Source: a virus
DNA: 64,000 nucleotides
Virus record (IMG/VR): IMGVR_UViG_3300042923_000241
Location: 1-64,000 of that record
Strand: one strand, 5' to 3'
Part shown: positions 1 to 64,000 of the stretch, one piece after another
How the letters are laid out: the number at the start of each line of letters is the position of its first letter
Numbering within the stretch: the first letter of the stretch is position 1
Position numbers and translations under genes: made by a program
The notes under the pieces: model-generated
What the model saw: the letters and a program-made list of their open reading frames with translations, nothing else
Databases searched by the model: none
Told to the model about the DNA's origin: nothing

Positions 1-249
1 AAACAAGAAGCATTGAGAAGCTAAAGAAATTCTCAGTAGTGAGCATCGTTCTGACAAGCGCAATGTACATAGTCAACGGGATTTTTAGCAAAATGGCAGG
101 GGGATAGTATCAGTGTTGCCACTTCCCCTATCCCCTTTGTTCGCTGTTTTTTTATTCGTTTTATCTGGCTTCAAGCCTGTTTTTTATGGTAATGGTTCTC
201 CTATTTGCGGTACAAATATCGGTAGGAATATCGGTATAGGAGGTTTTCA

Positions 250-591
250 ATGAAATTATTTGTCCTGGCGATGCTGATTGTGTTTGTCATGTCCGGCGTA
301 TGCTTGGCAGGTTTTTTTGACAGCGCATCCGATAAAATTAACGAAAAGGTTGATAAACAAGCCGACAAACTAATGACTAAGGTTATCGCTGGCCTAGAGA
401 AAGGATTCGACTGGATTGTTAAGAAAATTTTGGGCTTTATTTATTGGGTGGTTCAAACGCTTGCTGTTGTATCGATTGGTTGGCTGCTGTCGTTGCTGTG
501 CGATCATGATAGCCGGAAAGCTGTGAGAATTTTGGTCATCCTGTGCGCGGTATCGCTAACCATTGATAAGTTGCGTAGTCTGATTAATTAA
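250..591 (+). CDS. Predicted membrane/secreted protein
   Basis: GGAGG RBS, signal-like N-terminus and two hydrophobic segments. Confidence 0.7.
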   Translation: MKLFVLAMLIVFVMSGVCLAGFFDSASDKINEKVDKQADKLMTKVIAGLEKGFDWIVKKILGFIYWVVQTLAVVSIGWLLSLLCDHDSRKAVRILVILCAVSLTIDKLRSLIN

Positions 592-609
592 TATAAAGGA
601 GTGTTTTGA

Positions 610-816
610 ATGGAAAAAATCATACGTTTAGTTAACGAGGTTGCCGAAATGTGTCAGCGCGAAGAAGTTCCATTGCTCTGCATCTATGGCAAAAGCGGTG
701 ATATTGAAGTGAAAGAATATGCGCCGGATGAAACACCGGAAATCTACAGCAAGGCGCGAAGTGTGTTGTTTAACTCGACAAAACCGAAGATGCGGACAAT
801 GAGAATTCAAGGGTAG
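610..816 (+). CDS. Hypothetical protein
   Basis: AAGGAG RBS, 68 aa ORF. Confidence 0.65.
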   Translation: MEKIIRLVNEVAEMCQREEVPLLCIYGKSGDIEVKEYAPDETPEIYSKARSVLFNSTKPKMRTMRIQG

Positions 817-887
817 GTAATCATAACTAAAAGCAAACTTGGCTTCCAGCGATTTGGTAATCTTCTCATCAAAATCTTGACCATATC

Positions 888-936
888 TGACAACATTTTG
901 ACAACATCAAACCGATTTGACAACAATTTGACAACA
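888..936 (+). repeat. Integrase arm-type sites, left arm (4x TGACAACA)
   Basis: TGACAACA at 888, 899, 918 and 929, as two pairs spaced 11 bp apart. Confidence 0.8.
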
Positions 937-1058
937 ATTTGTTGAAATATTTATTAGCATTTGTTAACTAAAAGTAGCCAAATGGAATTATGGTAAATGG
1001 CGTAGTTGTTGGAGAAGTGCCGTTTATCCTTGATTTTACTGGTATCTTTTGCTACCTT

Positions 1059-1111
1059 GCAACGGACTTCTAATCCGTTGGTCGTACGTTCGAATCGTAC
1101 CAGGCGCGCCA
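1059..1111 (+). other. att core: 3' portion of tRNA-Arg(TCT)
   Basis: ACGGA-CTTCTAA-TCCGT anticodon arm, GTACG-TTCGAAT-CGTAC T arm and GCGCGCCA end; no 5' acceptor strand or D arm upstream. Confidence 0.9.
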
Positions 1112-1146
1112 CAGTAACCACAAGGCTTCAAGAGCAATCTTGGAGC

Positions 1147-2439
1147 CTATTTTGTTGTCAAATCCGTTGCTGTTTGACAACAATTTGACAACATGGAAGT
1201 ATTTGTATTTTTTATTTGCTTCATTTTTTCTTCCAGCTTATTGGCAATTCCTTGGCGGTCTTTATAAGTTAAGTGGGTGTAGCGTTGTGCTATTTTAGCG
1301 GTTGCCCACCCTCCTTGTGCTTGTATTTCGTAAGGATGAAAACCTAACCTGAATAGCATAGTGGCGTGAGTGTGGCGCATGTCGTGAAATCGAACGCTCG
1401 GACTCATTCCTGCTTGTAAAGCAAGTTTCTTGAACTGCTTGCTTATTTCATAGTTTGGTATCAGCGAGCCGTCCTCTTGGCAAAATACATAATTGTTGCC
1501 CTGATATTTTATTCCGAATTCATCTTTCTGCTTGTCCTGGACTTCTTTATGCGTTTTTAGCGTCTGTGTGGCATCAGAAGGTAGGTCAAGACGACGATAG
1601 CTGCTGTTTGTCTTTGGCAGAGCATCAATCGTCCCTTGGCGCGTTTGCATAGTTGCTTCTTCGATAACAATAAACCCTTCGTCTAAATCAACGTTATTCC
1701 AACGCAAATTAAGCAATTCGCTTGATCGGCAACCTGTGTACCAAGCAATGACGAAGAATGCATACAATTCATGTTTGCTTGCCAACTCCAAGAATCGTTT
1801 CACTTCTTCGTCTTCAAACGGAACTATTTCGCTTTCGTCTAGTTTTGGTTTGTCAAGTGAAGCACAAGGGTTTTTGTCAACGATCTCAAATTTCACAGCT
1901 TTATCGAATGCAGCGTTGAGCATAACAAACAAATATTGAATTGACCGCTTAGACAACCGTTTGGCGTTCTTAAAATCTTCTTCTGTTGGATTCTTCTTCT
2001 TGCAAACAGGTGAAGACTTTCTCTCTACAAGAAAATCACTAATATGGACAGGTTTAATATCTTTTAGCTTCATGTTGCCTAGTTTCGGCACAACATGAAT
2101 ACGATTCAGCGATTCATAGCGTTCCCACGAATTTGTACGGACGGTATCGACTTTTATTTTATACAACCAATCTTTCATCCATTGCGCTAATGTCATATTG
2201 TCATATTTAGCGGTAGGAGAATTTGCTTGTTTCGCCTTCTCTGCCAGTTCTTCTGTTTCTTTTTTGTAGTTTATTTTGAATTCTTCTCTTTGACGTATTG
2301 CATCCGCTTCGCTAATTGTACTGTAAAGCGTCTTGATTTTCTTTTTTCCTGTTTCTCTTTCAATATATGTGCATGTTTTTGACCATCTGCCGTCTTCTCT
2401 ATTCGGAGGTGGTGCTTTTTCTTTTGCCACAACTTTCAC
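1147..2439 (-). CDS. int: Tyrosine recombinase / phage integrase
   Basis: TGCRSSE (catalytic R), FHDMRHTHAT (HxxR), GW, and RYTH (catalytic Tyr); adjacent to att. Confidence 0.95.
   Translation of the reverse strand: MKVVAKEKAPPPNREDGRWSKTCTYIERETGKKKIKTLYSTISEADAIRQREEFKINYKKETEELAEKAKQANSPTAKYDNMTLAQWMKDWLYKIKVDTVRTNSWERYESLNRIHVVPKLGNMKLKDIKPVHISDFLVERKSSPVCKKKNPTEEDFKNAKRLSKRSIQYLFVMLNAAFDKAVKFEIVDKNPCASLDKPKLDESEIVPFEDEEVKRFLELASKHELYAFFVIAWYTGCRSSELLNLRWNNVDLDEGFIVIEEATMQTRQGTIDALPKTNSSYRRLDLPSDATQTLKTHKEVQDKQKDEFGIKYQGNNYVFCQEDGSLIPNYEISKQFKKLALQAGMSPSVRFHDMRHTHATMLFRLGFHPYEIQAQGGWATAKIAQRYTHLTYKDRQGIANKLEEKMKQIKNTNTSMLSNCCQTATDLTTK
1153..1193 (+). repeat. Integrase arm-type sites, right arm
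   Basis: TGTTGTCA (inverted) at 1153; TGACAACA at 1175 and 1186. Confidence 0.8.
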
Positions 2440-2445
2440 TCCTTG

Positions 2446-2610
2446 CTACGTTGATTTATTTATATTGTGTTTTATCAACAGATCAGCAAAGGCTTCTTCT
2501 GTCAATTTAGAAATAGGGATTCTCGTTTTACTTGACAGTTCGCGAATCTGTTTGGCTTGCTCTTTTGGTATTGTTGTGTTCAGATATTCTCTATATCGTA
2601 ATTCACCCAT
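2446..2610 (-). CDS. Ribbon-helix-helix DNA-binding protein
   Basis: LNTTIPKE...LSSKTRIPISKLTEEAFADLL fits the RHH_3-type pattern; GAGGTGG RBS. Confidence 0.75.
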   Translation of the reverse strand: MGELRYREYLNTTIPKEQAKQIRELSSKTRIPISKLTEEAFADLLIKHNINKST

Positions 2611-2859
2611 TAATAACCACCTCGCCACTACTATACCAAAACAGCAAATTACTGTAAGCTAGTTGTAGCTTGTAGTAGCTTGTGGCAATTAATGATAAAT
2701 GATATGATAAGGGTGTTTTTCGACACGGCTTTTGTATTTATTTGACGAGAATTGTCGAAACATTTTATTCTATGTTAAGCAGGACTTTTGTTCCGTATTG
2801 CGTACTGAATCGACATAAGAGTGTTAAAAATGTTATACTAATTATTTTTTGTCACTATT

Positions 2860-3216
2860 ATGGCGATATTATTCTCCGAGAAGGGAGTCGTTATCGCTAC
2901 TCGTAACAGGATTCGTGACATTCGTTTAAGCAAAGAAATGACGCAAAAAGAATTAGCACGAAAGGCGGGGATGAGCCAGACAACAATATCGGATATGGAA
3001 AACTCAATGGTCAACATTACCGAGAAACAATTAGACAAACTAGCCGACGCTCTTGGCGTTGAAAAAGGGGAGATATTGCTCGACTTATTGAAAGTTTCCG
3101 CAATTATTTTTATACGGGTTGCAGGAATTCTACAGCAAGACACAGAATTGTTTTCAAAGCATTTCATCGAACAAGCGTTCTCCCTGTGGAGGTGTTGTAT
3201 TAATGGTACAACCTGA
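2860..3216 (+). CDS. XRE-family HTH regulator
   Basis: NRIRDIRLSKEMTQKELARKAGMSQTTISDMEN; start uncertain. Confidence 0.8.
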   Translation: MAILFSEKGVVIATRNRIRDIRLSKEMTQKELARKAGMSQTTISDMENSMVNITEKQLDKLADALGVEKGEILLDLLKVSAIIFIRVAGILQQDTELFSKHFIEQAFSLWRCCINGTT

Positions 3217-3335
3217 GTACATCGTCATGCCATTGCGGAACAGAAAATGGGTGTTTAGAGAAGGTGTGTATTTAGTCAATCCGGATTACCTAAAGTTGTT
3301 TTTGTCGTATTTCAAGTAATGAAAAACGCAGGGCT

Positions 3336-3731
3336 TTATCGGCTCTGCGTTTTTCCTTTTAATTGGCGTATTGCTTCTAATTGAATTGCCAATTCTTCTG
3401 GCGTTACGTCGTAGTCGATTGCTCTGTCTATAATTACATCATATGGCGTTCGGGTATCTCTCTTTTGGTCTTCTTCTGGCATTAAATCTCGCAACACAAG
3501 TTTTACGTCATCTTCTGCAAGAAAGTCTAGCGACACGTTTAATACTCTGGCAAGTTTAATTAACGTTTCCAAGCTTGGCTTTTTGCGATCTGTTTCAAGA
3601 TGATTAATAAATGAACGACTTAATCCAACTAGTTTTCCTAATTCTTCTTGCGTCATTTTCTTTTCGTCTCTTGCGTATCGAATCCGCTTTCCCAAAGTTA
3701 AATAGATACTATTAGTACCCAAAACGATCAC
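3336..3731 (-). CDS. XRE-family repressor (CI-like)
   Basis: HTH MTQEELGKLVGLSRSFINHLETDRKKPSLETL; divergent from the lytic operon. Confidence 0.85.
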   Translation of the reverse strand: MIVLGTNSIYLTLGKRIRYARDEKKMTQEELGKLVGLSRSFINHLETDRKKPSLETLIKLARVLNVSLDFLAEDDVKLVLRDLMPEEDQKRDTRTPYDVIIDRAIDYDVTPEELAIQLEAIRQLKGKTQSR

Positions 3732-3830
3732 CCCTAGTTATAATATGCGATATATATGTTATTGTACAAGTTGTAATTTTTTCCTGCGTGACTAAAAGTA
3801 GATTTATTTACATATACTAATAAATTACGC

Positions 3831-3859
3831 TTGACAAAAGATAACCAAGGTAGCATAAT
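3831..3859 (+). promoter_or_regulatory. Sigma-A promoter of the rightward early operon
   Basis: TTGACA-N17-CATAAT. Confidence 0.75.
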
Positions 3860-3951
3860 GTAACCAGAAGCAGAATATAATGGTAAAATACAATCAAAGA
3901 CTTTTATTTTTAGCTAAGAATGCTACCAAAGTAGCAAAAGGAGGTGGTAAT

Positions 3952-4149
3952 GTGGAAAAAATGAACATCGGCACAAAAGAAGCAGCAGAACGCTCCGGAT
4001 TGAGCATTAAGAAGATTCGCGAACTTTGCAAAGTTCCCGGTTTTCCCGCTTTTCTTTCTGGAAAACGCAAAATTCTTATCAATGTTGCGAAGTTTGATAA
4101 GTGGCTAGAAGATAAAGCCGACAGGAGATCAGGGTTTAAGAAGAGTTAA
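3952..4149 (+). CDS. Excisionase-like HTH DNA-binding protein
   Basis: IGTKEAAERSGLSIKKIRELCKVPGFP...FDKWLE; GGAGG RBS. Confidence 0.8.
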   Translation: MEKMNIGTKEAAERSGLSIKKIRELCKVPGFPAFLSGKRKILINVAKFDKWLEDKADRRSGFKKS

Positions 4150-4234
4150 TTTTTTTACAGGCAAACAGGACAGACTCCCTCATTATATTCTATCCCATCC
4201 AAACGGAAAATATACCACCGAAAGGAGAAAAATT

Positions 4235-4444
4235 TTGTCGCCATTATCAGACGAAGAAAACGCCAGACGAGAACGCCTAATTCGACTGGGAATGTCTTAT
4301 CACGATGTAGCAAGAATCTGCGGAGTGAGCCACAGCTCGATTATCGACTGGTGTGAACTGCGAGGAATTAAGTCTATACATAAAGTCGGTGGCCCAAGAA
4401 GAAGTCTTTTCCCAAGTACGGATAAACGTTTTTACGAGGTGTAG
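4235..4444 (+). CDS. Small HTH protein
   Basis: GMSYHDVARICGVSHSSIIDW. Confidence 0.7.
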   Translation: MSPLSDEENARRERLIRLGMSYHDVARICGVSHSSIIDWCELRGIKSIHKVGGPRRSLFPSTDKRFYEV

Positions 4445-4447
4445 AAG

Positions 4448-4921
4448 GTGGATTGGAAAACAAAACTTCGCTCACTTATTGACCCCAAAAAGCCAGCAGC
4501 AGAATCAGAACCCGAACCAACTCAACTAACAGCAAGTCAAGTCATTAACATCGTTTCCGATTTTGTCTATCTTGCTGAAAACATCCAGGCACAGTACGAC
4601 TTCAATTATCAGCAGGTCGGTAACACAGATCAAGAAACATCTGAATTACTACACGAAATTGAGATCATTTCTTTGGACGCTTGTTACGGTTGGAAAATAT
4701 TAAGGGATGTCAAAAAGGTTAGGCAAGACAGGAGGTATTACAAAGATCAAAACGCAGTTATTGGGTATATGGCAAATTATATAAATCAAGATAGTCCACT
4801 AACACGAGAATTACGGAACTTACTAGCACAAATGAACGGCAAGATTGAGTATCAAGCAAACAGAGTTTATCATCCGAAAATCAGACAAGATTTAAGATGT
4901 GCGACAAGGGAGGAAAATTAG
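4448..4921 (+). CDS. Phage hypothetical protein
   Basis: 157 aa ORF within the operon. Confidence 0.7.
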   Translation: MDWKTKLRSLIDPKKPAAESEPEPTQLTASQVINIVSDFVYLAENIQAQYDFNYQQVGNTDQETSELLHEIEIISLDACYGWKILRDVKKVRQDRRYYKDQNAVIGYMANYINQDSPLTRELRNLLAQMNGKIEYQANRVYHPKIRQDLRCATREEN

Positions 4922-5116
4922 TTGGAAGGGTTAGGACTTTGCGGAATATGGCGAGTAAATCCTGTCAAAAAGATTGACGCAATTCAAACAATTGGTCATA
5001 AGGTCTATTGCCCAAACTGCGGAAGTGACCATATTTCAAGAGAACAAAGAACCTGTTTCGGCACTCCTGGTTACATCGTTGAAGCGACTTGTCGAGAGTG
5101 TAAGACTAAGTTTTAG
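4922..5116 (+). CDS. Zinc-ribbon protein
   Basis: CPNC...CREC. Confidence 0.6.
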   Translation: MEGLGLCGIWRVNPVKKIDAIQTIGHKVYCPNCGSDHISREQRTCFGTPGYIVEATCRECKTKF

Positions 5117-5279
5117 GAGGTTAGCATATGTGCATCTGCCGAACCTGCGCTGACTGCAAAATATCCGAATCCGGTCTGAGTTGCAAGCATGGCGAACGTT
5201 GGTGTTCAAGTACGGCGTGTCTGACTTGCACTTGGCACAAAGTTAAGTGCGGACTGTATGTCGAGAGGGAGGACAAGAA

Positions 5280-5552
5280 GTGAACGAAATTGAGAAACTT
5301 GAAAGCGGTGATTTAGCACTTGTAGCATTTTATAAGTGTGGTAGTTATGAATCTGTTGACCCGATTGCAGTCGTTAACCTTGCCAAACTCGGACAAGCCA
5401 CAAAGCGGTACATTGCAGAACTGGCCGAGCATCACAAAACAAGCACTAACGACGATGAGTTTTATCCCTGTCTTGATCTTCTTTATGACGCAGAAGGTTG
5501 TGAAGGTTGCAAACTTGCTGAGATTTGCGGGTTGATTGCGGAGGAAAAATGA
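5280..5552 (+). CDS. Cys-rich protein, paralog of 57097..57270
   Basis: DEFYPCLDL...CEGCKLAEICGLIAE; GGAGG RBS before GTG. Confidence 0.65.
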   Translation: MNEIEKLESGDLALVAFYKCGSYESVDPIAVVNLAKLGQATKRYIAELAEHHKTSTNDDEFYPCLDLLYDAEGCEGCKLAEICGLIAEEK

Positions 5553-6205
5553 TTATCGTCCCGTGGCGAAGCTGCAAAACGCATGATTCAAGAGTTGGAT
5601 AATCCGACGCCAGAACAATTAGAAAAACAAAAGAAGGTCGGCGAGATGGTGAGTGAACTAGCAAGCGTATTTCGGAAAGAGATGACAACCGCAGACAAAT
5701 ACTGTGAGGTCGGAATACCAAAACAGTTATGTTGGTTTTGTCAGAAAAGATATGGAGTTTGCCGACAGTTGACGAAGGAGGACAATCATGGACAATCCAC
5801 TTAGCGGCGCACAAGGACTTGTTAACGGCTTTATCCTAGCATCAGCCTTTTGGATTATCGTCTACGCTCTGTCTCTGTTGTGGTGGAAGTGATGGAATGG
5901 ACTTTGAGGTTTTTGAAGCATTACTAGCGGTTCTGATGATTCCTGCGATGCTGTTTGCGGCGGCATTAGCACAATAGGAGGTAGTAAAATGCCAAGAGTG
6001 CCATTTTATCGGCGCAGAGATTGGTCGGATTGGATTCCCGTATTGTCGGTGTTTTTACTTGGCTTTATTTGCGGGGTGATAGCACTATGGTAAAGAAGTT
6101 TGTTCCTCCGTCAGATGAAGTTAGAAAACTTGCGGTTATGGTGTATGTTTCCGCTTGTCTACGAGAACAGCGAATTGATTTGAGAAAATGGAAGGGGAAA
6201 TAAAA

Positions 6206-6478
6206 ATGTTATCGTCAGTATTCAATCGGTTTTATCAAATTAATGCGATCAAGGCCACGCTTGCTATGTTCGAAGGCAAGGTATCAAAGCGCACACAAGC
6301 GGCATTAGACAAGGCACATTTGATTGTCAGATTGCGTTGCAAGTGCGGTGCTACGGCAACACTCAGAAAGATAAACGGTCAGCATGTTTGCGAACATTGC
6401 GTTGCGAGATTGTCTGACAGGGCACAGCAGTTGTTGACATTGCCGCGCAGAGAACGGCGTAAATTAGGCGTTTGTTAA
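6206..6478 (+). CDS. Zinc-finger hypothetical protein
   Basis: CKC...CEHC. Confidence 0.6.
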   Translation: MLSSVFNRFYQINAIKATLAMFEGKVSKRTQAALDKAHLIVRLRCKCGATATLRKINGQHVCEHCVARLSDRAQQLLTLPRRERRKLGVC

Positions 6479-6501
6479 GAAAAAAATAAGGAGTGGTAGA
6501 A

Positions 6502-6741
6502 ATGACAACATTTGAAAAAGTGCGGGAAATCATCGCAGAGCAGTTGGGTGTAAGTGAAGGCGACGTAAAACTTGAAACTACCTTTGGCGGTGATCTTGGT
6601 TGCGATTCTTTAGATAATGTTGAATTGGTAATGACCTTTGAAGAAGAGTTTGATATTGAGATTCCAGATTGCGACGATGACTTATTCAACAAAACCGTCC
6701 AAGATGCAGTTAACTACATTGAAAAGGAGTGTTCCAAATGA
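6502..6741 (+). CDS. acpP: Acyl carrier protein
   Basis: [15 protein letters not shown]...[26 protein letters not shown]; DSL phosphopantetheine site intact. Confidence 0.92.
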
Positions 6742-7209
6742 AAAAGCACAAAAACGAGTTAGTTGCAAATCCTGGTTGCGAAGATTGTTCAAAGCATTGC
6801 AAATATCAGAAGATGACTACCGTAAAAACTGTTGTTGTCAATGGCAAGTATGGTTGCAATACGTCAAAGGGGTGGTAGACATGAAGTATGTTGCATATGC
6901 GTTTTGGGCGCTTTTCTTGCTCTGCTTGTTATGGGATTCCTTCCCGTTTATGCCAAGTTTGGCGTTGGTTTCTTCTTCGGCAGTATAGGAATGGCAATTC
7001 TTCTTTCGGACGACTAATCAAACGGAGGTAACAGCGAGTGACTACTTCTGATTTTCAAGCAGGTTACAATGCGGCTATCTTTTCGCCAATTCTCAAAGAC
7101 CTATCTGTAGAACAACTCATAGACTGCGCTGTACGTCACATTGCAAGCGGATTTGAACACGATCTTGGTATGGCACAAGGACTATTCGATTTAGCGAGGG
7201 GGAAGGAGA

Positions 7210-7632
7210 ATGGGACGGGTAATTAAGTTTCGCGGTTGGGATACGGTCAAAAAAATAATGTATTCTGCAGAAGAAATGGGTGCAGACGAATTAACACTTA
7301 ATCCGGATGGACGCGGTTTTGTTAATGTCAATTCTTGTTCGCCAAAATTAAGTTTATATTGTCCGCACATCATTCCTTTGGAATCAACTGGACTGGCAGA
7401 CAAATTCGCTGACGAATTGTTTCAGGCAGACTTAGGAAAAGACCTACGTGGCAATCTGTATGAAATTGTTTGGATGGACAGAGAAGCGGGTTGGGGAGCG
7501 AAGAACCTTTCAGATACAGGCGAACATCCTGAATGTAACCCTTGCCGAATCAGTTATGGCTGGTTGAAAATGCAAAGGTTTGAGAAAGTCGGAAACGTTT
7601 ACGAGAATAGTTACCTGCTAGGCGGTGATTAA
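7210..7632 (+). CDS. YopX-family protein
   Basis: IKFRGWD N-terminus, STGL.DK, VGNVYEN..LL C-terminus. Confidence 0.85.
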   Translation: MGRVIKFRGWDTVKKIMYSAEEMGADELTLNPDGRGFVNVNSCSPKLSLYCPHIIPLESTGLADKFADELFQADLGKDLRGNLYEIVWMDREAGWGAKNLSDTGEHPECNPCRISYGWLKMQRFEKVGNVYENSYLLGGD

Positions 7633-7730
7633 ATGTACCGCGAGACAGGCAAACGTGCAAGAAAGATACTCAGCAACGGCAGACATGAAATCTTTGTTGA
7701 GATTTACAAGGAAAATGTGTTGGTCGAAAT

Positions 7731-8276
7731 TTGGTTTGGGAGGAAGGTATCTTGAAATTCAGACTAAAAACACCGGATGAAATCGACTTTTCAAAACTCA
7801 TTAAGTCGTTTCCGAAAGGTTCAAGAATTGGACTATACAGCGATGAAAACATTAACCTTGTAACAAACACGCACTTTATGCTCAATATTAGCGAAGAAAT
7901 GATGTGGCGGTTGCAATGTAAGTTTGAGATTCGCTGGAATAACGGGTGGTATTATGTCGGCGGCGACAACCGGAAAAAGACTGAACAATCAAAAATGATG
8001 GAACTGTATAGTTCTATTACAACCAATCCTGACTTGAAGCCGTTTGAGGTCACTAACTTGCGGACAGACGACTGCGATTTACTAGTTGGAGCAGACGGAT
8101 ACGCTATTGTCCAAACCAAATACATGAACCTATTCTCAGACATTCAGAACATCAAAGCACTAGATCAATGGAGTCCATTTTTGATTAACAACCAACACAT
8201 TGTCACTCCTGTTCGGTATGGCGAAGGAAGTATTGAGAAGTGGTTAAGGCCAATTAAACATGAGACAGCGGTATGA
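7731..8276 (+). CDS. Phage hypothetical protein
   Basis: 181 aa ORF in operon; start uncertain. Confidence 0.6.
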   Translation: MVWEEGILKFRLKTPDEIDFSKLIKSFPKGSRIGLYSDENINLVTNTHFMLNISEEMMWRLQCKFEIRWNNGWYYVGGDNRKKTEQSKMMELYSSITTNPDLKPFEVTNLRTDDCDLLVGADGYAIVQTKYMNLFSDIQNIKALDQWSPFLINNQHIVTPVRYGEGSIEKWLRPIKHETAV

Positions 8277-8883
8277 CATTTTCAATCCTGTTGCGGTGAT
8301 GGAGTTAAAACTACACAGGGACAAGCTATATAGCAAATTAGAACCGCTTTATCTCAGCTTATATTACGAAAAAGACGCAGTAAAATTCAAGTTCCAAGAC
8401 CAGTACATATCAGCATTAGTCAATCAGATTAAGCGGTTGGACAAGCAGTTGGAATCAGTGAATGTTTAAGGGAGGAAGAGAGAAGTGGAACGAAACGATT
8501 GTGATACTTGTAAATACTTAGAAAAATCTTCTATAGAAGAACCTTGCAAAACCTGTTGTGATTATGCGCCAATTGCAATGTTCTCGCGATGGGCAGAACG
8601 GGAGGAACGGAATGAGACTAATTAAAAAACTCTGGCTTTGGCGGTTTGAATTAAAAATCAGCAAAGTCAAAGACAATGAGAAGATCGAGTTTTTGGCAAG
8701 GGAATTACTGAAAGAGTTGGAGGGACAGGGGTATTCATTGAAAAGCACAGACGGTGTTTACGGTGTTGACCTCAGTATATATCCCACTATTAACAACATG
8801 TTTAGAGTTCAAAACTCTTTAGCAGGATGGTTAATCCCTTGCGGTACATATCAACCTGTGATTAAGAAGGAGGTAACGGAATA

Positions 8884-9312
8884 ATGTTTGGTTGGGTTAC
8901 AAGTGACGTTAAGCCTGGTTTTGAGGGCAAGAAGTTTAATGTCGATGACGCAATGCGCCGACTCGAAGAAATAAAAAAAGAAGAAAAAGAAAAGCAACAC
9001 GAACAAGCTCGAAATATTATGGCTTTAGAATCAAAACTACATAAAGTCGAATCGGAATTGGAGATTGCAAAAATTCTTGCCGAGAACTTAATTTATCACA
9101 AGGAAAATGACGAATTATTTCCTACGAAACTCATTCAATTCCGGCAAGCACGGTTAAACAAGAATGACGACGTAGAAATGGTAATTTGTGAGCGTTTCGG
9201 CAAAACGCCATTGATTTGCAAACAAGACGAAGCAATTCAACTTCGCGACTTCCTCTTAAAGCACTTCCCAGTTAATGAAGTTGACATTGAAAAGCCGGAG
9301 GTATCGGAATGA
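8884..9312 (+). CDS. Coiled-coil hypothetical protein
   Basis: GGAGG RBS; abuts or overlaps neighbouring ORFs. Confidence 0.65.
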   Translation: MFGWVTSDVKPGFEGKKFNVDDAMRRLEEIKKEEKEKQHEQARNIMALESKLHKVESELEIAKILAENLIYHKENDELFPTKLIQFRQARLNKNDDVEMVICERFGKTPLICKQDEAIQLRDFLLKHFPVNEVDIEKPEVSE

Positions 9313-9517
9313 GCAAGGCAACTACCGTTAAGGCGTTAATTCTAGCAGAGTCGGCAAGAATTATTGAACTTCTTAATCTGATTCCAGATGAAAATCTCAA
9401 ATACAGCAATTGGGAATATTCAAAAGAAAAAGCTGAATTGAAAGCGAAAATGGCAGAACTTCGGCGAGATACTATTGCGTTAGAAAAGATTCTGTACACC
9501 TACGGAGGTTGCAACGA

Positions 9518-11473
9518 ATGAAATTACTCAGTCTGGTTCTGAAAAACTTCAAAGGCATAAAAGACTTTACTTTGTCGGCAGATGGTGAAAATTTATCAGT
9601 TATGGCTGATAATGCAGTTGGAAAAACTTCACTCTACGATGCCTTTCTCTGGCTCATCACCAACAAAGACAGTCAAGGAAAATCGCTTGACGACTCAATT
9701 AAAACTCGCACGCCAGAAGGCGAACCGCTTCATCATCTTGACCACGAAGCCGAAGCAATTCTTGACCATAACGGCAGAAAGGTTTCGCTGAAAAAGGTTT
9801 ATCACGAGCTTTGGCCTAAGAAGAGAGGTTCGGCGAAAGAATCATTCTCAGGACACGAAACACTACATTTCATTGACGGGGTGCCGAAAAGCAAGAAGGA
9901 ATACGATGCTTTCATTTCCGGTATTGCAAGCGAAGATACGTTCCGTTTACTTACAAATCCCATGTTTTTCAACAGTCAGCTTCATTGGCAAAAGCGCAGA
10001 GAGATTCTTCTTGAAGTCTGCGGTGACATTTCCGATTCAGACGTAATTGCTTCTGATGTAAGACTGAAACCGCTAACGGCTATTCTCAACGGCAGAACTG
10101 TTGATGATGTGAAGAAAGTCATTAAGGCACAACAGAAGAAAGTCAATGACGAGATTGAGAAGATTCCTGGTCTGATTAACGAAAATAACCGCATGATGCC
10201 GGACGTTACCGCTTTGCCTTCAAAGGATATTCTTGCGATTGAAATTGCTACTTTCAGACAACAACAAGCGGATAAACAGCAGGAATTGGCGCGAGTCGAG
10301 AACGGTGGCGAGACTGCTGAATTGACCGTAAAGTTGCGAGAAGCCGAAAGTCGGTTGCTTGATGTTAAAAACAAGTGGCGTGAAGCAAATGAGGACAAGA
10401 CGTTCGCTAAACGGCAAGAATTTAATCGCCTTAACGCTGAACTGTCGAGCGTAAACACAAAAATTGAGCAGAACACTCGCCAACAACAGCACAACACAAA
10501 TCAAATCGAGCGTTGGGAAGTTGAACGCCAAAAGAAACTTGACCAATGGAACGCGGTTCACGCCGAAGTCTTTGAAAAGTCAATCGAATCAGTTTGTCCA
10601 ACTTGCAAGCAAGACTTGCCAGCAGATCAGGTTGAAACGGCGAGAAAGACCGCGCTTGAAGCGTTCAATCTCAGCAAGGCACAACGCAAGGAACGGATTA
10701 GCCTTGACGGCAAGGGAATTCGTGAACAAATCGATTCGTTGACGGCACAGAACAAAACTCTTGGTGCGGAATGGGACGGTTTAAACGACGATGCGGTTGT
10801 CCTGCGAAATAAAATGGCAGAGTTGCATGTTGAGATTAACGAAGTCAAACCTGCCGATTCAGTTGAAACCACGAAAGAATATCAAGGAGTCTTTGCGGAA
10901 ATTGCGGATATCAAAGGGCAAATATTCTTGTTGAACACGAAGAATCAGGAAGTCATTCAGCAAATCAAAACCGATATTGCTACGTTCGGCACAGAAATCG
11001 CCAACAGAAACGCTCAAATCGCTTCACATGACACAGCAGAATCCAATAAAAAGCGTATTGCTGAGTTGGAACAGCAAGAGAAGACGTTGGCTACTGAGTA
11101 TGAACGGTTGGAAGGCGAACTTTTCTTGATTGAGTCCTTTATAAGAGCCAAGGTTGATCTGCTAGAAGAACGTATTAACAGCAAATTCAAGATTGTGAAG
11201 TTTAGGTTGTTCGAGCAAAACATAAATGGTGGAATTTCCGAGATGTGTGAAGCAATGGTTGACGGAAATTCTTTTGGAAAAGGTCTAAACAGAGCAGCCG
11301 AAATAAATGCCGGACTCGATATTATCCGTGTTTTATCGCGGCACTACAACTTTTATCCTCCGACTTGGCTAGATAACTGCGAAGCTATAAGCAGACCGCT
11401 TGAAATGGACTGTCAAGTAATTCGCCTTTACGTTTCCGAAAAAGACAAGACGCTAAGAGTTGTAAAAAGCTAA
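9518..11473 (+). CDS. SMC/Rad50-like AAA ATPase
   Basis: LKNFKGI, Walker A NAVGKTS, long coiled coil with a CPTC hook, Walker B WLDNCE. Confidence 0.9.
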   Translation: MKLLSLVLKNFKGIKDFTLSADGENLSVMADNAVGKTSLYDAFLWLITNKDSQGKSLDDSIKTRTPEGEPLHHLDHEAEAILDHNGRKVSLKKVYHELWPKKRGSAKESFSGHETLHFIDGVPKSKKEYDAFISGIASEDTFRLLTNPMFFNSQLHWQKRREILLEVCGDISDSDVIASDVRLKPLTAILNGRTVDDVKKVIKAQQKKVNDEIEKIPGLINENNRMMPDVTALPSKDILAIEIATFRQQQADKQQELARVENGGETAELTVKLREAESRLLDVKNKWREANEDKTFAKRQEFNRLNAELSSVNTKIEQNTRQQQHNTNQIERWEVERQKKLDQWNAVHAEVFEKSIESVCPTCKQDLPADQVETARKTALEAFNLSKAQRKERISLDGKGIREQIDSLTAQNKTLGAEWDGLNDDAVVLRNKMAELHVEINEVKPADSVETTKEYQGVFAEIADIKGQIFLLNTKNQEVIQQIKTDIATFGTEIANRNAQIASHDTAESNKKRIAELEQQEKTLATEYERLEGELFLIESFIRAKVDLLEERINSKFKIVKFRLFEQNINGGISEMCEAMVDGNSFGKGLNRAAEINAGLDIIRVLSRHYNFYPPTWLDNCEAISRPLEMDCQVIRLYVSEKDKTLRVVKS

Positions 11474-11476
11474 AAC

Positions 11477-12127
11477 ATGAACAAAAACGAAAACATTGAG
11501 GGGTTTCGCGTTGGTAGACTTATAGTAAAGAAGTTTCTTGGTTCTACTGATAATTGGTCTGGACTTTGGGAATGTGAATGTGATTGTGGCAAAACAGTCA
11601 ATGTTTATAGTTGCTACCTGATAAACGGAGGAAGGAAAAGTTGCGGATGTTTAAAAGTCGACATACTCCGCGACAGAAGCACTAAGCACGGCCTTTCTGG
11701 CGGCGCAGGACACGCTACTCGTTTATACAGAATATGGCTCCATATGCGAGGACGCTGTTTTAGTAAAGACAAGTCGGATTACAAACATTACGGAGGACGT
11801 GGTATTACCGTTTGTAAAGAATGGGACGATTATAAATCGTTTTATATGTGGGCATATGCAAACGGATATAAAGACGACTTAACTATCGAGCGTGTTAACA
11901 ACGACGGAAATTACGAACCGAGTAATTGTAAGTGGGCAACAAGAAAGGAACAGTCGAGAAATACTAGGGCAAGTCATTTTATCACGTTCAACGGAATCGC
12001 AAAGACTTTAGCTGAATGGTCTGAAGACTTAGGGTTTAGCGGCAATTTACTACTGATGAGATTGCGCCGTGGATGGTCGGTAGAAAAAGCATTAACAACG
12101 CCAGTTAAAAAGGTTGAGAGGGGATAA
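11477..12127 (+). CDS. HNH-type homing endonuclease-like protein
   Basis: WECECDCG, SCGC, YGGRGITVCKEW, TIERVNNDGNYEPSNCKWAT. Confidence 0.85.
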   Translation: MNKNENIEGFRVGRLIVKKFLGSTDNWSGLWECECDCGKTVNVYSCYLINGGRKSCGCLKVDILRDRSTKHGLSGGAGHATRLYRIWLHMRGRCFSKDKSDYKHYGGRGITVCKEWDDYKSFYMWAYANGYKDDLTIERVNNDGNYEPSNCKWATRKEQSRNTRASHFITFNGIAKTLAEWSEDLGFSGNLLLMRLRRGWSVEKALTTPVKKVERG

Positions 12128-12130
12128 AAC

Positions 12131-13120
12131 ATGTCAGAAACAAAACAAACCAAACAAGTCGCCAAAGTTGAAGAGTCAATGGCACAACGCTTCACCAATA
12201 AAGTCATGTCATTATTTGGAACCACTGTAGGCGACATTAATCTTACCAAGTTTCAACAACGCCTAGCTCAAAATTATTTCATGAGCATCGACGCATCGTT
12301 AAGAGCAGCCGAAGAAAAAAGAATCAAGGGCAACTCCGGAAAGGAAGAACGCTATCAAAACCTGCTTCCTTACACTTGGACAAACGTTGATATGGAGTTG
12401 TTGTCGCAAAGCGTTGTCGCTGCTGCCAGGACGGGGCTTGACCCCGCACAAAAAAATCACATCAGCATGATTCCGTTTAAGAACGGAAACAAGTATGGCA
12501 TTGGTTTTATTGAAGGCTATCGGGGTATTGAGCTTAAAGCGAAGAAATATGGTCTTGATATTCCCGATGCAGTCATTGTCGAACTTGTCTACTCTACCGA
12601 CAAATTCAAGGCAATTAAAAAAGACCGCAACAACCGAATTGAAAGCTACGAATTTGAGGTAACAAATGAGTTTAATCGCGGCGAGATTGTTGGTGGTTTT
12701 TACTATCATGTTTACTCGAACAACCAAGAAAAGAACAAGCTTGTCATGTTCACATACGCTGACATTCTGAAACGCAAACCAAAATATGCGTCTGCTGAAT
12801 TTTGGGGTGGAGAGAAAGATATTTGGAAGGACAAGAAAGTTGTCGGCAAGGAAAAAATCGACGGTTGGCACGACATGATGTGTCATAAAACGCTTCACAG
12901 AGCCGCCTACAGCAATATCACGATTGACAGCCAAAAGATTGACACTGATTATCTTGCCTTGAACCAGCTTGAACAGCAGATGAACGACGCTACTGTTTAT
13001 GCCGAGATTGCCGAACACGCCAACAGCGAAGTAATTGACGTTACGCCAGAAGAAGCATGCGATGCGGAAATAGCAGAGATATTCCCGGCTGATGAAGTGA
13101 AAGCGAAGCCTAATTTCTAA
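12131..13120 (+). CDS. recT: RecT-family single-strand annealing protein
   Basis: GLDP...IPF...IEGYRG...ELVY..D.F pattern; lies in the AAA-RecT-MBL module. Confidence 0.85.
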   Translation: MSETKQTKQVAKVEESMAQRFTNKVMSLFGTTVGDINLTKFQQRLAQNYFMSIDASLRAAEEKRIKGNSGKEERYQNLLPYTWTNVDMELLSQSVVAAARTGLDPAQKNHISMIPFKNGNKYGIGFIEGYRGIELKAKKYGLDIPDAVIVELVYSTDKFKAIKKDRNNRIESYEFEVTNEFNRGEIVGGFYYHVYSNNQEKNKLVMFTYADILKRKPKYASAEFWGGEKDIWKDKKVVGKEKIDGWHDMMCHKTLHRAAYSNITIDSQKIDTDYLALNQLEQQMNDATVYAEIAEHANSEVIDVTPEEACDAEIAEIFPADEVKAKPNF

Positions 13121-13818
13121 TGGATATTCGGACGATTGCAAGCGGAAGTACAGGGAATTGCTACTATATCAGTGGCAATTCTCCTATCCTCCTCGACTGC
13201 GGGATTGCTTTCCCTGAGATACAAAAAGCATTGAATTACAAGGTTTCTGAATTGGTGGGATGTTTTTTGTCCCACTCACACGGAGATCACAGTCGAAGCA
13301 TTAAAAAAATGATGCAAGCAGGAATCGACTGTTACGTCAGTCAAGAATCGGCCAGCGAACTTTCGTTATCAGGCCACAGAGCAAAAATAGTCGAACCCTT
13401 GAAACCGTTTCAAGTTGGCGAGTGGACTTGTTTAGCGTTTCCTCTAGAACATGATGTGTATAATCTTGGTTATTTGTTGGCGAATAAGCACGGAATGAAA
13501 CTCGCCTATATAACCGACACGTTCTACTGTCGCTACAAGTTTCCTGGATGTACACATTTACTCATCGAAGCTAACCACTCCTACGAAATCCTTGACCAAC
13601 GTGTCGCATCAGGTTCTTTACCAGAAGCACAGAGAAAACGACTGATGCAGAGTCATTTTAGCCTAGAGAACGTGAAGAAGTTTTTGCTTGCTAATGACTT
13701 GTCAAGAGTGCATGAAATTTGGCTTTTGCATTTAAGTTCCGGCAACAGTAATGCAGAACAATTCAAGCGAGAAATTCAATCCACTTGCGGAATCCCTACT
13801 TATATTGCGGGAGAGTGA
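13120..13818 (+). CDS. Metallo-beta-lactamase-fold nuclease
   Basis: ASGSTGN, SHSHGDH, ITDT, IEANH, LLHLS. Confidence 0.9.
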   Translation: MDIRTIASGSTGNCYYISGNSPILLDCGIAFPEIQKALNYKVSELVGCFLSHSHGDHSRSIKKMMQAGIDCYVSQESASELSLSGHRAKIVEPLKPFQVGEWTCLAFPLEHDVYNLGYLLANKHGMKLAYITDTFYCRYKFPGCTHLLIEANHSYEILDQRVASGSLPEAQRKRLMQSHFSLENVKKFLLANDLSRVHEIWLLHLSSGNSNAEQFKREIQSTCGIPTYIAGE

Positions 13819-14594
13819 AAAAATGGACGAACAGACATTAAAATATCTGAAAGAGAAAGCGGATAAAGGACAAAGGTTACAGTCACAAATCAAGCAACTA
13901 ACCGACTTTGTTGTCAGAACACCTACATGTTCTTGTGCGAAAGTTTTAATTAGAATGAACGGAACTTGCAACTGGCATTGCTTGGATAATATTTTTGGTG
14001 AAGAAGAGACTTATCGTATTGTCGTTGAATCGCTAACAGAATCAACTAACAAGAAACTCGAAGAACTCAAAGCGGAATTTGAAAGATTGTAGGAGGAAAT
14101 ATCATGCCCATTATTGACCAAAGCCGTAGGTGTTCGTTTTGTAAGAAATGGCAAGGACAAATCAAACAACTTATTGCTGGCCCTGATTGCTTTATTTGCG
14201 ATGAATGTGTTGATTTGTGCGGCGAAATTCTTAAAGATGCCAAGAAAGATGCGGAGGAAAGCAACAATGCCTAACCTATCCGACTTCACAACAGACGAGT
14301 TGATTGCAGAAATCAACGAACGCGAAGAAATGCATAAAGTCCTTGACAGCGTTGGTGTCGATTCGCTGATTGAAGCGATTGACGAGAAGACCGGACTACA
14401 AGAATATAGCGTCAGACAAGGTTACAAATATGCTGTCTGCACCGAACACGGCGATGTTATCACCGATACCGACAAAGCACGAATTCTGATTATCGAGGAT
14501 TAGCCTAGAATCGTTTTACAACTTCCCCGCTTGTCATTCTACCTAAACTGCTATTAAAAGTGCTTGTGGCTCAACGTAGAGCGTCAGGCGGGGA

Positions 14595-15032
14595 TTGTTG
14601 CGACCTAAAAGGTGTCTGAAAGAAGCAAAAGGAGAGATGAAAATGAATGAAACGATTAACGGTGTCAAAGAAGCAGTAACAGGTTTAATGCCTTATCTTG
14701 AAAAGGCAGCAGAAAAGTTAGGCACAACGGCACAATATTTGTGGGCATTACAATTAAAACAAGCGTATGTATTGTTTTGGACAAACATTGTGTATATCAT
14801 TCTGACTTGTTTTGGATGGTTTATTTTCTACAAGGGAGCAAAAAAACTCACCAAAACGCAAGACAAAGATTTAGTGATGGGTCTTTTCATATTTCTAGTT
14901 TCACTAGGTATAGCATTAACGGCTTCAACTCTTGTACACCTGTCAAGCATTAACGAATATATGACAATGCTATTTAATCCCGAATATTGGGCATTAAGCG
15001 AAGTCGTAAAACTGCTTAGAGGTGGCAAATGA
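14595..15032 (+). CDS. Membrane protein
   Basis: Two hydrophobic helices and an NPEYWAL motif; true start probably near 14637. Confidence 0.7.
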   Translation: MLRPKRCLKEAKGEMKMNETINGVKEAVTGLMPYLEKAAEKLGTTAQYLWALQLKQAYVLFWTNIVYIILTCFGWFIFYKGAKKLTKTQDKDLVMGLFIFLVSLGIALTASTLVHLSSINEYMTMLFNPEYWALSEVVKLLRGGK

Positions 15033-15171
15033 TTCACCCCTACTACCTAAAATCGAATTATTATGCAATCTTATCGGCTATTTTCAATCCAAAACTAACA
15101 GTCAATTCTGCGATTGATGAGTTTTTCGACAGGCGGTATAAGACGGAAAAGGAAACTCAGGGAGGTACAAA

Positions 15172-15684
15172 ATGAACATCGCCGACATTCTGCCAAAACT
15201 TAAACCTGCAAAGCGCGGGGAAAGCGATAAGTACAGTTGGAATCTGTGGCGGTATCTTAACGAACACAGAAACGTCCGAATTTGTTGGTATAGCAAATCG
15301 ATAATTGACGGAACTCCAAGTCCGTTCGACCCTACAAAATCATTGCACTCGATGCAGACTTACGTCTTAATCGGCGATAACGGTACAATTGGAAACAGAA
15401 CCTACAACATTATAAGCAAAGGCGAGTACGGACTTTTTGAAAATTACAGCTTTTCTCAGTGGGATATAGATAAATTCATTGACATTACCGAATGGTTTTT
15501 CAAAGAATACCTACGAATCGGACGTTGCATTTTTGACAGAAATCATTGTGGTTGGTGGCAAGGTGCAGACGGAAGATTTACGCAGATTAACCGTAATTCT
15601 CGCAAGTGCAATTGGTGCGGTCAACATCAGCGAAGACGGATTGAGAAGGTTGTTAAGGTGGAAAGACGGGTTCGGTGGGAGTGA
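15172..15684 (+). CDS. Phage hypothetical protein with C-terminal Cys/His motif
   Basis: GGAGG RBS; GRCIFD..H...CNWCG. Confidence 0.7.
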   Translation: MNIADILPKLKPAKRGESDKYSWNLWRYLNEHRNVRICWYSKSIIDGTPSPFDPTKSLHSMQTYVLIGDNGTIGNRTYNIISKGEYGLFENYSFSQWDIDKFIDITEWFFKEYLRIGRCIFDRNHCGWWQGADGRFTQINRNSRKCNWCGQHQRRRIEKVVKVERRVRWE

Positions 15685-15695
15685 GTAAATTATAA

Positions 15696-16484
15696 ATGGA
15701 AATTGACTACATCAAACAAGGCAACTGTCTGGATTTAATGACGGAGTTGCCCGAAAAATCGATTGACATGATTCTTTGTGATTTACCATATGGAACGACG
15801 GTTAATAAATGGGACACCGTAATACCTCTCGATAAATTATGGGCGCAGTATGATCGGGTTATAAAAATTAACGGCGCAATAGTGTTAACGGCGGCACAAC
15901 CATTCACATCGACACTCATTGCAAGCAACCTTGAAATGTTTAGATATTCTTGGGTGTGGTTAAAAGAAAACGGAACAGGATTTATAAATGCACACCATCA
16001 ACCGTTAAAAATATGCGAAGACATATGTGTATTTTCAAAAAGCAAATCTGTTCCGAGCGCAATACAGATAGTCACCTATAATCCGCAAGGGCTAGAAAGG
16101 TTGGGTAAAATAGTTAGACGAGGTAGCGCAGGAGAAAATTACAATAAAAAAACTGTTAAAAACGAGAACTTCCAAGAGTTTACTAATTACCCGACAAATT
16201 TATTGTACTTCCCTAGAGACAAACAAAAACTTCATCCAACTCAAAAACCGGTATCGTTGTTTGAATATCTTATCAGGACATACACTAATCAAAACGATTT
16301 GATACTTGATAATTGTATTGGCAGTGGCACAACTGCAGTTGCGGCAATTAACACGGAAAGGCATTATATCGGATTTGAGCTTGACCAATATTATTTTAAT
16401 AATGCTAAAAACAGGGTACAAGAACATTTGTTTAACCGAACGATTAATTGTGAGATTAATCAGGAACAGAACGGATTGTTTTAG
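15696..16484 (+). CDS. DNA N4/N6 methyltransferase (beta class)
   Basis: CDLPYG, HPTQKP, ILDNCIGSGTT. Confidence 0.92.
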   Translation: MEIDYIKQGNCLDLMTELPEKSIDMILCDLPYGTTVNKWDTVIPLDKLWAQYDRVIKINGAIVLTAAQPFTSTLIASNLEMFRYSWVWLKENGTGFINAHHQPLKICEDICVFSKSKSVPSAIQIVTYNPQGLERLGKIVRRGSAGENYNKKTVKNENFQEFTNYPTNLLYFPRDKQKLHPTQKPVSLFEYLIRTYTNQNDLILDNCIGSGTTAVAAINTERHYIGFELDQYYFNNAKNRVQEHLFNRTINCEINQEQNGLF

Positions 16485-16497
16485 GGAAGGTGGTTAA

Positions 16498-17292
16498 GTG
16501 CCTAACAGATTTATCAAAGAGTCAATTTGCACAAGCGAAAACCTAGACAGGTTAACAGCCGAAGAAGAAGTGTTTTGCTATCGCTTAATTGTAAATTGTG
16601 ATGACTTTGGACGATTTCATGCAGACCCAATATTGCTAAGATCGAGATTATTTCCACGAAGAACAGAAAAAATCAAACCACAAGACATCGTGAAATGGTT
16701 ATTTGCCTTATCAGAAACAGCAAAAATGATTGGTCTGTATAAAAACGGTGACAAAATTTACCTGCAATTCATCAAATGGAGCGAACATCAACAAAAAAGA
16801 GCCAATACCAGTAAATTCCCTGCGCCAGACGACACAGAAAGTCAATTGATATCAATTGATATCAACGGTAATCATTCGATAACAAATGTTTCCGTATTCG
16901 TATTCGATAACGATAAACGTATTCGTAATCGTAAAACGAATAACGAGTCCGAATACAGTTGTGAGTTTGAAGAATTTTGGAAAGAGTACCCTAGGCAAGA
17001 AGCAAAGGCGACAACATACAAGCAATGGAATTTGAGAATCAAAAGTGGTGAATTAGTTATCGACATGATTAACGGCGCAAAATGCTATGCCGTTGACTGC
17101 AAAGGACGCGAACGCAAATTCATAAAATTACCTTCTACGTTCATTGGGCCGGACAAACATTATAAAGATTATGTAAGAGGAGTGCCGAATGGAACCAATC
17201 AGCAACAGCCTGGACAGACTCAAAACAAAACTAAATATCAAGACGATGAGTACGCAGGATTCTTTGGAAGAAATGATCCGACTGATTCCTGA
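16498..17292 (+). CDS. Replication initiator protein
   Basis: MPNRFIK...CDDFGRF N-terminus and FEEFWKEYPR C-domain; upstream of the helicase loader. Confidence 0.85.
   Translation: MPNRFIKESICTSENLDRLTAEEEVFCYRLIVNCDDFGRFHADPILLRSRLFPRRTEKIKPQDIVKWLFALSETAKMIGLYKNGDKIYLQFIKWSEHQQKRANTSKFPAPDDTESQLISIDINGNHSITNVSVFVFDNDKRIRNRKTNNESEYSCEFEEFWKEYPRQEAKATTYKQWNLRIKSGELVIDMINGAKCYAVDCKGRERKFIKLPSTFIGPDKHYKDYVRGVPNGTNQQQPGQTQNKTKYQDDEYAGFFGRNDPTDS
16843..16955 (+). repeat. Probable replication-origin iterons inside the initiator gene
   Basis: CAATTGATAT tandem repeat and repeated CGTATT/CGATAA units. Confidence 0.55.
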
Positions 17293-18079
17293 AATTTCCA
17301 AGATGCCAACACATGCCTTTGATGATGACTACCTGCGGATTTGGCAAGTATACGAACGGCGTAAAGAATGTCTCAATTGTAAAAAGCAAGGCGATGAGTT
17401 AGAAAACTGTGTCAGTTTTCAAGTTGATTATGACGAGCAAAAACAATCACTCGCCATATCCTGCAAGCGATGTGAAAAGCAAGAAACGCACTTTGCGAGT
17501 AAATACGTTGAAAAGATGCTCGGTCAGTCAATGTTAAGCAAACGATTCTTTGACCGGACATTTGAAACATTCAAAGTGGACAAGCAGAATCAAGTTGCTT
17601 ATAAAAAATGCCTTGCGTATGCTGAAACTTTCAAGAATCACTTAAAAGGTGAAGGTTTAATTTTGATTGGCGGTTACGGTACAGGCAAAACTCACTTAGC
17701 AATTGCCGTACTGCACAGAGTCCTAGAAAGTGGCATTGTTGGCGTTTTCTCTACTGTGCCTGAGTTGTTAGCTGAGATCAGAAAAAACTTCAACGAAGGC
17801 GCAACGGATAACGAGTTAATCAAGTTAATCAAGACAACGCCGTTCCTGATTTTCGACGACATGGGAACAGAGAAGACAACTGATTGGGTACAGGAACAGC
17901 TTTTTATCATCGTTAATGCGAGATATGAAAATATGTTACCGACAGTCATTACGTCAAACTGCACAATTCAAGAACTCGAAACAAAGATTGGCGCACGAAC
18001 AGTCAGCAGAATTATCGAAATGTGTGACGGAATTTTGCTTGACGGTGACGATTATCGAAAAAATAAGTTGAAAAAATGA
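17189..18079 (+). CDS. DnaC/IstB-like ATPase (helicase loader)
   Basis: GGYGTGKTHLA, IFDDMG, RYENMLPTVITSN, SRIIEM. Confidence 0.92.
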   Translation: MEPISNSLDRLKTKLNIKTMSTQDSLEEMIRLIPEISKMPTHAFDDDYLRIWQVYERRKECLNCKKQGDELENCVSFQVDYDEQKQSLAISCKRCEKQETHFASKYVEKMLGQSMLSKRFFDRTFETFKVDKQNQVAYKKCLAYAETFKNHLKGEGLILIGGYGTGKTHLAIAVLHRVLESGIVGVFSTVPELLAEIRKNFNEGATDNELIKLIKTTPFLIFDDMGTEKTTDWVQEQLFIIVNARYENMLPTVITSNCTIQELETKIGARTVSRIIEMCDGILLDGDDYRKNKLKK

Positions 18080-18092
18080 AGGAAAAACCAAC

Positions 18093-18716
18093 ATGCAAGA
18101 CAGATTAAATCAATTAATAGCGCAAGCAGCAGGCGGCGACGAAGATGCACTCAAAGAAGTCATTAACCATTATCGCGGTGCGGCAATTAAAAAATATCAA
18201 CGCAATAATTGGACTTTTGACATGGACGACTATCTGAGTGCAGCCGCAGAAGGTGTTTGGGAAGGCGTTAAGACGCTAGACGCAAAGCGAATGGTTAACA
18301 TCAACGCAAGAATTTGGTTGCATATCGTCGTTAGGGCAACAATCGGCAATTACATCAGAACAATGTCAACCATTAAGGCAAGAATAAATAGTTCGGCAAT
18401 GAGATTAGATGCACCAACACTGCTAACAAAGTACGGCAGAAAAATTGACCAAAAAATAACGGTTCTTGACACGTTATACGACAAACAAAATGCAGAAAAT
18501 GCCATTATAGACGGCATGAACATTCAAGAAGTGTTAAGCGATTTTACTGCCAAGCTGAGTCGGTTTGAACGAGAAGTCCTATGTCTGCAAGATTTAGGAT
18601 ATGGACAAAAAGACACATCAGAAGTGTTGGGTGTAAATCCGAAAAAGATTGACAACGCATTGACCAGAATCAGAAGAAAAGCCAATAAATTGCAGATTCG
18701 TGAACTGTTAGCGTAA
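18093..18716 (+). CDS. SigH-like RNA polymerase sigma factor
   Basis: GDEDAL..VI..Y; LSRFEREVL; KKIDNALTRIRRK resembles SigH KSIDNALQRVKRK. Confidence 0.85.
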   Translation: MQDRLNQLIAQAAGGDEDALKEVINHYRGAAIKKYQRNNWTFDMDDYLSAAAEGVWEGVKTLDAKRMVNINARIWLHIVVRATIGNYIRTMSTIKARINSSAMRLDAPTLLTKYGRKIDQKITVLDTLYDKQNAENAIIDGMNIQEVLSDFTAKLSRFEREVLCLQDLGYGQKDTSEVLGVNPKKIDNALTRIRRKANKLQIRELLA

Positions 18717-18731
18717 TAAGGAGGTGCTAAT

Positions 18732-19184
18732 TTGGGCGGTTATTTTGGAATTGGGATAGAGAACACGAAGGATTATCAAAACATCGGAACGCTTTACCGA
18801 AGTGCTTTTATTATGGGAGCATCGTTTATCTTCACCATAGGCAAGAGGTATCAAAAACAGTGTTCAGACACAGTAAAGGCATGGAGAAATATTCCGCTTT
18901 ACGCATACGAAACATTTGACGAGTTTTACAATGCAATGCCGTATGATTGCCGACTGATTGGCGTTGAGTTGGACGAGCGTTCAAAGCCTATCGCAAAGTT
19001 TTCTCATCCGAAACGGTGCATATACCTGTTGGGTGCAGAAGATGTTGGCTTGTCTAAAGAAGCACTGAGTAAGTGCCACGAATTAGTGCAACTTCCTGGT
19101 GACTATTGTCTGAATGTGTCAGTTGCAGGAAGTATCGTTATGTATGACAGGCAAGCAAAACAAGCCAGCAAAATAGCGATATAA
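18732..19184 (+). CDS. SpoU/TrmH-family RNA methyltransferase
   Basis: NIGTLYRSA, LLGAEDVGLS, CLNVSVAGSIVMYD SPOUT motifs. Confidence 0.9.
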   Translation: MGGYFGIGIENTKDYQNIGTLYRSAFIMGASFIFTIGKRYQKQCSDTVKAWRNIPLYAYETFDEFYNAMPYDCRLIGVELDERSKPIAKFSHPKRCIYLLGAEDVGLSKEALSKCHELVQLPGDYCLNVSVAGSIVMYDRQAKQASKIAI

Positions 19185-19337
19185 GAATTTCGTCCAAAAT
19201 TGCTACTAGATTCGTTTTTAATCTTTTCACAACAAACCTACCAAGAATCAGATTGAAACGCATGGCGGTATGGTTTTAGAAGAATCAGCATGGTTTAGAA
19301 TGCTACTTTCAGTTATCAAATGGTGAGAAGGTGAGAA

Positions 19338-20138
19338 ATGTTAGTTGAAAATACGCTGTTTGGAGTTAGGGATAAAGTGCAGATTGCTATTGACCGAATA
19401 AAGCAGTTTGAGCCAGAAGACGGATATTATGTGGCGTTCTCAGGTGGCAAAGATTCCTGCGTAGTGCTAGACATAGTTAAAAGGGCAGGAGTAAAATTCG
19501 ATGCTCACTATAATCTGACTACAGTTGACCCCCCCGAATTGATTTATTTTATTAGAGAAAATCATTCAGAAGTTGAAAAACACTTACCAAAATTAACAAT
19601 GTGGCAATTGATACCGAAAAAGAAGATTCCTCCAACAAGAATAATGCGTTATTGCTGTGCTGTTCTTAAAGAGGGCGGGGGACATGGAAGGTTTGTCATT
19701 ACAGGCGTAAGGTGGGCAGAAAGCGCAAAACGAGCGAAACGCAGAATGACAGAAACTTGCATGACGGACAATTCTAAAAGGTTCTTACATCCCATTATTG
19801 ATTGGTCAGATGAAGAAGTTTGGCAGTATATCAGAGAAAACAAACTGCCTTACTGTTCGTTATATGACGAAGGTCAAAAAAGAATAGGTTGCGTTATGTG
19901 CCCGATGGGCAACACAAAGGGAATGGAAGAAGACGCAAGGCGTTGGCCTAAAATCGCCGCAATGTACAAATGGGCGTGTAATAAAACATATGAACGGTTA
20001 GTTGAAGAAAATCCAGACAAAGAGCGCACGTGGAAATCAGGCGACGATATGTACAGTTGGTGGATAACCAATAAGGCAAGCGAGAAAGACAATGGCATGG
20101 TTGATATATTTGAAGATGGTCGAGTGGACTATGAATAA
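19338..20138 (+). CDS. PAPS-reductase-family protein
   Basis: AFSGGKDS, CCAVLKE, TGVRWAES, RIGCVMCP. Confidence 0.9.
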   Translation: MLVENTLFGVRDKVQIAIDRIKQFEPEDGYYVAFSGGKDSCVVLDIVKRAGVKFDAHYNLTTVDPPELIYFIRENHSEVEKHLPKLTMWQLIPKKKIPPTRIMRYCCAVLKEGGGHGRFVITGVRWAESAKRAKRRMTETCMTDNSKRFLHPIIDWSDEEVWQYIRENKLPYCSLYDEGQKRIGCVMCPMGNTKGMEEDARRWPKIAAMYKWACNKTYERLVEENPDKERTWKSGDDMYSWWITNKASEKDNGMVDIFEDGRVDYE

Positions 20139-20298
20139 CAAAAATAGTAGAGAAACGCAAAACAAAAACACGGCATTGCCTAAATGCTCCTTTTGTTGGA
20201 AGTCGCCAAAAGATTCTTTAATAGCAAACAAAACGATGGAAGTTTTTATTTGCGCTGAGTGTATAGATGCTTGCAATCAGATTATTTCAAAAAAATGA
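20131..20298 (+). CDS. Stand-alone ClpX C4-type zinc-finger protein
   Basis: CSFCWKS...LIA...VFICAECIDACNQII. Confidence 0.8.
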   Translation: MNNKNSRETQNKNTALPKCSFCWKSPKDSLIANKTMEVFICAECIDACNQIISKK

Positions 20299-20315
20299 AA
20301 GTGGAGGAATGAAAT

Positions 20316-20741
20316 ATGAATCAATGTCAATTCGTCGGAAGACTAACCGCAGACCCAGAAGTCCGATACACGAAGACAGGCAAAGCGGTCGCATCGTTTA
20401 CCCTAGCTGTCAATCGTAATGCATATTCTTCACAGAGAGAGCCGAACGAAAAGGAACCTGCCGACTTCGTCCCTATTGTGGCGTGGGAGAAGCTTGCTGA
20501 AATGACAGGTAACAACCTAGCAAAAGGCAGCCGTGTCTTTGTACAGGGCAGATTACAGATTCGCTCATATGAGACTCAGGACGGACAGAAACGTCGAGTT
20601 AGCGAGATTGTGGCAGATATTATTGCGCCGAATTTTGAGATAGCTAAAGACAATAACAGGCAACAACCGCCACAAGCTGATGCAAAAGCAGCGTTCGGCG
20701 GCAGAGAAGTGTTTCCGCCAGAAGAAGAAATCCCATTTTGA
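20316..20741 (+). CDS. ssb: Single-stranded DNA-binding protein
   Basis: GRLTADPEVRYT..G.AVA.F.LAVNR; acidic EEEIPF tail. Confidence 0.95.
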   Translation: MNQCQFVGRLTADPEVRYTKTGKAVASFTLAVNRNAYSSQREPNEKEPADFVPIVAWEKLAEMTGNNLAKGSRVFVQGRLQIRSYETQDGQKRRVSEIVADIIAPNFEIAKDNNRQQPPQADAKAAFGGREVFPPEEEIPF

Positions 20742-20752
20742 GGTGACAAAAC

Positions 20753-21355
20753 ATGGACAACTTCACACAATCACCAGGCAACCAATTTTCCAGACTGAAT
20801 CTGCTGCAACAGTTCATGGCAAATCACAAAGGCTTCATTGCCGGAGGTTGTTTCAAAAATCTATTCAGCAACGAAAGAATCAAAGACGTTGACATCTTTT
20901 TTGAAAACGAAATTGACTTTTTCAACGCAGTAAGATATTTCGACAACGATTCAGATTATGTTAAACGCTACGAAAACAAAAAGGTTGTTGCCTACAAGAA
21001 CACCAAAAACAACATCGTCATTGAGTTGATTCGTAGCGTGTTCGGAAGTCCTAAAGAGATAATTGACAAATTCGACTTCTCAATAACTAAGTTTGCCTAT
21101 TACAAACAAGAGAATGGCGAATCAGTCAGTTATGAAGCTGTGTATCACGAAAAATTCTTTGAACATCTGCACTTAAAGCGGTTGGTGCTGAATAAACAAA
21201 TATACTTTCCTGTATCAACTTTTGAGCGGTCTTTGCGATACACAAAATACGGATACGGACTATGCAGAGAGAGTAAAGAAAATCTCATCAGTGCGATAAG
21301 AGAAACGCAGATTTTAGACGGAATCAGTAACAGTCTTTATGATGGAGTTGATTAG
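20753..21355 (+). CDS. Nucleotidyltransferase (CCA/polyA polymerase head-like)
   Basis: FIAGGCFK...KDVDIFF...FDFSITK. Confidence 0.75.
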   Translation: MDNFTQSPGNQFSRLNLLQQFMANHKGFIAGGCFKNLFSNERIKDVDIFFENEIDFFNAVRYFDNDSDYVKRYENKKVVAYKNTKNNIVIELIRSVFGSPKEIIDKFDFSITKFAYYKQENGESVSYEAVYHEKFFEHLHLKRLVLNKQIYFPVSTFERSLRYTKYGYGLCRESKENLISAIRETQILDGISNSLYDGVD

Positions 21356-21967
21356 CAATGAGTTGGCGTGAACACTCAAAATCAGTAATTCGTCAAGCCG
21401 TAACCGAACTGTCGCCGACAATTCCAGATGCTAACGAATTGTTTAAGCACATCAGCCTAAAATACTATCCTTTCGGCGAACGTGACTATCATCCGTACAA
21501 GCAATGGCTGAAAGTGCTTGCTGATGAGAAAAAGATTTATGTCTGGAAGAACAAGCCTAAAACTGAAACAGAAAATGTGAACGTGGGGATGTTTGAATAA
21601 TTATGCAAGAAACAACTGCGACTTATAAACGATACTACTGCCCCGTATGCGGACAAGCGATTGTTGTAGTTCCTGATAATGCCAATGCAAGCGGAAACGC
21701 CTTCATCAGATGCGTCTGCATGACGGTACTTAGAATCGGACTAAAGCGCAAGAATGGCGAGGTTGTGTTTACGGTGTTGGGGAGGAAGTAACATGAACGA
21801 CATAGACAAATGGAAACTTCGCGCACACCAAATAGCGGAGCAGCAAGGCAAACCAATGCGGGTAGTTAGACATCCGAGAGGTGAATTTCAAATATCGGCA
21901 GACACGGGGAAACATCCTGTACCAGACTACCTTAATTATGTACAGGTATACTCCACGAGGGAACAAG

Positions 21968-22600
21968 ATGCCAAAATTTAAAGACTTAACAAATATGAAG
22001 TTTGGAAAGTTAACCGTTTTGCGTCGAGCAGAAAACAAAAGTAAACTCACTAGGTGGGAGTGTATGTGCGATTGTGGAAACAAAACGACCGTTTATGCTA
22101 TCGCGCTAATGAGGGGAGCAACAAAGGGTTGCGGTTGCCTTAGACACGAAACTAAGGCGCGGTATAGGCACGGCAAGACGTGCGACAAAATTCATGGTGT
22201 TTGGAATACGATGCTTCAAAGATGTTTTAATCCAAATATTGAAAAATATAAAAATTATGGTGGTCGCGGCATTACGGTATGTGAAAGATGGTTGGATTTT
22301 GAAAACTTTTTATCAGATATGGGCGAACCGCCAAAAGGTTATTCTTTAGATAGAATTGACAATTTTGGCAACTATGAACCAGATAATTGCAAGTGGTCAA
22401 CACAAGAACAACAACAGAATAATAAGCGTAATAACATTATTATTGAATATAACGGCGAGGTTCATACATTAGCAGAATGGTCTACGAAACTTAATGTTAG
22501 ATATGGCTCTCTTTGGAATCGCTATAAAAGAAAATGGAGCACAAAAGAAATGTTTGAAACACCACTTAAAACTTATTACAAGGGAGGATTGGCAAGGTGA
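21968..22600 (+). CDS. HNH-type homing endonuclease-like protein
   Basis: DLTNMKFGKLTV, WECMCDCG, YGGRGITVC, SLDRIDNFGNYEPDNCKW. Confidence 0.85.
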   Translation: MPKFKDLTNMKFGKLTVLRRAENKSKLTRWECMCDCGNKTTVYAIALMRGATKGCGCLRHETKARYRHGKTCDKIHGVWNTMLQRCFNPNIEKYKNYGGRGITVCERWLDFENFLSDMGEPPKGYSLDRIDNFGNYEPDNCKWSTQEQQQNNKRNNIIIEYNGEVHTLAEWSTKLNVRYGSLWNRYKRKWSTKEMFETPLKTYYKGGLAR

Positions 22601-23139
22601 CTAATTGGGACAAAGCCTTAGAAGCGATTGACTTAGAATCGCAACTAGCAAAATGCGAAAATTGTCCTTGTTCGCAAGTTGCGGGTTGCATCAGTTGCGG
22701 TCATTATCACCACGATTGCGCCGACTCTGATTGTAGTACAAGCCATATTATACCGCCAGGAAAACTCAGATTATGTTCGGCAGATGACTGCGTTATGACA
22801 ATGATTAAATTGCAACGAGAGAATGAGCAAATGAAAGCGGAATTGGGAGGGCTTAACAATGACAAAACTTTACGGCGCATCAGATGATTTAATTGAATTA
22901 CATGGCGACTTATACGAAGAATTTGACCGCTACGACAGCGAAGGCGACTATCTGGCTTTCTCTGACGGAACAGTCGTTTTTATGTACTACGACGATAACG
23001 GAATTTGGAGAATCAGAGTTGACTTCAAAGGCGGTTTGTTTGATCGAAAAGAGGAAGGCGACATTGAAAGTGACACAAACGATGTTGTTTACTTCAAAGA
23101 CGGTTTGAAGTGGTGTGTGATTGGGAAGGAGCTGGCAAA

Positions 23140-23481
23140 ATGAATCTTGATTTAGCGAAGATTAGAGCGACGGCTGAAAATGCGACTCCGGGGCCGTGGA
23201 TAGCCTTTTCAGATGAAATATGCATTGCGACGGAGCAAGAGGTCGGACTACGGTATCCGACAATTGCATCGAATATTGATAGTCGAAAAAAATGGTTTAA
23301 TTATGCTGATTCTCAATTTATCGCAACCGTCAATCCTCAAACAGTCATTGCTCTGCTTGATTTGGTGGAATCACTAAAATGTTGCGGGAATTGTAAGCAC
23401 TTCGGCGATTGGGAACCTGATAATATTTGCGCCACTCAATGCGATGTTGAAAAGTTTAGCCTGTGGGAAATGTCAAAATGA
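23140..23481 (+). CDS. Ead/Ea22-like protein
   Basis: AENATPGPW...DSQFIATVNPQTVIALLD. Confidence 0.7.
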   Translation: MNLDLAKIRATAENATPGPWIAFSDEICIATEQEVGLRYPTIASNIDSRKKWFNYADSQFIATVNPQTVIALLDLVESLKCCGNCKHFGDWEPDNICATQCDVEKFSLWEMSK

Positions 23482-23846
23482 AACTAATCATTCCCGGTAA
23501 GCTCCCCGGTCTAAACGAATACGTAAAAGCCTGTCGCGCTAACAGATATGCCGGGGCGCAGATGAAGCAAAAAGCTGAAGATGGAATAAAAGTTGAGATT
23601 GGCAGACAACTTGGCGACAAAAAGTTTGAGTCAGTAAGACTTGCCTTTCATTGGTTTGAACAGAACAAACGCAGGGATTTTGACAACATAGCCTTTGCCA
23701 AAAAGTTTCTATTGGACGCATTGCAAGCGACAGGGACATTAAAAAATGACGGTTGGAATCAGATTGCCGGATTCAGCGATACGTTTTCAGTGGACAAGAA
23801 GTGTCCTAGAATTGAAGTCGAAATTCAGGAGGTTGTTTCACCATGA
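23478..23846 (+). CDS. rusA: RusA-like Holliday junction resolvase
   Basis: RRDFDNIAFAKKFLLDAL...LKND; PRIEVEI. Confidence 0.85.
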   Translation: MKLIIPGKLPGLNEYVKACRANRYAGAQMKQKAEDGIKVEIGRQLGDKKFESVRLAFHWFEQNKRRDFDNIAFAKKFLLDALQATGTLKNDGWNQIAGFSDTFSVDKKCPRIEVEIQEVVSP

Positions 23847-24081
23847 AACCAATTCGTTGCATCTACTGTGGCGCAATAGAAGGTGAACCAATTGAAGAAT
23901 TAGTGCCTGTGCCTAGTATGCGTTGGGAAGGCGATTGGCAACATGTAGACTTTCATCGTGAAGTCGTCAGAGAAGTGTCGTTTAATTCAATTGAAAATCG
24001 AGATGGCGAAACAGAGTATGTCTGTTCGGAATGTCGGCAGAGGTTTACTTTTAGGGAAATAAAAGAGTCGGAGGTAAACAA

Positions 24082-24714
24082 ATGAGCAGTAGCAGTTTAT
24101 GGGTAATGGATAAAAACTTCAACGGTGAATGTCTGAAAGAATTCAGTAATTCTTGGTGGTTTGCACCTATGGCGTGGGATATTTTGCTCAACAAATATAT
24201 TCCAGGGAAACCGTGGGAAGAAAAACGGCACTTTATCAGTTCTGTGATGTTCGATGATACATTGAACGGTAGACTAAACGAAAAAATTAATAATTCGTCA
24301 GTTCAAGAAGATCGCGTATTATGGGAACTTGGCAATCAACAGATTTTCTTCACGAAGGACAACCATTTTGTTGCTGATGCGATAAATAAATTTCTGACAA
24401 CAAACAGCCGTTGGGCGACAGAACTTGGCGCACACATTTTTACTAGGTTTGCCGAGGTCGCTGGCGAAATCAGGTCGCTTGACGAAAACCAGTATCCGTA
24501 TTTCATATTAAAAAACACAAGCTGTGATGACAATGTTGAATGGTGGTTTGAAAAGTATGACGAGGAAACGGACGAATACGAATCGGTTTCTCTGGATAAA
24601 GTGGACAAGTTTGCGGCAGAGTTTGTGATCGTAGAAGACAACAAGATAGCAGAGTTTATCAGCAATGTTGATTATTTCAAGGAGAAAACCCAATGTTTGA
24701 CGGACGTAAAGTAG
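24082..24714 (+). CDS. Phage hypothetical protein
   Basis: GGAGG RBS, 210 aa. Confidence 0.7.
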   Translation: MSSSSLWVMDKNFNGECLKEFSNSWWFAPMAWDILLNKYIPGKPWEEKRHFISSVMFDDTLNGRLNEKINNSSVQEDRVLWELGNQQIFFTKDNHFVADAINKFLTTNSRWATELGAHIFTRFAEVAGEIRSLDENQYPYFILKNTSCDDNVEWWFEKYDEETDEYESVSLDKVDKFAAEFVIVEDNKIAEFISNVDYFKEKTQCLTDVK

Positions 24715-25496
24715 CCTTCAAAGCCTTATTCGGCAGTCACAACTACAATTTGAATACGCCAGAATCAGACCGTGACTATAAATATTTTATCATTCCGACA
24801 TTTGAGGACTTGTATCGAGGAAAATTCTTCTCCACCTCCAAAGTTGGACAGGGCGAAGATTATGACGTTCACGATATTAGGCAATTGCCTAGTTTGTGGT
24901 GGAAAAGTAACATCAACTTCTTGGAAGTGCTGTTTAGTGAAGAAGTTGAGGTTCCGCATACAGATAACATTGTGAATGTTATGGGTGGAGATAGCGAACT
25001 TCCCGTATATCAATATACAGAAAGCACAACGCTTGATTATCCGCAGTTGACTCAAATATTCTCAATGCGTGACAAAATCGTCCGAATGAATCTGCCATAT
25101 CTGTTCAATGCCTGTATCGGTATGCACTATAACAAAATGAAGCTACTTGAAAAAGGAACAGCAGGGACGCAACATTTGGTTGACAAGTTTGGGTGGGATT
25201 GCAAGCAAGGACTTCATGCACTAAGGGTATTAGATTTTCTGATTCGTTTTCACGCAAGAGACTTTGCAGATTTTAAGGGTGCAATTACTTACGACGAAAG
25301 CGAAAGGGTAGCAATGCTGATGCTAAAAAGAGGTCTGATTTCCCTTGAAGGATTTCGAGGGATTGCTAGTGCGATGCTTGCTGATATTCAATACAAATTA
25401 ACTGACGCCTACCAATCTCAGAAACCGGACGAGCAGACCCGCGAAGAAGTTGACAATCTGATTATGGAATTGGTCAAGTCAGAAATTGGGAGGTAA
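24693..25496 (+). CDS. Pol-beta-fold nucleotidyltransferase (RlaP / T4 NrdC.11-like)
   Basis: FGSHNYNLNTPESDRD; NINFLEVLFS; K..HALR. Confidence 0.8.
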   Translation: MFDGRKVAFKALFGSHNYNLNTPESDRDYKYFIIPTFEDLYRGKFFSTSKVGQGEDYDVHDIRQLPSLWWKSNINFLEVLFSEEVEVPHTDNIVNVMGGDSELPVYQYTESTTLDYPQLTQIFSMRDKIVRMNLPYLFNACIGMHYNKMKLLEKGTAGTQHLVDKFGWDCKQGLHALRVLDFLIRFHARDFADFKGAITYDESERVAMLMLKRGLISLEGFRGIASAMLADIQYKLTDAYQSQKPDEQTREEVDNLIMELVKSEIGR

Positions 25497-25498
25497 AT

Positions 25499-25873
25499 TT
25501 GCGAAAATGCGTATTAGCAACATTAATCCTATTCGCGCTGTTTACTCAACCTGCGTCTTGTATGGCGCAGGAAGGCATAGCAAGGCAAACAATGGTGTAT
25601 TCCGTCGAAGCAACTGCCTACACGCTATTTGACGAGGACTGTACAGGAATAGCGTTTGACGGCAATCCTGCTGTACCTTTCGAGACGATTGCGGTTGACC
25701 CTGATGTTATACCGCTAGGTAGTAGGGTTTTCGTGCCTAGTATGGGTTGGTTTACTGCACATGATACGGGTGGTGCGATACAGGAAATGAAGATCGATGT
25801 TTGCGTTGATTCAACAGAAACAGCTTTTTCATGGGGCCGTCAGCAAATTAACATAATTGTCATAACGCCATAA
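25499..25873 (+). CDS. Secreted 3D-domain (lytic transglycosylase-like) protein
   Basis: Signal peptide; ATAYT, IAVDPDVIPLGS, DTGGAI..KIDV. Confidence 0.9.
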   Translation: MRKCVLATLILFALFTQPASCMAQEGIARQTMVYSVEATAYTLFDEDCTGIAFDGNPAVPFETIAVDPDVIPLGSRVFVPSMGWFTAHDTGGAIQEMKIDVCVDSTETAFSWGRQQINIIVITP

Positions 25874-25952
25874 AAAAATGCCCACTCCAACACGACTATC
25901 GGAGTAGGCGAGAATTTCAGCTAATAAAGTCTATGTGAGAGGAAGAGAGTTT

Positions 25953-26333
25953 ATGCGAGAAAACATTGCGTCAATTAGTGAATTGACCGAAAGAATATAT
26001 AAAAATGCCATTTCCAAAGGATGGTATGAAGAAGAAAGGTCATTCGGCGACATTATATCCCTGTGTCATGCGGAACTATCCGAAGCGTTAGAGGAATATC
26101 GCAACGGACACAAACCAAACGATATTTACTACTCTGTTTCTGAAAAGTCCGTAACGAATGGCAAGTTTGAAAACGACTTGAAGCCGGAAGGAATTCCGAT
26201 TGAGTTGGCAGATGTGGTCATTAGAATAATGGATTATTGCGGTCATGTTGGCATTGACCTGCAATCTGCTATCGAAATAAAAATGGCGTATAACGAGTCA
26301 AGAAGTTATAAACACGGGGGAAAGGTAATTTAA
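25953..26333 (+). CDS. MazG-like NTP pyrophosphohydrolase
   Basis: LCHAELSEALEE...ELADVVIRIMD...KMAYN..R.YKHG. Confidence 0.85.
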   Translation: MRENIASISELTERIYKNAISKGWYEEERSFGDIISLCHAELSEALEEYRNGHKPNDIYYSVSEKSVTNGKFENDLKPEGIPIELADVVIRIMDYCGHVGIDLQSAIEIKMAYNESRSYKHGGKVI

Positions 26334-26349
26334 GAATGGAGGTTTCTTA

Positions 26350-27009
26350 ATGACCAACTTAACAGACCGCCTACAAAAAGGCGTAACTAAAGTTGACAAT
26401 AACGTCTATGCGATTGCTTGCGATAAAGAGGATTTGGACAGGTTGATTAAGGCTGTTGGGGAGAATGCCGAATTAAGGCGGCAGGTTGATGAATTGACCA
26501 CACAAAACAGCGGCTTGCTTCAAGATTATTTTGCCAAAGACAGAGAGGTTACAAAATATCTTTGTTTGTCGGTTGAAATTCAAGACAAGTTGGATAAAAG
26601 TCAGTTAAAGATCATAGATCAACAATTAAAATTACAAACTCGTGACCTTGAACTAGATGGATTAAAAGATACGCTACAAATTGCTATCAACAACGGTGAT
26701 AACTGGCAGGAATCGTGGCGTAAAGCTAAAGATAAATTCGCCGCCCGTGAAGCGGAACTATCCTTGGTAAAATTCAAACTGGATAGTCTCGCAGATATGT
26801 ATAAAGATATTAGGCACAATAATGAATTGCTAAAAATGGCACTAAAAGCGGCTAACTCCAAATCTCTAGAAGATTATTCTCCATATTATGCCTACGACCC
26901 CGACCAGGACGTTGAACAGTTAAAATCACTTTGTAACGGAGTAATCGTTCATATCCCGGTTGATTGGTTAACTGAATTACTGGCAGACAGGGACAAGTCT
27001 AATGCGTAA
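26350..27009 (+). CDS. Coiled-coil hypothetical protein
   Basis: GGAGG RBS, heptad pattern. Confidence 0.65.
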   Translation: MTNLTDRLQKGVTKVDNNVYAIACDKEDLDRLIKAVGENAELRRQVDELTTQNSGLLQDYFAKDREVTKYLCLSVEIQDKLDKSQLKIIDQQLKLQTRDLELDGLKDTLQIAINNGDNWQESWRKAKDKFAAREAELSLVKFKLDSLADMYKDIRHNNELLKMALKAANSKSLEDYSPYYAYDPDQDVEQLKSLCNGVIVHIPVDWLTELLADRDKSNA

Positions 27010-27305
27010 CTGTTGCATCATCAAAGGCAATCGAAGCGAGAGCAGAACTGTCAACTGGCAGATAAGACAATTGAAGAAGCGGGAGGGGAAGAAATGAAAG
27101 TATATAAAGTGACACAGGATGGCGAATGGTGTGCATATGCAAAGCTTGATGATGCTTTTCAGCATCTAGTCGACGAATTGGAATCAACGATATGTGACCT
27201 TGTTGTAGGTCAAAGAACCCCTGATATTCATATCGAGGTTGACGAAATGACCGAAGAAGAATATGCAAGTTTGCCAGAATTTGACGGGTTTTAGGAGGTA
27301 GCGCA

Positions 27306-27797
27306 ATGTATAAACTTAAATGCTTTGAAGGAACAGAACCGAGAATTGGCGTGACCGACGAATTTATAAATCGAAACAAATTATCAATTAACCAAGAAGC
27401 AGCAAAGAAGCTTCTTGAGGATACAGGAGATATGTTCGGGTTTTCTAAAGAAGTCGCCATTGAATTTGTTGATTATGATACAGCAAAACCAAATCTTAAT
27501 AACACTTACATTACAAAGGTTGAATCAGGCGAAGTCGAGTTTAGTTTTATTGCTGATGTTAAAGAAGCAACGCAAGACTTTCTTGACTATATGGTGTTTG
27601 CATGGGACAAGGCTATGGGAGAAAGAGGAATATCGGCGGGAAGAAGCATTGAAAAGCTGTCTGCTTGGATGAAAATTCTAAACAGGCCAGATATTGCCGA
27701 TGTATTACAGAGCGGCTCGCTTTACTCTCCATATGGCAGACCCGCGCTTCGCAAGGCTTGCGAAATGCTAGAGATCAAATGCCCAAATTATCTTTAA
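27306..27797 (+). CDS. Phage hypothetical protein
   Basis: GGAGG RBS, 163 aa. Confidence 0.7.
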   Translation: MYKLKCFEGTEPRIGVTDEFINRNKLSINQEAAKKLLEDTGDMFGFSKEVAIEFVDYDTAKPNLNNTYITKVESGEVEFSFIADVKEATQDFLDYMVFAWDKAMGERGISAGRSIEKLSAWMKILNRPDIADVLQSGSLYSPYGRPALRKACEMLEIKCPNYL

Positions 27798-28062
27798 AGA
27801 TGGAGGTAGCAAATGTCAACAATTAAACATCAGCCGAACTGCCAGAAATGTGGCAGAAACGGTCAAATATATGAACCACGCGACTGCAAGAAAAAACTGC
27901 CGTTGGAATGTCCTGTCTGCACGGTTGAGAATAAAGCACATCGGTTGTCGCCTGTGAGATGGCAGTCGCTGGCTGGCATTTGCCCTGAGTGTACTGGTTA
28001 TAATGGTTATCCTGGTGATGGGCTGTGTAAGAGTTGCTATGAGAATAAGTACGGTGCTGATA

Positions 28063-28524
28063 ATGAGTAGGGCGAATCCGTTAAGGTGGAAGATTGGGAA
28101 AGAAAGAGAAAAGTGGAATGACCCTGTTGTCGAACCGTTGCTGTGGTCTATTCCTGCAAGAATCGCTAAGATGCAGTTGCAAACAATGCCGACTTGTATT
28201 CCCAACTATCAAAGCCTAGACATGCCAAGAGGAACCGATATAACCGACAGTACCGGCAAGTATGGCATAAAGAGGGCTACAAGCGATACGCTTTCCGTAT
28301 TTGGCATAGACGCAATAGTTTGTGTTGATGACCCCGATTTAATAACTTGCAAGAATGTCGAATTGATATTCAACATGTTACAAGATGACCTTCAAGACAT
28401 CTGTGAAATGTACTATTTTCAGAAGATGAAGCCTGCGGCGATTATTGAAGTTCTAGGCATTAGCGAGAGGACTTTCTACTATAAATTGCAAGAAATGAGA
28501 GAGTTTTTCAAAAGTATTGCATAA
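28063..28524 (+). CDS. ArpU/RinA-like late transcriptional activator
   Basis: Last gene of the middle operon; C-terminal sigma4-like HTH YYFQKMK...LGISERTFYY. Confidence 0.75.
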   Translation: MSRANPLRWKIGKEREKWNDPVVEPLLWSIPARIAKMQLQTMPTCIPNYQSLDMPRGTDITDSTGKYGIKRATSDTLSVFGIDAIVCVDDPDLITCKNVELIFNMLQDDLQDICEMYYFQKMKPAAIIEVLGISERTFYYKLQEMREFFKSIA

Positions 28525-28611
28525 TTGCAGAAAGTTTGCAGTATTAATGTATGGAACATTGCAGTAAGCGTGGGTTATACTAATACTATGAAATAGTATA
28601 TAAAAATCAAT

Positions 28612-28636
28612 GCCACTCAGAAATGAGTGGTTTTTT
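28612..28636 (+). terminator. Intrinsic terminator
   Basis: GCCACTCA-GAAA-TGAGTGGT followed by a T run. Confidence 0.75.
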
Positions 28637-28907
28637 CTTTATGTATTCGTAATAATCGGAGATGATAAGATGACATGAAAACCGACACTTTATTGCCAAT
28701 TTGCCTAGACTGCCTTTGGCTAACCAACAATATTTGCAAACATCCTCATCCTGCAAAACCGGATGAGATTCATATATGCTATGATGGCAAGGGAATTGTC
28801 CCTGATTTGATGTATCATAGTGGGACAGACTTGTACAAGCGTAACGGGAAATGGGTTCAGCGAAAGACCGTTGAAACTGTTGCTAAGAAAAAGAAATAGG
28901 TTAGAGT

Positions 28908-29711
28908 ATGAGAGAGGGAATGTGCGTGGGTGTTGAATATACGGTATATATGCACATTAACAAAACAAACAATAAGAAATATGTCGGCATAACCCGTGTT
29001 GATCCTGTAAAAAGGTGGAGTAACGGTAACGGTTATACAAAAAATAATCATTTCCACAAAGCTATTGAGAAGTATGGGTGGGATGGTTTTGAACATGAAA
29101 TACTATTTGAAAAATTAACAAAAAACGATGCTCGCAAAAAAGAAGCAGAATTGATACTTGAACACCAATCATTTAATAGAAACTATGGATACAATTTAAC
29201 ATATGGCGGTGAGTGTGGCGATGCCACTACGGAAGAAACGCGGGAAAAAATGAGGAAAGCAAACACCGGAAAACACCACTCAGAAGAAACACGACAAAAA
29301 ATAGGTAAAGCTAGTGCCGGTAGGCGGCATACAGAAGAAGCGCGACAAAAAATGAGTAAAGTGTGGTCTGGTGTGCGCCGTTCTAAAGAAACACGACAAA
29401 AAATGAGCGAAGCTAGAAAAGGACAACAAGGCACCATGTTAGGGAAAACGCATTCGCTTGAAGCACGTCAAAAAATAAGCAATGCCATGTCGGGGGAAAA
29501 CAATCCTATGTTTGGCAAGACGCTTTCGCTTGAAACAAAACAAAAAATTAGAGAAGCTAGAATTGGTAAGAAACAATCAGAATCTACGCGACAAAAAATA
29601 AGGGAAGCCAATAGTGGCAAGCGAATTTCCGAAGCTACACGACAAAAAATGTCAAATGCACAATTAGCTTGGCGCAATAACAAGAGTGTTGGCGAATTGG
29701 TGGCTCCCTAA
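28908..29711 (+). CDS. GIY-YIG homing endonuclease with NUMOD3 repeats
   Basis: TVY...KKYVGIT...RW; GYN; repeated HSEETRQKIS-type units. Confidence 0.9.
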   Translation: MREGMCVGVEYTVYMHINKTNNKKYVGITRVDPVKRWSNGNGYTKNNHFHKAIEKYGWDGFEHEILFEKLTKNDARKKEAELILEHQSFNRNYGYNLTYGGECGDATTEETREKMRKANTGKHHSEETRQKIGKASAGRRHTEEARQKMSKVWSGVRRSKETRQKMSEARKGQQGTMLGKTHSLEARQKISNAMSGENNPMFGKTLSLETKQKIREARIGKKQSESTRQKIREANSGKRISEATRQKMSNAQLAWRNNKSVGELVAP

Positions 29712-30359
29712 CCATGCCGAAATGCTAAAGTTCACAGACGTTTTGCCGAGCGGAAGTAAGGGAGAAAATCGGTAATAAGCGCATTGAGGAAGAACTGGCA
29801 ACTTTCGCCCTCTGTCCAATCAAGCTGATGCTTATGTTTTGGGCAGAGTAGGAGATGCAGGACTGTCACCCTGCCAATGCGCTAAAAACACTACTGCAAA
29901 AGCAGTCCTAACAATACCGTTCCATACGGTTCTAAGATTGGCACAAAGGGCGTTATGCTGATTGGAGCAGGGTTCCGATTACCGGGACGACAGCATAGCA
30001 AGCGCAGGTAGGGTGGGTACTGCGCTAAAAAAGAGCCGTTAAATCGGTAAACAACTAGAAAGCAACTGGCGGAGTGTACACCTTCAACAAATGCAATTGC
30101 TACTGTTGAATGCCGTTAGTTGCGCTGAACAAAATTTGGTTCGGATTTTTACATAGGGGAGTGTTAGCACTTCGCTTTTGGTTTTTGCCGAACCGATTAC
30201 ATCTGGCATTGCCAGCCGGTTAGTCGGAAACCGAGACTGAATTTCGACAATTGGAATTGGAATGTAGTCGGAGTCATGACCGACGAGGGCTTGCCGGAAG
30301 GCATAGCAAGCGGGATGCGTGGATGGGGCTACCCTGCACTTTATATTCGCCATTTACTC
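29684..30359 (+). ncRNA. Candidate large structured non-coding RNA (~680 nt), family unassigned
   Basis: Ends pair (GAGTGTTGGCGAAT / ATTCGCCATTTACTC); dense internal stems; no credible ORF; terminator-like hairpin follows. Confidence 0.65.
29779..29883 (+). ncRNA. tRNA-Gly-like cloverleaf with extended anticodon arm
   Basis: GCGCATTG/CAATGCGC acceptor, D loop AACTGGCAA, GCAGG/CCTGC T stem, TCC triplet; T loop degenerate and no CCA. Confidence 0.5.
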
Positions 30360-30384
30360 ACAGTTTGTGGCTTGCAAAGGTTTT

Positions 30385-30420
30385 GGCTGTTGTACCCCTA
30401 AACAATGGCCTTTTAATTTT
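30385..30420 (+). terminator. Terminator-like hairpin after the ncRNA candidate
   Basis: GGCTGTTGT...ACAATGGCC followed by TTTTAATTTT. Confidence 0.5.
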
Positions 30421-30687
30421 GTTTTTGAGGTGAGCTTTTTGAAATTGGTTGAGTTTAGGACTAAATGTCGTTGCGGATGTGACGAAACACATTTTTGTTT
30501 TAAGATTTTAGGGTGTGGATTTGGTACTTTACTGACTGCGGGGAATGGTGGATTAAGCTGTATTGGTTTAACAACTGTTTGTCGTATTCGCCGTGTCAAG
30601 GCTTTATGATAAACGGTAAAGAAATATAAGTGACTAGCAATTTTAAGGGGTATTCAATGATGTTTTTGACAAAAGAAAAAGACCGCC

Positions 30688-30876
30688 TTATTTGACGGTC
30701 TGGTTGAGTTGTTCTTTGAAGAAGTTCGCCATGTGCCTTGCAACCTGAGTGGCAAATTCTTCATCTTGCAAAGGTGTTTTTCTGCCAACGTGATCTAGGA
30801 TGTTAATGAGCAGTTTATAATCTTCATCGCCAAGTACAATGACTTTTGAGTTGTTATATGCTGTTACTACTTGCAA
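30688..30876 (-). CDS. Small hypothetical protein (leftward island)
   Basis: AAGGAG RBS. Confidence 0.6.
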   Translation of the reverse strand: MQVVTAYNNSKVIVLGDEDYKLLINILDHVGRKTPLQDEEFATQVARHMANFFKEQLNQTVK

Positions 30877-30900
30877 TTTTTAAGACTCCTTCCATGAAGA

Positions 30901-31050
30901 TTATTCGCTTGCCTGTTCTGCCTTGGACTGGACGGTTTGCATTAGACTCCATATAACATATGCTTCTTCGTCTGACAAGTCATTTGTTTCCTCGTCGTGA
31001 TAAAGTTCTAGGAGTTCAGCCAAGTCTTCGAGTTGGTATTTTTTCATCAT
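30901..31050 (-). CDS. Small acidic protein (49 aa; not in ORF track)
   Basis: GGAGG RBS; MMKKYQLEDLAELLELYHDEETNDLSDEEAYV... Confidence 0.65.
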   Translation of the reverse strand: MMKKYQLEDLAELLELYHDEETNDLSDEEAYVIWSLMQTVQSKAEQASE

Positions 31051-31387
31051 AATTCCTCCAATCTGATTTTCTCCAGAGCTTACAGACTACCCTTCCATGT
31101 GATTTTCGCCAGTTCTTGCTAGGCTCCTGCCATGAAGATTTTACCATTGACCTGTAGAAAAATATCTCTTCCATGCCATGCGTTTTCTGTCTGCTCTTTG
31201 TTTGCGGTCAAGATAGGCTGCTAGGGTGGATAGAATTTTCATGGGGATACCTCCTGTTCTTCAGTAACTCCATCACAAAGTCTGCCTTGGTGGTTTTCGC
31301 AATTCGTTTTGGTGATTAATCCGCAATAACAGGTTTTACCGAGATAGCAAGACTTACATGGGCAGAGCAAACATTCTTCTTTTGTTT

Positions 31388-31582
31388 TCATGGTGTTACC
31401 TCCAATTCTTTTTTGTAAAAATACATAATATCGTTTGTGTATATCCTTGGGATGTTGGTGGGGAAAACGTCATGCAAAACGCCGTACTGATACCACGGGT
31501 TAGATTGCGTTCCATATGGGCCTTCTATGGCAACGATTGTTCCTGCGCCAAACTTTGTTATAACTCTTTGTTTTAGTTTCAT
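31388..31582 (-). CDS. Small hypothetical protein
   Basis: GGAGG RBS, ATGA overlap. Confidence 0.65.
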   Translation of the reverse strand: MKLKQRVITKFGAGTIVAIEGPYGTQSNPWYQYGVLHDVFPTNIPRIYTNDIMYFYKKELEVTP

Positions 31583-31788
31583 GGTGTTACCTCCTGATGT
31601 CCAATTAGCCTAAAATTATTTATGCGTGCATCGTGACTATAATTGACGAAACCACCACGGACAAAATATTGCCAATATCTTACCTGCATTGTTTCGCCGT
31701 CATCGTTAAGCTTTACCACTAATGCCTTGTCTGTTGGCTTGTCTCCCCATTTACTCATAACAATGTCGCCACGCTTAAACATTTTCAC
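31579..31788 (-). CDS. Small hypothetical protein
   Basis: ATGA overlap with the next gene. Confidence 0.6.
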   Translation of the reverse strand: MKMFKRGDIVMSKWGDKPTDKALVVKLNDDGETMQVRYWQYFVRGGFVNYSHDARINNFRLIGHQEVTP

Positions 31789-31810
31789 CGCCCCTTTTGA
31801 TTTGTACTCC

Positions 31811-31867
31811 TTGAAATGTGCCAGAAAGTAACTGTTCTGACACGCTTCAAGCGGTACAAAGACCGCT
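31811..31867 (-). repeat. Island RNA hairpin motif, copy 1
   Basis: Minus strand AGCGGTCTTTGTACCGC-TTGAAGCGTGTCAGAA...TTCTGGCACATTTCAA. Confidence 0.7.
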
Positions 31868-31882
31868 TTTATTTACAGCGTC

Positions 31883-32092
31883 CTAGAAAACCAATTCTTT
31901 GTTGCCGATACTCTTTTGGTAGCGATACCAATTAACCATCATTGTTAAATCGCCAGGACTTATTTCTTCTTCGTAATCAACTAATCCGGACTTAGCGTTA
32001 AATGTAGTGAGTAATATTTTGCCGTCATATTGTTGCTGGGTTAATTGCATTGTTCTGCCGTTGTTAATTTCGGTTTCAATTTTGTTTATCAT
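31883..32092 (-). CDS. Small hypothetical protein
   Basis: GGAGG RBS before MINKIETE. Confidence 0.65.
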   Translation of the reverse strand: MINKIETEINNGRTMQLTQQQYDGKILLTTFNAKSGLVDYEEEISPGDLTMMVNWYRYQKSIGNKELVF

Positions 32093-32253
32093 TTTAATTC
32101 CTCCACCTTTACGCATTTAACCATTCGATCTTCAACACAGCCGAGATTAAACCATTTGCCTAGGTAGTATTCTACTGCATCCTGATAGGATAGGTTGATG
32201 CCAGTTACAAAGGAATCGCCGTCTGAGAAATGGACTTTTGCTGTGGTTTGCAT
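32089..32253 (-). CDS. Small hypothetical protein (not in ORF track)
   Basis: GGAGG RBS; MQTTAKVHFSDGDSFVTGIN...YYLGKWFNLG. Confidence 0.65.
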   Translation of the reverse strand: MQTTAKVHFSDGDSFVTGINLSYQDAVEYYLGKWFNLGCVEDRMVKCVKVEELK

Positions 32254-32271
32254 TTTCATTCCTCCTTTTGA

Positions 32272-32529
32272 TTATGCGTAAAACGAGACTGTTTCGCCGG
32301 TTACTGAGTCGTGATGGGTTATAATTGTGTAACCGTATTTGTTTAGGCCTTGCACATGAGATTCAATTCTCGCCTTTACATATTCTTGTCCGCGCCCAGA
32401 GTGGCGTTGATGTTTTGTGTATTTTTGCAAAAATTCTTCGATGCTTCTAACATCGTTAACCTGATATTGTCTAAACTTATCTTTCATATCGGTTCGTGCT
32501 ACTTGCATTTTACAAATTCCTCCCAACAA
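32272..32529 (-). CDS. Small hypothetical protein
   Basis: In operon; true start probably at MQVART after the GGAGG RBS. Confidence 0.6.
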   Translation of the reverse strand: MLGGICKMQVARTDMKDKFRQYQVNDVRSIEEFLQKYTKHQRHSGRGQEYVKARIESHVQGLNKYGYTIITHHDSVTGETVSFYA

Positions 32530-32722
32530 TATTTTGATGGCCTTCCATGCATGATTTACAAGTACATTTCATTCCGTTTTGACGTTTTGCTATTCCACGA
32601 TTAAATGATTCTTGCGCTGCTTGATAACTAATTCTGTTTTCAATATATAACCTTGTCATCGTTTTTGTGTCGTTGTGATAACCTGCATACTCAATACTGG
32701 CTAGTGCTGTTTTTCGATTCAT
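32510..32722 (-). CDS. Small hypothetical protein
   Basis: In operon; CTCKSC. Confidence 0.6.
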   Translation of the reverse strand: MNRKTALASIEYAGYHNDTKTMTRLYIENRISYQAAQESFNRGIAKRQNGMKCTCKSCMEGHQNIVGRNL

Positions 32723-32750
32723 TTCATTACCTACCTTTCATTTTTACCAT

Positions 32751-32810
32751 TTGTCAAGTGCCTACAAAAAACGTCTGTCTGTAGACCTTTGACAAGAGGT
32801 AAAAACCTCT
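32751..32810 (-). repeat. Island RNA hairpin motif, copy 2
   Basis: Minus strand AGAGGTTTTTACCTC-TTGTCAAAGGTCTACA...TGTAGGCACTTGACAA. Confidence 0.7.
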
Positions 32811-32815
32811 TGAAA

Positions 32816-33049
32816 CTAACGCCGTTTATTAATGAGACAAGATTGGTGACCAAAATAACTGTTGCAATTGTGTTGAGTCCAACCGCCGAGCGTTTGGCCG
32901 TTATGCTCATAATTAAAACTTTCTTCCTCATATTGTGAGTAAACTTCCGAAACCGGCTTTCCACAAACCTCACAGTTACCATATTTGCTGGACGATGCGC
33001 TTTGATTTATTAATCTGTAGCGGTACATTTTTATACCCCCAGTTATCAT
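32816..33049 (-). CDS. Small zinc-binding protein
   Basis: YGNCEVCGK...FGHQSCL. Confidence 0.65.
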   Translation of the reverse strand: MITGGIKMYRYRLINQSASSSKYGNCEVCGKPVSEVYSQYEEESFNYEHNGQTLGGWTQHNCNSYFGHQSCLINKRR

Positions 33050-33104
33050 TTATTTCATTTTATGCTACTTTGGGACACGTTGCAAGGTAAAAAATATTTG
33101 CTTG

Positions 33105-33878
33105 TCAGATAGTCAATGATTTCAGCTTTTCAATTACAGATTTTGCAGCGTATCTGCCGTTGCCGTTTAACATTCTGACCCATGCCATACGGCTAGGCGA
33201 CCATTTGAAACCCCATGATTTCAGCAGTGATCTGATTTCGTCAGACGGTTTGCCGTCAAAGATAAACTGACAGCGATTGTCTTCCTCTTGATAGGTAAAG
33301 CCTTCATGCTTGACGGAAACTGGTTGACGTTCAACTTTTGCTTGCAGTTCTTCCATGCGTTTTTTCGTTGCTCTGATAGTTGCGCCGTTGTTGGTGATTG
33401 TGTAACTTGCATAACCATATTGGCAACAATGGCTAGGTTTTTTCAATTCGGCAATTTGCGAATCAGTATAGCCGAGAGTGCGTAGCCCGTCAATGTCATT
33501 CTTTTTAAGCAGTTTATTCGCTTGTTTCATGCGCTCCTGTAGTGCTTCTAACTTTTCAAGTTTCGCTTGCAGTTTACTGATTGCGTCCTCATCGTCAGAG
33601 GATATGCCACCTTTGCCGACAGAAGCGGCTTTGTCTTCATAATGCTTGGCTTTATCGGAAGCTTCAAATGCCTTGCCGAACGTGTTGTGTATTTTGTTTC
33701 TAAAATTTCTGTCTCTGCTTTCGGAGTGATGACCCACTAAGATTGGTTGACCGAAAGGAATACATTCTGCCATTTTGTGTGCTTTTTGATAGAGTTGATT
33801 GGAGTCCTTGTTGGCTGATTCTGCTCTGCCTAAATACCTTTGGCGACGATCTTCTAGTTTTTGCTCGTATGCGTTCAT
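33105..33878 (-). CDS. DUF3560-domain protein
   Basis: IPFGQPILVGHHSE.RDR; ISSDD.DA; GFKWSPS..AW.R. Confidence 0.85.
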   Translation of the reverse strand: MNAYEQKLEDRRQRYLGRAESANKDSNQLYQKAHKMAECIPFGQPILVGHHSESRDRNFRNKIHNTFGKAFEASDKAKHYEDKAASVGKGGISSDDEDAISKLQAKLEKLEALQERMKQANKLLKKNDIDGLRTLGYTDSQIAELKKPSHCCQYGYASYTITNNGATIRATKKRMEELQAKVERQPVSVKHEGFTYQEEDNRCQFIFDGKPSDEIRSLLKSWGFKWSPSRMAWVRMLNGNGRYAAKSVIEKLKSLTI

Positions 33879-33941
33879 TTGTTTTTCCTCCTTACATTCT
33901 ATGCTTCTTTCAGTAACCTTTTGGAGTAATTTTTTTGCCTC

Positions 33942-33997
33942 CTACTAAATGCCTATACAACTTCAATATAGACACTTAGCAAGCGGCAAAAACCGCT
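33942..33997 (-). repeat. Island RNA hairpin motif, copy 3
   Basis: Minus strand AGCGGTTTTTGCCGC-TTGCTAAGTGTCTATA...TATAGGCATTTAGTAG. Confidence 0.7.
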
Positions 33998-34001
33998 GCT
34001 T

Positions 34002-34379
34002 TTAAGCTGCTTTTCTGTATGTGTCGAGATAAAATTCTAAGTCTGCCGGAGATATGTCGTTATTAATTGCCTTGTCAATAACTACAGTGTAAGGCGTGCG
34101 TTTGTCGTTTATCGGCAGATAGTCCTGCATAATTAGCTTAGATTCATCATCGGCTAACCAATTGAGAGAAACGCCGAGTATTTTCGCTAACTTAATAAGT
34201 GTTTCTAAACTGGGTTTCTTTCTGTCTGTTTCGAGGTGGTTCACGAATGAACGACTAAGCCTGAGTGCCTTGCCGAGTTCTTCCTGTGTAAGGTCTAGTT
34301 GCTTTCTAGCAAGATGGATTCTTTCGCCGAGTGACATATAGTCGATTGATGTGTTAATTCCTCTTTGACATAGCTTCAT
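34002..34379 (-). CDS. XRE repressor paralog of 3336..3731
   Basis: TQEELGK..LSRSFVNHLETDRKKPSLETLIKLA; shared RTPY.V.ID.AI tail. Confidence 0.88.
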   Translation of the reverse strand: MKLCQRGINTSIDYMSLGERIHLARKQLDLTQEELGKALRLSRSFVNHLETDRKKPSLETLIKLAKILGVSLNWLADDESKLIMQDYLPINDKRTPYTVVIDKAINNDISPADLEFYLDTYRKAA

Positions 34380-34544
34380 TGTTCAATACCTCCATTGATA
34401 TATTTTAATTTGTCATATTGTTATTTAAGGTGTGTTTTGTGTCAACTAGCAAAAACCTGCTTTTCCTACGCGAGTAGTATTCAGTCCTGGAATCTGCTAG
34501 TGGACACGTTGCGGCTTTGCAGTTAGTCGCCAACTATAAGGGTT

Positions 34545-34597
34545 CCTGCTATCGCCTTTACTCGCGGACTTTAGACCGCCGTTGGTAGGGTTACAGG
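34545..34597 (-). ncRNA. Twister ribozyme, type P1
   Basis: CCTG-TAA-CCCT-AC-CAACG-GCGG-T-CTA-AA-GT-CCGC-GAGTAA-AGGC-GA-TAG-CAGG; P1, P2, P4 and both pseudoknots (CTA/TAG, AC/GT) pair. Confidence 0.8.
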
Positions 34598-34656
34598 GAG
34601 CCGAGTTAATCGGCTTGATGCCAGAGAGATACAGGCGGTTAGCCATGTACTCTGCG

Positions 34657-34887
34657 TTAGTAAATCGAGTTTATCAACTCTTGTATGTGGCTATTGTATT
34701 CTTTACTCTTTTGCTCTACAAAAGCATCTTCTAAGCTGTCATCGTTCCACAGTGCAGAGTCCATTTTCTGTAGTTCTGCGATTTCTGTTTTTACTTTTTG
34801 CTCAGTCTTTTTATCTACACTAATTTTTGCTCTGTTTGCTAATTGACGTTGCCAGTGTATCCTCATAAATGTTTCGCCAGTTGCCAT
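34657..34887 (-). CDS. 76-aa hypothetical protein bracketed by twister ribozymes
   Basis: AAAGGAG RBS before the ATG at 34887 (MATGETFMRIHW...). Confidence 0.75.
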   Translation of the reverse strand: MATGETFMRIHWQRQLANRAKISVDKKTEQKVKTEIAELQKMDSALWNDDSLEDAFVEQKSKEYNSHIQELINSIY

Positions 34888-34904
34888 AGACTTAACTCCT
34901 TTCG

Positions 34905-34958
34905 GCAGGACTTGTGACCTGCTCCTGTGCATTACCGGCCCGAAGGCCGTCACTCTGC
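34905..34958 (-). ncRNA. Twister ribozyme, circularly permuted (P5-type order)
   Basis: GCA-GA-GTG-A-CGGCC-TTCG-GGCCG-G-TAA-TGC-AC-AGGA-GCAGG-T-CAC-AA-GT-CCTGC; pseudoknots CAC/GTG and AC/GT pair; no clear P5 stem. Confidence 0.75.
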
Positions 34959-35165
34959 GATTAGCTCAAAGTGTGGAATGTCATAGTCTGAATAGCAAAA
35001 CTGCTGAATTTTACCTATTTCCATTGCGGCCTTTAACTCAGGGTCTTCATTAGCCAGAGCTTTAAGCCACTTGCTAATAGTAACCGCCATCGGATCAAAT
35101 GCTGAGTTTCTGCATCTCTGGAAAACAATATTGTTTATGTTATTAACTTTTTCTTGCAATGTCAT
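34950..35165 (-). CDS. First gene of the leftward island, hypothetical
   Basis: GGAGG/AAGGA RBS directly after the promoter. Confidence 0.7.
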   Translation of the reverse strand: MTLQEKVNNINNIVFQRCRNSAFDPMAVTISKWLKALANEDPELKAAMEIGKIQQFCYSDYDIPHFELIAE

Positions 35166-35211
35166 CCTTACCGCCTCCGTTTGCTTCTTTCGTTCTCTTT
35201 ATCTTGATATA

Positions 35212-35240
35212 AGTATAGCATAAGTGCTAGCACAATGCAA
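35212..35240 (-). promoter_or_regulatory. Strong sigma-A promoter with palindromic operator
   Basis: TTGCAT-N17-TATACT with extended TG; GTGCTAGCAC palindrome at 35224-35233 in the spacer. Confidence 0.75.
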
Positions 35241-35274
35241 GCATAATTTAAGATAAAAAAATAGGAACTTTATC

Positions 35275-35454
35275 CTATTTCAATAAATTTTCAATCTCAG
35301 AAATGTATTTTTCTATAGCTGCCTTGGCGAAACTATTCTCACTGTAGTTAGCACCTGGACGGGACTTATTCAGTAGATCAGTCGCCTTCTGGATTCGATC
35401 TTTAATGTCTGAGTCTGCCGGGAATCTGGCATATATGACTGTGTACTTTGCCAT
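35275..35454 (-). CDS. Probable ribbon-helix-helix regulator (59 aa; not in ORF track)
   Basis: GAGGTG RBS; MAKYTVIYARFP...IKDRIQKA...SENSFAKAAIEKYISEIE. Confidence 0.6.
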   Translation of the reverse strand: MAKYTVIYARFPADSDIKDRIQKATDLLNKSRPGANYSENSFAKAAIEKYISEIENLLK

Positions 35455-36298
35455 GCTGTCACCTCATACAGATTAGAGTATTAGCTCAATGATAGCACTT
35501 TGTTAGCATGTTGGCAAGAGGTTGCTAGTAATGGTATTTTGGTGGCTGGCAGCATATAAGAATAGAGAGGGAGATAAGGCAATATGATTGATCGTAACAA
35601 ATATCCTATATTGGGTTATGCGCCTGGGGATTATTTCTGTATATGCTGTATCTGTAACCAACAGTTTATAGGCGATAAGAGAGCAGTACACTGTGAGCCT
35701 TGTGCTGTTAAGGGGCAACAGAGACTGATAGAGAATAGTATGGGGGCAGGGATATAATGATCGACCACATAACGAATAACATAATGAATAACATTACAAC
35801 AATAAATGATGGGTTTAATAAATACCCACTACTATACGCATTGATTATTTTGCTCTTTATTTCTCCAATCATTGGAGATGACGACTTCGATTAAATTGTT
35901 TGCGGATTAGACACAATTTAGATGTGGTTGAGAAATGTTAAAACGGATAGTTTAAATGAGTGTTTAAAAACAAATGCTATTCATCGCGTTTCCTACCATG
36001 TGTATTGTCAAGTAAAACTACTTGACACCTATATATTTTATATTGTCAAGTAAAAGCGGTTTACGGACACAGCCTAGCATCAAACTAAAGTGGCATATCG
36101 CACACTTGACGCTCGGTTAATCAGATCAAAGTCACACTAAGCAGCAGTATTTGTAGTGTCAGCCGTGGACATTGCCTGATTTTACTTGTTATTGTTAACA
36201 CATAATCATAGTAAACCCTGCAAGCCTTGATATTGCTGGATTCGTCTGTTTACACAATCAATATTATCGGACGCAAACAGTTGTTCTGATTAATGCAA

Positions 36299-36385
36299 TG
36301 CCAGCCGGGGCGGTGAGATTCGCCATTCCAAACGCCGGTACTTTGCTGGCAGCGGGGCGGGTATTGCGCTGGCGTGATATGCGTG
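36299..36385. other. Possible packaging (cos-like) site
   Basis: GC-rich island with a CGGGGCGG direct repeat in long AT-rich non-coding DNA just before the first late gene. Confidence 0.35.
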
Positions 36386-36493
36386 TTAAAAATCCGTTAT
36401 AAATAAAACTCAATAGAAAATTCAACCAATCCATATAAAACGTGGGTTGGTTTTCTTTTTGCCCATATGTTAAACAACAGAGAGGTGAACCCA

Positions 36494-37138
36494 ATGCCAT
36501 CGATGCCGCCTGTTCCTGGCAAAGACGTACACAACCCCTTACAAGGTATGCAGCAATCAAAAATAGACTTCTATGGATTAGGTGAAATAGTCAAGAAATA
36601 TCGCTTTGCCAATATGGGCTACGTTGATATTGCTAACCGGCTTAATATGGATCACCTTGCAGACGGCTGTCCGACAATCTCAACAATGGCTGTTCAACGT
36701 TGGTGTAAGAAGAATATCCGTGATGAAGACAACCCTGATTGCAGGGAGAATCAAGAACAGGCTATTAACATCTACGGTGAGAAACGCGATGTTCTTAATT
36801 CGATTCAAGATCAAATTGATACTATCAATCTTTACATGGATCAACTGAATAAGATGGTCAAAGAAAAAGGCGATGTTATCAAATTATCTGGACTGATTAA
36901 AGATCAGTCTTTTTTAATGCTCAAATGGCTGGCTCAGAAACAGATGATGCTAAAAGATGTCGAAACAACTCAGGACAAGATTTACAACTTCAACAATTTT
37001 AATAAGGCTTTGACTATCATCACTGATATGATTAAGGCGAAGGATGTTGCGTTGTATGCCGACATACTGTCTGAGTTGAGTAAAGACCAACAAGTAGTTG
37101 AGATGTTGAGGTCGATTGAACCTGAGAAGAAAAAATAG
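36494..37138 (+). CDS. Putative terminase small subunit
   Basis: HTH-like N-terminus plus helical C-terminus; first gene of the late arm; positional call. Confidence 0.45.
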   Translation: MPSMPPVPGKDVHNPLQGMQQSKIDFYGLGEIVKKYRFANMGYVDIANRLNMDHLADGCPTISTMAVQRWCKKNIRDEDNPDCRENQEQAINIYGEKRDVLNSIQDQIDTINLYMDQLNKMVKEKGDVIKLSGLIKDQSFLMLKWLAQKQMMLKDVETTQDKIYNFNNFNKALTIITDMIKAKDVALYADILSELSKDQQVVEMLRSIEPEKKK

Positions 37139-37292
37139 CTTGTTGGCGAATTGTTGGCAGTAGGTATATTTAAACGATTTACATGCCGAAAAACCTACAA
37201 GCCTTGTGGTTGTTGGCGTGAAGGCTATTTTTCTTACATTGAGTTTTGCACCTAAGACTTTGCTCGTTGGATGGGGTGATAGAGGGGATTGA

Positions 37293-37802
37293 ATGGATGA
37301 ATCCTTATTGGAATTTATCAATAGGAATGTCAACGCCACTAATGCCAATGTTGCAATATCGCGTGAATTTGCAGGAAACGGTAGAGAGCATATCTATATT
37401 AGTGTTGATGGCAAGCCTTGGTATAACTTTTGGCATGACCCGAACAAGAGCAAGAGTAGAGATTCACCCAAGCATTCTGGTGGCAAGAAACCTTATGTTA
37501 TGGTGATGACAGAAAAGATAGACGAGTTAAAGAAAAACGGCATAAAGAACGTCGAAGAAATGATTGGTTTTTTGGTCTGTCTTGGAAAGTATATTGAATG
37601 GAATACCGGCAGGCTGATTAACGTTAGAAGCAAAAAATCGTTGCTGTACGCTGACATACAAAAGATTTACGGTTGCAGCAATAACAAGCTAAATCGAATA
37701 CTTGCTGAACTAAAAGAGCATGACCTTCTGTTAAATGCGGCAGAGGGTTATTTTGTTTCACGTTCTTTGATTAAAAAAGGGAAAAGCAAAAATAAGGAAT
37801 AG
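37293..37802 (+). CDS. Winged-helix DNA-binding protein
   Basis: ADIQKIYGCSNNKLNRILAELKEHDLL...YFVS..LIKKG. Confidence 0.6.
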   Translation: MDESLLEFINRNVNATNANVAISREFAGNGREHIYISVDGKPWYNFWHDPNKSKSRDSPKHSGGKKPYVMVMTEKIDELKKNGIKNVEEMIGFLVCLGKYIEWNTGRLINVRSKKSLLYADIQKIYGCSNNKLNRILAELKEHDLLLNAAEGYFVSRSLIKKGKSKNKE

Positions 37803-38039
37803 AATCAGCAGGAGGAAAGCAATGAAAGTTTACATTTGTTCACTAATATGGGACTACAACGTAGTTTATGGCGGCAACGGAGAAAAAGAAAACGTTCCCA
37901 ATGGGACAAGAATCGAAGCCGAAATAACGTATCCTGCAACAGAAAAAACGGCAAGCGTAACTTTTAGAGGAACGGTCAAACACAAAGATAGAATCTGCGA
38001 TATGAACGAAGCGAAGAAAATCGTGGAGGGTATTATAAA

Positions 38040-38405
38040 ATGAGTAGTCCAATGTGGGATTGGTTCGGCTTAACTCGCGCTTCTTATCTAGTCTTACCGC
38101 GAACATTACTTTGCGGTATGCCCGAAGAATGGCAAGAGAAATTCGCTAATATGCTTGATGAAATGCGAGAAGTCTACGACTGTAGTCAAATTCAAGATAA
38201 TTACACAGTTCAACTTCGCGGTGAAAATAATCGCTTTATTAGTGACCCATTGCGAAATTACAGGCATCCTCCTGAGTTGCCATATAGGAAACGAGAAGGC
38301 AATAATTGCCCGTTTCCTGATGGTTGCAACGAACGTAAAACCTGCACTAAAACAGAATGTAATGCCGATGTGTGTTCTAACGGATACGCATACAGGATGA
38401 GTTAA
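38040..38405 (+). CDS. Phage hypothetical protein
   Basis: WFGLTRASYLVLPR..L..MPEEWQ...DPL.NYRH. Confidence 0.65.
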   Translation: MSSPMWDWFGLTRASYLVLPRTLLCGMPEEWQEKFANMLDEMREVYDCSQIQDNYTVQLRGENNRFISDPLRNYRHPPELPYRKREGNNCPFPDGCNERKTCTKTECNADVCSNGYAYRMS

Positions 38406-38803
38406 CTTAAAGGAGAATAACAATGAAAATCTGTTGTTGTTCACTAGCAGGAACGTCTGCTTGTGATAAATGCCAAACAAATGACAAGCCAAACAAATAC
38501 GAGCAAGCCTTCATTGACTTGCCTGACCACTTGATGAAAGAGATTAGCGACTTAATTGGTAAAGGAGAATCAGAATGATTAACGGCGTTGCTCATCTAAC
38601 ATCACCTCTAGGGAGCGAGGGAGAATTTCACAAAAACGTGCTTGAAGCAATTCGCAAACATCAAGAAGTTGGGTTGGAAGTTGAAATTCATTATCAACAT
38701 ACGGCAAATGGATATTCGGCATTGATTATAGGAAGAACAAAGTCCTAACCGCCAAAAGCGGTATTTTTTATGACTAAAATTCTAATCAAAGGAGGTACAA
38801 AAC

Positions 38804-40009
38804 GTGACATTATTGCCTGAATACAATCAGCAACACGGAGAAAAACTCCTTGATTGGAAATATCGGCTTATATTCGGCAAGGCAAAGAAAGATGTCAAAC
38901 TGAGTTGGGACGAAATCAGCGAATTGCTTGGCATTGGCTGTAGTGGCGAGTATCTTAGAAAAATCGCATACGGCGTACTTGAATACGCTGAACATCAAAA
39001 GTCGAAATACAAAGATACTGATAAAACCCCTATTGAACAAATGAAGATCGACGACATGGAATCTAAACGGCTTACTATGGAACGCGAGAAAATGCGTATG
39101 CAAGACCAAAAGCGCGAATTAAATAACCTGCTACGCGAATACGCTAGAGCCGAGCACATTAAAGAAGAAATAAAAACGGCTGTGGCAGAGTTGGCGAACT
39201 CCAAACCGTTAACCGTCAATATCAAGGTGACTAAAAGCGGAACAAGAGAAGCTGTTTTATTGTTGTCGGATTGGCATAAAGGTCAAAACATAGCAAATCA
39301 TTGGAATCTGTTTAATGACGTTGAATTTAAGCGACGCATAGAAACATTGGTCAGTAAAGCGATTGCCTACTGCCACGAAAACAACGTGCGTCGAATCAAC
39401 GTATTTGCGCTTGGTGACATGATTAACGGTTTAATTCGTGCTACTGCGAGGATCAACAATACCGAGGATAGTATCAGACAGGTAATGGCGGTATCGGAAA
39501 CACTTGCCGGAATACTAATCGCATTGGCAGAAGAATTCGACGAAGTGAGACTGTTCTGTTCAAGGGGAAACCACGACAGAGTAACGCCGAATATAAAAGA
39601 AAGCATCTCGAAAGAATCCTTCTTTGACATTATCCCTTGGTTCTTGCAAGCGAGACTAGGACACATCAAGGCGATTCAAATAGTGCCGAACGAGTACGAT
39701 GACGAAATCATTGTAACTGAGATATGCGGACAAACCGTATTTGGCGTACACGGAAATCGTGATAAAGTCGGAAACGTAGTTCAAAATCTTGCGCTGATGA
39801 TTAAAAAGTTTCCTGATGTGGTCGTGTCGGCGCATCTTCACCACAACATTGAGGATGAAATTCACGGTTGCGATGTAGTGGTTAATTCTTGTCTATGTGG
39901 TACGGACAACTACGCAAAAGAGATTCGCGCAACAGCAAAGGCGGCACAGAAGTTGCTTATTTTTGATAGCAACGAAGGTAGGCTCTGTACTTACAATATT
40001 AAACTTTAG
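38804..40009 (+). CDS. Calcineurin-like metallophosphoesterase
   Basis: LSDWH, LGDMING, GNHDR, VHG, AHLHH. Confidence 0.9.
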   Translation: MTLLPEYNQQHGEKLLDWKYRLIFGKAKKDVKLSWDEISELLGIGCSGEYLRKIAYGVLEYAEHQKSKYKDTDKTPIEQMKIDDMESKRLTMEREKMRMQDQKRELNNLLREYARAEHIKEEIKTAVAELANSKPLTVNIKVTKSGTREAVLLLSDWHKGQNIANHWNLFNDVEFKRRIETLVSKAIAYCHENNVRRINVFALGDMINGLIRATARINNTEDSIRQVMAVSETLAGILIALAEEFDEVRLFCSRGNHDRVTPNIKESISKESFFDIIPWFLQARLGHIKAIQIVPNEYDDEIIVTEICGQTVFGVHGNRDKVGNVVQNLALMIKKFPDVVVSAHLHHNIEDEIHGCDVVVNSCLCGTDNYAKEIRATAKAAQKLLIFDSNEGRLCTYNIKL

Positions 40010-40018
40010 AGGTGAATA

Positions 40019-40399
40019 ATGAAATACCGAGTTATCGCGGTTGACTTCGACAAGACAATTGCCGAAAGCAATTACCCCCATTGCGGAACGGTCATTCCGA
40101 AAGCCGGAGAAGTCCTGCGAAAATATCACAGCGCAGGCGGTCAGATTATCATATGGACTTGCAGAACGAGCGGCGATTTAGACAACGCTGTTCGTTTTTT
40201 AATTGACAACAACGTGCCATTTGACGCCGTAAACGAACACCTTCCTTGGCAGATTGAAGAGTTTCACAAATTATTCCCGCACGTTAACCCTGACGGGCGC
40301 AAACTATCTGCCGATTTGTACATCGACGACAAAGACCCGTATTCGCAACTTCTAGGTTATGTTAATTGGTCACTCGTTGAAAAACTGTTGGAGGTATAG
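40019..40399 (+). CDS. HAD-superfamily hydrolase
   Basis: IAVDFDKTI, IIWTCR, RKLSADLYIDDK. Confidence 0.88.
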   Translation: MKYRVIAVDFDKTIAESNYPHCGTVIPKAGEVLRKYHSAGGQIIIWTCRTSGDLDNAVRFLIDNNVPFDAVNEHLPWQIEEFHKLFPHVNPDGRKLSADLYIDDKDPYSQLLGYVNWSLVEKLLEV

Positions 40400-40401
40400 C
40401 A

Positions 40402-40962
40402 ATGTTAGTTTTGTTACTTTCTGGCAAAGCACAATCAGGCAAGGATACCTTGGCTGAGTTTGTCAAAGAATACGCTGAACTTGTCGGCAAGAAAGCACAG
40501 CGTATCGCCTACGCTGACGCAGTAAAGGAACTCGCCTATCAGTTCGGCTGGGATGGTCAAAAAGATGAAAAAGGTCGCAGACTCCTGCAACTCATCGGGA
40601 CAGAAGTCGGCAGAGGATACAACCCTAACATTTGGATTGACAAAGGGGTTGAAAAGCTAAAAACAGCACAACTCAACGGCGTTGATATTGTCTGTATCAC
40701 TGATTGCCGGTATCCGAACGAAATTGAAGCTATCAAGTCGCTTGAATGGGTGCTAGGCAAGGTTGTCACTGTCAGAATAGAGCGTCATGGTGCGGGTGCT
40801 GGCGAAAATGCGAATCATGTCAGCGAGACTTCACTTGATGATTGGCAATTTGACCATACAGTAGAAAACGACACTTCATTATGGTGTTATCGAGAAAACA
40901 CATTTTGGTTGTTGTCCGATTTAATGGAGGAACAAAATGAATCAGTCAAAGCGACTAGCTGA
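40402..40962 (+). CDS. Deoxynucleotide monophosphate kinase-like P-loop kinase
   Basis: SGKAQSGKDT, RRLLQLIGTEVGR, ITDCRYPNE, HVSETSLD. Confidence 0.88.
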   Translation: MLVLLLSGKAQSGKDTLAEFVKEYAELVGKKAQRIAYADAVKELAYQFGWDGQKDEKGRRLLQLIGTEVGRGYNPNIWIDKGVEKLKTAQLNGVDIVCITDCRYPNEIEAIKSLEWVLGKVVTVRIERHGAGAGENANHVSETSLDDWQFDHTVENDTSLWCYRENTFWLLSDLMEEQNESVKATS

Positions 40963-41645
40963 CTTTGCAAAATCAAAAACATTCTTTGATGGCATAAAGC
41001 AAGCTACGCAAAGTGAACCTTTAGTCATAAACGGCATTGAATATGAAATTCTTGGTGTTTCGAATAACTTTGACGATGCAACTTGTATTACAGCTAGGCG
41101 AGTTGAAATACCGTTTGCGGAGGATTGAAAGATGAACTTTAATTATGGCGAATTAACCTTGATTTGGGACGCTCTTGAAAGACTTCCTAGGTCCTACAGG
41201 ATATCATACAGGGATGGCAAGGTGAAGTTTGACCCTGTTAGTGTGGACGATGTTAAGAAGAAGGTCATGGCGTTAGCGAAAGAAATTGAAGAACAGGGAG
41301 AGACAAAACAATGAACATAGAAACCTTAAAAGCCAAAACCGCTAATATTGTTGGCGAAGATAAAATTCATATGCAGATTCGCGTTCCAAAAGTAACTGAC
41401 GAGAATCGCAAAGACTATGAAAAATGGCTAAAACAGACTGAAAAACTAGGCATTGGATTTGGCAAATATGATGAACTGTTTCAAGGGAAACGAGAATAAC
41501 ACGCAACAAAAACACTTCTTACAGGAGATAATCACAATGACACTAGCAGAAATCAAGCCAAAACCAGTAAAAAAGCCGTTAAATCGGAAGAAAATGCTGA
41601 AAGAATCGCTCGAATATAGCGAAAAGATGGAGGAATACGAGGACA

Positions 41646-41924
41646 ATGGACACTCTGAAGATCAGCAAGATTAAAAAAGCAATTGAAGATACGAGAGGCA
41701 ACGGAAACACAATGTTTCTAACCCATGCCGTTCAATTCAGCGTTGCAGATATGGTAGTTATGTCGGAAACGGAAAAGCGATTTTATAATAAACACGGATT
41801 TCAGAACCTTGTAAGGCTTGATGAAATTGCCACTGACAGACCGTTCGTTCTTGATAACGGCGTTGTTTTTGAAGCAATAAACGAAGCGTTAGAATTAATC
41901 GAAAGACTGCGAGGTGATGCCTAA
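41646..41924 (+). CDS. Hypothetical protein
   Basis: GAGG RBS; related to the next ORF. Confidence 0.6.
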   Translation: MDTLKISKIKKAIEDTRGNGNTMFLTHAVQFSVADMVVMSETEKRFYNKHGFQNLVRLDEIATDRPFVLDNGVVFEAINEALELIERLRGDA

Positions 41925-42248
41925 ATGCAAAAGCTGATTCAGATTCAGAACGCGATTAAAGCCGCTAGAGGTAATGGCAAATATAAAGTAGACAACGATG
42001 TTCTGTTTGCGGCGATTGACGAAGCGTTGGACAGAATTGAGGAATTGGAAGAACATATTGACTGTTTAGAAACGTGTTCTGACGAGTGTAGTGTTTGTCG
42101 GTATGACGAGAACAATAACATTTGCGATGATGATAAGGAAGAAAATGACGGTAGCAAGTTTATTTATGAAAATGACACCGTTTTCAAATATGATGCCGAG
42201 TGCGATTGCGATAGGTGCAAGGCGATTAGGGAGAAACAGGCTGAATAG
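41925..42248 (+). CDS. Acidic Cys-containing hypothetical protein
   Basis: GAGGTG RBS; related to the previous ORF. Confidence 0.6.
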   Translation: MQKLIQIQNAIKAARGNGKYKVDNDVLFAAIDEALDRIEELEEHIDCLETCSDECSVCRYDENNNICDDDKEENDGSKFIYENDTVFKYDAECDCDRCKAIREKQAE

Positions 42249-42284
42249 CAACCGAGAGGTTGTTTTTTTATTGGTGGTGATACC

Positions 42285-43931
42285 TTGAACCTAATGGATG
42301 AAATTATACAGAGCGAAGGGAAGAGTAGGGACGGCCCTGCTGAATCGCAGAATTGGAAAGAACGATGCGCTAAGTCGCTTGAATTGTTTTGCCAGCATTA
42401 CTTTCCTGATGTGTTTACATCTGAATTTTGTGAGTTTCATCGTGACGTATTTCGCAAAATAGAAGGGTACATTTTAAGTGGAGATCACGGTGGGCTGAAA
42501 AAGTATATGGCGAGAGCTGCACCGCGTGGACATGGCAAGTCGCAGATTATCTCAATGGGATTACCGCTATGGTGTGCTTGCTATGGCTACCGATTTAACA
42601 TTTTAATCGTGTCCGATACGGCAGAACAAGCGGCGCAGTTTATCAACGACATTAAGGGCGAACTTGAAGAAAACGAAGCGTTGATTGCTGACTTTGGCAA
42701 TCTTGTTGGTAAGAAAACTTGGAAAACAGATAAGATTGTCACCGCAAACGGCGTTCACTGTTGCGCTAAGGGCGCAGGACAGAAACTTCGCGGGATTAAG
42801 TACCGTAATAAAAGACCGGATTTGGTCATTGTTGACGACCTCGAAAACGATGAATCAGTTGAAACCGAAGGACAGCGCAAAAAGCTGTTCAATTGGTTTA
42901 TGAAAGCACTCTTGAAATGTGGATTCACTGATACAATTTTTATTTACATTGGGACAATCCTGCACTATGAAGCCTTGCTTTACAAAGTCCTTCACGGCAA
43001 AGAATTCGGCATGTGGGACAGGAAAATATACAAAGCGGTATACGAGTTTTCACCTAGTCCGTTATGGGATGAATGGGAAAAGATTATTATGGGTGCGGCG
43101 ATTATCGGCGACGAAGAAAAACGCGACGAGATAGCTTTAACGGCTTATCGGTTTTATCTTGACCATAAAGCAGAAATGCTTCAAGGCGTAAAGTGCCTTT
43201 GGACTGAGAAGGAAGACGATTATTACTACAATCTGATGATTGAAAAGGTCATGGATGAAGAATCGTTCAATAGCGAGGAACAAAACGACCCATTGACCGA
43301 AGAGTCCCGTGAAATTAAAGAAGCGTGGTTAGAAGCTAATACCTACGAAACCTTGCCGGAAATTACAGAGATATACGGCGCAGTTGACCCTAGTCTTGGC
43401 AAAACGAAAAAGTCTGATACGTCGGCAATCGTTATTGTTGGGCGCGGAGTTGATAACTTCTTGTATGTCATGGAAGGTGATGTTTGTCGCAGAAAACCAA
43501 ATGCAATAATTGACGATATGACAGGATATGTCTTGAAGCATTATGCAATTATGCAAGCAAACGGTGGATTTGTGGTCGAAGAAGATGTTTGGCAAGAATA
43601 CTTCTCCAACACTATCAAAGACAAATTCGTTGAGCGTGGCATGTACGTCAATTGGATTCCGGTTAAAGACCAAGGAAATAAAGAACTGCGCATTAAATCG
43701 CTTGCAAGGCTTATTCAACAAGGATACGTCAAGTTTAATAAAAATCATACTACACTGTGGAATCAATTAAAAAATTGGCCTAAAGGACACGACGACGGTC
43801 CGGACGCACTTCAAATGGCGGTTAGTAAATTTGGAGCAAAAGCCGCTATCTGTTTCGACAAAATGCACGTTGGCAGAAATCGAGAACAGCGTTTACCGAA
43901 TGTCTTCTCAATGATGGGCAGAAGGAGGTGA
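42285..43931 (+). CDS. terL: Terminase large subunit
   Basis: APRGHGKS, IVDDLE, AVDPS, HDDGPDAL. Confidence 0.95.
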   Translation: MNLMDEIIQSEGKSRDGPAESQNWKERCAKSLELFCQHYFPDVFTSEFCEFHRDVFRKIEGYILSGDHGGLKKYMARAAPRGHGKSQIISMGLPLWCACYGYRFNILIVSDTAEQAAQFINDIKGELEENEALIADFGNLVGKKTWKTDKIVTANGVHCCAKGAGQKLRGIKYRNKRPDLVIVDDLENDESVETEGQRKKLFNWFMKALLKCGFTDTIFIYIGTILHYEALLYKVLHGKEFGMWDRKIYKAVYEFSPSPLWDEWEKIIMGAAIIGDEEKRDEIALTAYRFYLDHKAEMLQGVKCLWTEKEDDYYYNLMIEKVMDEESFNSEEQNDPLTEESREIKEAWLEANTYETLPEITEIYGAVDPSLGKTKKSDTSAIVIVGRGVDNFLYVMEGDVCRRKPNAIIDDMTGYVLKHYAIMQANGGFVVEEDVWQEYFSNTIKDKFVERGMYVNWIPVKDQGNKELRIKSLARLIQQGYVKFNKNHTTLWNQLKNWPKGHDDGPDALQMAVSKFGAKAAICFDKMHVGRNREQRLPNVFSMMGRRR

Positions 43932-43938
43932 GAATTTA

Positions 43939-45270
43939 TTGTTTGAAAGTGTAAAAAAATTCTTTTCAGCAAGGCCGAAGAACATTCCCGCCCCGACTGC
44001 CGAGCAAACTAATTCGGATTGGTTTAGCAGAATTGGCAATCGTGTTTCGCGCCGATTCCGAACATACGGACTCAATACGGCAAAACAGAAGCAGCTTCGC
44101 CAACTATCTCGCAACGGGATTGTCCGGCGTGGCATTGAGCGTATCAAGAAAGGCGTACTTAATCTTGACTATCGCATCGACGCAAAAGGTAAGGTCAACG
44201 CCAAACAATTAGAACAGATCAAGCTAGTCATTAACAACATCTTAGAGAATCCAAACATACGACACGACTACCGTTCGTTTTGGGATATGGTTCTTGAAGA
44301 CTTAATTGTTCTTGACGCAGGAGTATTCAATAAAGTAAAAGGCGGCAACCCTATGCGGCCTTTATTTTTATACCCTGTTGACGGTACAACGATGGAGATT
44401 TTAGAGCCATATGACTTCGTTAACCCTGACGGTGATGTGTATGCTCAAAACGCTTCTTGGTTAGGGCAGGAAAAACGATTTAGCACTCACGAAATCGCCT
44501 ATCTGCAAATGAACCATTTTACCGATACGCCTTATGGTTTATCGCCGATAGAAAAACTGTGGCGGTATCTGAATTACTTTTTGGATGCACTCGACAATGC
44601 GGCAGACACGGCGAGTAATGACACGCCAAAATTTATGATTTCCTTTGAAGGCGTAGACATAAACAATACTACCCTAAAGGCATATCGAGAGTACATGGTC
44701 AACGAGATCGAAGGCACAAGTCACATTCCAATTGTCGGCGGCAAAGTAAACGCCGTGCAGATTGGCGCGATTAACAGCGATAGCCTTTTCCTTGAATGGC
44801 AAAAGTTTCTACTGACGTTGGTTGCCAAGTGCTTTGATTTACCGGAGTCTTTTTTCATCACTAGCGATGTCAATGACAGAAACACACTTGACCAACAACA
44901 ACAGCAGGTAACGCAAGAAGCAGTTAAGCCATACGCGGATTTGATTGAAAAGGCGATTAACGAACACATTCTCAAAGAATTGGGATATTACAACGTGACA
45001 GTCCAATTCGTCTACGAGGAAACCGCCACACAGAAGAAAGAGAAGTCAGACCGTATAGGCAAGGAATACACGCTCGGTATTATAACTCAGCGTCAAGCCT
45101 TAACTGAACTTGGATATGCCATTGTTGAAAACAAGTACATTGACATGACTTCCAAGGAAGCGACTGCCGCGATGAACGTTGATTACCCTGCAAATAATGG
45201 CGGTTTTAAGGGACAAGGAGATTCCGCTAACGGTTGGGCAAACAAACCGACAACTAACAAGACTGACTAG
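43939..45270 (+). CDS. Portal protein
   Basis: Follows TerL; NP...D..SF, LYPVDG.T, YGLSPIE. Confidence 0.9.
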   Translation: MFESVKKFFSARPKNIPAPTAEQTNSDWFSRIGNRVSRRFRTYGLNTAKQKQLRQLSRNGIVRRGIERIKKGVLNLDYRIDAKGKVNAKQLEQIKLVINNILENPNIRHDYRSFWDMVLEDLIVLDAGVFNKVKGGNPMRPLFLYPVDGTTMEILEPYDFVNPDGDVYAQNASWLGQEKRFSTHEIAYLQMNHFTDTPYGLSPIEKLWRYLNYFLDALDNAADTASNDTPKFMISFEGVDINNTTLKAYREYMVNEIEGTSHIPIVGGKVNAVQIGAINSDSLFLEWQKFLLTLVAKCFDLPESFFITSDVNDRNTLDQQQQQVTQEAVKPYADLIEKAINEHILKELGYYNVTVQFVYEETATQKKEKSDRIGKEYTLGIITQRQALTELGYAIVENKYIDMTSKEATAAMNVDYPANNGGFKGQGDSANGWANKPTTNKTD

Positions 45271-45284
45271 CGAAGGGAGGTGAT

Positions 45285-46235
45285 ATGTTGGACAAAATTA
45301 AACTTGAACTGACAAACCTACAATTTACAACTACGCCAAATCGAATCAATGAAATGAAATGGGAAGGCGCAGTAACGAAAATTGGACAGGTTAGCGATGG
45401 TATTCCTGGCGGTGCTATGTATCCCGTAATTTGGGAACGAAGCGCAATCGAAGCGGCAATGGATACACTTATCGGCATGCCGTTAAATTGTCGTTGGCCC
45501 GAAGAGTGGTTCTCTAATCCTGCGTACGCCTTTACCGGACATGAAGAGCGTTTTGTCATTGGCATGGTGCAGAAGGTCTGGATTGACGGTGACTATTTAA
45601 TGTGTTCAGGAATAATCTGGAAAGACAATTTCCCCGACGTCGCTTTTATGATTACAAATGCCAAAGAAAGTCTAGGCTTTTCGGTAGAATGTTACGGGAA
45701 AAACAAAACTGTTCAGGATGAGATCGAACACGTTTACGAAATGGAATTTACAGGTTTAACAATGGCGTGGAGTAACATCTGTGCCTTTGAAGACACTTTC
45801 ATCACGCAATTAGTCGCGTGTAGAAAAAATAAGAATAAAAGTGAGGATGATGTTGATATGACACCAGAAGAAATGAAAGCTATGTTGGAAACCTTTACCC
45901 AGGGAATTACCGCTACGATTGCAGAGGTAAAAACTGGCGTAGAAGCCAAAATGACTGCAATGGAAGGTAAAATTGAAGCCGCCAAAGTTGCTATTGTTGA
46001 CCCAAATGCTGAAGAATTAGCAAAGATTCAAGCGACTGTCGATGCTTTGAAAGCAGAAAACGAGCAACTGAAAGCCGCTAAACCTGCTATTCCTGCGCCG
46101 ACTGCTGCTCAGACCGCTGCAAGTAAGGGCGATATTGACTTTGACAGCGAACGAGACAAGATTAACAAAATGACTTGTTCTAACGAAGAACGCATGAACG
46201 AACGCTTTAAGCTGTCCTATAAAGCAGCACAGTAA
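45285..46235 (+). CDS. Prohead protease/scaffold protein
   Basis: GH...IG.V, LGFSVE, FTGL; coiled-coil tail; between portal and capsid. Confidence 0.8.
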   Translation: MLDKIKLELTNLQFTTTPNRINEMKWEGAVTKIGQVSDGIPGGAMYPVIWERSAIEAAMDTLIGMPLNCRWPEEWFSNPAYAFTGHEERFVIGMVQKVWIDGDYLMCSGIIWKDNFPDVAFMITNAKESLGFSVECYGKNKTVQDEIEHVYEMEFTGLTMAWSNICAFEDTFITQLVACRKNKNKSEDDVDMTPEEMKAMLETFTQGITATIAEVKTGVEAKMTAMEGKIEAAKVAIVDPNAEELAKIQATVDALKAENEQLKAAKPAIPAPTAAQTAASKGDIDFDSERDKINKMTCSNEERMNERFKLSYKAAQ

Positions 46236-46316
46236 CCCCACAACGAAATACATATGCGAAACTGACTGTCAAAGACGGTCTTTTTTTATGCTCAAAAATG
46301 AAAGGATGATGACATA

Positions 46317-47372
46317 ATGCAAAACAAACAAGCAATGTTCCAACTTGATAGCTCTGAGGTATATAACAAGTACCTAAATGCCGCACAAGAGCGCAAAATG
46401 ACTGCCGCGACCACTCCTACACTTAACAGTGGTCATAATATTCACTTAGCTTTATTTGAAGACACGATTTATGACTACATGCGCCGCGATGTAAGTATCT
46501 ACAATTGGGTTCCGTCTGTTGAAGCAACTGGACAACCTACGATGTGGTTTGAACAGACTAAAAACCCTGCCAATGAGCAATTTAGTTCTCCGACCACGCT
46601 GACCTATAAGGCTGTTGACGACGATTATGGGCGTGTTCCTAAATCGGCAATGATTAAGTGTATCACTAGCAAATTCTCCTTCCCATTCTTCAATACTCTT
46701 GTAGCGCGGCAGCAGGGCGTTCTTCCCGACTTCGTGCAGAAAGACATTGCTGATTGGGCTTGGAGCTTCAAGCGGTTCGTCAATAAGAAAATGTACTACG
46801 GAACTGATACTGACCTTGCAACTCCGACCACTAACGAGTACATGGGCATTATGACGCAAATCACCAATGCTGTTGCTCGTCTGAAAACCGAAACAACCAC
46901 TACTATTCTTGACGTTGTTGAGGACGCTATCGCTAACATGGAAAGCGATGTCGTTAACGTGACCGGTACTGCGGCTGACCTTGTTGTGTTTATGAATCCT
47001 AAGACTCGCAACAAAATGGTCAAGGAAGAACGCGCAAGAAACAGCAACTTCCGTATGGAAAAAGCCGAGTTGATTCCTGGTTTTAACATTCCTGGTATCG
47101 ACACCGCCAAAGGTATCATTCCGATTGTTGCCGACCCGTTTATTGACGTTATCGACAACACCGCCAACGTCAGTTACGATCACCCGATCATGATTCTAAA
47201 CAAGCGTCTGATTGAACGTCGTTACATTGGCGCGAAAGACCCAATGGTATTCGATTGGAACATGGGCAACGACCAACTGTCGGGTGACAAATTAGCTGTC
47301 CTGTTTGACAACATCATCGTTCGCGGTGCATCTTTCGGACACGTTAAAATTAACTATCAGTTAGCGAAGTAA
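46317..47372 (+). CDS. Major capsid protein
   Basis: Position, size, and HK97-fold-like YG..EY.GI and FMNP motifs. Confidence 0.85.
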   Translation: MQNKQAMFQLDSSEVYNKYLNAAQERKMTAATTPTLNSGHNIHLALFEDTIYDYMRRDVSIYNWVPSVEATGQPTMWFEQTKNPANEQFSSPTTLTYKAVDDDYGRVPKSAMIKCITSKFSFPFFNTLVARQQGVLPDFVQKDIADWAWSFKRFVNKKMYYGTDTDLATPTTNEYMGIMTQITNAVARLKTETTTTILDVVEDAIANMESDVVNVTGTAADLVVFMNPKTRNKMVKEERARNSNFRMEKAELIPGFNIPGIDTAKGIIPIVADPFIDVIDNTANVSYDHPIMILNKRLIERRYIGAKDPMVFDWNMGNDQLSGDKLAVLFDNIIVRGASFGHVKINYQLAK

Positions 47373-47432
47373 GTTAAAGATTTTGGAGGGGTTAATTCCC
47401 CTCCAACTTTATTACCGATAGGAGGCTAGAAA

Positions 47433-47789
47433 ATGGCTTTTACCAAAGAACAACGAGAAGCAAAGAAACTTGCGCAGTTAGTTGAGAATCAGGGTGAAAA
47501 ATCAGAAGTTGTCGGCGAATCTGGTGGAGCAGAGCAAGAAACTACGGAAACAAAAGATGTAGAAACGGAACAACCACCAGAACAGGGAACAGAGCAAGAA
47601 ACTGCGGAAGAAAAACCGGAATACGTTACGATAAAACTCAACAAGGTAACGGCGTTAAAACTGCTTGGATGCGTGCCTAATTCGCTATATGTACAGGGGA
47701 AAAACGTAATGTTTGACAACCTGCAGGCAACTGTTCACGTTGATGTACAGGCGTATTTAGCCGAGCAAGGACTAATTGAGGTGGACTAA
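47433..47789 (+). CDS. Head-associated hypothetical protein
   Basis: Acidic linker with duplicated EQET.E. Confidence 0.6.
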   Translation: MAFTKEQREAKKLAQLVENQGEKSEVVGESGGAEQETTETKDVETEQPPEQGTEQETAEEKPEYVTIKLNKVTALKLLGCVPNSLYVQGKNVMFDNLQATVHVDVQAYLAEQGLIEVD

Positions 47790-48328
47790 TGGCTGAGTTA
47801 GACAACTACGGTTACGCGCTGAAACTAATTGAATCCTATATTGGCAAGCCGTTAACGGTGCAGACCGTTGTCGAACCAATGGTCAAAACAAACAAGAAGG
47901 GTATTGGAACGCTAAAAAACTTGCCTATTGTCGCAGTAACGGAAGTCAAAGGTATTCAACGCAGACAACAGACGCAATTCGGTTTCACCGCTAACAATGT
48001 GACCGAAACGACTATAGACCCGACAAGTCTGTACTTTGTTGATGAGTACGGTCATTTCATTGTCAATCTTGATACCGCCATTCTGACTCAGATATGGGGA
48101 GAACCAGACTTTTACAAAGTAAAATACACCTACGGGTTCGCCGCAATCCCTGACGAAATTGAAACTGTTGCGCGAATCATCGAATCCAACATCTTAAAGA
48201 AAGAAGAAATGGGCGGTCTAAACGGAGTCAAGCAGATTTCAACTCTTGACTTTAATGTGGCTCTGTTTGACGACAAACTCATTTCCAGCAACGAACTCAG
48301 CGTCTTGAATAAGTACAAGGGAGTGTAA
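47789..48328 (+). CDS. Head-tail adaptor
   Basis: IESYIG...VKYTYGF..IPDEI...L.KYK. Confidence 0.75.
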   Translation: MAELDNYGYALKLIESYIGKPLTVQTVVEPMVKTNKKGIGTLKNLPIVAVTEVKGIQRRQQTQFGFTANNVTETTIDPTSLYFVDEYGHFIVNLDTAILTQIWGEPDFYKVKYTYGFAAIPDEIETVARIIESNILKKEEMGGLNGVKQISTLDFNVALFDDKLISSNELSVLNKYKGV

Positions 48329-48331
48329 ACA

Positions 48332-48889
48332 ATGGCATTAGGCGGTTTTTTCCCGCAAGAAATCATTCAGATTCGCGGTAAACCGGATGAAAAAGCTGTT
48401 CCGTCAAGAGTGGCGAGAAGTTCAACAATCAGTACGATTAACAACAAAATGAATCTGCTTCTACAAAAAGGCACGTTAGTTGCCAATGGCGATGAGATAA
48501 CCTTCCGCGACGCTTTGTGGTACGCCACAGCACACTCTAAGACGTTCGTAGGGGAAAGTACGCAGATATATAAATGCAACGCCACTATGACGGTTGTGCG
48601 ACTTGTACCGAAGTACGTTGGAACGAATAAGGTTGGCGATCAAGAGTCAATTATATTGTCCAATGTGCCGATTAACCAATGGGACATTACTGGCAATGTC
48701 AAACAATTTGATTTGGGCTTGTTGCCCAGTACAGTAAAGAAACTCATGGTTGGCAAGGTTGACATTCGGATGAAAGATAGGTTGAAGTTTGATGGCAAAA
48801 ACTTTCAAGTTGACAACATCGACGACGGTAAGCTGGAAGGACTTTACGAAATCCAGATAAGCCAAGACAACCGTCCTACGGTGCTATAA
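48332..48889 (+). CDS. Head closure / neck protein
   Basis: Position; DRL.FDGK.FQV..ID. Confidence 0.65.
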   Translation: MALGGFFPQEIIQIRGKPDEKAVPSRVARSSTISTINNKMNLLLQKGTLVANGDEITFRDALWYATAHSKTFVGESTQIYKCNATMTVVRLVPKYVGTNKVGDQESIILSNVPINQWDITGNVKQFDLGLLPSTVKKLMVGKVDIRMKDRLKFDGKNFQVDNIDDGKLEGLYEIQISQDNRPTVL

Positions 48890-49497
48890 TGTCAAGCCCT
48901 AATGTAGTTATGGTCATTGACAAGTGGACACGCATTATCTGCGCTAGAGTTGAAGCGAAGTGGGCAAGCCACAGTCAGATTAAAGGGCAGAAAGAGATTG
49001 ACCAGTTTACTGCTGTTGTTGGCAATACGATTGTTGGCACGATTCGCGCTTCGGGAATGGCGGCATGGATTGAAGAATTCGGGAGTGGTCATTTGCTTGA
49101 CCGTGACAATCCCTATCTCGAAGCCTACAAGCGTTCTCCGATGTGGAATAAAGAGCGTGAGTATGAGGGCAATGAGTGGGTTGGCAGAGAAGCAGGGGCA
49201 ACTGTTTATCGTCCCGATGGCAGTACCGACACTTCGTCCGGCAAGGCGCACGTTCAAGTTAACCGGATGAACAATGCCAGTTATCGCGAAGATGGCGCAA
49301 GCGGTCAATACGGTTTGCACATGGAACATGACTTGAACCGTTCTGGCAATAATCCTGGCTATAAAGCAATTGAGCCGATGCACGTTATAAAATTTGAGGT
49401 TGAAGCGGCAATGCCTGATATGTTAGAAGACATTGGCAATGCGGTTGCACAAGACATATTGGAGTTGATTCCGCTTAAAATTGACATTTACGTTTAG
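48889..49497 (+). CDS. Tail completion protein (HK97 gp10-like)
   Basis: AWIEEFGSG motif and position. Confidence 0.65.
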   Translation: MSSPNVVMVIDKWTRIICARVEAKWASHSQIKGQKEIDQFTAVVGNTIVGTIRASGMAAWIEEFGSGHLLDRDNPYLEAYKRSPMWNKEREYEGNEWVGREAGATVYRPDGSTDTSSGKAHVQVNRMNNASYREDGASGQYGLHMEHDLNRSGNNPGYKAIEPMHVIKFEVEAAMPDMLEDIGNAVAQDILELIPLKIDIYV

Positions 49498-49515
49498 CGA
49501 GGTGGTGGTTTTTGA

Positions 49516-49929
49516 TTGAAAGACACGATTGATTTTCAAGATGAACTGTTCGACTTGTTCCGCTTCGACACAGAATTGTGTTCGCTGTTGCCGGTTCTTG
49601 ATTCCGCAAATATTGAGGAATGTGACACAAAGATAAAGCGCATCATTCAAGACCCGACAATTATAACGGCAGACGGATTGCCGTTTTTTGATTTCACCTT
49701 CACTGATGCGATAGCAACAGGAAATTACAAAGTCAATAAGGGATATTTGGAGTTTAATATCTACGCAGGTTCGAGGTATATTGCTGCGAATCAAATCGCC
49801 AAGGCAATTGACAGAATCATAAAGGCCAATTACGAAGGATTGCAAAAGTTTGGCCCGATTCAGGTTGGTTGCCCTGTCAAAGATATATTGCAGTTTCGGG
49901 TAATTTATAAACCACTTGTCGCCAGTTAG
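49516..49929 (+). CDS. Tail terminator protein
   Basis: Position before tail tube; size. Confidence 0.6.
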   Translation: MKDTIDFQDELFDLFRFDTELCSLLPVLDSANIEECDTKIKRIIQDPTIITADGLPFFDFTFTDAIATGNYKVNKGYLEFNIYAGSRYIAANQIAKAIDRIIKANYEGLQKFGPIQVGCPVKDILQFRVIYKPLVAS

Positions 49930-49968
49930 GGCGGCTTTTTTATTTTAGTTTGAAAGGATGATGTTTGA

Positions 49969-50733
49969 ATGGATTTGATTTTTCACGGTGTAGGCGAAAG
50001 CGTACTAAAGTTTAATGACGGCTCTTTTGTTGTTATTGACTCAGCGCAAGACCTGTCTATCGCTTCTAGTGCGACGACTGTTGAGGTTGAGGGTGGTGAC
50101 AGTCTTTACGCTCTAGCAGATTTTGTTAGTAAGAAATCGGACAAATTAACGATTACAAATGCCGTTCTAAATTTGGAAACCATTAAAGCGCAAACCGGCG
50201 CAGAAATTACTGCTGGCTCGGAAGTGCTATTTAACGACAAAAAGACGATTGCGACAGGCGCGTGTACGCTTAGTCAAACGACAGGAGTTATTGTTGATAG
50301 CGTTGCAGCACAAGTTGTCAATGCTAACGGAACTAAAACGCCATTGGTTAATCTTGGTGCAACCGGAACGCCTACTGCTACACAATTTACCGTTACTGCG
50401 GCAGGCGTAGTTGCGGTAGACACAACTCTTAACGACAAAGTAGTTGAGTTTTCCGGTTATTACACCGATGCAAACGGACAAGTTGCCAAGTTGCTTGAAA
50501 CCACACTACCGAAGGTTTGTGAATTCCGTCATACCCTTTTGTCTGAGGAAAGCAATGAAGATGGCAAACAATATCGCATTGACGTTCGCGCCTTCAAGTG
50601 CAAACCTAGCGGTGCATTTACCTATGACGCAAAGAAAGGCACAGCATATGCGCCTAAATTGGAGTTCTCGATTCTGAATCCGAAACGGACTGACAAGCGA
50701 GTTTTGGACTACAACGTGACTGTTGTTGAGTAA
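49969..50733 (+). CDS. Major tail (tube) protein
   Basis: Position and beta-rich Thr/Val/Ala composition; no sheath gene. Confidence 0.75.
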   Translation: MDLIFHGVGESVLKFNDGSFVVIDSAQDLSIASSATTVEVEGGDSLYALADFVSKKSDKLTITNAVLNLETIKAQTGAEITAGSEVLFNDKKTIATGACTLSQTTGVIVDSVAAQVVNANGTKTPLVNLGATGTPTATQFTVTAAGVVAVDTTLNDKVVEFSGYYTDANGQVAKLLETTLPKVCEFRHTLLSEESNEDGKQYRIDVRAFKCKPSGAFTYDAKKGTAYAPKLEFSILNPKRTDKRVLDYNVTVVE

Positions 50734-50791
50734 TTAACTGAATGGCCCTGCTCTTAATTGGGCAGGGCATTATTTTTAGGGAGGTTAAATA

Positions 50792-51160
50792 ATGTCAGAC
50801 CCCTACATGATTACAGACAATGAAATTCTTGGCAGAGACGAGAAGATGCACGAAGTCAAGCCGATGCTACTGAAATATACCGATAAGGTTATTTCGTTGT
50901 CAAAGAGACTTGTTCGTGACGACGTGATGTTTGCTAATATCATGCCGCCAAAGTATGAAAACGGCTTGCCTGTTATTGACGGAAAGGGTGATATTGTCAC
51001 AGACAAAGAGCCGTATAAGGCGATGATTGGTCTGCTTGAAATCGCCACTAACGAGAGGAAAACACAAATTGAAGAATGGTGCGATTTGGCGATAGCACAG
51101 GAAATTCTTGATCGGTTTTATTGTATTAGTAACCTAAAAAAAAACATGAAGGAAAAGTAG
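50792..51160 (+). CDS. Tail assembly chaperone (with -1 frameshift extension to 51363)
   Basis: A9C slippery run at 51136-51145; the -1 frame is open to the TAG at 51363. Confidence 0.8.
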   Translation: MSDPYMITDNEILGRDEKMHEVKPMLLKYTDKVISLSKRLVRDDVMFANIMPPKYENGLPVIDGKGDIVTDKEPYKAMIGLLEIATNERKTQIEEWCDLAIAQEILDRFYCISNLKKNMKEK

Positions 51161-51408
51161 AACCGCCAGACCTGTCTAAGATAAGGGCGTGGTTCGCAGA
51201 AAATACAAGCATTGACCCTAAAAGACTGATGAATGAATATACCGTGGCAGAAGTTGAGGACTTAATGAAAGGTTTTGAGTCAAACAACAAGCAGTCCAAT
51301 TCTTCCGGCAAAGCGTTAGATGGTAAAGATGCCATTAATGTCTTAATAAACAAGAAACTCTAGGCGGTATACCGCCTTTTTACTTTGTAAATAACGGGCG
51401 GTGATTAA

Positions 51409-54400
51409 GTGTCCGATGAAAACAAGAATATACAGATAAACCTAGCACTCAACAATGGAGAAAAAATACCGACTCTGTTAAGACAATTGCAACAGGTCAA
51501 GCAATTAGCAGATACGGCGTTTCAAAAAGCATCACAAGGCAACGTCGAATCCGCAAAAAGTTTAGAACGGTTAAACGGAATTTATGACAAGCTAGTCAGT
51601 AAAATCCAACAGTACAACAGCGCATTGACCGCAGGTACAGGTAATGACAAATGGCTTAACAGTCAGTTGAAGGCAATGGAAACGCAAGAACGACTGTTAG
51701 AACGCCAAAAGAAATTAGCCGAAAGTTGGAAATACGATAGCACACCAAAGGGCGACCAATTAGAGTTTGGTGGCCCTGTTAAGCAAAAAGGTTATGCCAA
51801 TCCTGAGTTTGTCGCGCAGATGAAAGAGCAATTTGCGGCACGACAGGCTATACAAGAAGCACAAGAGAGAACGGCAATTGATTCAAACAGACGGATAGCA
51901 CAAGCTGAAGCAAACAGGATAAAAGAAACGACAAGTCTATTGCGAAAACAGATGGAAGAATCGGCAACGGCGAATCTATTCCGGTCTTATTCGTCGCAAT
52001 TATCCGGTATACGAAGTGAAGCGCAGAAGTATTTCCAGCTTATTCAATCCGGTACAGGCGATGTTGAAGCACATAAACGCAAATACGCCGAACTGAAGAC
52101 AAGTGCAGAAGGCGTATTTAGCACTATGAACAGGTTCAATAGAGACTTTGGACAACTCGACAGAAGAATATTCAGCATGTCGGAGAGTTTGAATTACTAT
52201 TTTGCGAAAGCACGCAGTCACCTTTCTTGGATTGCATCAGGCGCAATAATCGCAGGACTAATCGCCGTTCCTGTTCAAATCAGTCACATCACCAAAGAAA
52301 CAGAAACTTTAGGGTTGAAAATCAAGCAAAACCTTGAATTGATGGACAAATACAAGGACAGTCACGGCGCATTAGAATCAGACGTAAAGCATCTGTCTGA
52401 CGTTGCTGGCGTGTTTGCTGTCGGTTATCAGACAAACGTTACTGATGTCATGGAAATGATGCAGATTCTTTCTAGACGTTTTAAATCGCCGGAAGAATTA
52501 ACATACTATACGAACATGGCATTGATTATGCACAAATTAGACTTCGTTGCGCCTAAAAAAGCAGCAGAGGACTTGGAAGCAGTCATTTTGTCTATGGGGC
52601 TCGACTTCAAGCAAGCAAGGCTTTTTATCGACCAGTTTAGCGTAGCTGTTCACTCTGCTCGTATTACAGGAACCGACCTTTTGTCTGGTTTGCAACGTTC
52701 TGGCGCGACAATGAAGAACATGAATCTCAATACCGCAGAAGCTATTGCGATGATTTCTACATTGTCAACCGTTACTGCTAAAGCGGGGCCGAACATCGGC
52801 GCGGCATTAAACTCCGTATTGGTAAACATCGACTTCAAGAAAGCGGCGCAAGCATTAAAGGCGTACAGCATTGAGGTCTACGACGCAAACGGAAACATGA
52901 ACAAAGGCGTTGAAATCTGGCGCGAAATAGCAAGAGTCTTTAATGGACTTCCTGATAATAAAGCCAATGAGTTTGCGAACGCAATGAGTGGTGGTAAGTT
53001 CAGGGCAAACGACATGAGGGCGTTGCTGGATAATTGGAATGAGTTTGAAAAAATACTCACGAATATTAACGAAAAAGCGTCGCCGGAATTAACATCAAAA
53101 CTCTTGCAGACAGCAATGGAATCTTACCAAAACGCATTAAACAAAGCGTCTGCATCGCTTCAAATACTTGGAATGACACTCGGTAACGAAGCGTTGCCCG
53201 CATTGAAAGAAATGACCAACGGCTTAACGGAAGGCGTACAGTGGCTAACCAAGCACAGAGAAGAAGTATCGAAGGCAATGGAAGCTATTTGGCTAATCAG
53301 TAAAGCATTAGTTGCTTACAAGACATATCAGTTCCTAGCGAACACGCAAGCCGGTAACTTTGCTGGCAGAATGATGGGCATTGTTAGCACATCGGCAACG
53401 TTTACTGGCGCAGTAACGTCAATTGGCAGGTCGTTCCTTGGCATTCTGCCTGCGATTGCATTAGCAAGTGCTAAACTGGCTATTTTCTTAGCGTTGGCAG
53501 AAGCAGCAAGCAAAATCGGCAGCAAACTGTCACAGAACAATCAAGAAAAAGAGTTTCTTGAAAGCGTCCAGGGCGCAGGTTCACGCGATGCTGGTGGTGG
53601 CAGAGAGTTAACGGCAGAAGAAAAAGAAGTTATCGAAGCTATTGACGCTAGAAACGCATTTACTAATAATGTTGACTTTACTCCTTCTTGGGAAGACAAG
53701 GGAAAAACATTTGAAAGATTAGACAAGAAGGTTGCAGAGAAACTTCAAAAAGTGCAGATGAGCAGAAGTCTTGACGGTGTAAATGCGCTGGTAGAAGCGG
53801 CTGCGAAGAAAATGTCTGACAAGCCTGTTGATATTCAAAAGCTAACCGACCAAGTGACAGGACAAGACATCGGCGGCGGCGGCGGCAAAGGCCCTGCCAA
53901 TCCTCCTGACCCCGCTGTTATGACTCGTAAGCGTGACCAATTTGCACTTCAACAGCAGTACAACGAACTACAAAATCAGTCCAAAATATCGAACCTGCAA
54001 TATACAGATTCGCTTGAACGGTTATCGATGGTTGAAGACATCTACGGCAAGACCGTTGCAACCAACACAGCAAGAATTGACTTGCGGAATTACCGCGTAG
54101 GTCAACTAGGCACACAATACCGTAATGCAGAAGATATGTTGAAATCGTTTGAGGAACAGCTTGATACGGCAATAGCTAAGGACAAAGACTTATCGGCTCA
54201 GATGAAGCAAGTCTATGTTGATTGGGACAATATGTCTAAGGCGCAGAAGTATGAAGCCGTCAAAGACAATAACGACCTAAAAGGCAATTATACGCTGATG
54301 AAGTGGCTAATTGACAAAGTTGGCGAATTAAAAGTCAAACTAGCCGAGTTAAAGGGTGAAACAAATAAGGTTGCTAACGAGAATATCAAATTGGCGACCT

Positions 54401-55425
54401 CTGGCTATTTTAGCAGAGAACAGACATACAACCGCAATCTTGAAGCATCCAACCGAAACACAAGCCACGCAACAGCAATGGCGACTAACGAGTACGATCC
54501 ATATAACGACAAACAGTTGCTTGCGATACGGATACAAGGCGCAAAGGCGAATCAAAAGCTATACGATGCTGAGTTGTTGGGGCTAAAGGCTGAATTTGAA
54601 GCGGCTAAGAAGGCTTACGACGACGAGGGCGATTTTAAGGTTAAACAGTCTCTATTGTTTCAAGTCGAGCAAACACAGCTTGCTTACGATAAACAGAGAC
54701 AAATAGTTGAACGCACGACCAAGGAGATTGCCGATTTAGAACAATCGAAAAACGACAAGATCAATAGCGGAATGGCTGGCATTGTTAGTGATTTGGCTAT
54801 TCAAGGTAATTCACTGAAAGATATTTGGAAAAACTTGTGGTCAGGACTTGCTCAAGAAGCTATTAATCAACTTTTTAGAATTAAAGGCGCACAGTCTAGT
54901 GTTCTTGGTAATTTGCTCGGCTTTGGTGGTGAAAGTTCTGCCACAAAAGGTCTTTCCGACTACGTTGCTATGCCAACTTTTGGCAGTAGTATCCCTCAAT
55001 TTGCTACAGGTGGTAGAAATAGCAAAGAAACCATTGCGCATATTAGCGAAGGAGATAAAGCAGAATGGATTATCCCAACAGCCGACAAACAGCGCGGGCG
55101 ACAACTCTGGCTACAGGCTGGCGACGAACTGGGCATGACTACAGAAAGAGTTCCTTACTTGAAAGACCCTGACTTGGCTCAAAAATTCTCATCTGGCGGT
55201 GAAGGGTTGTCAAGTACCGCACATCTGGCTAAACTTGACACGCAAAACGCCTTAATGCTACAGCAAAATCAGATGCTGGCGGCAATCGCAAATAACAGTC
55301 AAGGCGGCGGTAATGTCGCCGTTTTGCAAGTACAAGCAAGCGACGAACAGATTTTAGCCGCAATCAAGCGTAATCCGCAAGTACTAGCAGGACTAATGCG
55401 GCAGGCACAGTCTGGCAGAATGTAA
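51409..55425 (+). CDS. Tape measure protein (TP901-type core)
   Basis: 1338 aa, helical Ala-rich; L..GLQRSG, IG.ALNS, FATGG motifs. Confidence 0.93.
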   Translation: MSDENKNIQINLALNNGEKIPTLLRQLQQVKQLADTAFQKASQGNVESAKSLERLNGIYDKLVSKIQQYNSALTAGTGNDKWLNSQLKAMETQERLLERQKKLAESWKYDSTPKGDQLEFGGPVKQKGYANPEFVAQMKEQFAARQAIQEAQERTAIDSNRRIAQAEANRIKETTSLLRKQMEESATANLFRSYSSQLSGIRSEAQKYFQLIQSGTGDVEAHKRKYAELKTSAEGVFSTMNRFNRDFGQLDRRIFSMSESLNYYFAKARSHLSWIASGAIIAGLIAVPVQISHITKETETLGLKIKQNLELMDKYKDSHGALESDVKHLSDVAGVFAVGYQTNVTDVMEMMQILSRRFKSPEELTYYTNMALIMHKLDFVAPKKAAEDLEAVILSMGLDFKQARLFIDQFSVAVHSARITGTDLLSGLQRSGATMKNMNLNTAEAIAMISTLSTVTAKAGPNIGAALNSVLVNIDFKKAAQALKAYSIEVYDANGNMNKGVEIWREIARVFNGLPDNKANEFANAMSGGKFRANDMRALLDNWNEFEKILTNINEKASPELTSKLLQTAMESYQNALNKASASLQILGMTLGNEALPALKEMTNGLTEGVQWLTKHREEVSKAMEAIWLISKALVAYKTYQFLANTQAGNFAGRMMGIVSTSATFTGAVTSIGRSFLGILPAIALASAKLAIFLALAEAASKIGSKLSQNNQEKEFLESVQGAGSRDAGGGRELTAEEKEVIEAIDARNAFTNNVDFTPSWEDKGKTFERLDKKVAEKLQKVQMSRSLDGVNALVEAAAKKMSDKPVDIQKLTDQVTGQDIGGGGGKGPANPPDPAVMTRKRDQFALQQQYNELQNQSKISNLQYTDSLERLSMVEDIYGKTVATNTARIDLRNYRVGQLGTQYRNAEDMLKSFEEQLDTAIAKDKDLSAQMKQVYVDWDNMSKAQKYEAVKDNNDLKGNYTLMKWLIDKVGELKVKLAELKGETNKVANENIKLATSGYFSREQTYNRNLEASNRNTSHATAMATNEYDPYNDKQLLAIRIQGAKANQKLYDAELLGLKAEFEAAKKAYDDEGDFKVKQSLLFQVEQTQLAYDKQRQIVERTTKEIADLEQSKNDKINSGMAGIVSDLAIQGNSLKDIWKNLWSGLAQEAINQLFRIKGAQSSVLGNLLGFGGESSATKGLSDYVAMPTFGSSIPQFATGGRNSKETIAHISEGDKAEWIIPTADKQRGRQLWLQAGDELGMTTERVPYLKDPDLAQKFSSGGEGLSSTAHLAKLDTQNALMLQQNQMLAAIANNSQGGGNVAVLQVQASDEQILAAIKRNPQVLAGLMRQAQSGRM

Positions 55426-55436
55426 AAAAGGAAGGC

Positions 55437-55820
55437 TTATTTGCCTTCCTTTTGTTGTACCAACTCTAAAATCTTGTCAACATACGAGTTGTTATCATAT
55501 CCAATGAAGTTCGACGTTATTAGCGGATTGTTGAAGACTGTTTTATTTCCGTTTGCGTCAATCGATTCGTAGTATGTCATACAATAGTTTTTGGAGTCTT
55601 TATCAATATACCAAACAATTTTCTTGTATGGATTGCCATTCTTTTCGGTGATTATTGTTCCTTTAGCCATATCCCAATGCTTTACCTGTATAGACCTAAC
55701 CGTGTTTGTATCTATATATGTGACGAGTCCTTTATTATCGGTGTCAACGACAACTTTTTCTGCAAACGCCACATTCCCAATCAGCAACATGACTGCCAAA
55801 ACCAACAAAATCTTTCTCAA
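55437..55820 (-). CDS. Secreted/periplasmic moron protein
   Basis: Opposite strand within the tail operon; signal peptide ending AFA; YID.NTV motif. Confidence 0.75.
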   Translation of the reverse strand: MRKILLVLAVMLLIGNVAFAEKVVVDTDNKGLVTYIDTNTVRSIQVKHWDMAKGTIITEKNGNPYKKIVWYIDKDSKNYCMTYYESIDANGNKTVFNNPLITSNFIGYDNNSYVDKILELVQQKEGK

Positions 55821-55954
55821 AGCGTCCACCGTCCTTTCGCCTACAGTATAACCAAAATTATACAAGCTATGCAAGCAATATTTTACTTTTCTGATTAATT
55901 ATATGTTTTTTAACTGAATATGGCGATTGTCCTCTTGTTTTTGTTGGTAACCTA

Positions 55955-56000
55955 TTGACATGATTAGCTATGATGAGTTATAATTAATCATAGCTAATCA
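55955..56000 (+). promoter_or_regulatory. Sigma-A promoter with a 14-bp inverted-repeat operator
   Basis: TTGACA-N18-TATAAT; TGATTAGCTATGAT / ATCATAGCTAATCA flank the -10. Confidence 0.8.
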
Positions 56001-56013
56001 AAGGAGGTAGGTT

Positions 56014-56181
56014 ATGGATGAACTGTTAACCAAAAAAGACCTTTGCCAATGGCTTAAAATCAGTATTCCTACTGTTGATAGGTGGAGAGCTGAAGGTTTG
56101 CCGTTTAAGAAGGTTGGGCGGCAAGTTCGTTTTGAAAAGTCAGAAGTTGAATACTGGCTTGCAAAACAAAACAAAAAGTAA
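56014..56181 (+). CDS. Excisionase/AlpA-like HTH protein (55 aa; not in ORF track)
   Basis: MDELLTKKDLCQWLKISIPTVDRWRAEGLPFKKVGRQVRF; AGGAGG RBS. Confidence 0.85.
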   Translation: MDELLTKKDLCQWLKISIPTVDRWRAEGLPFKKVGRQVRFEKSEVEYWLAKQNKK

Positions 56182-56262
56182 GAGGACTTTCGCAACCCCT
56201 CCAAGAGTACCGAAAGTCCTCAACCAAAACCCTTCCGACAAGAGCTTGCTGCAGAAGGTGTT
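56170..56262 (-). ncRNA. Candidate antisense sRNA to the antirepressor leader
   Basis: Minus-strand promoter TTGCCG-N17-TACAAT (56297-56269) and terminator hairpin 56182-56221 with a U run. Confidence 0.55.
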
Positions 56263-56320
56263 TCCTTAATTGTAGCAGATTGCTCTCCTGTCGGCAAGAG
56301 GACAGAAGGAGAGGGAAATA

Positions 56321-57097
56321 TTGAGTAATTTAACATTGGTAAAATCAGAAAGTTTTGGTAATGTGCAATGTGATTTTTATAAGGACAGTAAAGATGTTTG
56401 GATGACGCGGCGGCAAATTGGTGACTCGCTTGAATATGAAGACGGCAACCAGGCAGTCAAGAACATTCACTTGCGCCACAAAGATCGACTTGATAAGTTT
56501 TCAAGGGTGGTTCAGATTGAGACCCCCTTCGGAAAACAATCAACTACGGTTTATTCAATGAAAGGCGTATACGAAATATGCCGTTGGAGTCAACAAGCGA
56601 AAGCCGATGCGTTTTATGATTGGGTTTATGAAACGCTAGAATCATTACGAAATGGCGAATCAAAAATAGTCAACATTGCCGAATACCGAAGAATGGAACT
56701 CGAAGCTAAACACAACAACTCATTGGCAAGAAGGGCAAATGCTCTTTTGAAGATCGAATCTAGATATAGTGACTTATTGTCGCCACAATCTAGGCAACTT
56801 ATTGTAGGTGAAGCGGTAACTGTTTTAACAGGGAAAGAGTTAATCGGTAAACCGCAGATTCCGATTACATACACGGCAACGGAGATTGGCAATATTGCTG
56901 GCGTATCTGCTAACATGATTGGTAGACTTTCGGAAACCCATAAGATAAAAACTGACGAATACGGCATATGGGTTCTTGATAAGTCGAAACACTCGTCAAA
57001 ACAGATTAGAAACTTCCTGTACAACGAAGCAGGTAAGAATAAGATTCTGAGTCTGGTCGGCAAGCGCAACAACCAATTGGCAGGAGGATTGCAATAA
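56321..57097 (+). CDS. BRO-N-domain antirepressor-like protein
   Basis: FGNVQCDFY...WMTRRQIG..LEY...GVYEICRWSQQ.KADAFYDWV; YTATEIG C-domain. Confidence 0.88.
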   Translation: MSNLTLVKSESFGNVQCDFYKDSKDVWMTRRQIGDSLEYEDGNQAVKNIHLRHKDRLDKFSRVVQIETPFGKQSTTVYSMKGVYEICRWSQQAKADAFYDWVYETLESLRNGESKIVNIAEYRRMELEAKHNNSLARRANALLKIESRYSDLLSPQSRQLIVGEAVTVLTGKELIGKPQIPITYTATEIGNIAGVSANMIGRLSETHKIKTDEYGIWVLDKSKHSSKQIRNFLYNEAGKNKILSLVGKRNNQLAGGLQ

Positions 57098-57270
57098 TGC
57101 GAGAAGCAATTAAGCAATACATAACAGACTTTTCAGCAGCTATACGGAATGACGACACTGCCGTTGATGAGTTTCGTCCCTGTGTCGACTTAGACTACAA
57201 TAAAGAGCAATGCGAAGGTTGCAAACTTTATGAAATTTGTGGACTGATAGCAGAAGACAACAACGGTTAG
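57097..57270 (+). CDS. 57-aa Cys4 protein (not in ORF track), paralog of 5280..5552
   Basis: GGAGG RBS, TAATG coupling; DEFRPCVDL...CEGCKLYEICGLIAE. Confidence 0.75.
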   Translation: MREAIKQYITDFSAAIRNDDTAVDEFRPCVDLDYNKEQCEGCKLYEICGLIAEDNNG

Positions 57271-57376
57271 CTTATTTTTTTTAGCATATTTGCTACTGAG
57301 GAAGCAAATTAAAAATCACAGTTTTAAGGATTCGGTTCAGCCGAGTCCTTTTTTCATGCCAGAAAGGAGGTATCAG

Positions 57377-57784
57377 ATGAAAGAAAACTTCGATCAGTTT
57401 ATCGGAATACCGTGGAAGTTTAATGGCAGGGATAAGGAAGGATTGGATTGTGTAGGGATGTGCGCCTATATCTACGATTATTTCGGTTGGAAGCAGACTT
57501 GGACTGATGGAAAGCCAATTGAGGAAGGTTGGTACAAAACTCAGCCGTTGAGAATGTTACTTTGGCTCAGAAGAAACTTTATACCGACTAAAGACAGAAA
57601 CCTTCTCAAAACTGGCGACATTCTTCTTTTCAAAATCTCTGGCGAACATCATCTAGGGGTATACGAAAAATATGGTCAGTTTATCACAATCATGCCGCCT
57701 TCTCATCGCGAGTTTGGCGGTACTTCTTTTCGCGCTAGGCTGAATCAGTACGAATCAGCAGTAGTCAGCTACTACAGGAGGTGA
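57377..57784 (+). CDS. NlpC/P60 tail assembly protein (lambda K-like)
   Basis: IGIPW..GRD..GLDC; GD.LLF; HLGVY. Confidence 0.85.
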   Translation: MKENFDQFIGIPWKFNGRDKEGLDCVGMCAYIYDYFGWKQTWTDGKPIEEGWYKTQPLRMLLWLRRNFIPTKDRNLLKTGDILLFKISGEHHLGVYEKYGQFITIMPPSHREFGGTSFRARLNQYESAVVSYYRR

Positions 57785-57785
57785 C

Positions 57786-58157
57786 TTGATGGACACATTC
57801 ACTTTCAAGCACTATCAGGAAGTCGATATGGACGATCAGGCAAACAACTTTCGTGTTGAGTTTGGAACAGGCAATGAACAGATTCAACGCAAAACGGTAA
57901 ACGGCATATTAAAATGGACATTGCCATTCCGTGGAGATAAAACAGACTTTGATGAGTTATATGCGTTTTGGAACAGTCACAAACATGGTGAACAATTTTA
58001 TTGGATAGACCCCGTAACAGGAACACAACATGTTTGTACGTTTTCCAACGACAATTTTCAAGTTAAAGAGAAATATGGTCACGATGAAACAGGGTATGGC
58101 ATGAAGGCGTTTGATTCGGTTGAACTGATACTCCGCAAGGTTTGGGGTGTTGCGTAA
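57786..58157 (+). CDS. Distal tail protein (lambda M-like)
   Basis: VEFG.G.EQ...NG...L.AFW..H..G..FYW.DP. Confidence 0.75.
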   Translation: MMDTFTFKHYQEVDMDDQANNFRVEFGTGNEQIQRKTVNGILKWTLPFRGDKTDFDELYAFWNSHKHGEQFYWIDPVTGTQHVCTFSNDNFQVKEKYGHDETGYGMKAFDSVELILRKVWGVA

Positions 58158-58978
58158 TGCTTTTGCTCCCAACCAAGATGGCACTCGCCAAAGAAAAGTC
58201 GAGTGTCTTTTTTATTACCCTTTACGCTTTTCACCTCATCAACGAAACGCTTTATTTTGCCGCTTGCGATGAAGACATTCCTTGGTATCTCCCACGAACG
58301 GAAACGCCAATTGTCTACAAAGCAATGCCAATTCAGATTGAGACAGTAAAATCGTCTGTCGATTCCAAGGTTGACAACGTTTCCCTGTCGGTCAGTAATA
58401 TTGACGATGCGTTTACTGGCGCATTGTTTCAAGGGTATGAATTCAGAGGTAGGTTAGTTGAAGTTTTTCAAATATCTTACCCTGAGTCGTTAAACGAGCC
58501 GACAGAATTTAGACCGATGTTCTGCGGTCAGTTAGACGACCCCGAACTCGACGAAAAAGAAAAAACGTTCAAAGTCACACTAAAAAGCAACTTTCCCAAC
58601 ACTCAACCCGGACGGACGTTTATGCTGAGTTGTAACGCAATTGATTTTGGCGACATGGAAACCTGCGGTGCAAGCAAAGTCACTCTTGCAGGAATTGTAC
58701 AACCAGGTTCTAACCAAAACAACATTTACATTCAACAGACAATGGCAAACGACTATTGGCAACACGGCATGCTTACTATTGCTTTTGAAACACGGAAAAT
58801 CATCTCCAACACAGGCAATTACATTGAAGTTGAGTATCCGTTTAGTTTTGCGCCGACAGGTAGTTATACCATTGAAACCGGTTGCTGCAAGAGTGAACAA
58901 AACTGTATTAAGTGGAACAACTTAATTAATCGAAGTGGTTTTCCGGCAATACCGTTCGAAATGAAAATTATTAGCTAA
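58157..58978 (+). CDS. Tail tip/hub protein (lambda L / DUF2163-like)
   Basis: LSVSNID; C...FGD..CG; GC.KS...C..WNN..N..GFP.IP. Confidence 0.8.
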   Translation: MLLLPTKMALAKEKSSVFFITLYAFHLINETLYFAACDEDIPWYLPRTETPIVYKAMPIQIETVKSSVDSKVDNVSLSVSNIDDAFTGALFQGYEFRGRLVEVFQISYPESLNEPTEFRPMFCGQLDDPELDEKEKTFKVTLKSNFPNTQPGRTFMLSCNAIDFGDMETCGASKVTLAGIVQPGSNQNNIYIQQTMANDYWQHGMLTIAFETRKIISNTGNYIEVEYPFSFAPTGSYTIETGCCKSEQNCIKWNNLINRSGFPAIPFEMKIIS

Positions 58979-59002
58979 TCTTCTTGTAAGGGAGGTGATT
59001 TA

Positions 59003-62000
59003 GTGGGAAAAAAGAAAGGGAAAATATTTGCGTCCATATTTGGATTTGCGTTGGGCTTTGCTAATCCTGCATTTTTTGGTGCTGGAACTGCCTCTTTTAC
59101 TGCCGGTATGTACGGCGCATCTTTAGCGTCTAACCTATGGTCGATGTCGCATAAACCGAAAGTCACGCAAGACTACGGAAGATTCGATAGCCTTATGAAC
59201 ACCATCAGCAGCGAAGCGATGATTCCAATTATATATGGAAGGCGCAAGTGGGCAGGGAATCAAACCTATCACAAGCCGTCTGCCGACAAGAAAAAACTCG
59301 TAAAAGACGTTGTTCTCTGTGAAGGCGAGATTGAATGGATAGAATATGTAGCCGCAAACGATATGCCGATTTACGATACGCCTATTGTCAAGATAAAATA
59401 TACAGGCGCGGCAGAAAAGGCAACCTATTCCGTTAAAAACAGCATTTTTTCCTTGAATTTTTATCACTTAGTTGATATGGACGGCAGTATGGAATGGACA
59501 GAATATGGTTCAGGCCTTTTCGGAGGAAGCAACCCATATCCTCCGTTGACATTTGACATGATCGACAAACAGCCAATTGATTTATATAATTGGCTAAACC
59601 AACAAGTGGGATTTCAAGCGATAGAATTGGTTTCGTATTTTGCATTGTCAACAATTCCTGACAAGGCTAAGTCCGCAAGCAATACAGACTTCAAAAACGT
59701 ATTCGGTTCATTAATCATCCCTGGACTTCCAGGATGCTCATATGAATTTCACAATGGTTCTCCCGCTCAACAGCCGCCAAGCAACTATGCCGATGTTGGC
59801 AGTTATAAGAATATGGCATGGTTGCGTGTTACATTGACATTATCAGAAAAACTACAGGGCAGTAACCCGACAATTACATGTGTTGTTTATGGCAAAAAGG
59901 TTAATGTGTATCGCAACGGTGCGTGGTATTATGAATATTCGGACAACCCTGTTTGGTGCGTTCGTGATTACTGCCTATCTCGCCGTTATGGTCTTGGAAG
60001 ATGGTTTACGGCAAGCGACTTTGACAACGATGCTAACCTTGAATCTGCCGATTACTGTAATGCGGCAGTTAGTTACAAAGACGAAAATGGGGTTATCCGG
60101 CAGGAGAAGCGATATAGTCTCAATATAATTCTTGACCAAAAACGTGATGCCGTTGACCAGTTAAGTGATATGCTCTGCAATTTTGCAGGGTATTTTTCTT
60201 TCAGTCCGTATAGTGTAGCGATTCGGATTGAAAAAGAAACCAGCAAATCATATGACTTTACCGACGCAACGATTATTACAGATAGTGTTAAATTTGGTCA
60301 AAAGCCTAGTGACGAAAATTTTAACCGATATACGGTAGGTTACTTTGACCCGAATAACAATTGGACACAAGTCAAGGTGCTGTTAGAGGATTTCCCTGGA
60401 CAAAAGCAATCCGGCAAGGTTGTCAATTCCGACGTAACATTTCCCGGAACTCTCAGCCAATCACAGGCTTTGCGATTAACCAGACTGCTGAAAGATGTGA
60501 CAAAACTCTGCTCAATCAACATGAGCTTTCAGACGGCAACGATGGCGATGCACCTGCAATGTGGCGACGTTGTGCATGTGACGTACAAAAATTATTTTAC
60601 CGCTATGCCGTTCAGAATACAGGCAATTGATGAGAATAATGGCATTTGGACACTAACGTGTCGGCAATATAATGGTTCGATTTATAACGATCAGTTGGGC
60701 GCAGAGATTCAAGTTAAAAATTACAACTTTATCGCAAGTCCGCTTGTTGGTGTTATTCCGGAAGTTTCCGGTCTAACCCTGTCGCAGACGTACTACAGAC
60801 AAGGCGATGGAACAATTATTTCCGATATCGGTATTAGTTTTAACACGGCTAGTTATCAGTTTTTGCGGCAGTATATCGTTGATTACAGTATTGACAACGG
60901 CGTAAATTGGACGAATTACGTTAACACTTTGGACAACCAAGTCGTATTGCACAATGCGATTGTCAAAAAAACTTACTTGATTCGCGTCCGTGTGCAAAAT
61001 ACCGCAGGCAGAGTGTCGGGCGGATTAGTCTCTGATTCGTTATTCGTAACCGGCAAAGACAATCCTCCTTCAGACGTAACAAGGTTGTCTGTTAGTCAAA
61101 TTGACGACAAATTGCACGTTGCGATAATTCCCAATACAGACCCAGACCTGCGCCATTACGAATTACGGTTAGGCGTAACTTGGGAAGAGTCCGAGAAAGT
61201 AACGATTTTTTACGATCAACTAATTACAATTGATGCGCCACGCGAAGGAACGTTGACGTATTTAGTTAAGGCGGTTGACAACTCAGGAAACCAGTCGACG
61301 AATGCAACAAAGTCTGTAGTTAACGTCTTTAACTTGCCTATAAAAAACGTTATCGCACAACGCGAAGAAATATTGTCGTCGTGGTCTAACACAGACGATA
61401 AATGTTTCTTAGACGGCACGCAACAATGGCAATTAAATAGCAAAAAAACACTTGGAGAGTTTGCATTATTTGCCGATTTCTTTAATTCTCAGTTCGAGAA
61501 GAACGATAACGCCGAGTTGATTTTGCCGGTTGTTGATCTAGGGCAGAACATTATCGAAGAAGGCTTTTTCTTTGTCGACGGACTAGGCAATGTTCAAATT
61601 AACTCAATTGAAATACTCGGTTCGTTTGTGCTTTTTAGCGAGTGGTTTAATGCCGCTCTTACTCCACAACCGGTTAAGTATGTTACTCAGACGTTTATTA
61701 AGTTTGATGTAATATACTCGAAAAGCATAAATACAGAATTGACTATTGAGTACCGAACCAGTATTGATGGTCAACATTTCGGTTCGTGGACACCGATTTC
61801 TATTCGTCAGTTTTTCGGTAGATATGTGCAAATTCGCATATTGCCTAAAACGCTAAACGGAATAACGCAAATAGTTATTTCGTCGGCAACTCAGGCAATT
61901 GATGTGCCGGATGTTGAAAATATCGTTGTCAATAAAGACATTCCTGCACAAAAAACGCGAATTGTTTTTAATCGAAAATTCTACGCAACGCCAAAAAGTC

Positions 62001-62146
62001 TTGCAGTTTACACACAAGACACTACCGGAAAATGGGCAAGTAACAGAACAACAAATATAACAAATGATGGTTTTGATTTAGAAATATTAGACGGCGACAC
62101 GCTAGTCGCAGGGAAAATGCAAGAAGCGAGAGCGAGGGGATATTAA
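59003..62146 (+). CDS. Central tail fibre / host-specificity protein (lambda J-like)
   Basis: IPIIYG, LCEGEI, V.GKKV, SDNP.WC..DY....RYGLG; FN3-like repeats. Confidence 0.88.
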   Translation: MGKKKGKIFASIFGFALGFANPAFFGAGTASFTAGMYGASLASNLWSMSHKPKVTQDYGRFDSLMNTISSEAMIPIIYGRRKWAGNQTYHKPSADKKKLVKDVVLCEGEIEWIEYVAANDMPIYDTPIVKIKYTGAAEKATYSVKNSIFSLNFYHLVDMDGSMEWTEYGSGLFGGSNPYPPLTFDMIDKQPIDLYNWLNQQVGFQAIELVSYFALSTIPDKAKSASNTDFKNVFGSLIIPGLPGCSYEFHNGSPAQQPPSNYADVGSYKNMAWLRVTLTLSEKLQGSNPTITCVVYGKKVNVYRNGAWYYEYSDNPVWCVRDYCLSRRYGLGRWFTASDFDNDANLESADYCNAAVSYKDENGVIRQEKRYSLNIILDQKRDAVDQLSDMLCNFAGYFSFSPYSVAIRIEKETSKSYDFTDATIITDSVKFGQKPSDENFNRYTVGYFDPNNNWTQVKVLLEDFPGQKQSGKVVNSDVTFPGTLSQSQALRLTRLLKDVTKLCSINMSFQTATMAMHLQCGDVVHVTYKNYFTAMPFRIQAIDENNGIWTLTCRQYNGSIYNDQLGAEIQVKNYNFIASPLVGVIPEVSGLTLSQTYYRQGDGTIISDIGISFNTASYQFLRQYIVDYSIDNGVNWTNYVNTLDNQVVLHNAIVKKTYLIRVRVQNTAGRVSGGLVSDSLFVTGKDNPPSDVTRLSVSQIDDKLHVAIIPNTDPDLRHYELRLGVTWEESEKVTIFYDQLITIDAPREGTLTYLVKAVDNSGNQSTNATKSVVNVFNLPIKNVIAQREEILSSWSNTDDKCFLDGTQQWQLNSKKTLGEFALFADFFNSQFEKNDNAELILPVVDLGQNIIEEGFFFVDGLGNVQINSIEILGSFVLFSEWFNAALTPQPVKYVTQTFIKFDVIYSKSINTELTIEYRTSIDGQHFGSWTPISIRQFFGRYVQIRILPKTLNGITQIVISSATQAIDVPDVENIVVNKDIPAQKTRIVFNRKFYATPKSLAVYTQDTTGKWASNRTTNITNDGFDLEILDGDTLVAGKMQEARARGY

Positions 62147-62866
62147 TTGCCATTATTTGAAGAAGGAATGGGTGGGACGCAGGGATTCAGTAAGCTAAAC
62201 GGACTATTTGACCCTGCAAGTGCAGACTCACATGACCATAGCGGAATAGACGGCAAGGGGGAGAAAATACCCGCTGCAAACATCATAAACGACGCCACCG
62301 GCAACCTCCCAGCCGGAACCGTGGCGAGTCAGTTGGCGGCATTGGACGGTAGAGGTCTTGCGTGGTTTAAGGCTGAAACATACGCAGTCGGTGACATAGT
62401 TTACAGTCCTAACCTTCCGAGTTACGCCTACGCCGAGTGTATCCAAGCAGGTTCAACAGCAGCGACAGAGCCGACATGGCCTGCGGTTGGCAGCACGGTG
62501 GTAGATGGTACTGTGACATGGATTGTACGAAGCATCACGAAAGTTGCAGTAGCTAATGGAGGTACTGGCGCAAGTGACGCGGCAACATCCAGGGCCAATT
62601 TAGGAGCTATGGTCGCTCCAGTTGGCGGCACAGGATCGAATTTGCCAGGAGAGGTAAGAGTAACGCTTTTTGGCTCTGGCGTACAACCGGTTGTTCCGGC
62701 AGGCGGTACATGGCTTTGGTTCACTACTTTAGTATTCAGTTCTTCCGCGCTTACAGTAGTAGGGGATCAATCCTATTACGGGGCAGGTGTTGCAGCAGGA
62801 GGTGCTAACATTAGTACACCAGCCGTAGGTTATGTAAGAACATTTATGTTTTGGAGGATTGCGTAA
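62147..62866 (+). CDS. Tail fibre / receptor-binding protein
   Basis: EPTWP...VVDGTVTW, VANGGTGA..A..RANLG, WRIA C-terminus. Confidence 0.8.
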   Translation: MPLFEEGMGGTQGFSKLNGLFDPASADSHDHSGIDGKGEKIPAANIINDATGNLPAGTVASQLAALDGRGLAWFKAETYAVGDIVYSPNLPSYAYAECIQAGSTAATEPTWPAVGSTVVDGTVTWIVRSITKVAVANGGTGASDAATSRANLGAMVAPVGGTGSNLPGEVRVTLFGSGVQPVVPAGGTWLWFTTLVFSSSALTVVGDQSYYGAGVAAGGANISTPAVGYVRTFMFWRIA

Positions 62867-63399
62867 TGATAAAAAAACGCCATGACGGAACCTATGAGAT
62901 TTTGAATAACGGACTGCCTTATCATGTTTTGCAGACTGACCCGATATTTGCTGAAGTCGATAGCTATGCGCAGGCTCATCCTGATGAGGTTGAGATCGTG
63001 CCTGCGCCGCCAGGGCCGACGCTGGAAGAATCAAAAGAGACCCTCCGCGCAGCAATTAACACCGAACGAAACCGGCGAGAAATGGGCGGCTTTACCTATC
63101 TTGACAAAACTTTTGACAGCGACCAAACTAGCGTGACCCGTATCAATGCTGCAGTCAACACAGCGGTTGCGGCTATCCTGACTATCTCGGTTTTTTCTGT
63201 GGAGTGGACATGCAAAGACAACTCGACAATCGCTCTGGATGCTCAGCAGTTCCTTGGCCTTGCATCAGCACTGGCGCAACACTCAAACGCCCAGCACGTG
63301 CGAGGTAGGGGGTTAAAAGATCAGACTGAAGCAGCGCAATCAGAAGCGGATTTGGTAGTAGTTGAAAACCTATTAAACGAATGGAAGGCAGAGGCGTAG
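62866..63399 (+). CDS. DUF4376-like tail fibre assembly protein
   Basis: NGLPYHV; IN.ER..R..GGF...FDSD..S; W..KDN. Confidence 0.75.
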   Translation: MIKKRHDGTYEILNNGLPYHVLQTDPIFAEVDSYAQAHPDEVEIVPAPPGPTLEESKETLRAAINTERNRREMGGFTYLDKTFDSDQTSVTRINAAVNTAVAAILTISVFSVEWTCKDNSTIALDAQQFLGLASALAQHSNAQHVRGRGLKDQTEAAQSEADLVVVENLLNEWKAEA

Positions 63400-63479
63400 G
63401 CCTCTATTTTTATTAGGGGGTGGGAGCGTTCCTGCCAATACAACGGGTAGCAAAATGGGGAGAGTGGAGTTGATGTAGA

Positions 63480-63722
63480 TTGTCAGAAAAAGACTTTCAG
63501 CAACAAGTGTTAGAGCGACTATCGGCGATTGAAACAAACGGGCAGTATTTCAGCGAAGGGTTAAAAATCATTCGCGAACACGGCGAGAGAATCACGGCGG
63601 CAGAAGCAAGTTCAAGTTCGGCACATAAACGGATTGACGGGATTTATCTGACTGCTGGCATGTTTGGCGCAGTCGCCGGATGGGTTGCTGATTTTGTCGG
63701 GAAGTGGTCAAGAGGTCACTAA
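63480..63722 (+). CDS. XhlA-like holin accessory
   Basis: VLERL..IET...SAHKRID plus a C-terminal TM helix. Confidence 0.75.
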   Translation: MSEKDFQQQVLERLSAIETNGQYFSEGLKIIREHGERITAAEASSSSAHKRIDGIYLTAGMFGAVAGWVADFVGKWSRGH

Positions 63723-63723
63723 C

Positions 63724-64000
63724 ATGAAATTTATTTCCAGTCTGATGTATGAAAACGGCGAGGTGTCCGCAGTGCGGTGCTTCGCTGTTTATCTTATCAT
63801 CATGGCGATGCACGCTTACTATGAAGCAATGTACTCCGGCAAGACATTTAGTCCCGAACAATGGGTAATTCTGCAAGACACTATCCGTGGTGGCGGTGCT
63901 GGCGGTGTAGGTGCGTTGCTAGTGAACAAGGCGTACAACTCTATTTTTAATACGCCACGAAATGAGTATATGAGAAAGTCTTTGATCGGCGTAAGCGAGC
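63724..64000 (+). CDS. Probable holin (truncated by window)
   Basis: MKFISSLMYENGEVSAVR followed by hydrophobic segments; lysis position. Confidence 0.55.
   Translation, partial: MKFISSLMYENGEVSAVRCFAVYLIIMAMHAYYEAMYSGKTFSPEQWVILQDTIRGGGAGGVGALLVNKAYNSIFNTPRNEYMRKSLIGVSE

Follow-up and report, generated by a model that had tools for sequence, protein, structure and literature searches.

Self-cleaving ribozymes that punctuate phage genes have been described before, and hammerhead ribozymes are the closest case. Perreault et al. (2011) found that hammerheads flank individual prophage genes and proposed that they process transcripts into single-gene mRNAs, whereas spliced or circular products, which were also raised, went undetected (PMC3088659). 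The idea of circular products from ribozyme-flanked prophage genes is already old. A 2019 review repeats the processing idea and notes that ribozymes occur near one another and near phage genes, while describing the functions of bacterial ribozymes as largely elusive (PMC6765202). In the glmS ribozyme of Gram-positive bacteria, self-cleavage of an mRNA likewise yields a downstream fragment with a 5′-OH end, the fate of which is set by cellular RNases (PMC6765202). Twisters (Rfam clan CL00120; RF02684, RF03160) are characterized by a UAA cleavage loop, a P2 stem, a P4 stem with a GU...AAG.C loop, and two pseudoknots. In the engineered Tornado system two of them flank an insert, the upstream twister being of the P3 type and the downstream one of the P1 type and almost entirely removed. 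Tornado-type constructs give translated circular mRNAs in Escherichia coli with native RtcB (PMC12628768), so that the chemistry of circle formation from such ends is feasible.

The locus described here lies in a window (the whole stretch of DNA that was analysed, 64,000 nucleotides) that forms part of a complete 77.8-kb IMG/VR phage with direct terminal repeats. The phage carries an integrase, a Mu-like large terminase, a portal and recombination genes, and its DNA is contained in sequencing runs of soil metagenomes. No RNA run was listed among them, and one run labelled RNA-Seq is probably DNA; contigs from four runs gave no joints, a result without bearing on expression. A DNA-level search against known phages gave zero matches; identity to known phages does not exceed 39%, with Mu-like phages of Bacillota as the best matches. 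The sole long minus-strand block of the window is a leftward operon of ∼15 small genes, within which two twisters bracket one short gene. In the direction of transcription, the features of this region are as follows.

35489–35517, minus strand: promoter-like site TTGCCA-17-TATCAT with TG, the best upstream of the cassette
near 35220–35212, minus strand: second upstream promoter candidate, TGcTATACT, read by eye
34950–35165, minus strand: ORF A, 71 aa, of no known family, with its stop codon inside twister 1
34906–34959, minus strand: twister 1, type P5 (Rfam Twister-P5, RF02684), predicted cut U34934 / A34933
34896–34902, minus strand: ribosome-binding site AAAGGAG, beginning 4 nt past P4 of twister 1
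34657–34887, minus strand: ORF B, 76 aa, bracketed by twisters 1 and 2
34599–34615, minus strand: hairpin AGCCGA-UUAAC-UCGGCU, then CCCUGU, near the 3′ end of the predicted excised RNA and present in its minimum-energy and centroid folds
34544–34598, minus strand: twister 2, type P1 without P3, CUA/UAG-T1 variant (custom covariance model), predicted cut U34593 / A34592
34417–34445, minus strand: promoter-like site TTGACA-17-AACAAT between twister 2 and the XRE gene, a consensus match only
34002–34379, minus strand: ORF C, 125 aa, XRE/cI-type helix-turn-helix (Pfam HTH_3, 1.1e-17), the first gene past twister 2

As in the hammerhead clusters of prophages, same-strand self-cleaving ribozymes here occupy short intergenic gaps and bracket single genes or short blocks of varying identity, and the role proposed for both is the processing of multi-gene RNA. 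Unlike those clusters, the window has two twisters that differ in permutation (P5 then P1) and in pseudoknot variants, and it has one pair rather than a long array. Both elements share the cleavage loop, P2, P4 and two pseudoknots of the twister class; element 2 departs from the Rfam P1 twisters in its T1 (CUA/UAG) and T2 (AC/GU), in the absence of P3, in a P2 mismatch and in scoring far below threshold. The parallel with Tornado extends to the two flanking twisters, the downstream P1 type that would be almost entirely removed, the predicted 5′-OH and 2′,3′-cyclic phosphate ends and some end complementarity, whereas the upstream twister of the window is of the P5 type and its short, interrupted end stem falls within background. 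Compared with glmS, which is metabolite-activated and belongs to one specific 5′ UTR, the window gives no hint of a ligand.

Twister 1 matches RF02684 across the full model (model positions 1–58) with 52.2 bits, above the gathering score of 37.6 (E 5.7e-08 for the whole window). Both of its pseudoknots are complementary (T1 CAC/GUG, T2 AC/GU), a combination shared with many P5 relatives, and its P1 is the hairpin CGGCC-UUCG-GGCCG. The element is closely interleaved with the flanking genes: the UGA stop of ORF A (34952–34950) falls within the GAGUGA strand of the ribozyme, the core of the ribosome-binding site (AGGAG, 34900–34896) lies 6 nt past P4, and the AUG of ORF B lies 18 nt past P4. In most of 38 non-redundant P5-type twisters, a set that includes twister 1 and whose flanks were inspected by eye, an RBS-like tract and a start codon likewise follow 16–38 nt past P4; a strict RBS pattern recovers 23 of the 38, and a stop codon stands directly 5′ of many. 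Such a position, past a stop and ahead of an RBS with its start codon, agrees with a role at the junction of two genes.

Twister 2 reaches 24.1 bits against the Rfam twister-P1 model (RF03160; 34597–34545, minus strand; E 0.04 in a 2.5-kb scan), below the gathering score of 67.2, and was not detected in a whole-genome Rfam scan. Where it differs from the consensus, the changes compensate one another: L4 has the sequence GUCUAAAGUC, CUA pairs with UAG in T1, with GAUAG replacing GAGGG, and AC pairs with GU in T2. The same variant was retrieved from other phage contigs with a 14-mer of the P4/L4 region, and a custom covariance model that excluded the window was built from 15 variant twisters of three of these contigs. 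On both strands of the 64 kb this model gives a single match, at 34598–34544 on the minus strand (50.7 bits, E 2.7e-12). In a 22-member alignment, 19 rows of which come from one contig and which was fitted to the model, 90.3% of the cells are paired against 69.2% on shuffling, a level that none of 500 shuffles reaches, and sliding the partners by 1–3 columns leaves 23–43% paired. Covariation within the variant subfamily extends over P1, P2, P4 and both pseudoknots, with 15 of 17 pairs changing on both sides, T1 and T2 included. The pseudoknots of the subfamily are CUA/UAG for T1 and AC/GU or GC/GC for T2. All 14 members scanned, that of the window among them, fall below the threshold of the Rfam P1 model, so that threshold-based surveys would miss the subfamily. 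A relaxed twister descriptor, which returned 102 control matches vs 164 real ones, was discarded, and a strict descriptor was used instead together with the covariance models. As judged from their sequences, both elements are credible twisters with predicted self-cleavage, and the original prediction that two minus-strand twisters flank a 76-codon ORF and its ribosome-binding site is borne out. In two contigs that carry variant twisters, near-threshold matches to the HDV-like ribozyme of F. prausnitzii (gathering score 44) were also seen, at L014:8676–8745 on the minus strand (42.7 bits) and at L053:8501–8572 on the plus strand (38.8 bits), each on the same strand as the variant twisters and 1.2–2.3 kb from them.

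One alternative is that only twister 1 is active and twister 2 is a decaying copy, in which case a single cut upstream of ORF B would leave ORF B joined to the XRE gene. We regard this as unlikely. Twister 2 does carry a C-C mismatch at the first P2 pair, adjoining the cleavage loop, where it is the sole mismatched member of the 22-row alignment, and with it come a short 4-bp P1, the lack of P3 and the score far under the Rfam gathering value; the mismatch also counts against the processing reading developed below. However, three P2 pairs remain, and both pseudoknots are intact and fully complementary. In an in-vitro screen of ∼2,600 natural twisters, imperfections in P1 and P2 were tolerated and P1 was dispensable, whereas imperfections in pseudoknot 1 were not tolerated (PMC11662667). 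The 50.7 bits obtained with the variant model speak against decay as well, as does the sequence from 34000 to 34927, which is identical in a second soil sample.

The reading that we prefer, with a probability of about 0.7, is that a leftward multi-gene transcript is processed between its genes at the twisters, which release a linear mRNA and separate upstream transcription from the XRE gene. Each twister would fold during transcription and then cut itself. The cut in twister 1, 16 nt past the last base of the ORF A stop, would leave the ORF A RNA with a 3′ terminus composed of the GC-rich P1 hairpin and a U bearing a 2′,3′-cyclic phosphate, and the ORF B RNA would open with a 5′-OH followed by the P4 hairpin, the ribosome-binding site and the AUG. 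The cut in twister 2, 63 nt past the ORF B stop, would give the ORF B RNA a 3′ terminus of a small hairpin, for which a protective role may be inferred from the predicted folds, and then CCCUGU. The downstream RNA, with the XRE repressor-like gene and the remainder of the operon, would start with a folded ribozyme and a 5′-OH. The net product would thus be a linear single-gene mRNA of 341 nt with stability and translation uncoupled from those of its neighbours, and upstream transcription would be decoupled from the repressor-like gene, which has its own promoter-like site. We infer both the cleavage and its effects on stability and translation; the benefit of such processing has never been demonstrated for any phage array (PMC6765202). 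In support of processing, the first minus-strand terminator-like site after the upstream promoter-like sites is a weak one ∼2 kb past the cassette (32455–32439), and it is the sole such site near the cassette before the strongest downstream one at 30701–30680.

Two further elements were noted in this part of the window. An intergenic motif occurs in three copies in the same leftward operon (31800–31880, 32740–32820 and 33930–34010, minus strand), and consists of a hairpin, GCGG-UUUUUG-CCGC, to which a second stem is fused; Rfam contains no credible match (best E 1.8), and the motif could represent further processing sites in the same transcript, e.g. for RNase III. The Rfam skipping-rope RNA (RF02924) is found on the plus strand at 29779–29882, with 45.7 bits (gathering score 36.7).

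The recurrence of this layout in other phages is shown by the sequences, as are both ribozyme folds and their positions relative to stops and ribosome-binding sites. Same-strand ribozymes in intergenic gaps that bracket a single gene, the arrangement of ribozyme-punctuated phage operons, are present in the window, and at least 12 other phage contigs contain twisters paired or arrayed on one strand. These supplied 36 twister-bounded segments, 25 of which hold a single ORF; nine of the single-ORF segments, 277–363 nt long with ORFs of 65–105 aa, are similar to the cassette of the window. One contig, L005 (IMGVR_UViG_3300046719_000027, plus strand, 31–11100), has an array of ∼20 twisters (19 P1, one P5) in 11.3 kb at a spacing of 277–1488 nt, most of them bracketing one ORF, and this array reaches the contig end. 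No covariation across ribozymes was found between neighbouring P1 stems of this array. Ahead of many of its P1-type twisters (e.g. in the 20 nt before the cuts near 1434, 4322 and 4908) the P1 3′ strand is duplicated 5′ of the P1 5′ strand (CAGUU-CGA-AACUG-U), such that a terminal hairpin could form at the 3′ end released by cleavage and might stabilize it. A 60.4-kb phage with terminal repeats carries a twister-P1, a pistol, a twister-sister and two twister-P5 ribozymes on one strand (L103:378–3408, minus); what the classes of this mixed array have in common is cleavage, not a shared rejoining route.

The genes themselves do not appear to be bound to the twisters. ORF A has one relative, 46% identical, in a contig (L002) with zero ribozyme matches. 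ORF B belongs to an unnamed family of small helical proteins with the conserved pattern MATGENF...VDKKTEQKI...LIDSMY, to which no function could be assigned from Pfam, PHROGs, PDB sequences or the ESM Atlas. A word-indexed search gave no relatives of ORF B, and a full HMMER search gave 21 of similar length at 36–59% identity; in viral contigs none was found with either a single query or an alignment query. The two ORF B homologues that could be located (L114 and L115) have no twister and no Rfam ribozyme at E values up to 1. Since homologues of ORFs A and B occur without twisters, the twisters are not tied to these genes, and the sequence comparison suggests that the ribozymes are interchangeable punctuation rather than a device specific to ORF B. 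Both located homologues are flanked on each side by a GC-rich hairpin motif, AAGGCC-GCCGG-loop-CCGGC-GCUAGAA (L114:1222–1262 and 1506–1546; L115:8–48 and 322–362), which has no Rfam match at E values up to 1 and may represent a further type of processing element. From the 3′ end of ORF B, 74 nt (34656–34729) recur at ∼87% identity in higher-depth contigs of three soil runs, with unrelated flanks.

As both elements are credible twisters, excision of a one-gene RNA with a 5′-OH and a 2′,3′-cyclic phosphate would be expected; counting agrees with the predicted cuts between 34934 and 34933 and between 34593 and 34592, with a 341-nt product and with the ORF at 34887–34657. The original prediction went further and proposed that complementary ends allow this RNA to be circularized. 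The two arms concerned are as follows.

34921–34928, minus strand: 5′ arm of the end stem, ACAGGAGC, made up of the T2 strand of twister 1, a linker and the first P4 base
34593–34601, minus strand: 3′ arm of the end stem, GCUCCCUGU, in which CCUG is the P1 5′ strand of twister 2 and the final U is the cleavage nucleotide

The predicted complementarity is indeed found: ACAGG-AGC pairs with GCU-C-CCUGU in a stem of 8 bp with one bulge at −10.9 kcal/mol (−12.1 kcal/mol for 20 nt vs 20 nt), present in both the minimum-energy and the centroid fold of the excised RNA. Random phage 20-mers equal this stem in 1.7% of cases against the true 3′ end and in 7% against the true 5′ end. Among unrelated end pairs (5′ ends of 32 P5 by 3′ ends of 21 P1 twisters, with unrelated source phages in almost every pair and one uncorrected L005 cut site) 12% are as strong, and 10% of random 341-nt windows of the operon have as many end-to-end pairs (observed 4.65, null median 0.92). 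The p values of the four controls are thus ∼0.02–0.12 (lowest 0.017). The nucleotides of the stem are, moreover, largely typical of the ribozymes: members of the P5 subfamily of twister 1 often have ACAG(G) after UAAUGC, and CUGU is the usual P1 strand and cleavage U of the P1 subfamily; the stem core is therefore a by-product of ribozyme sequence. The end stem is near background and not clearly beyond chance. Its position in the upper tail of the controls nevertheless counts against simple processing, and an extra role for the ends is possible.

End pairing in the other twister-bounded segments was compared in the same terms. True ends average −6.5 kcal/mol vs −6.0 kcal/mol for mismatched ends in P1-P1 segments (n = 16) and −11.1 vs −10.9 kcal/mol in P5-P5 segments (n = 17); this test, like that of the unrelated pairs, used the one L005 cut site that was corrected in later tests. 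Against windows shifted by 50–130 nt, true ends have a mean of 2.1 vs 1.7 predicted pairs (n = 17, the window included). The comparison cassettes are analogous to that of the window rather than homologous, which limits the reach of these end-pairing tests, and taken with that limit they argue against end complementarity as a designed feature of cassettes bounded by twisters. A check of related phages for conserved flanking twisters and end stems had been proposed with the original prediction, and it turned out against the circle: the two located ORF B homologues have no twisters and the analogous cassettes show no excess of end pairing, the latter being the outcome named beforehand as pointing to simple mRNA processing.

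That the ends of the 341-nt RNA pair through ACAGGAGC and GCUCCCUGU and are ligated by a host RtcB into a circular, exonuclease-resistant mRNA for ORF B is, on this evidence, very unlikely, although several features are as such a circle would need them. The end chemistry is right if both ribozymes cut, the stem is retained in both predicted folds and pairs better than all six of its own shifted controls (predicted pairs), and the circle would be immune to recutting because it would retain no more than one half of twister 1 and 5 nt from twister 2; translated Tornado circles in E. coli with native RtcB provide the precedent (PMC12628768). Against these points stand the background level of the stem, the origin of its core in nucleotides common in each ribozyme subfamily and the lack of any excess of true-end pairing elsewhere, while mixed-class arrays and twister-free ORF B homologues oppose a gene-specific device. 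The phage encodes neither RtcB nor an Rnl-type RNA ligase nor LigT. Circles were sought by Perreault et al. from hammerhead-flanked prophage genes and none were found (PMC3088659). Continuous translation around the circle would bring no gain, because ORF B has its own stop and 341 is not a multiple of 3. As to the host, a terminase scan of genome contigs found nothing and the phage has no tRNAs; a twister-P5 match occurs in 2 of 150 sampled genomes, and a Bacillota MAG with a variant twister (L113), which is not the host of the phage and may be incomplete, has no RtcB match. Self-ligation through a twister rebuilt from both ends was also considered; it is geometrically possible in P5-to-P5 segments and impossible in the cassette of the window, because the upstream fragment takes with it three parts of twister 1, namely the P2 3′ strand, GAGUG and P1. 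Of the proposed excision and circularization, the excision therefore stands, with twister cuts expected and the chemistry feasible, whereas the circle, with a stem at background, no excess in comparable cassettes and no phage ligase, is not supported by present evidence.

It is also conceivable, though we consider it the least probable of the readings, that the ribozyme cores act mainly at the DNA level, as shared gene-boundary sequences for recombination or the swapping of single-gene cassettes, with RNA cleavage secondary; this would be compatible with processing. A 34-nt core of twister 1 (34929–34962) is nearly unchanged in several contigs from two other samples, unlike its flanks, and twisters enclose different genes in different phages, relatives of ORFs A and B occurring without twisters. 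Covariation, on the other hand, preserves the RNA fold including the pseudoknots, which implies selection on the RNA and not merely on DNA identity. Assemblies break at the 34-nt core, and conserved ribozyme cores might serve as recombination or mosaic boundaries.

Processing of the leftward transcript into linear single-gene messages would, by analogy with the hammerhead prophage clusters, match a known phage habit in which long early messages are cut into single-gene pieces. The analysis newly documents a twister subfamily with a CUA/UAG T1 that scores below threshold in the Rfam P1 model. Consistent with the original prediction, no natural phage example of a ribozyme-made circular mRNA was found in the literature searched; should the circle exist after all, which we hold to be very improbable, it would be the first, and ribozyme-bounded phage cassettes in general might yield circles. 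With two twister architectures and one 76-codon gene in 341 nt, the cassette is a compact and clean test-bed for the question of whether such ribozymes merely cut multi-gene RNA, tune its stability and translation, or feed a ligase.
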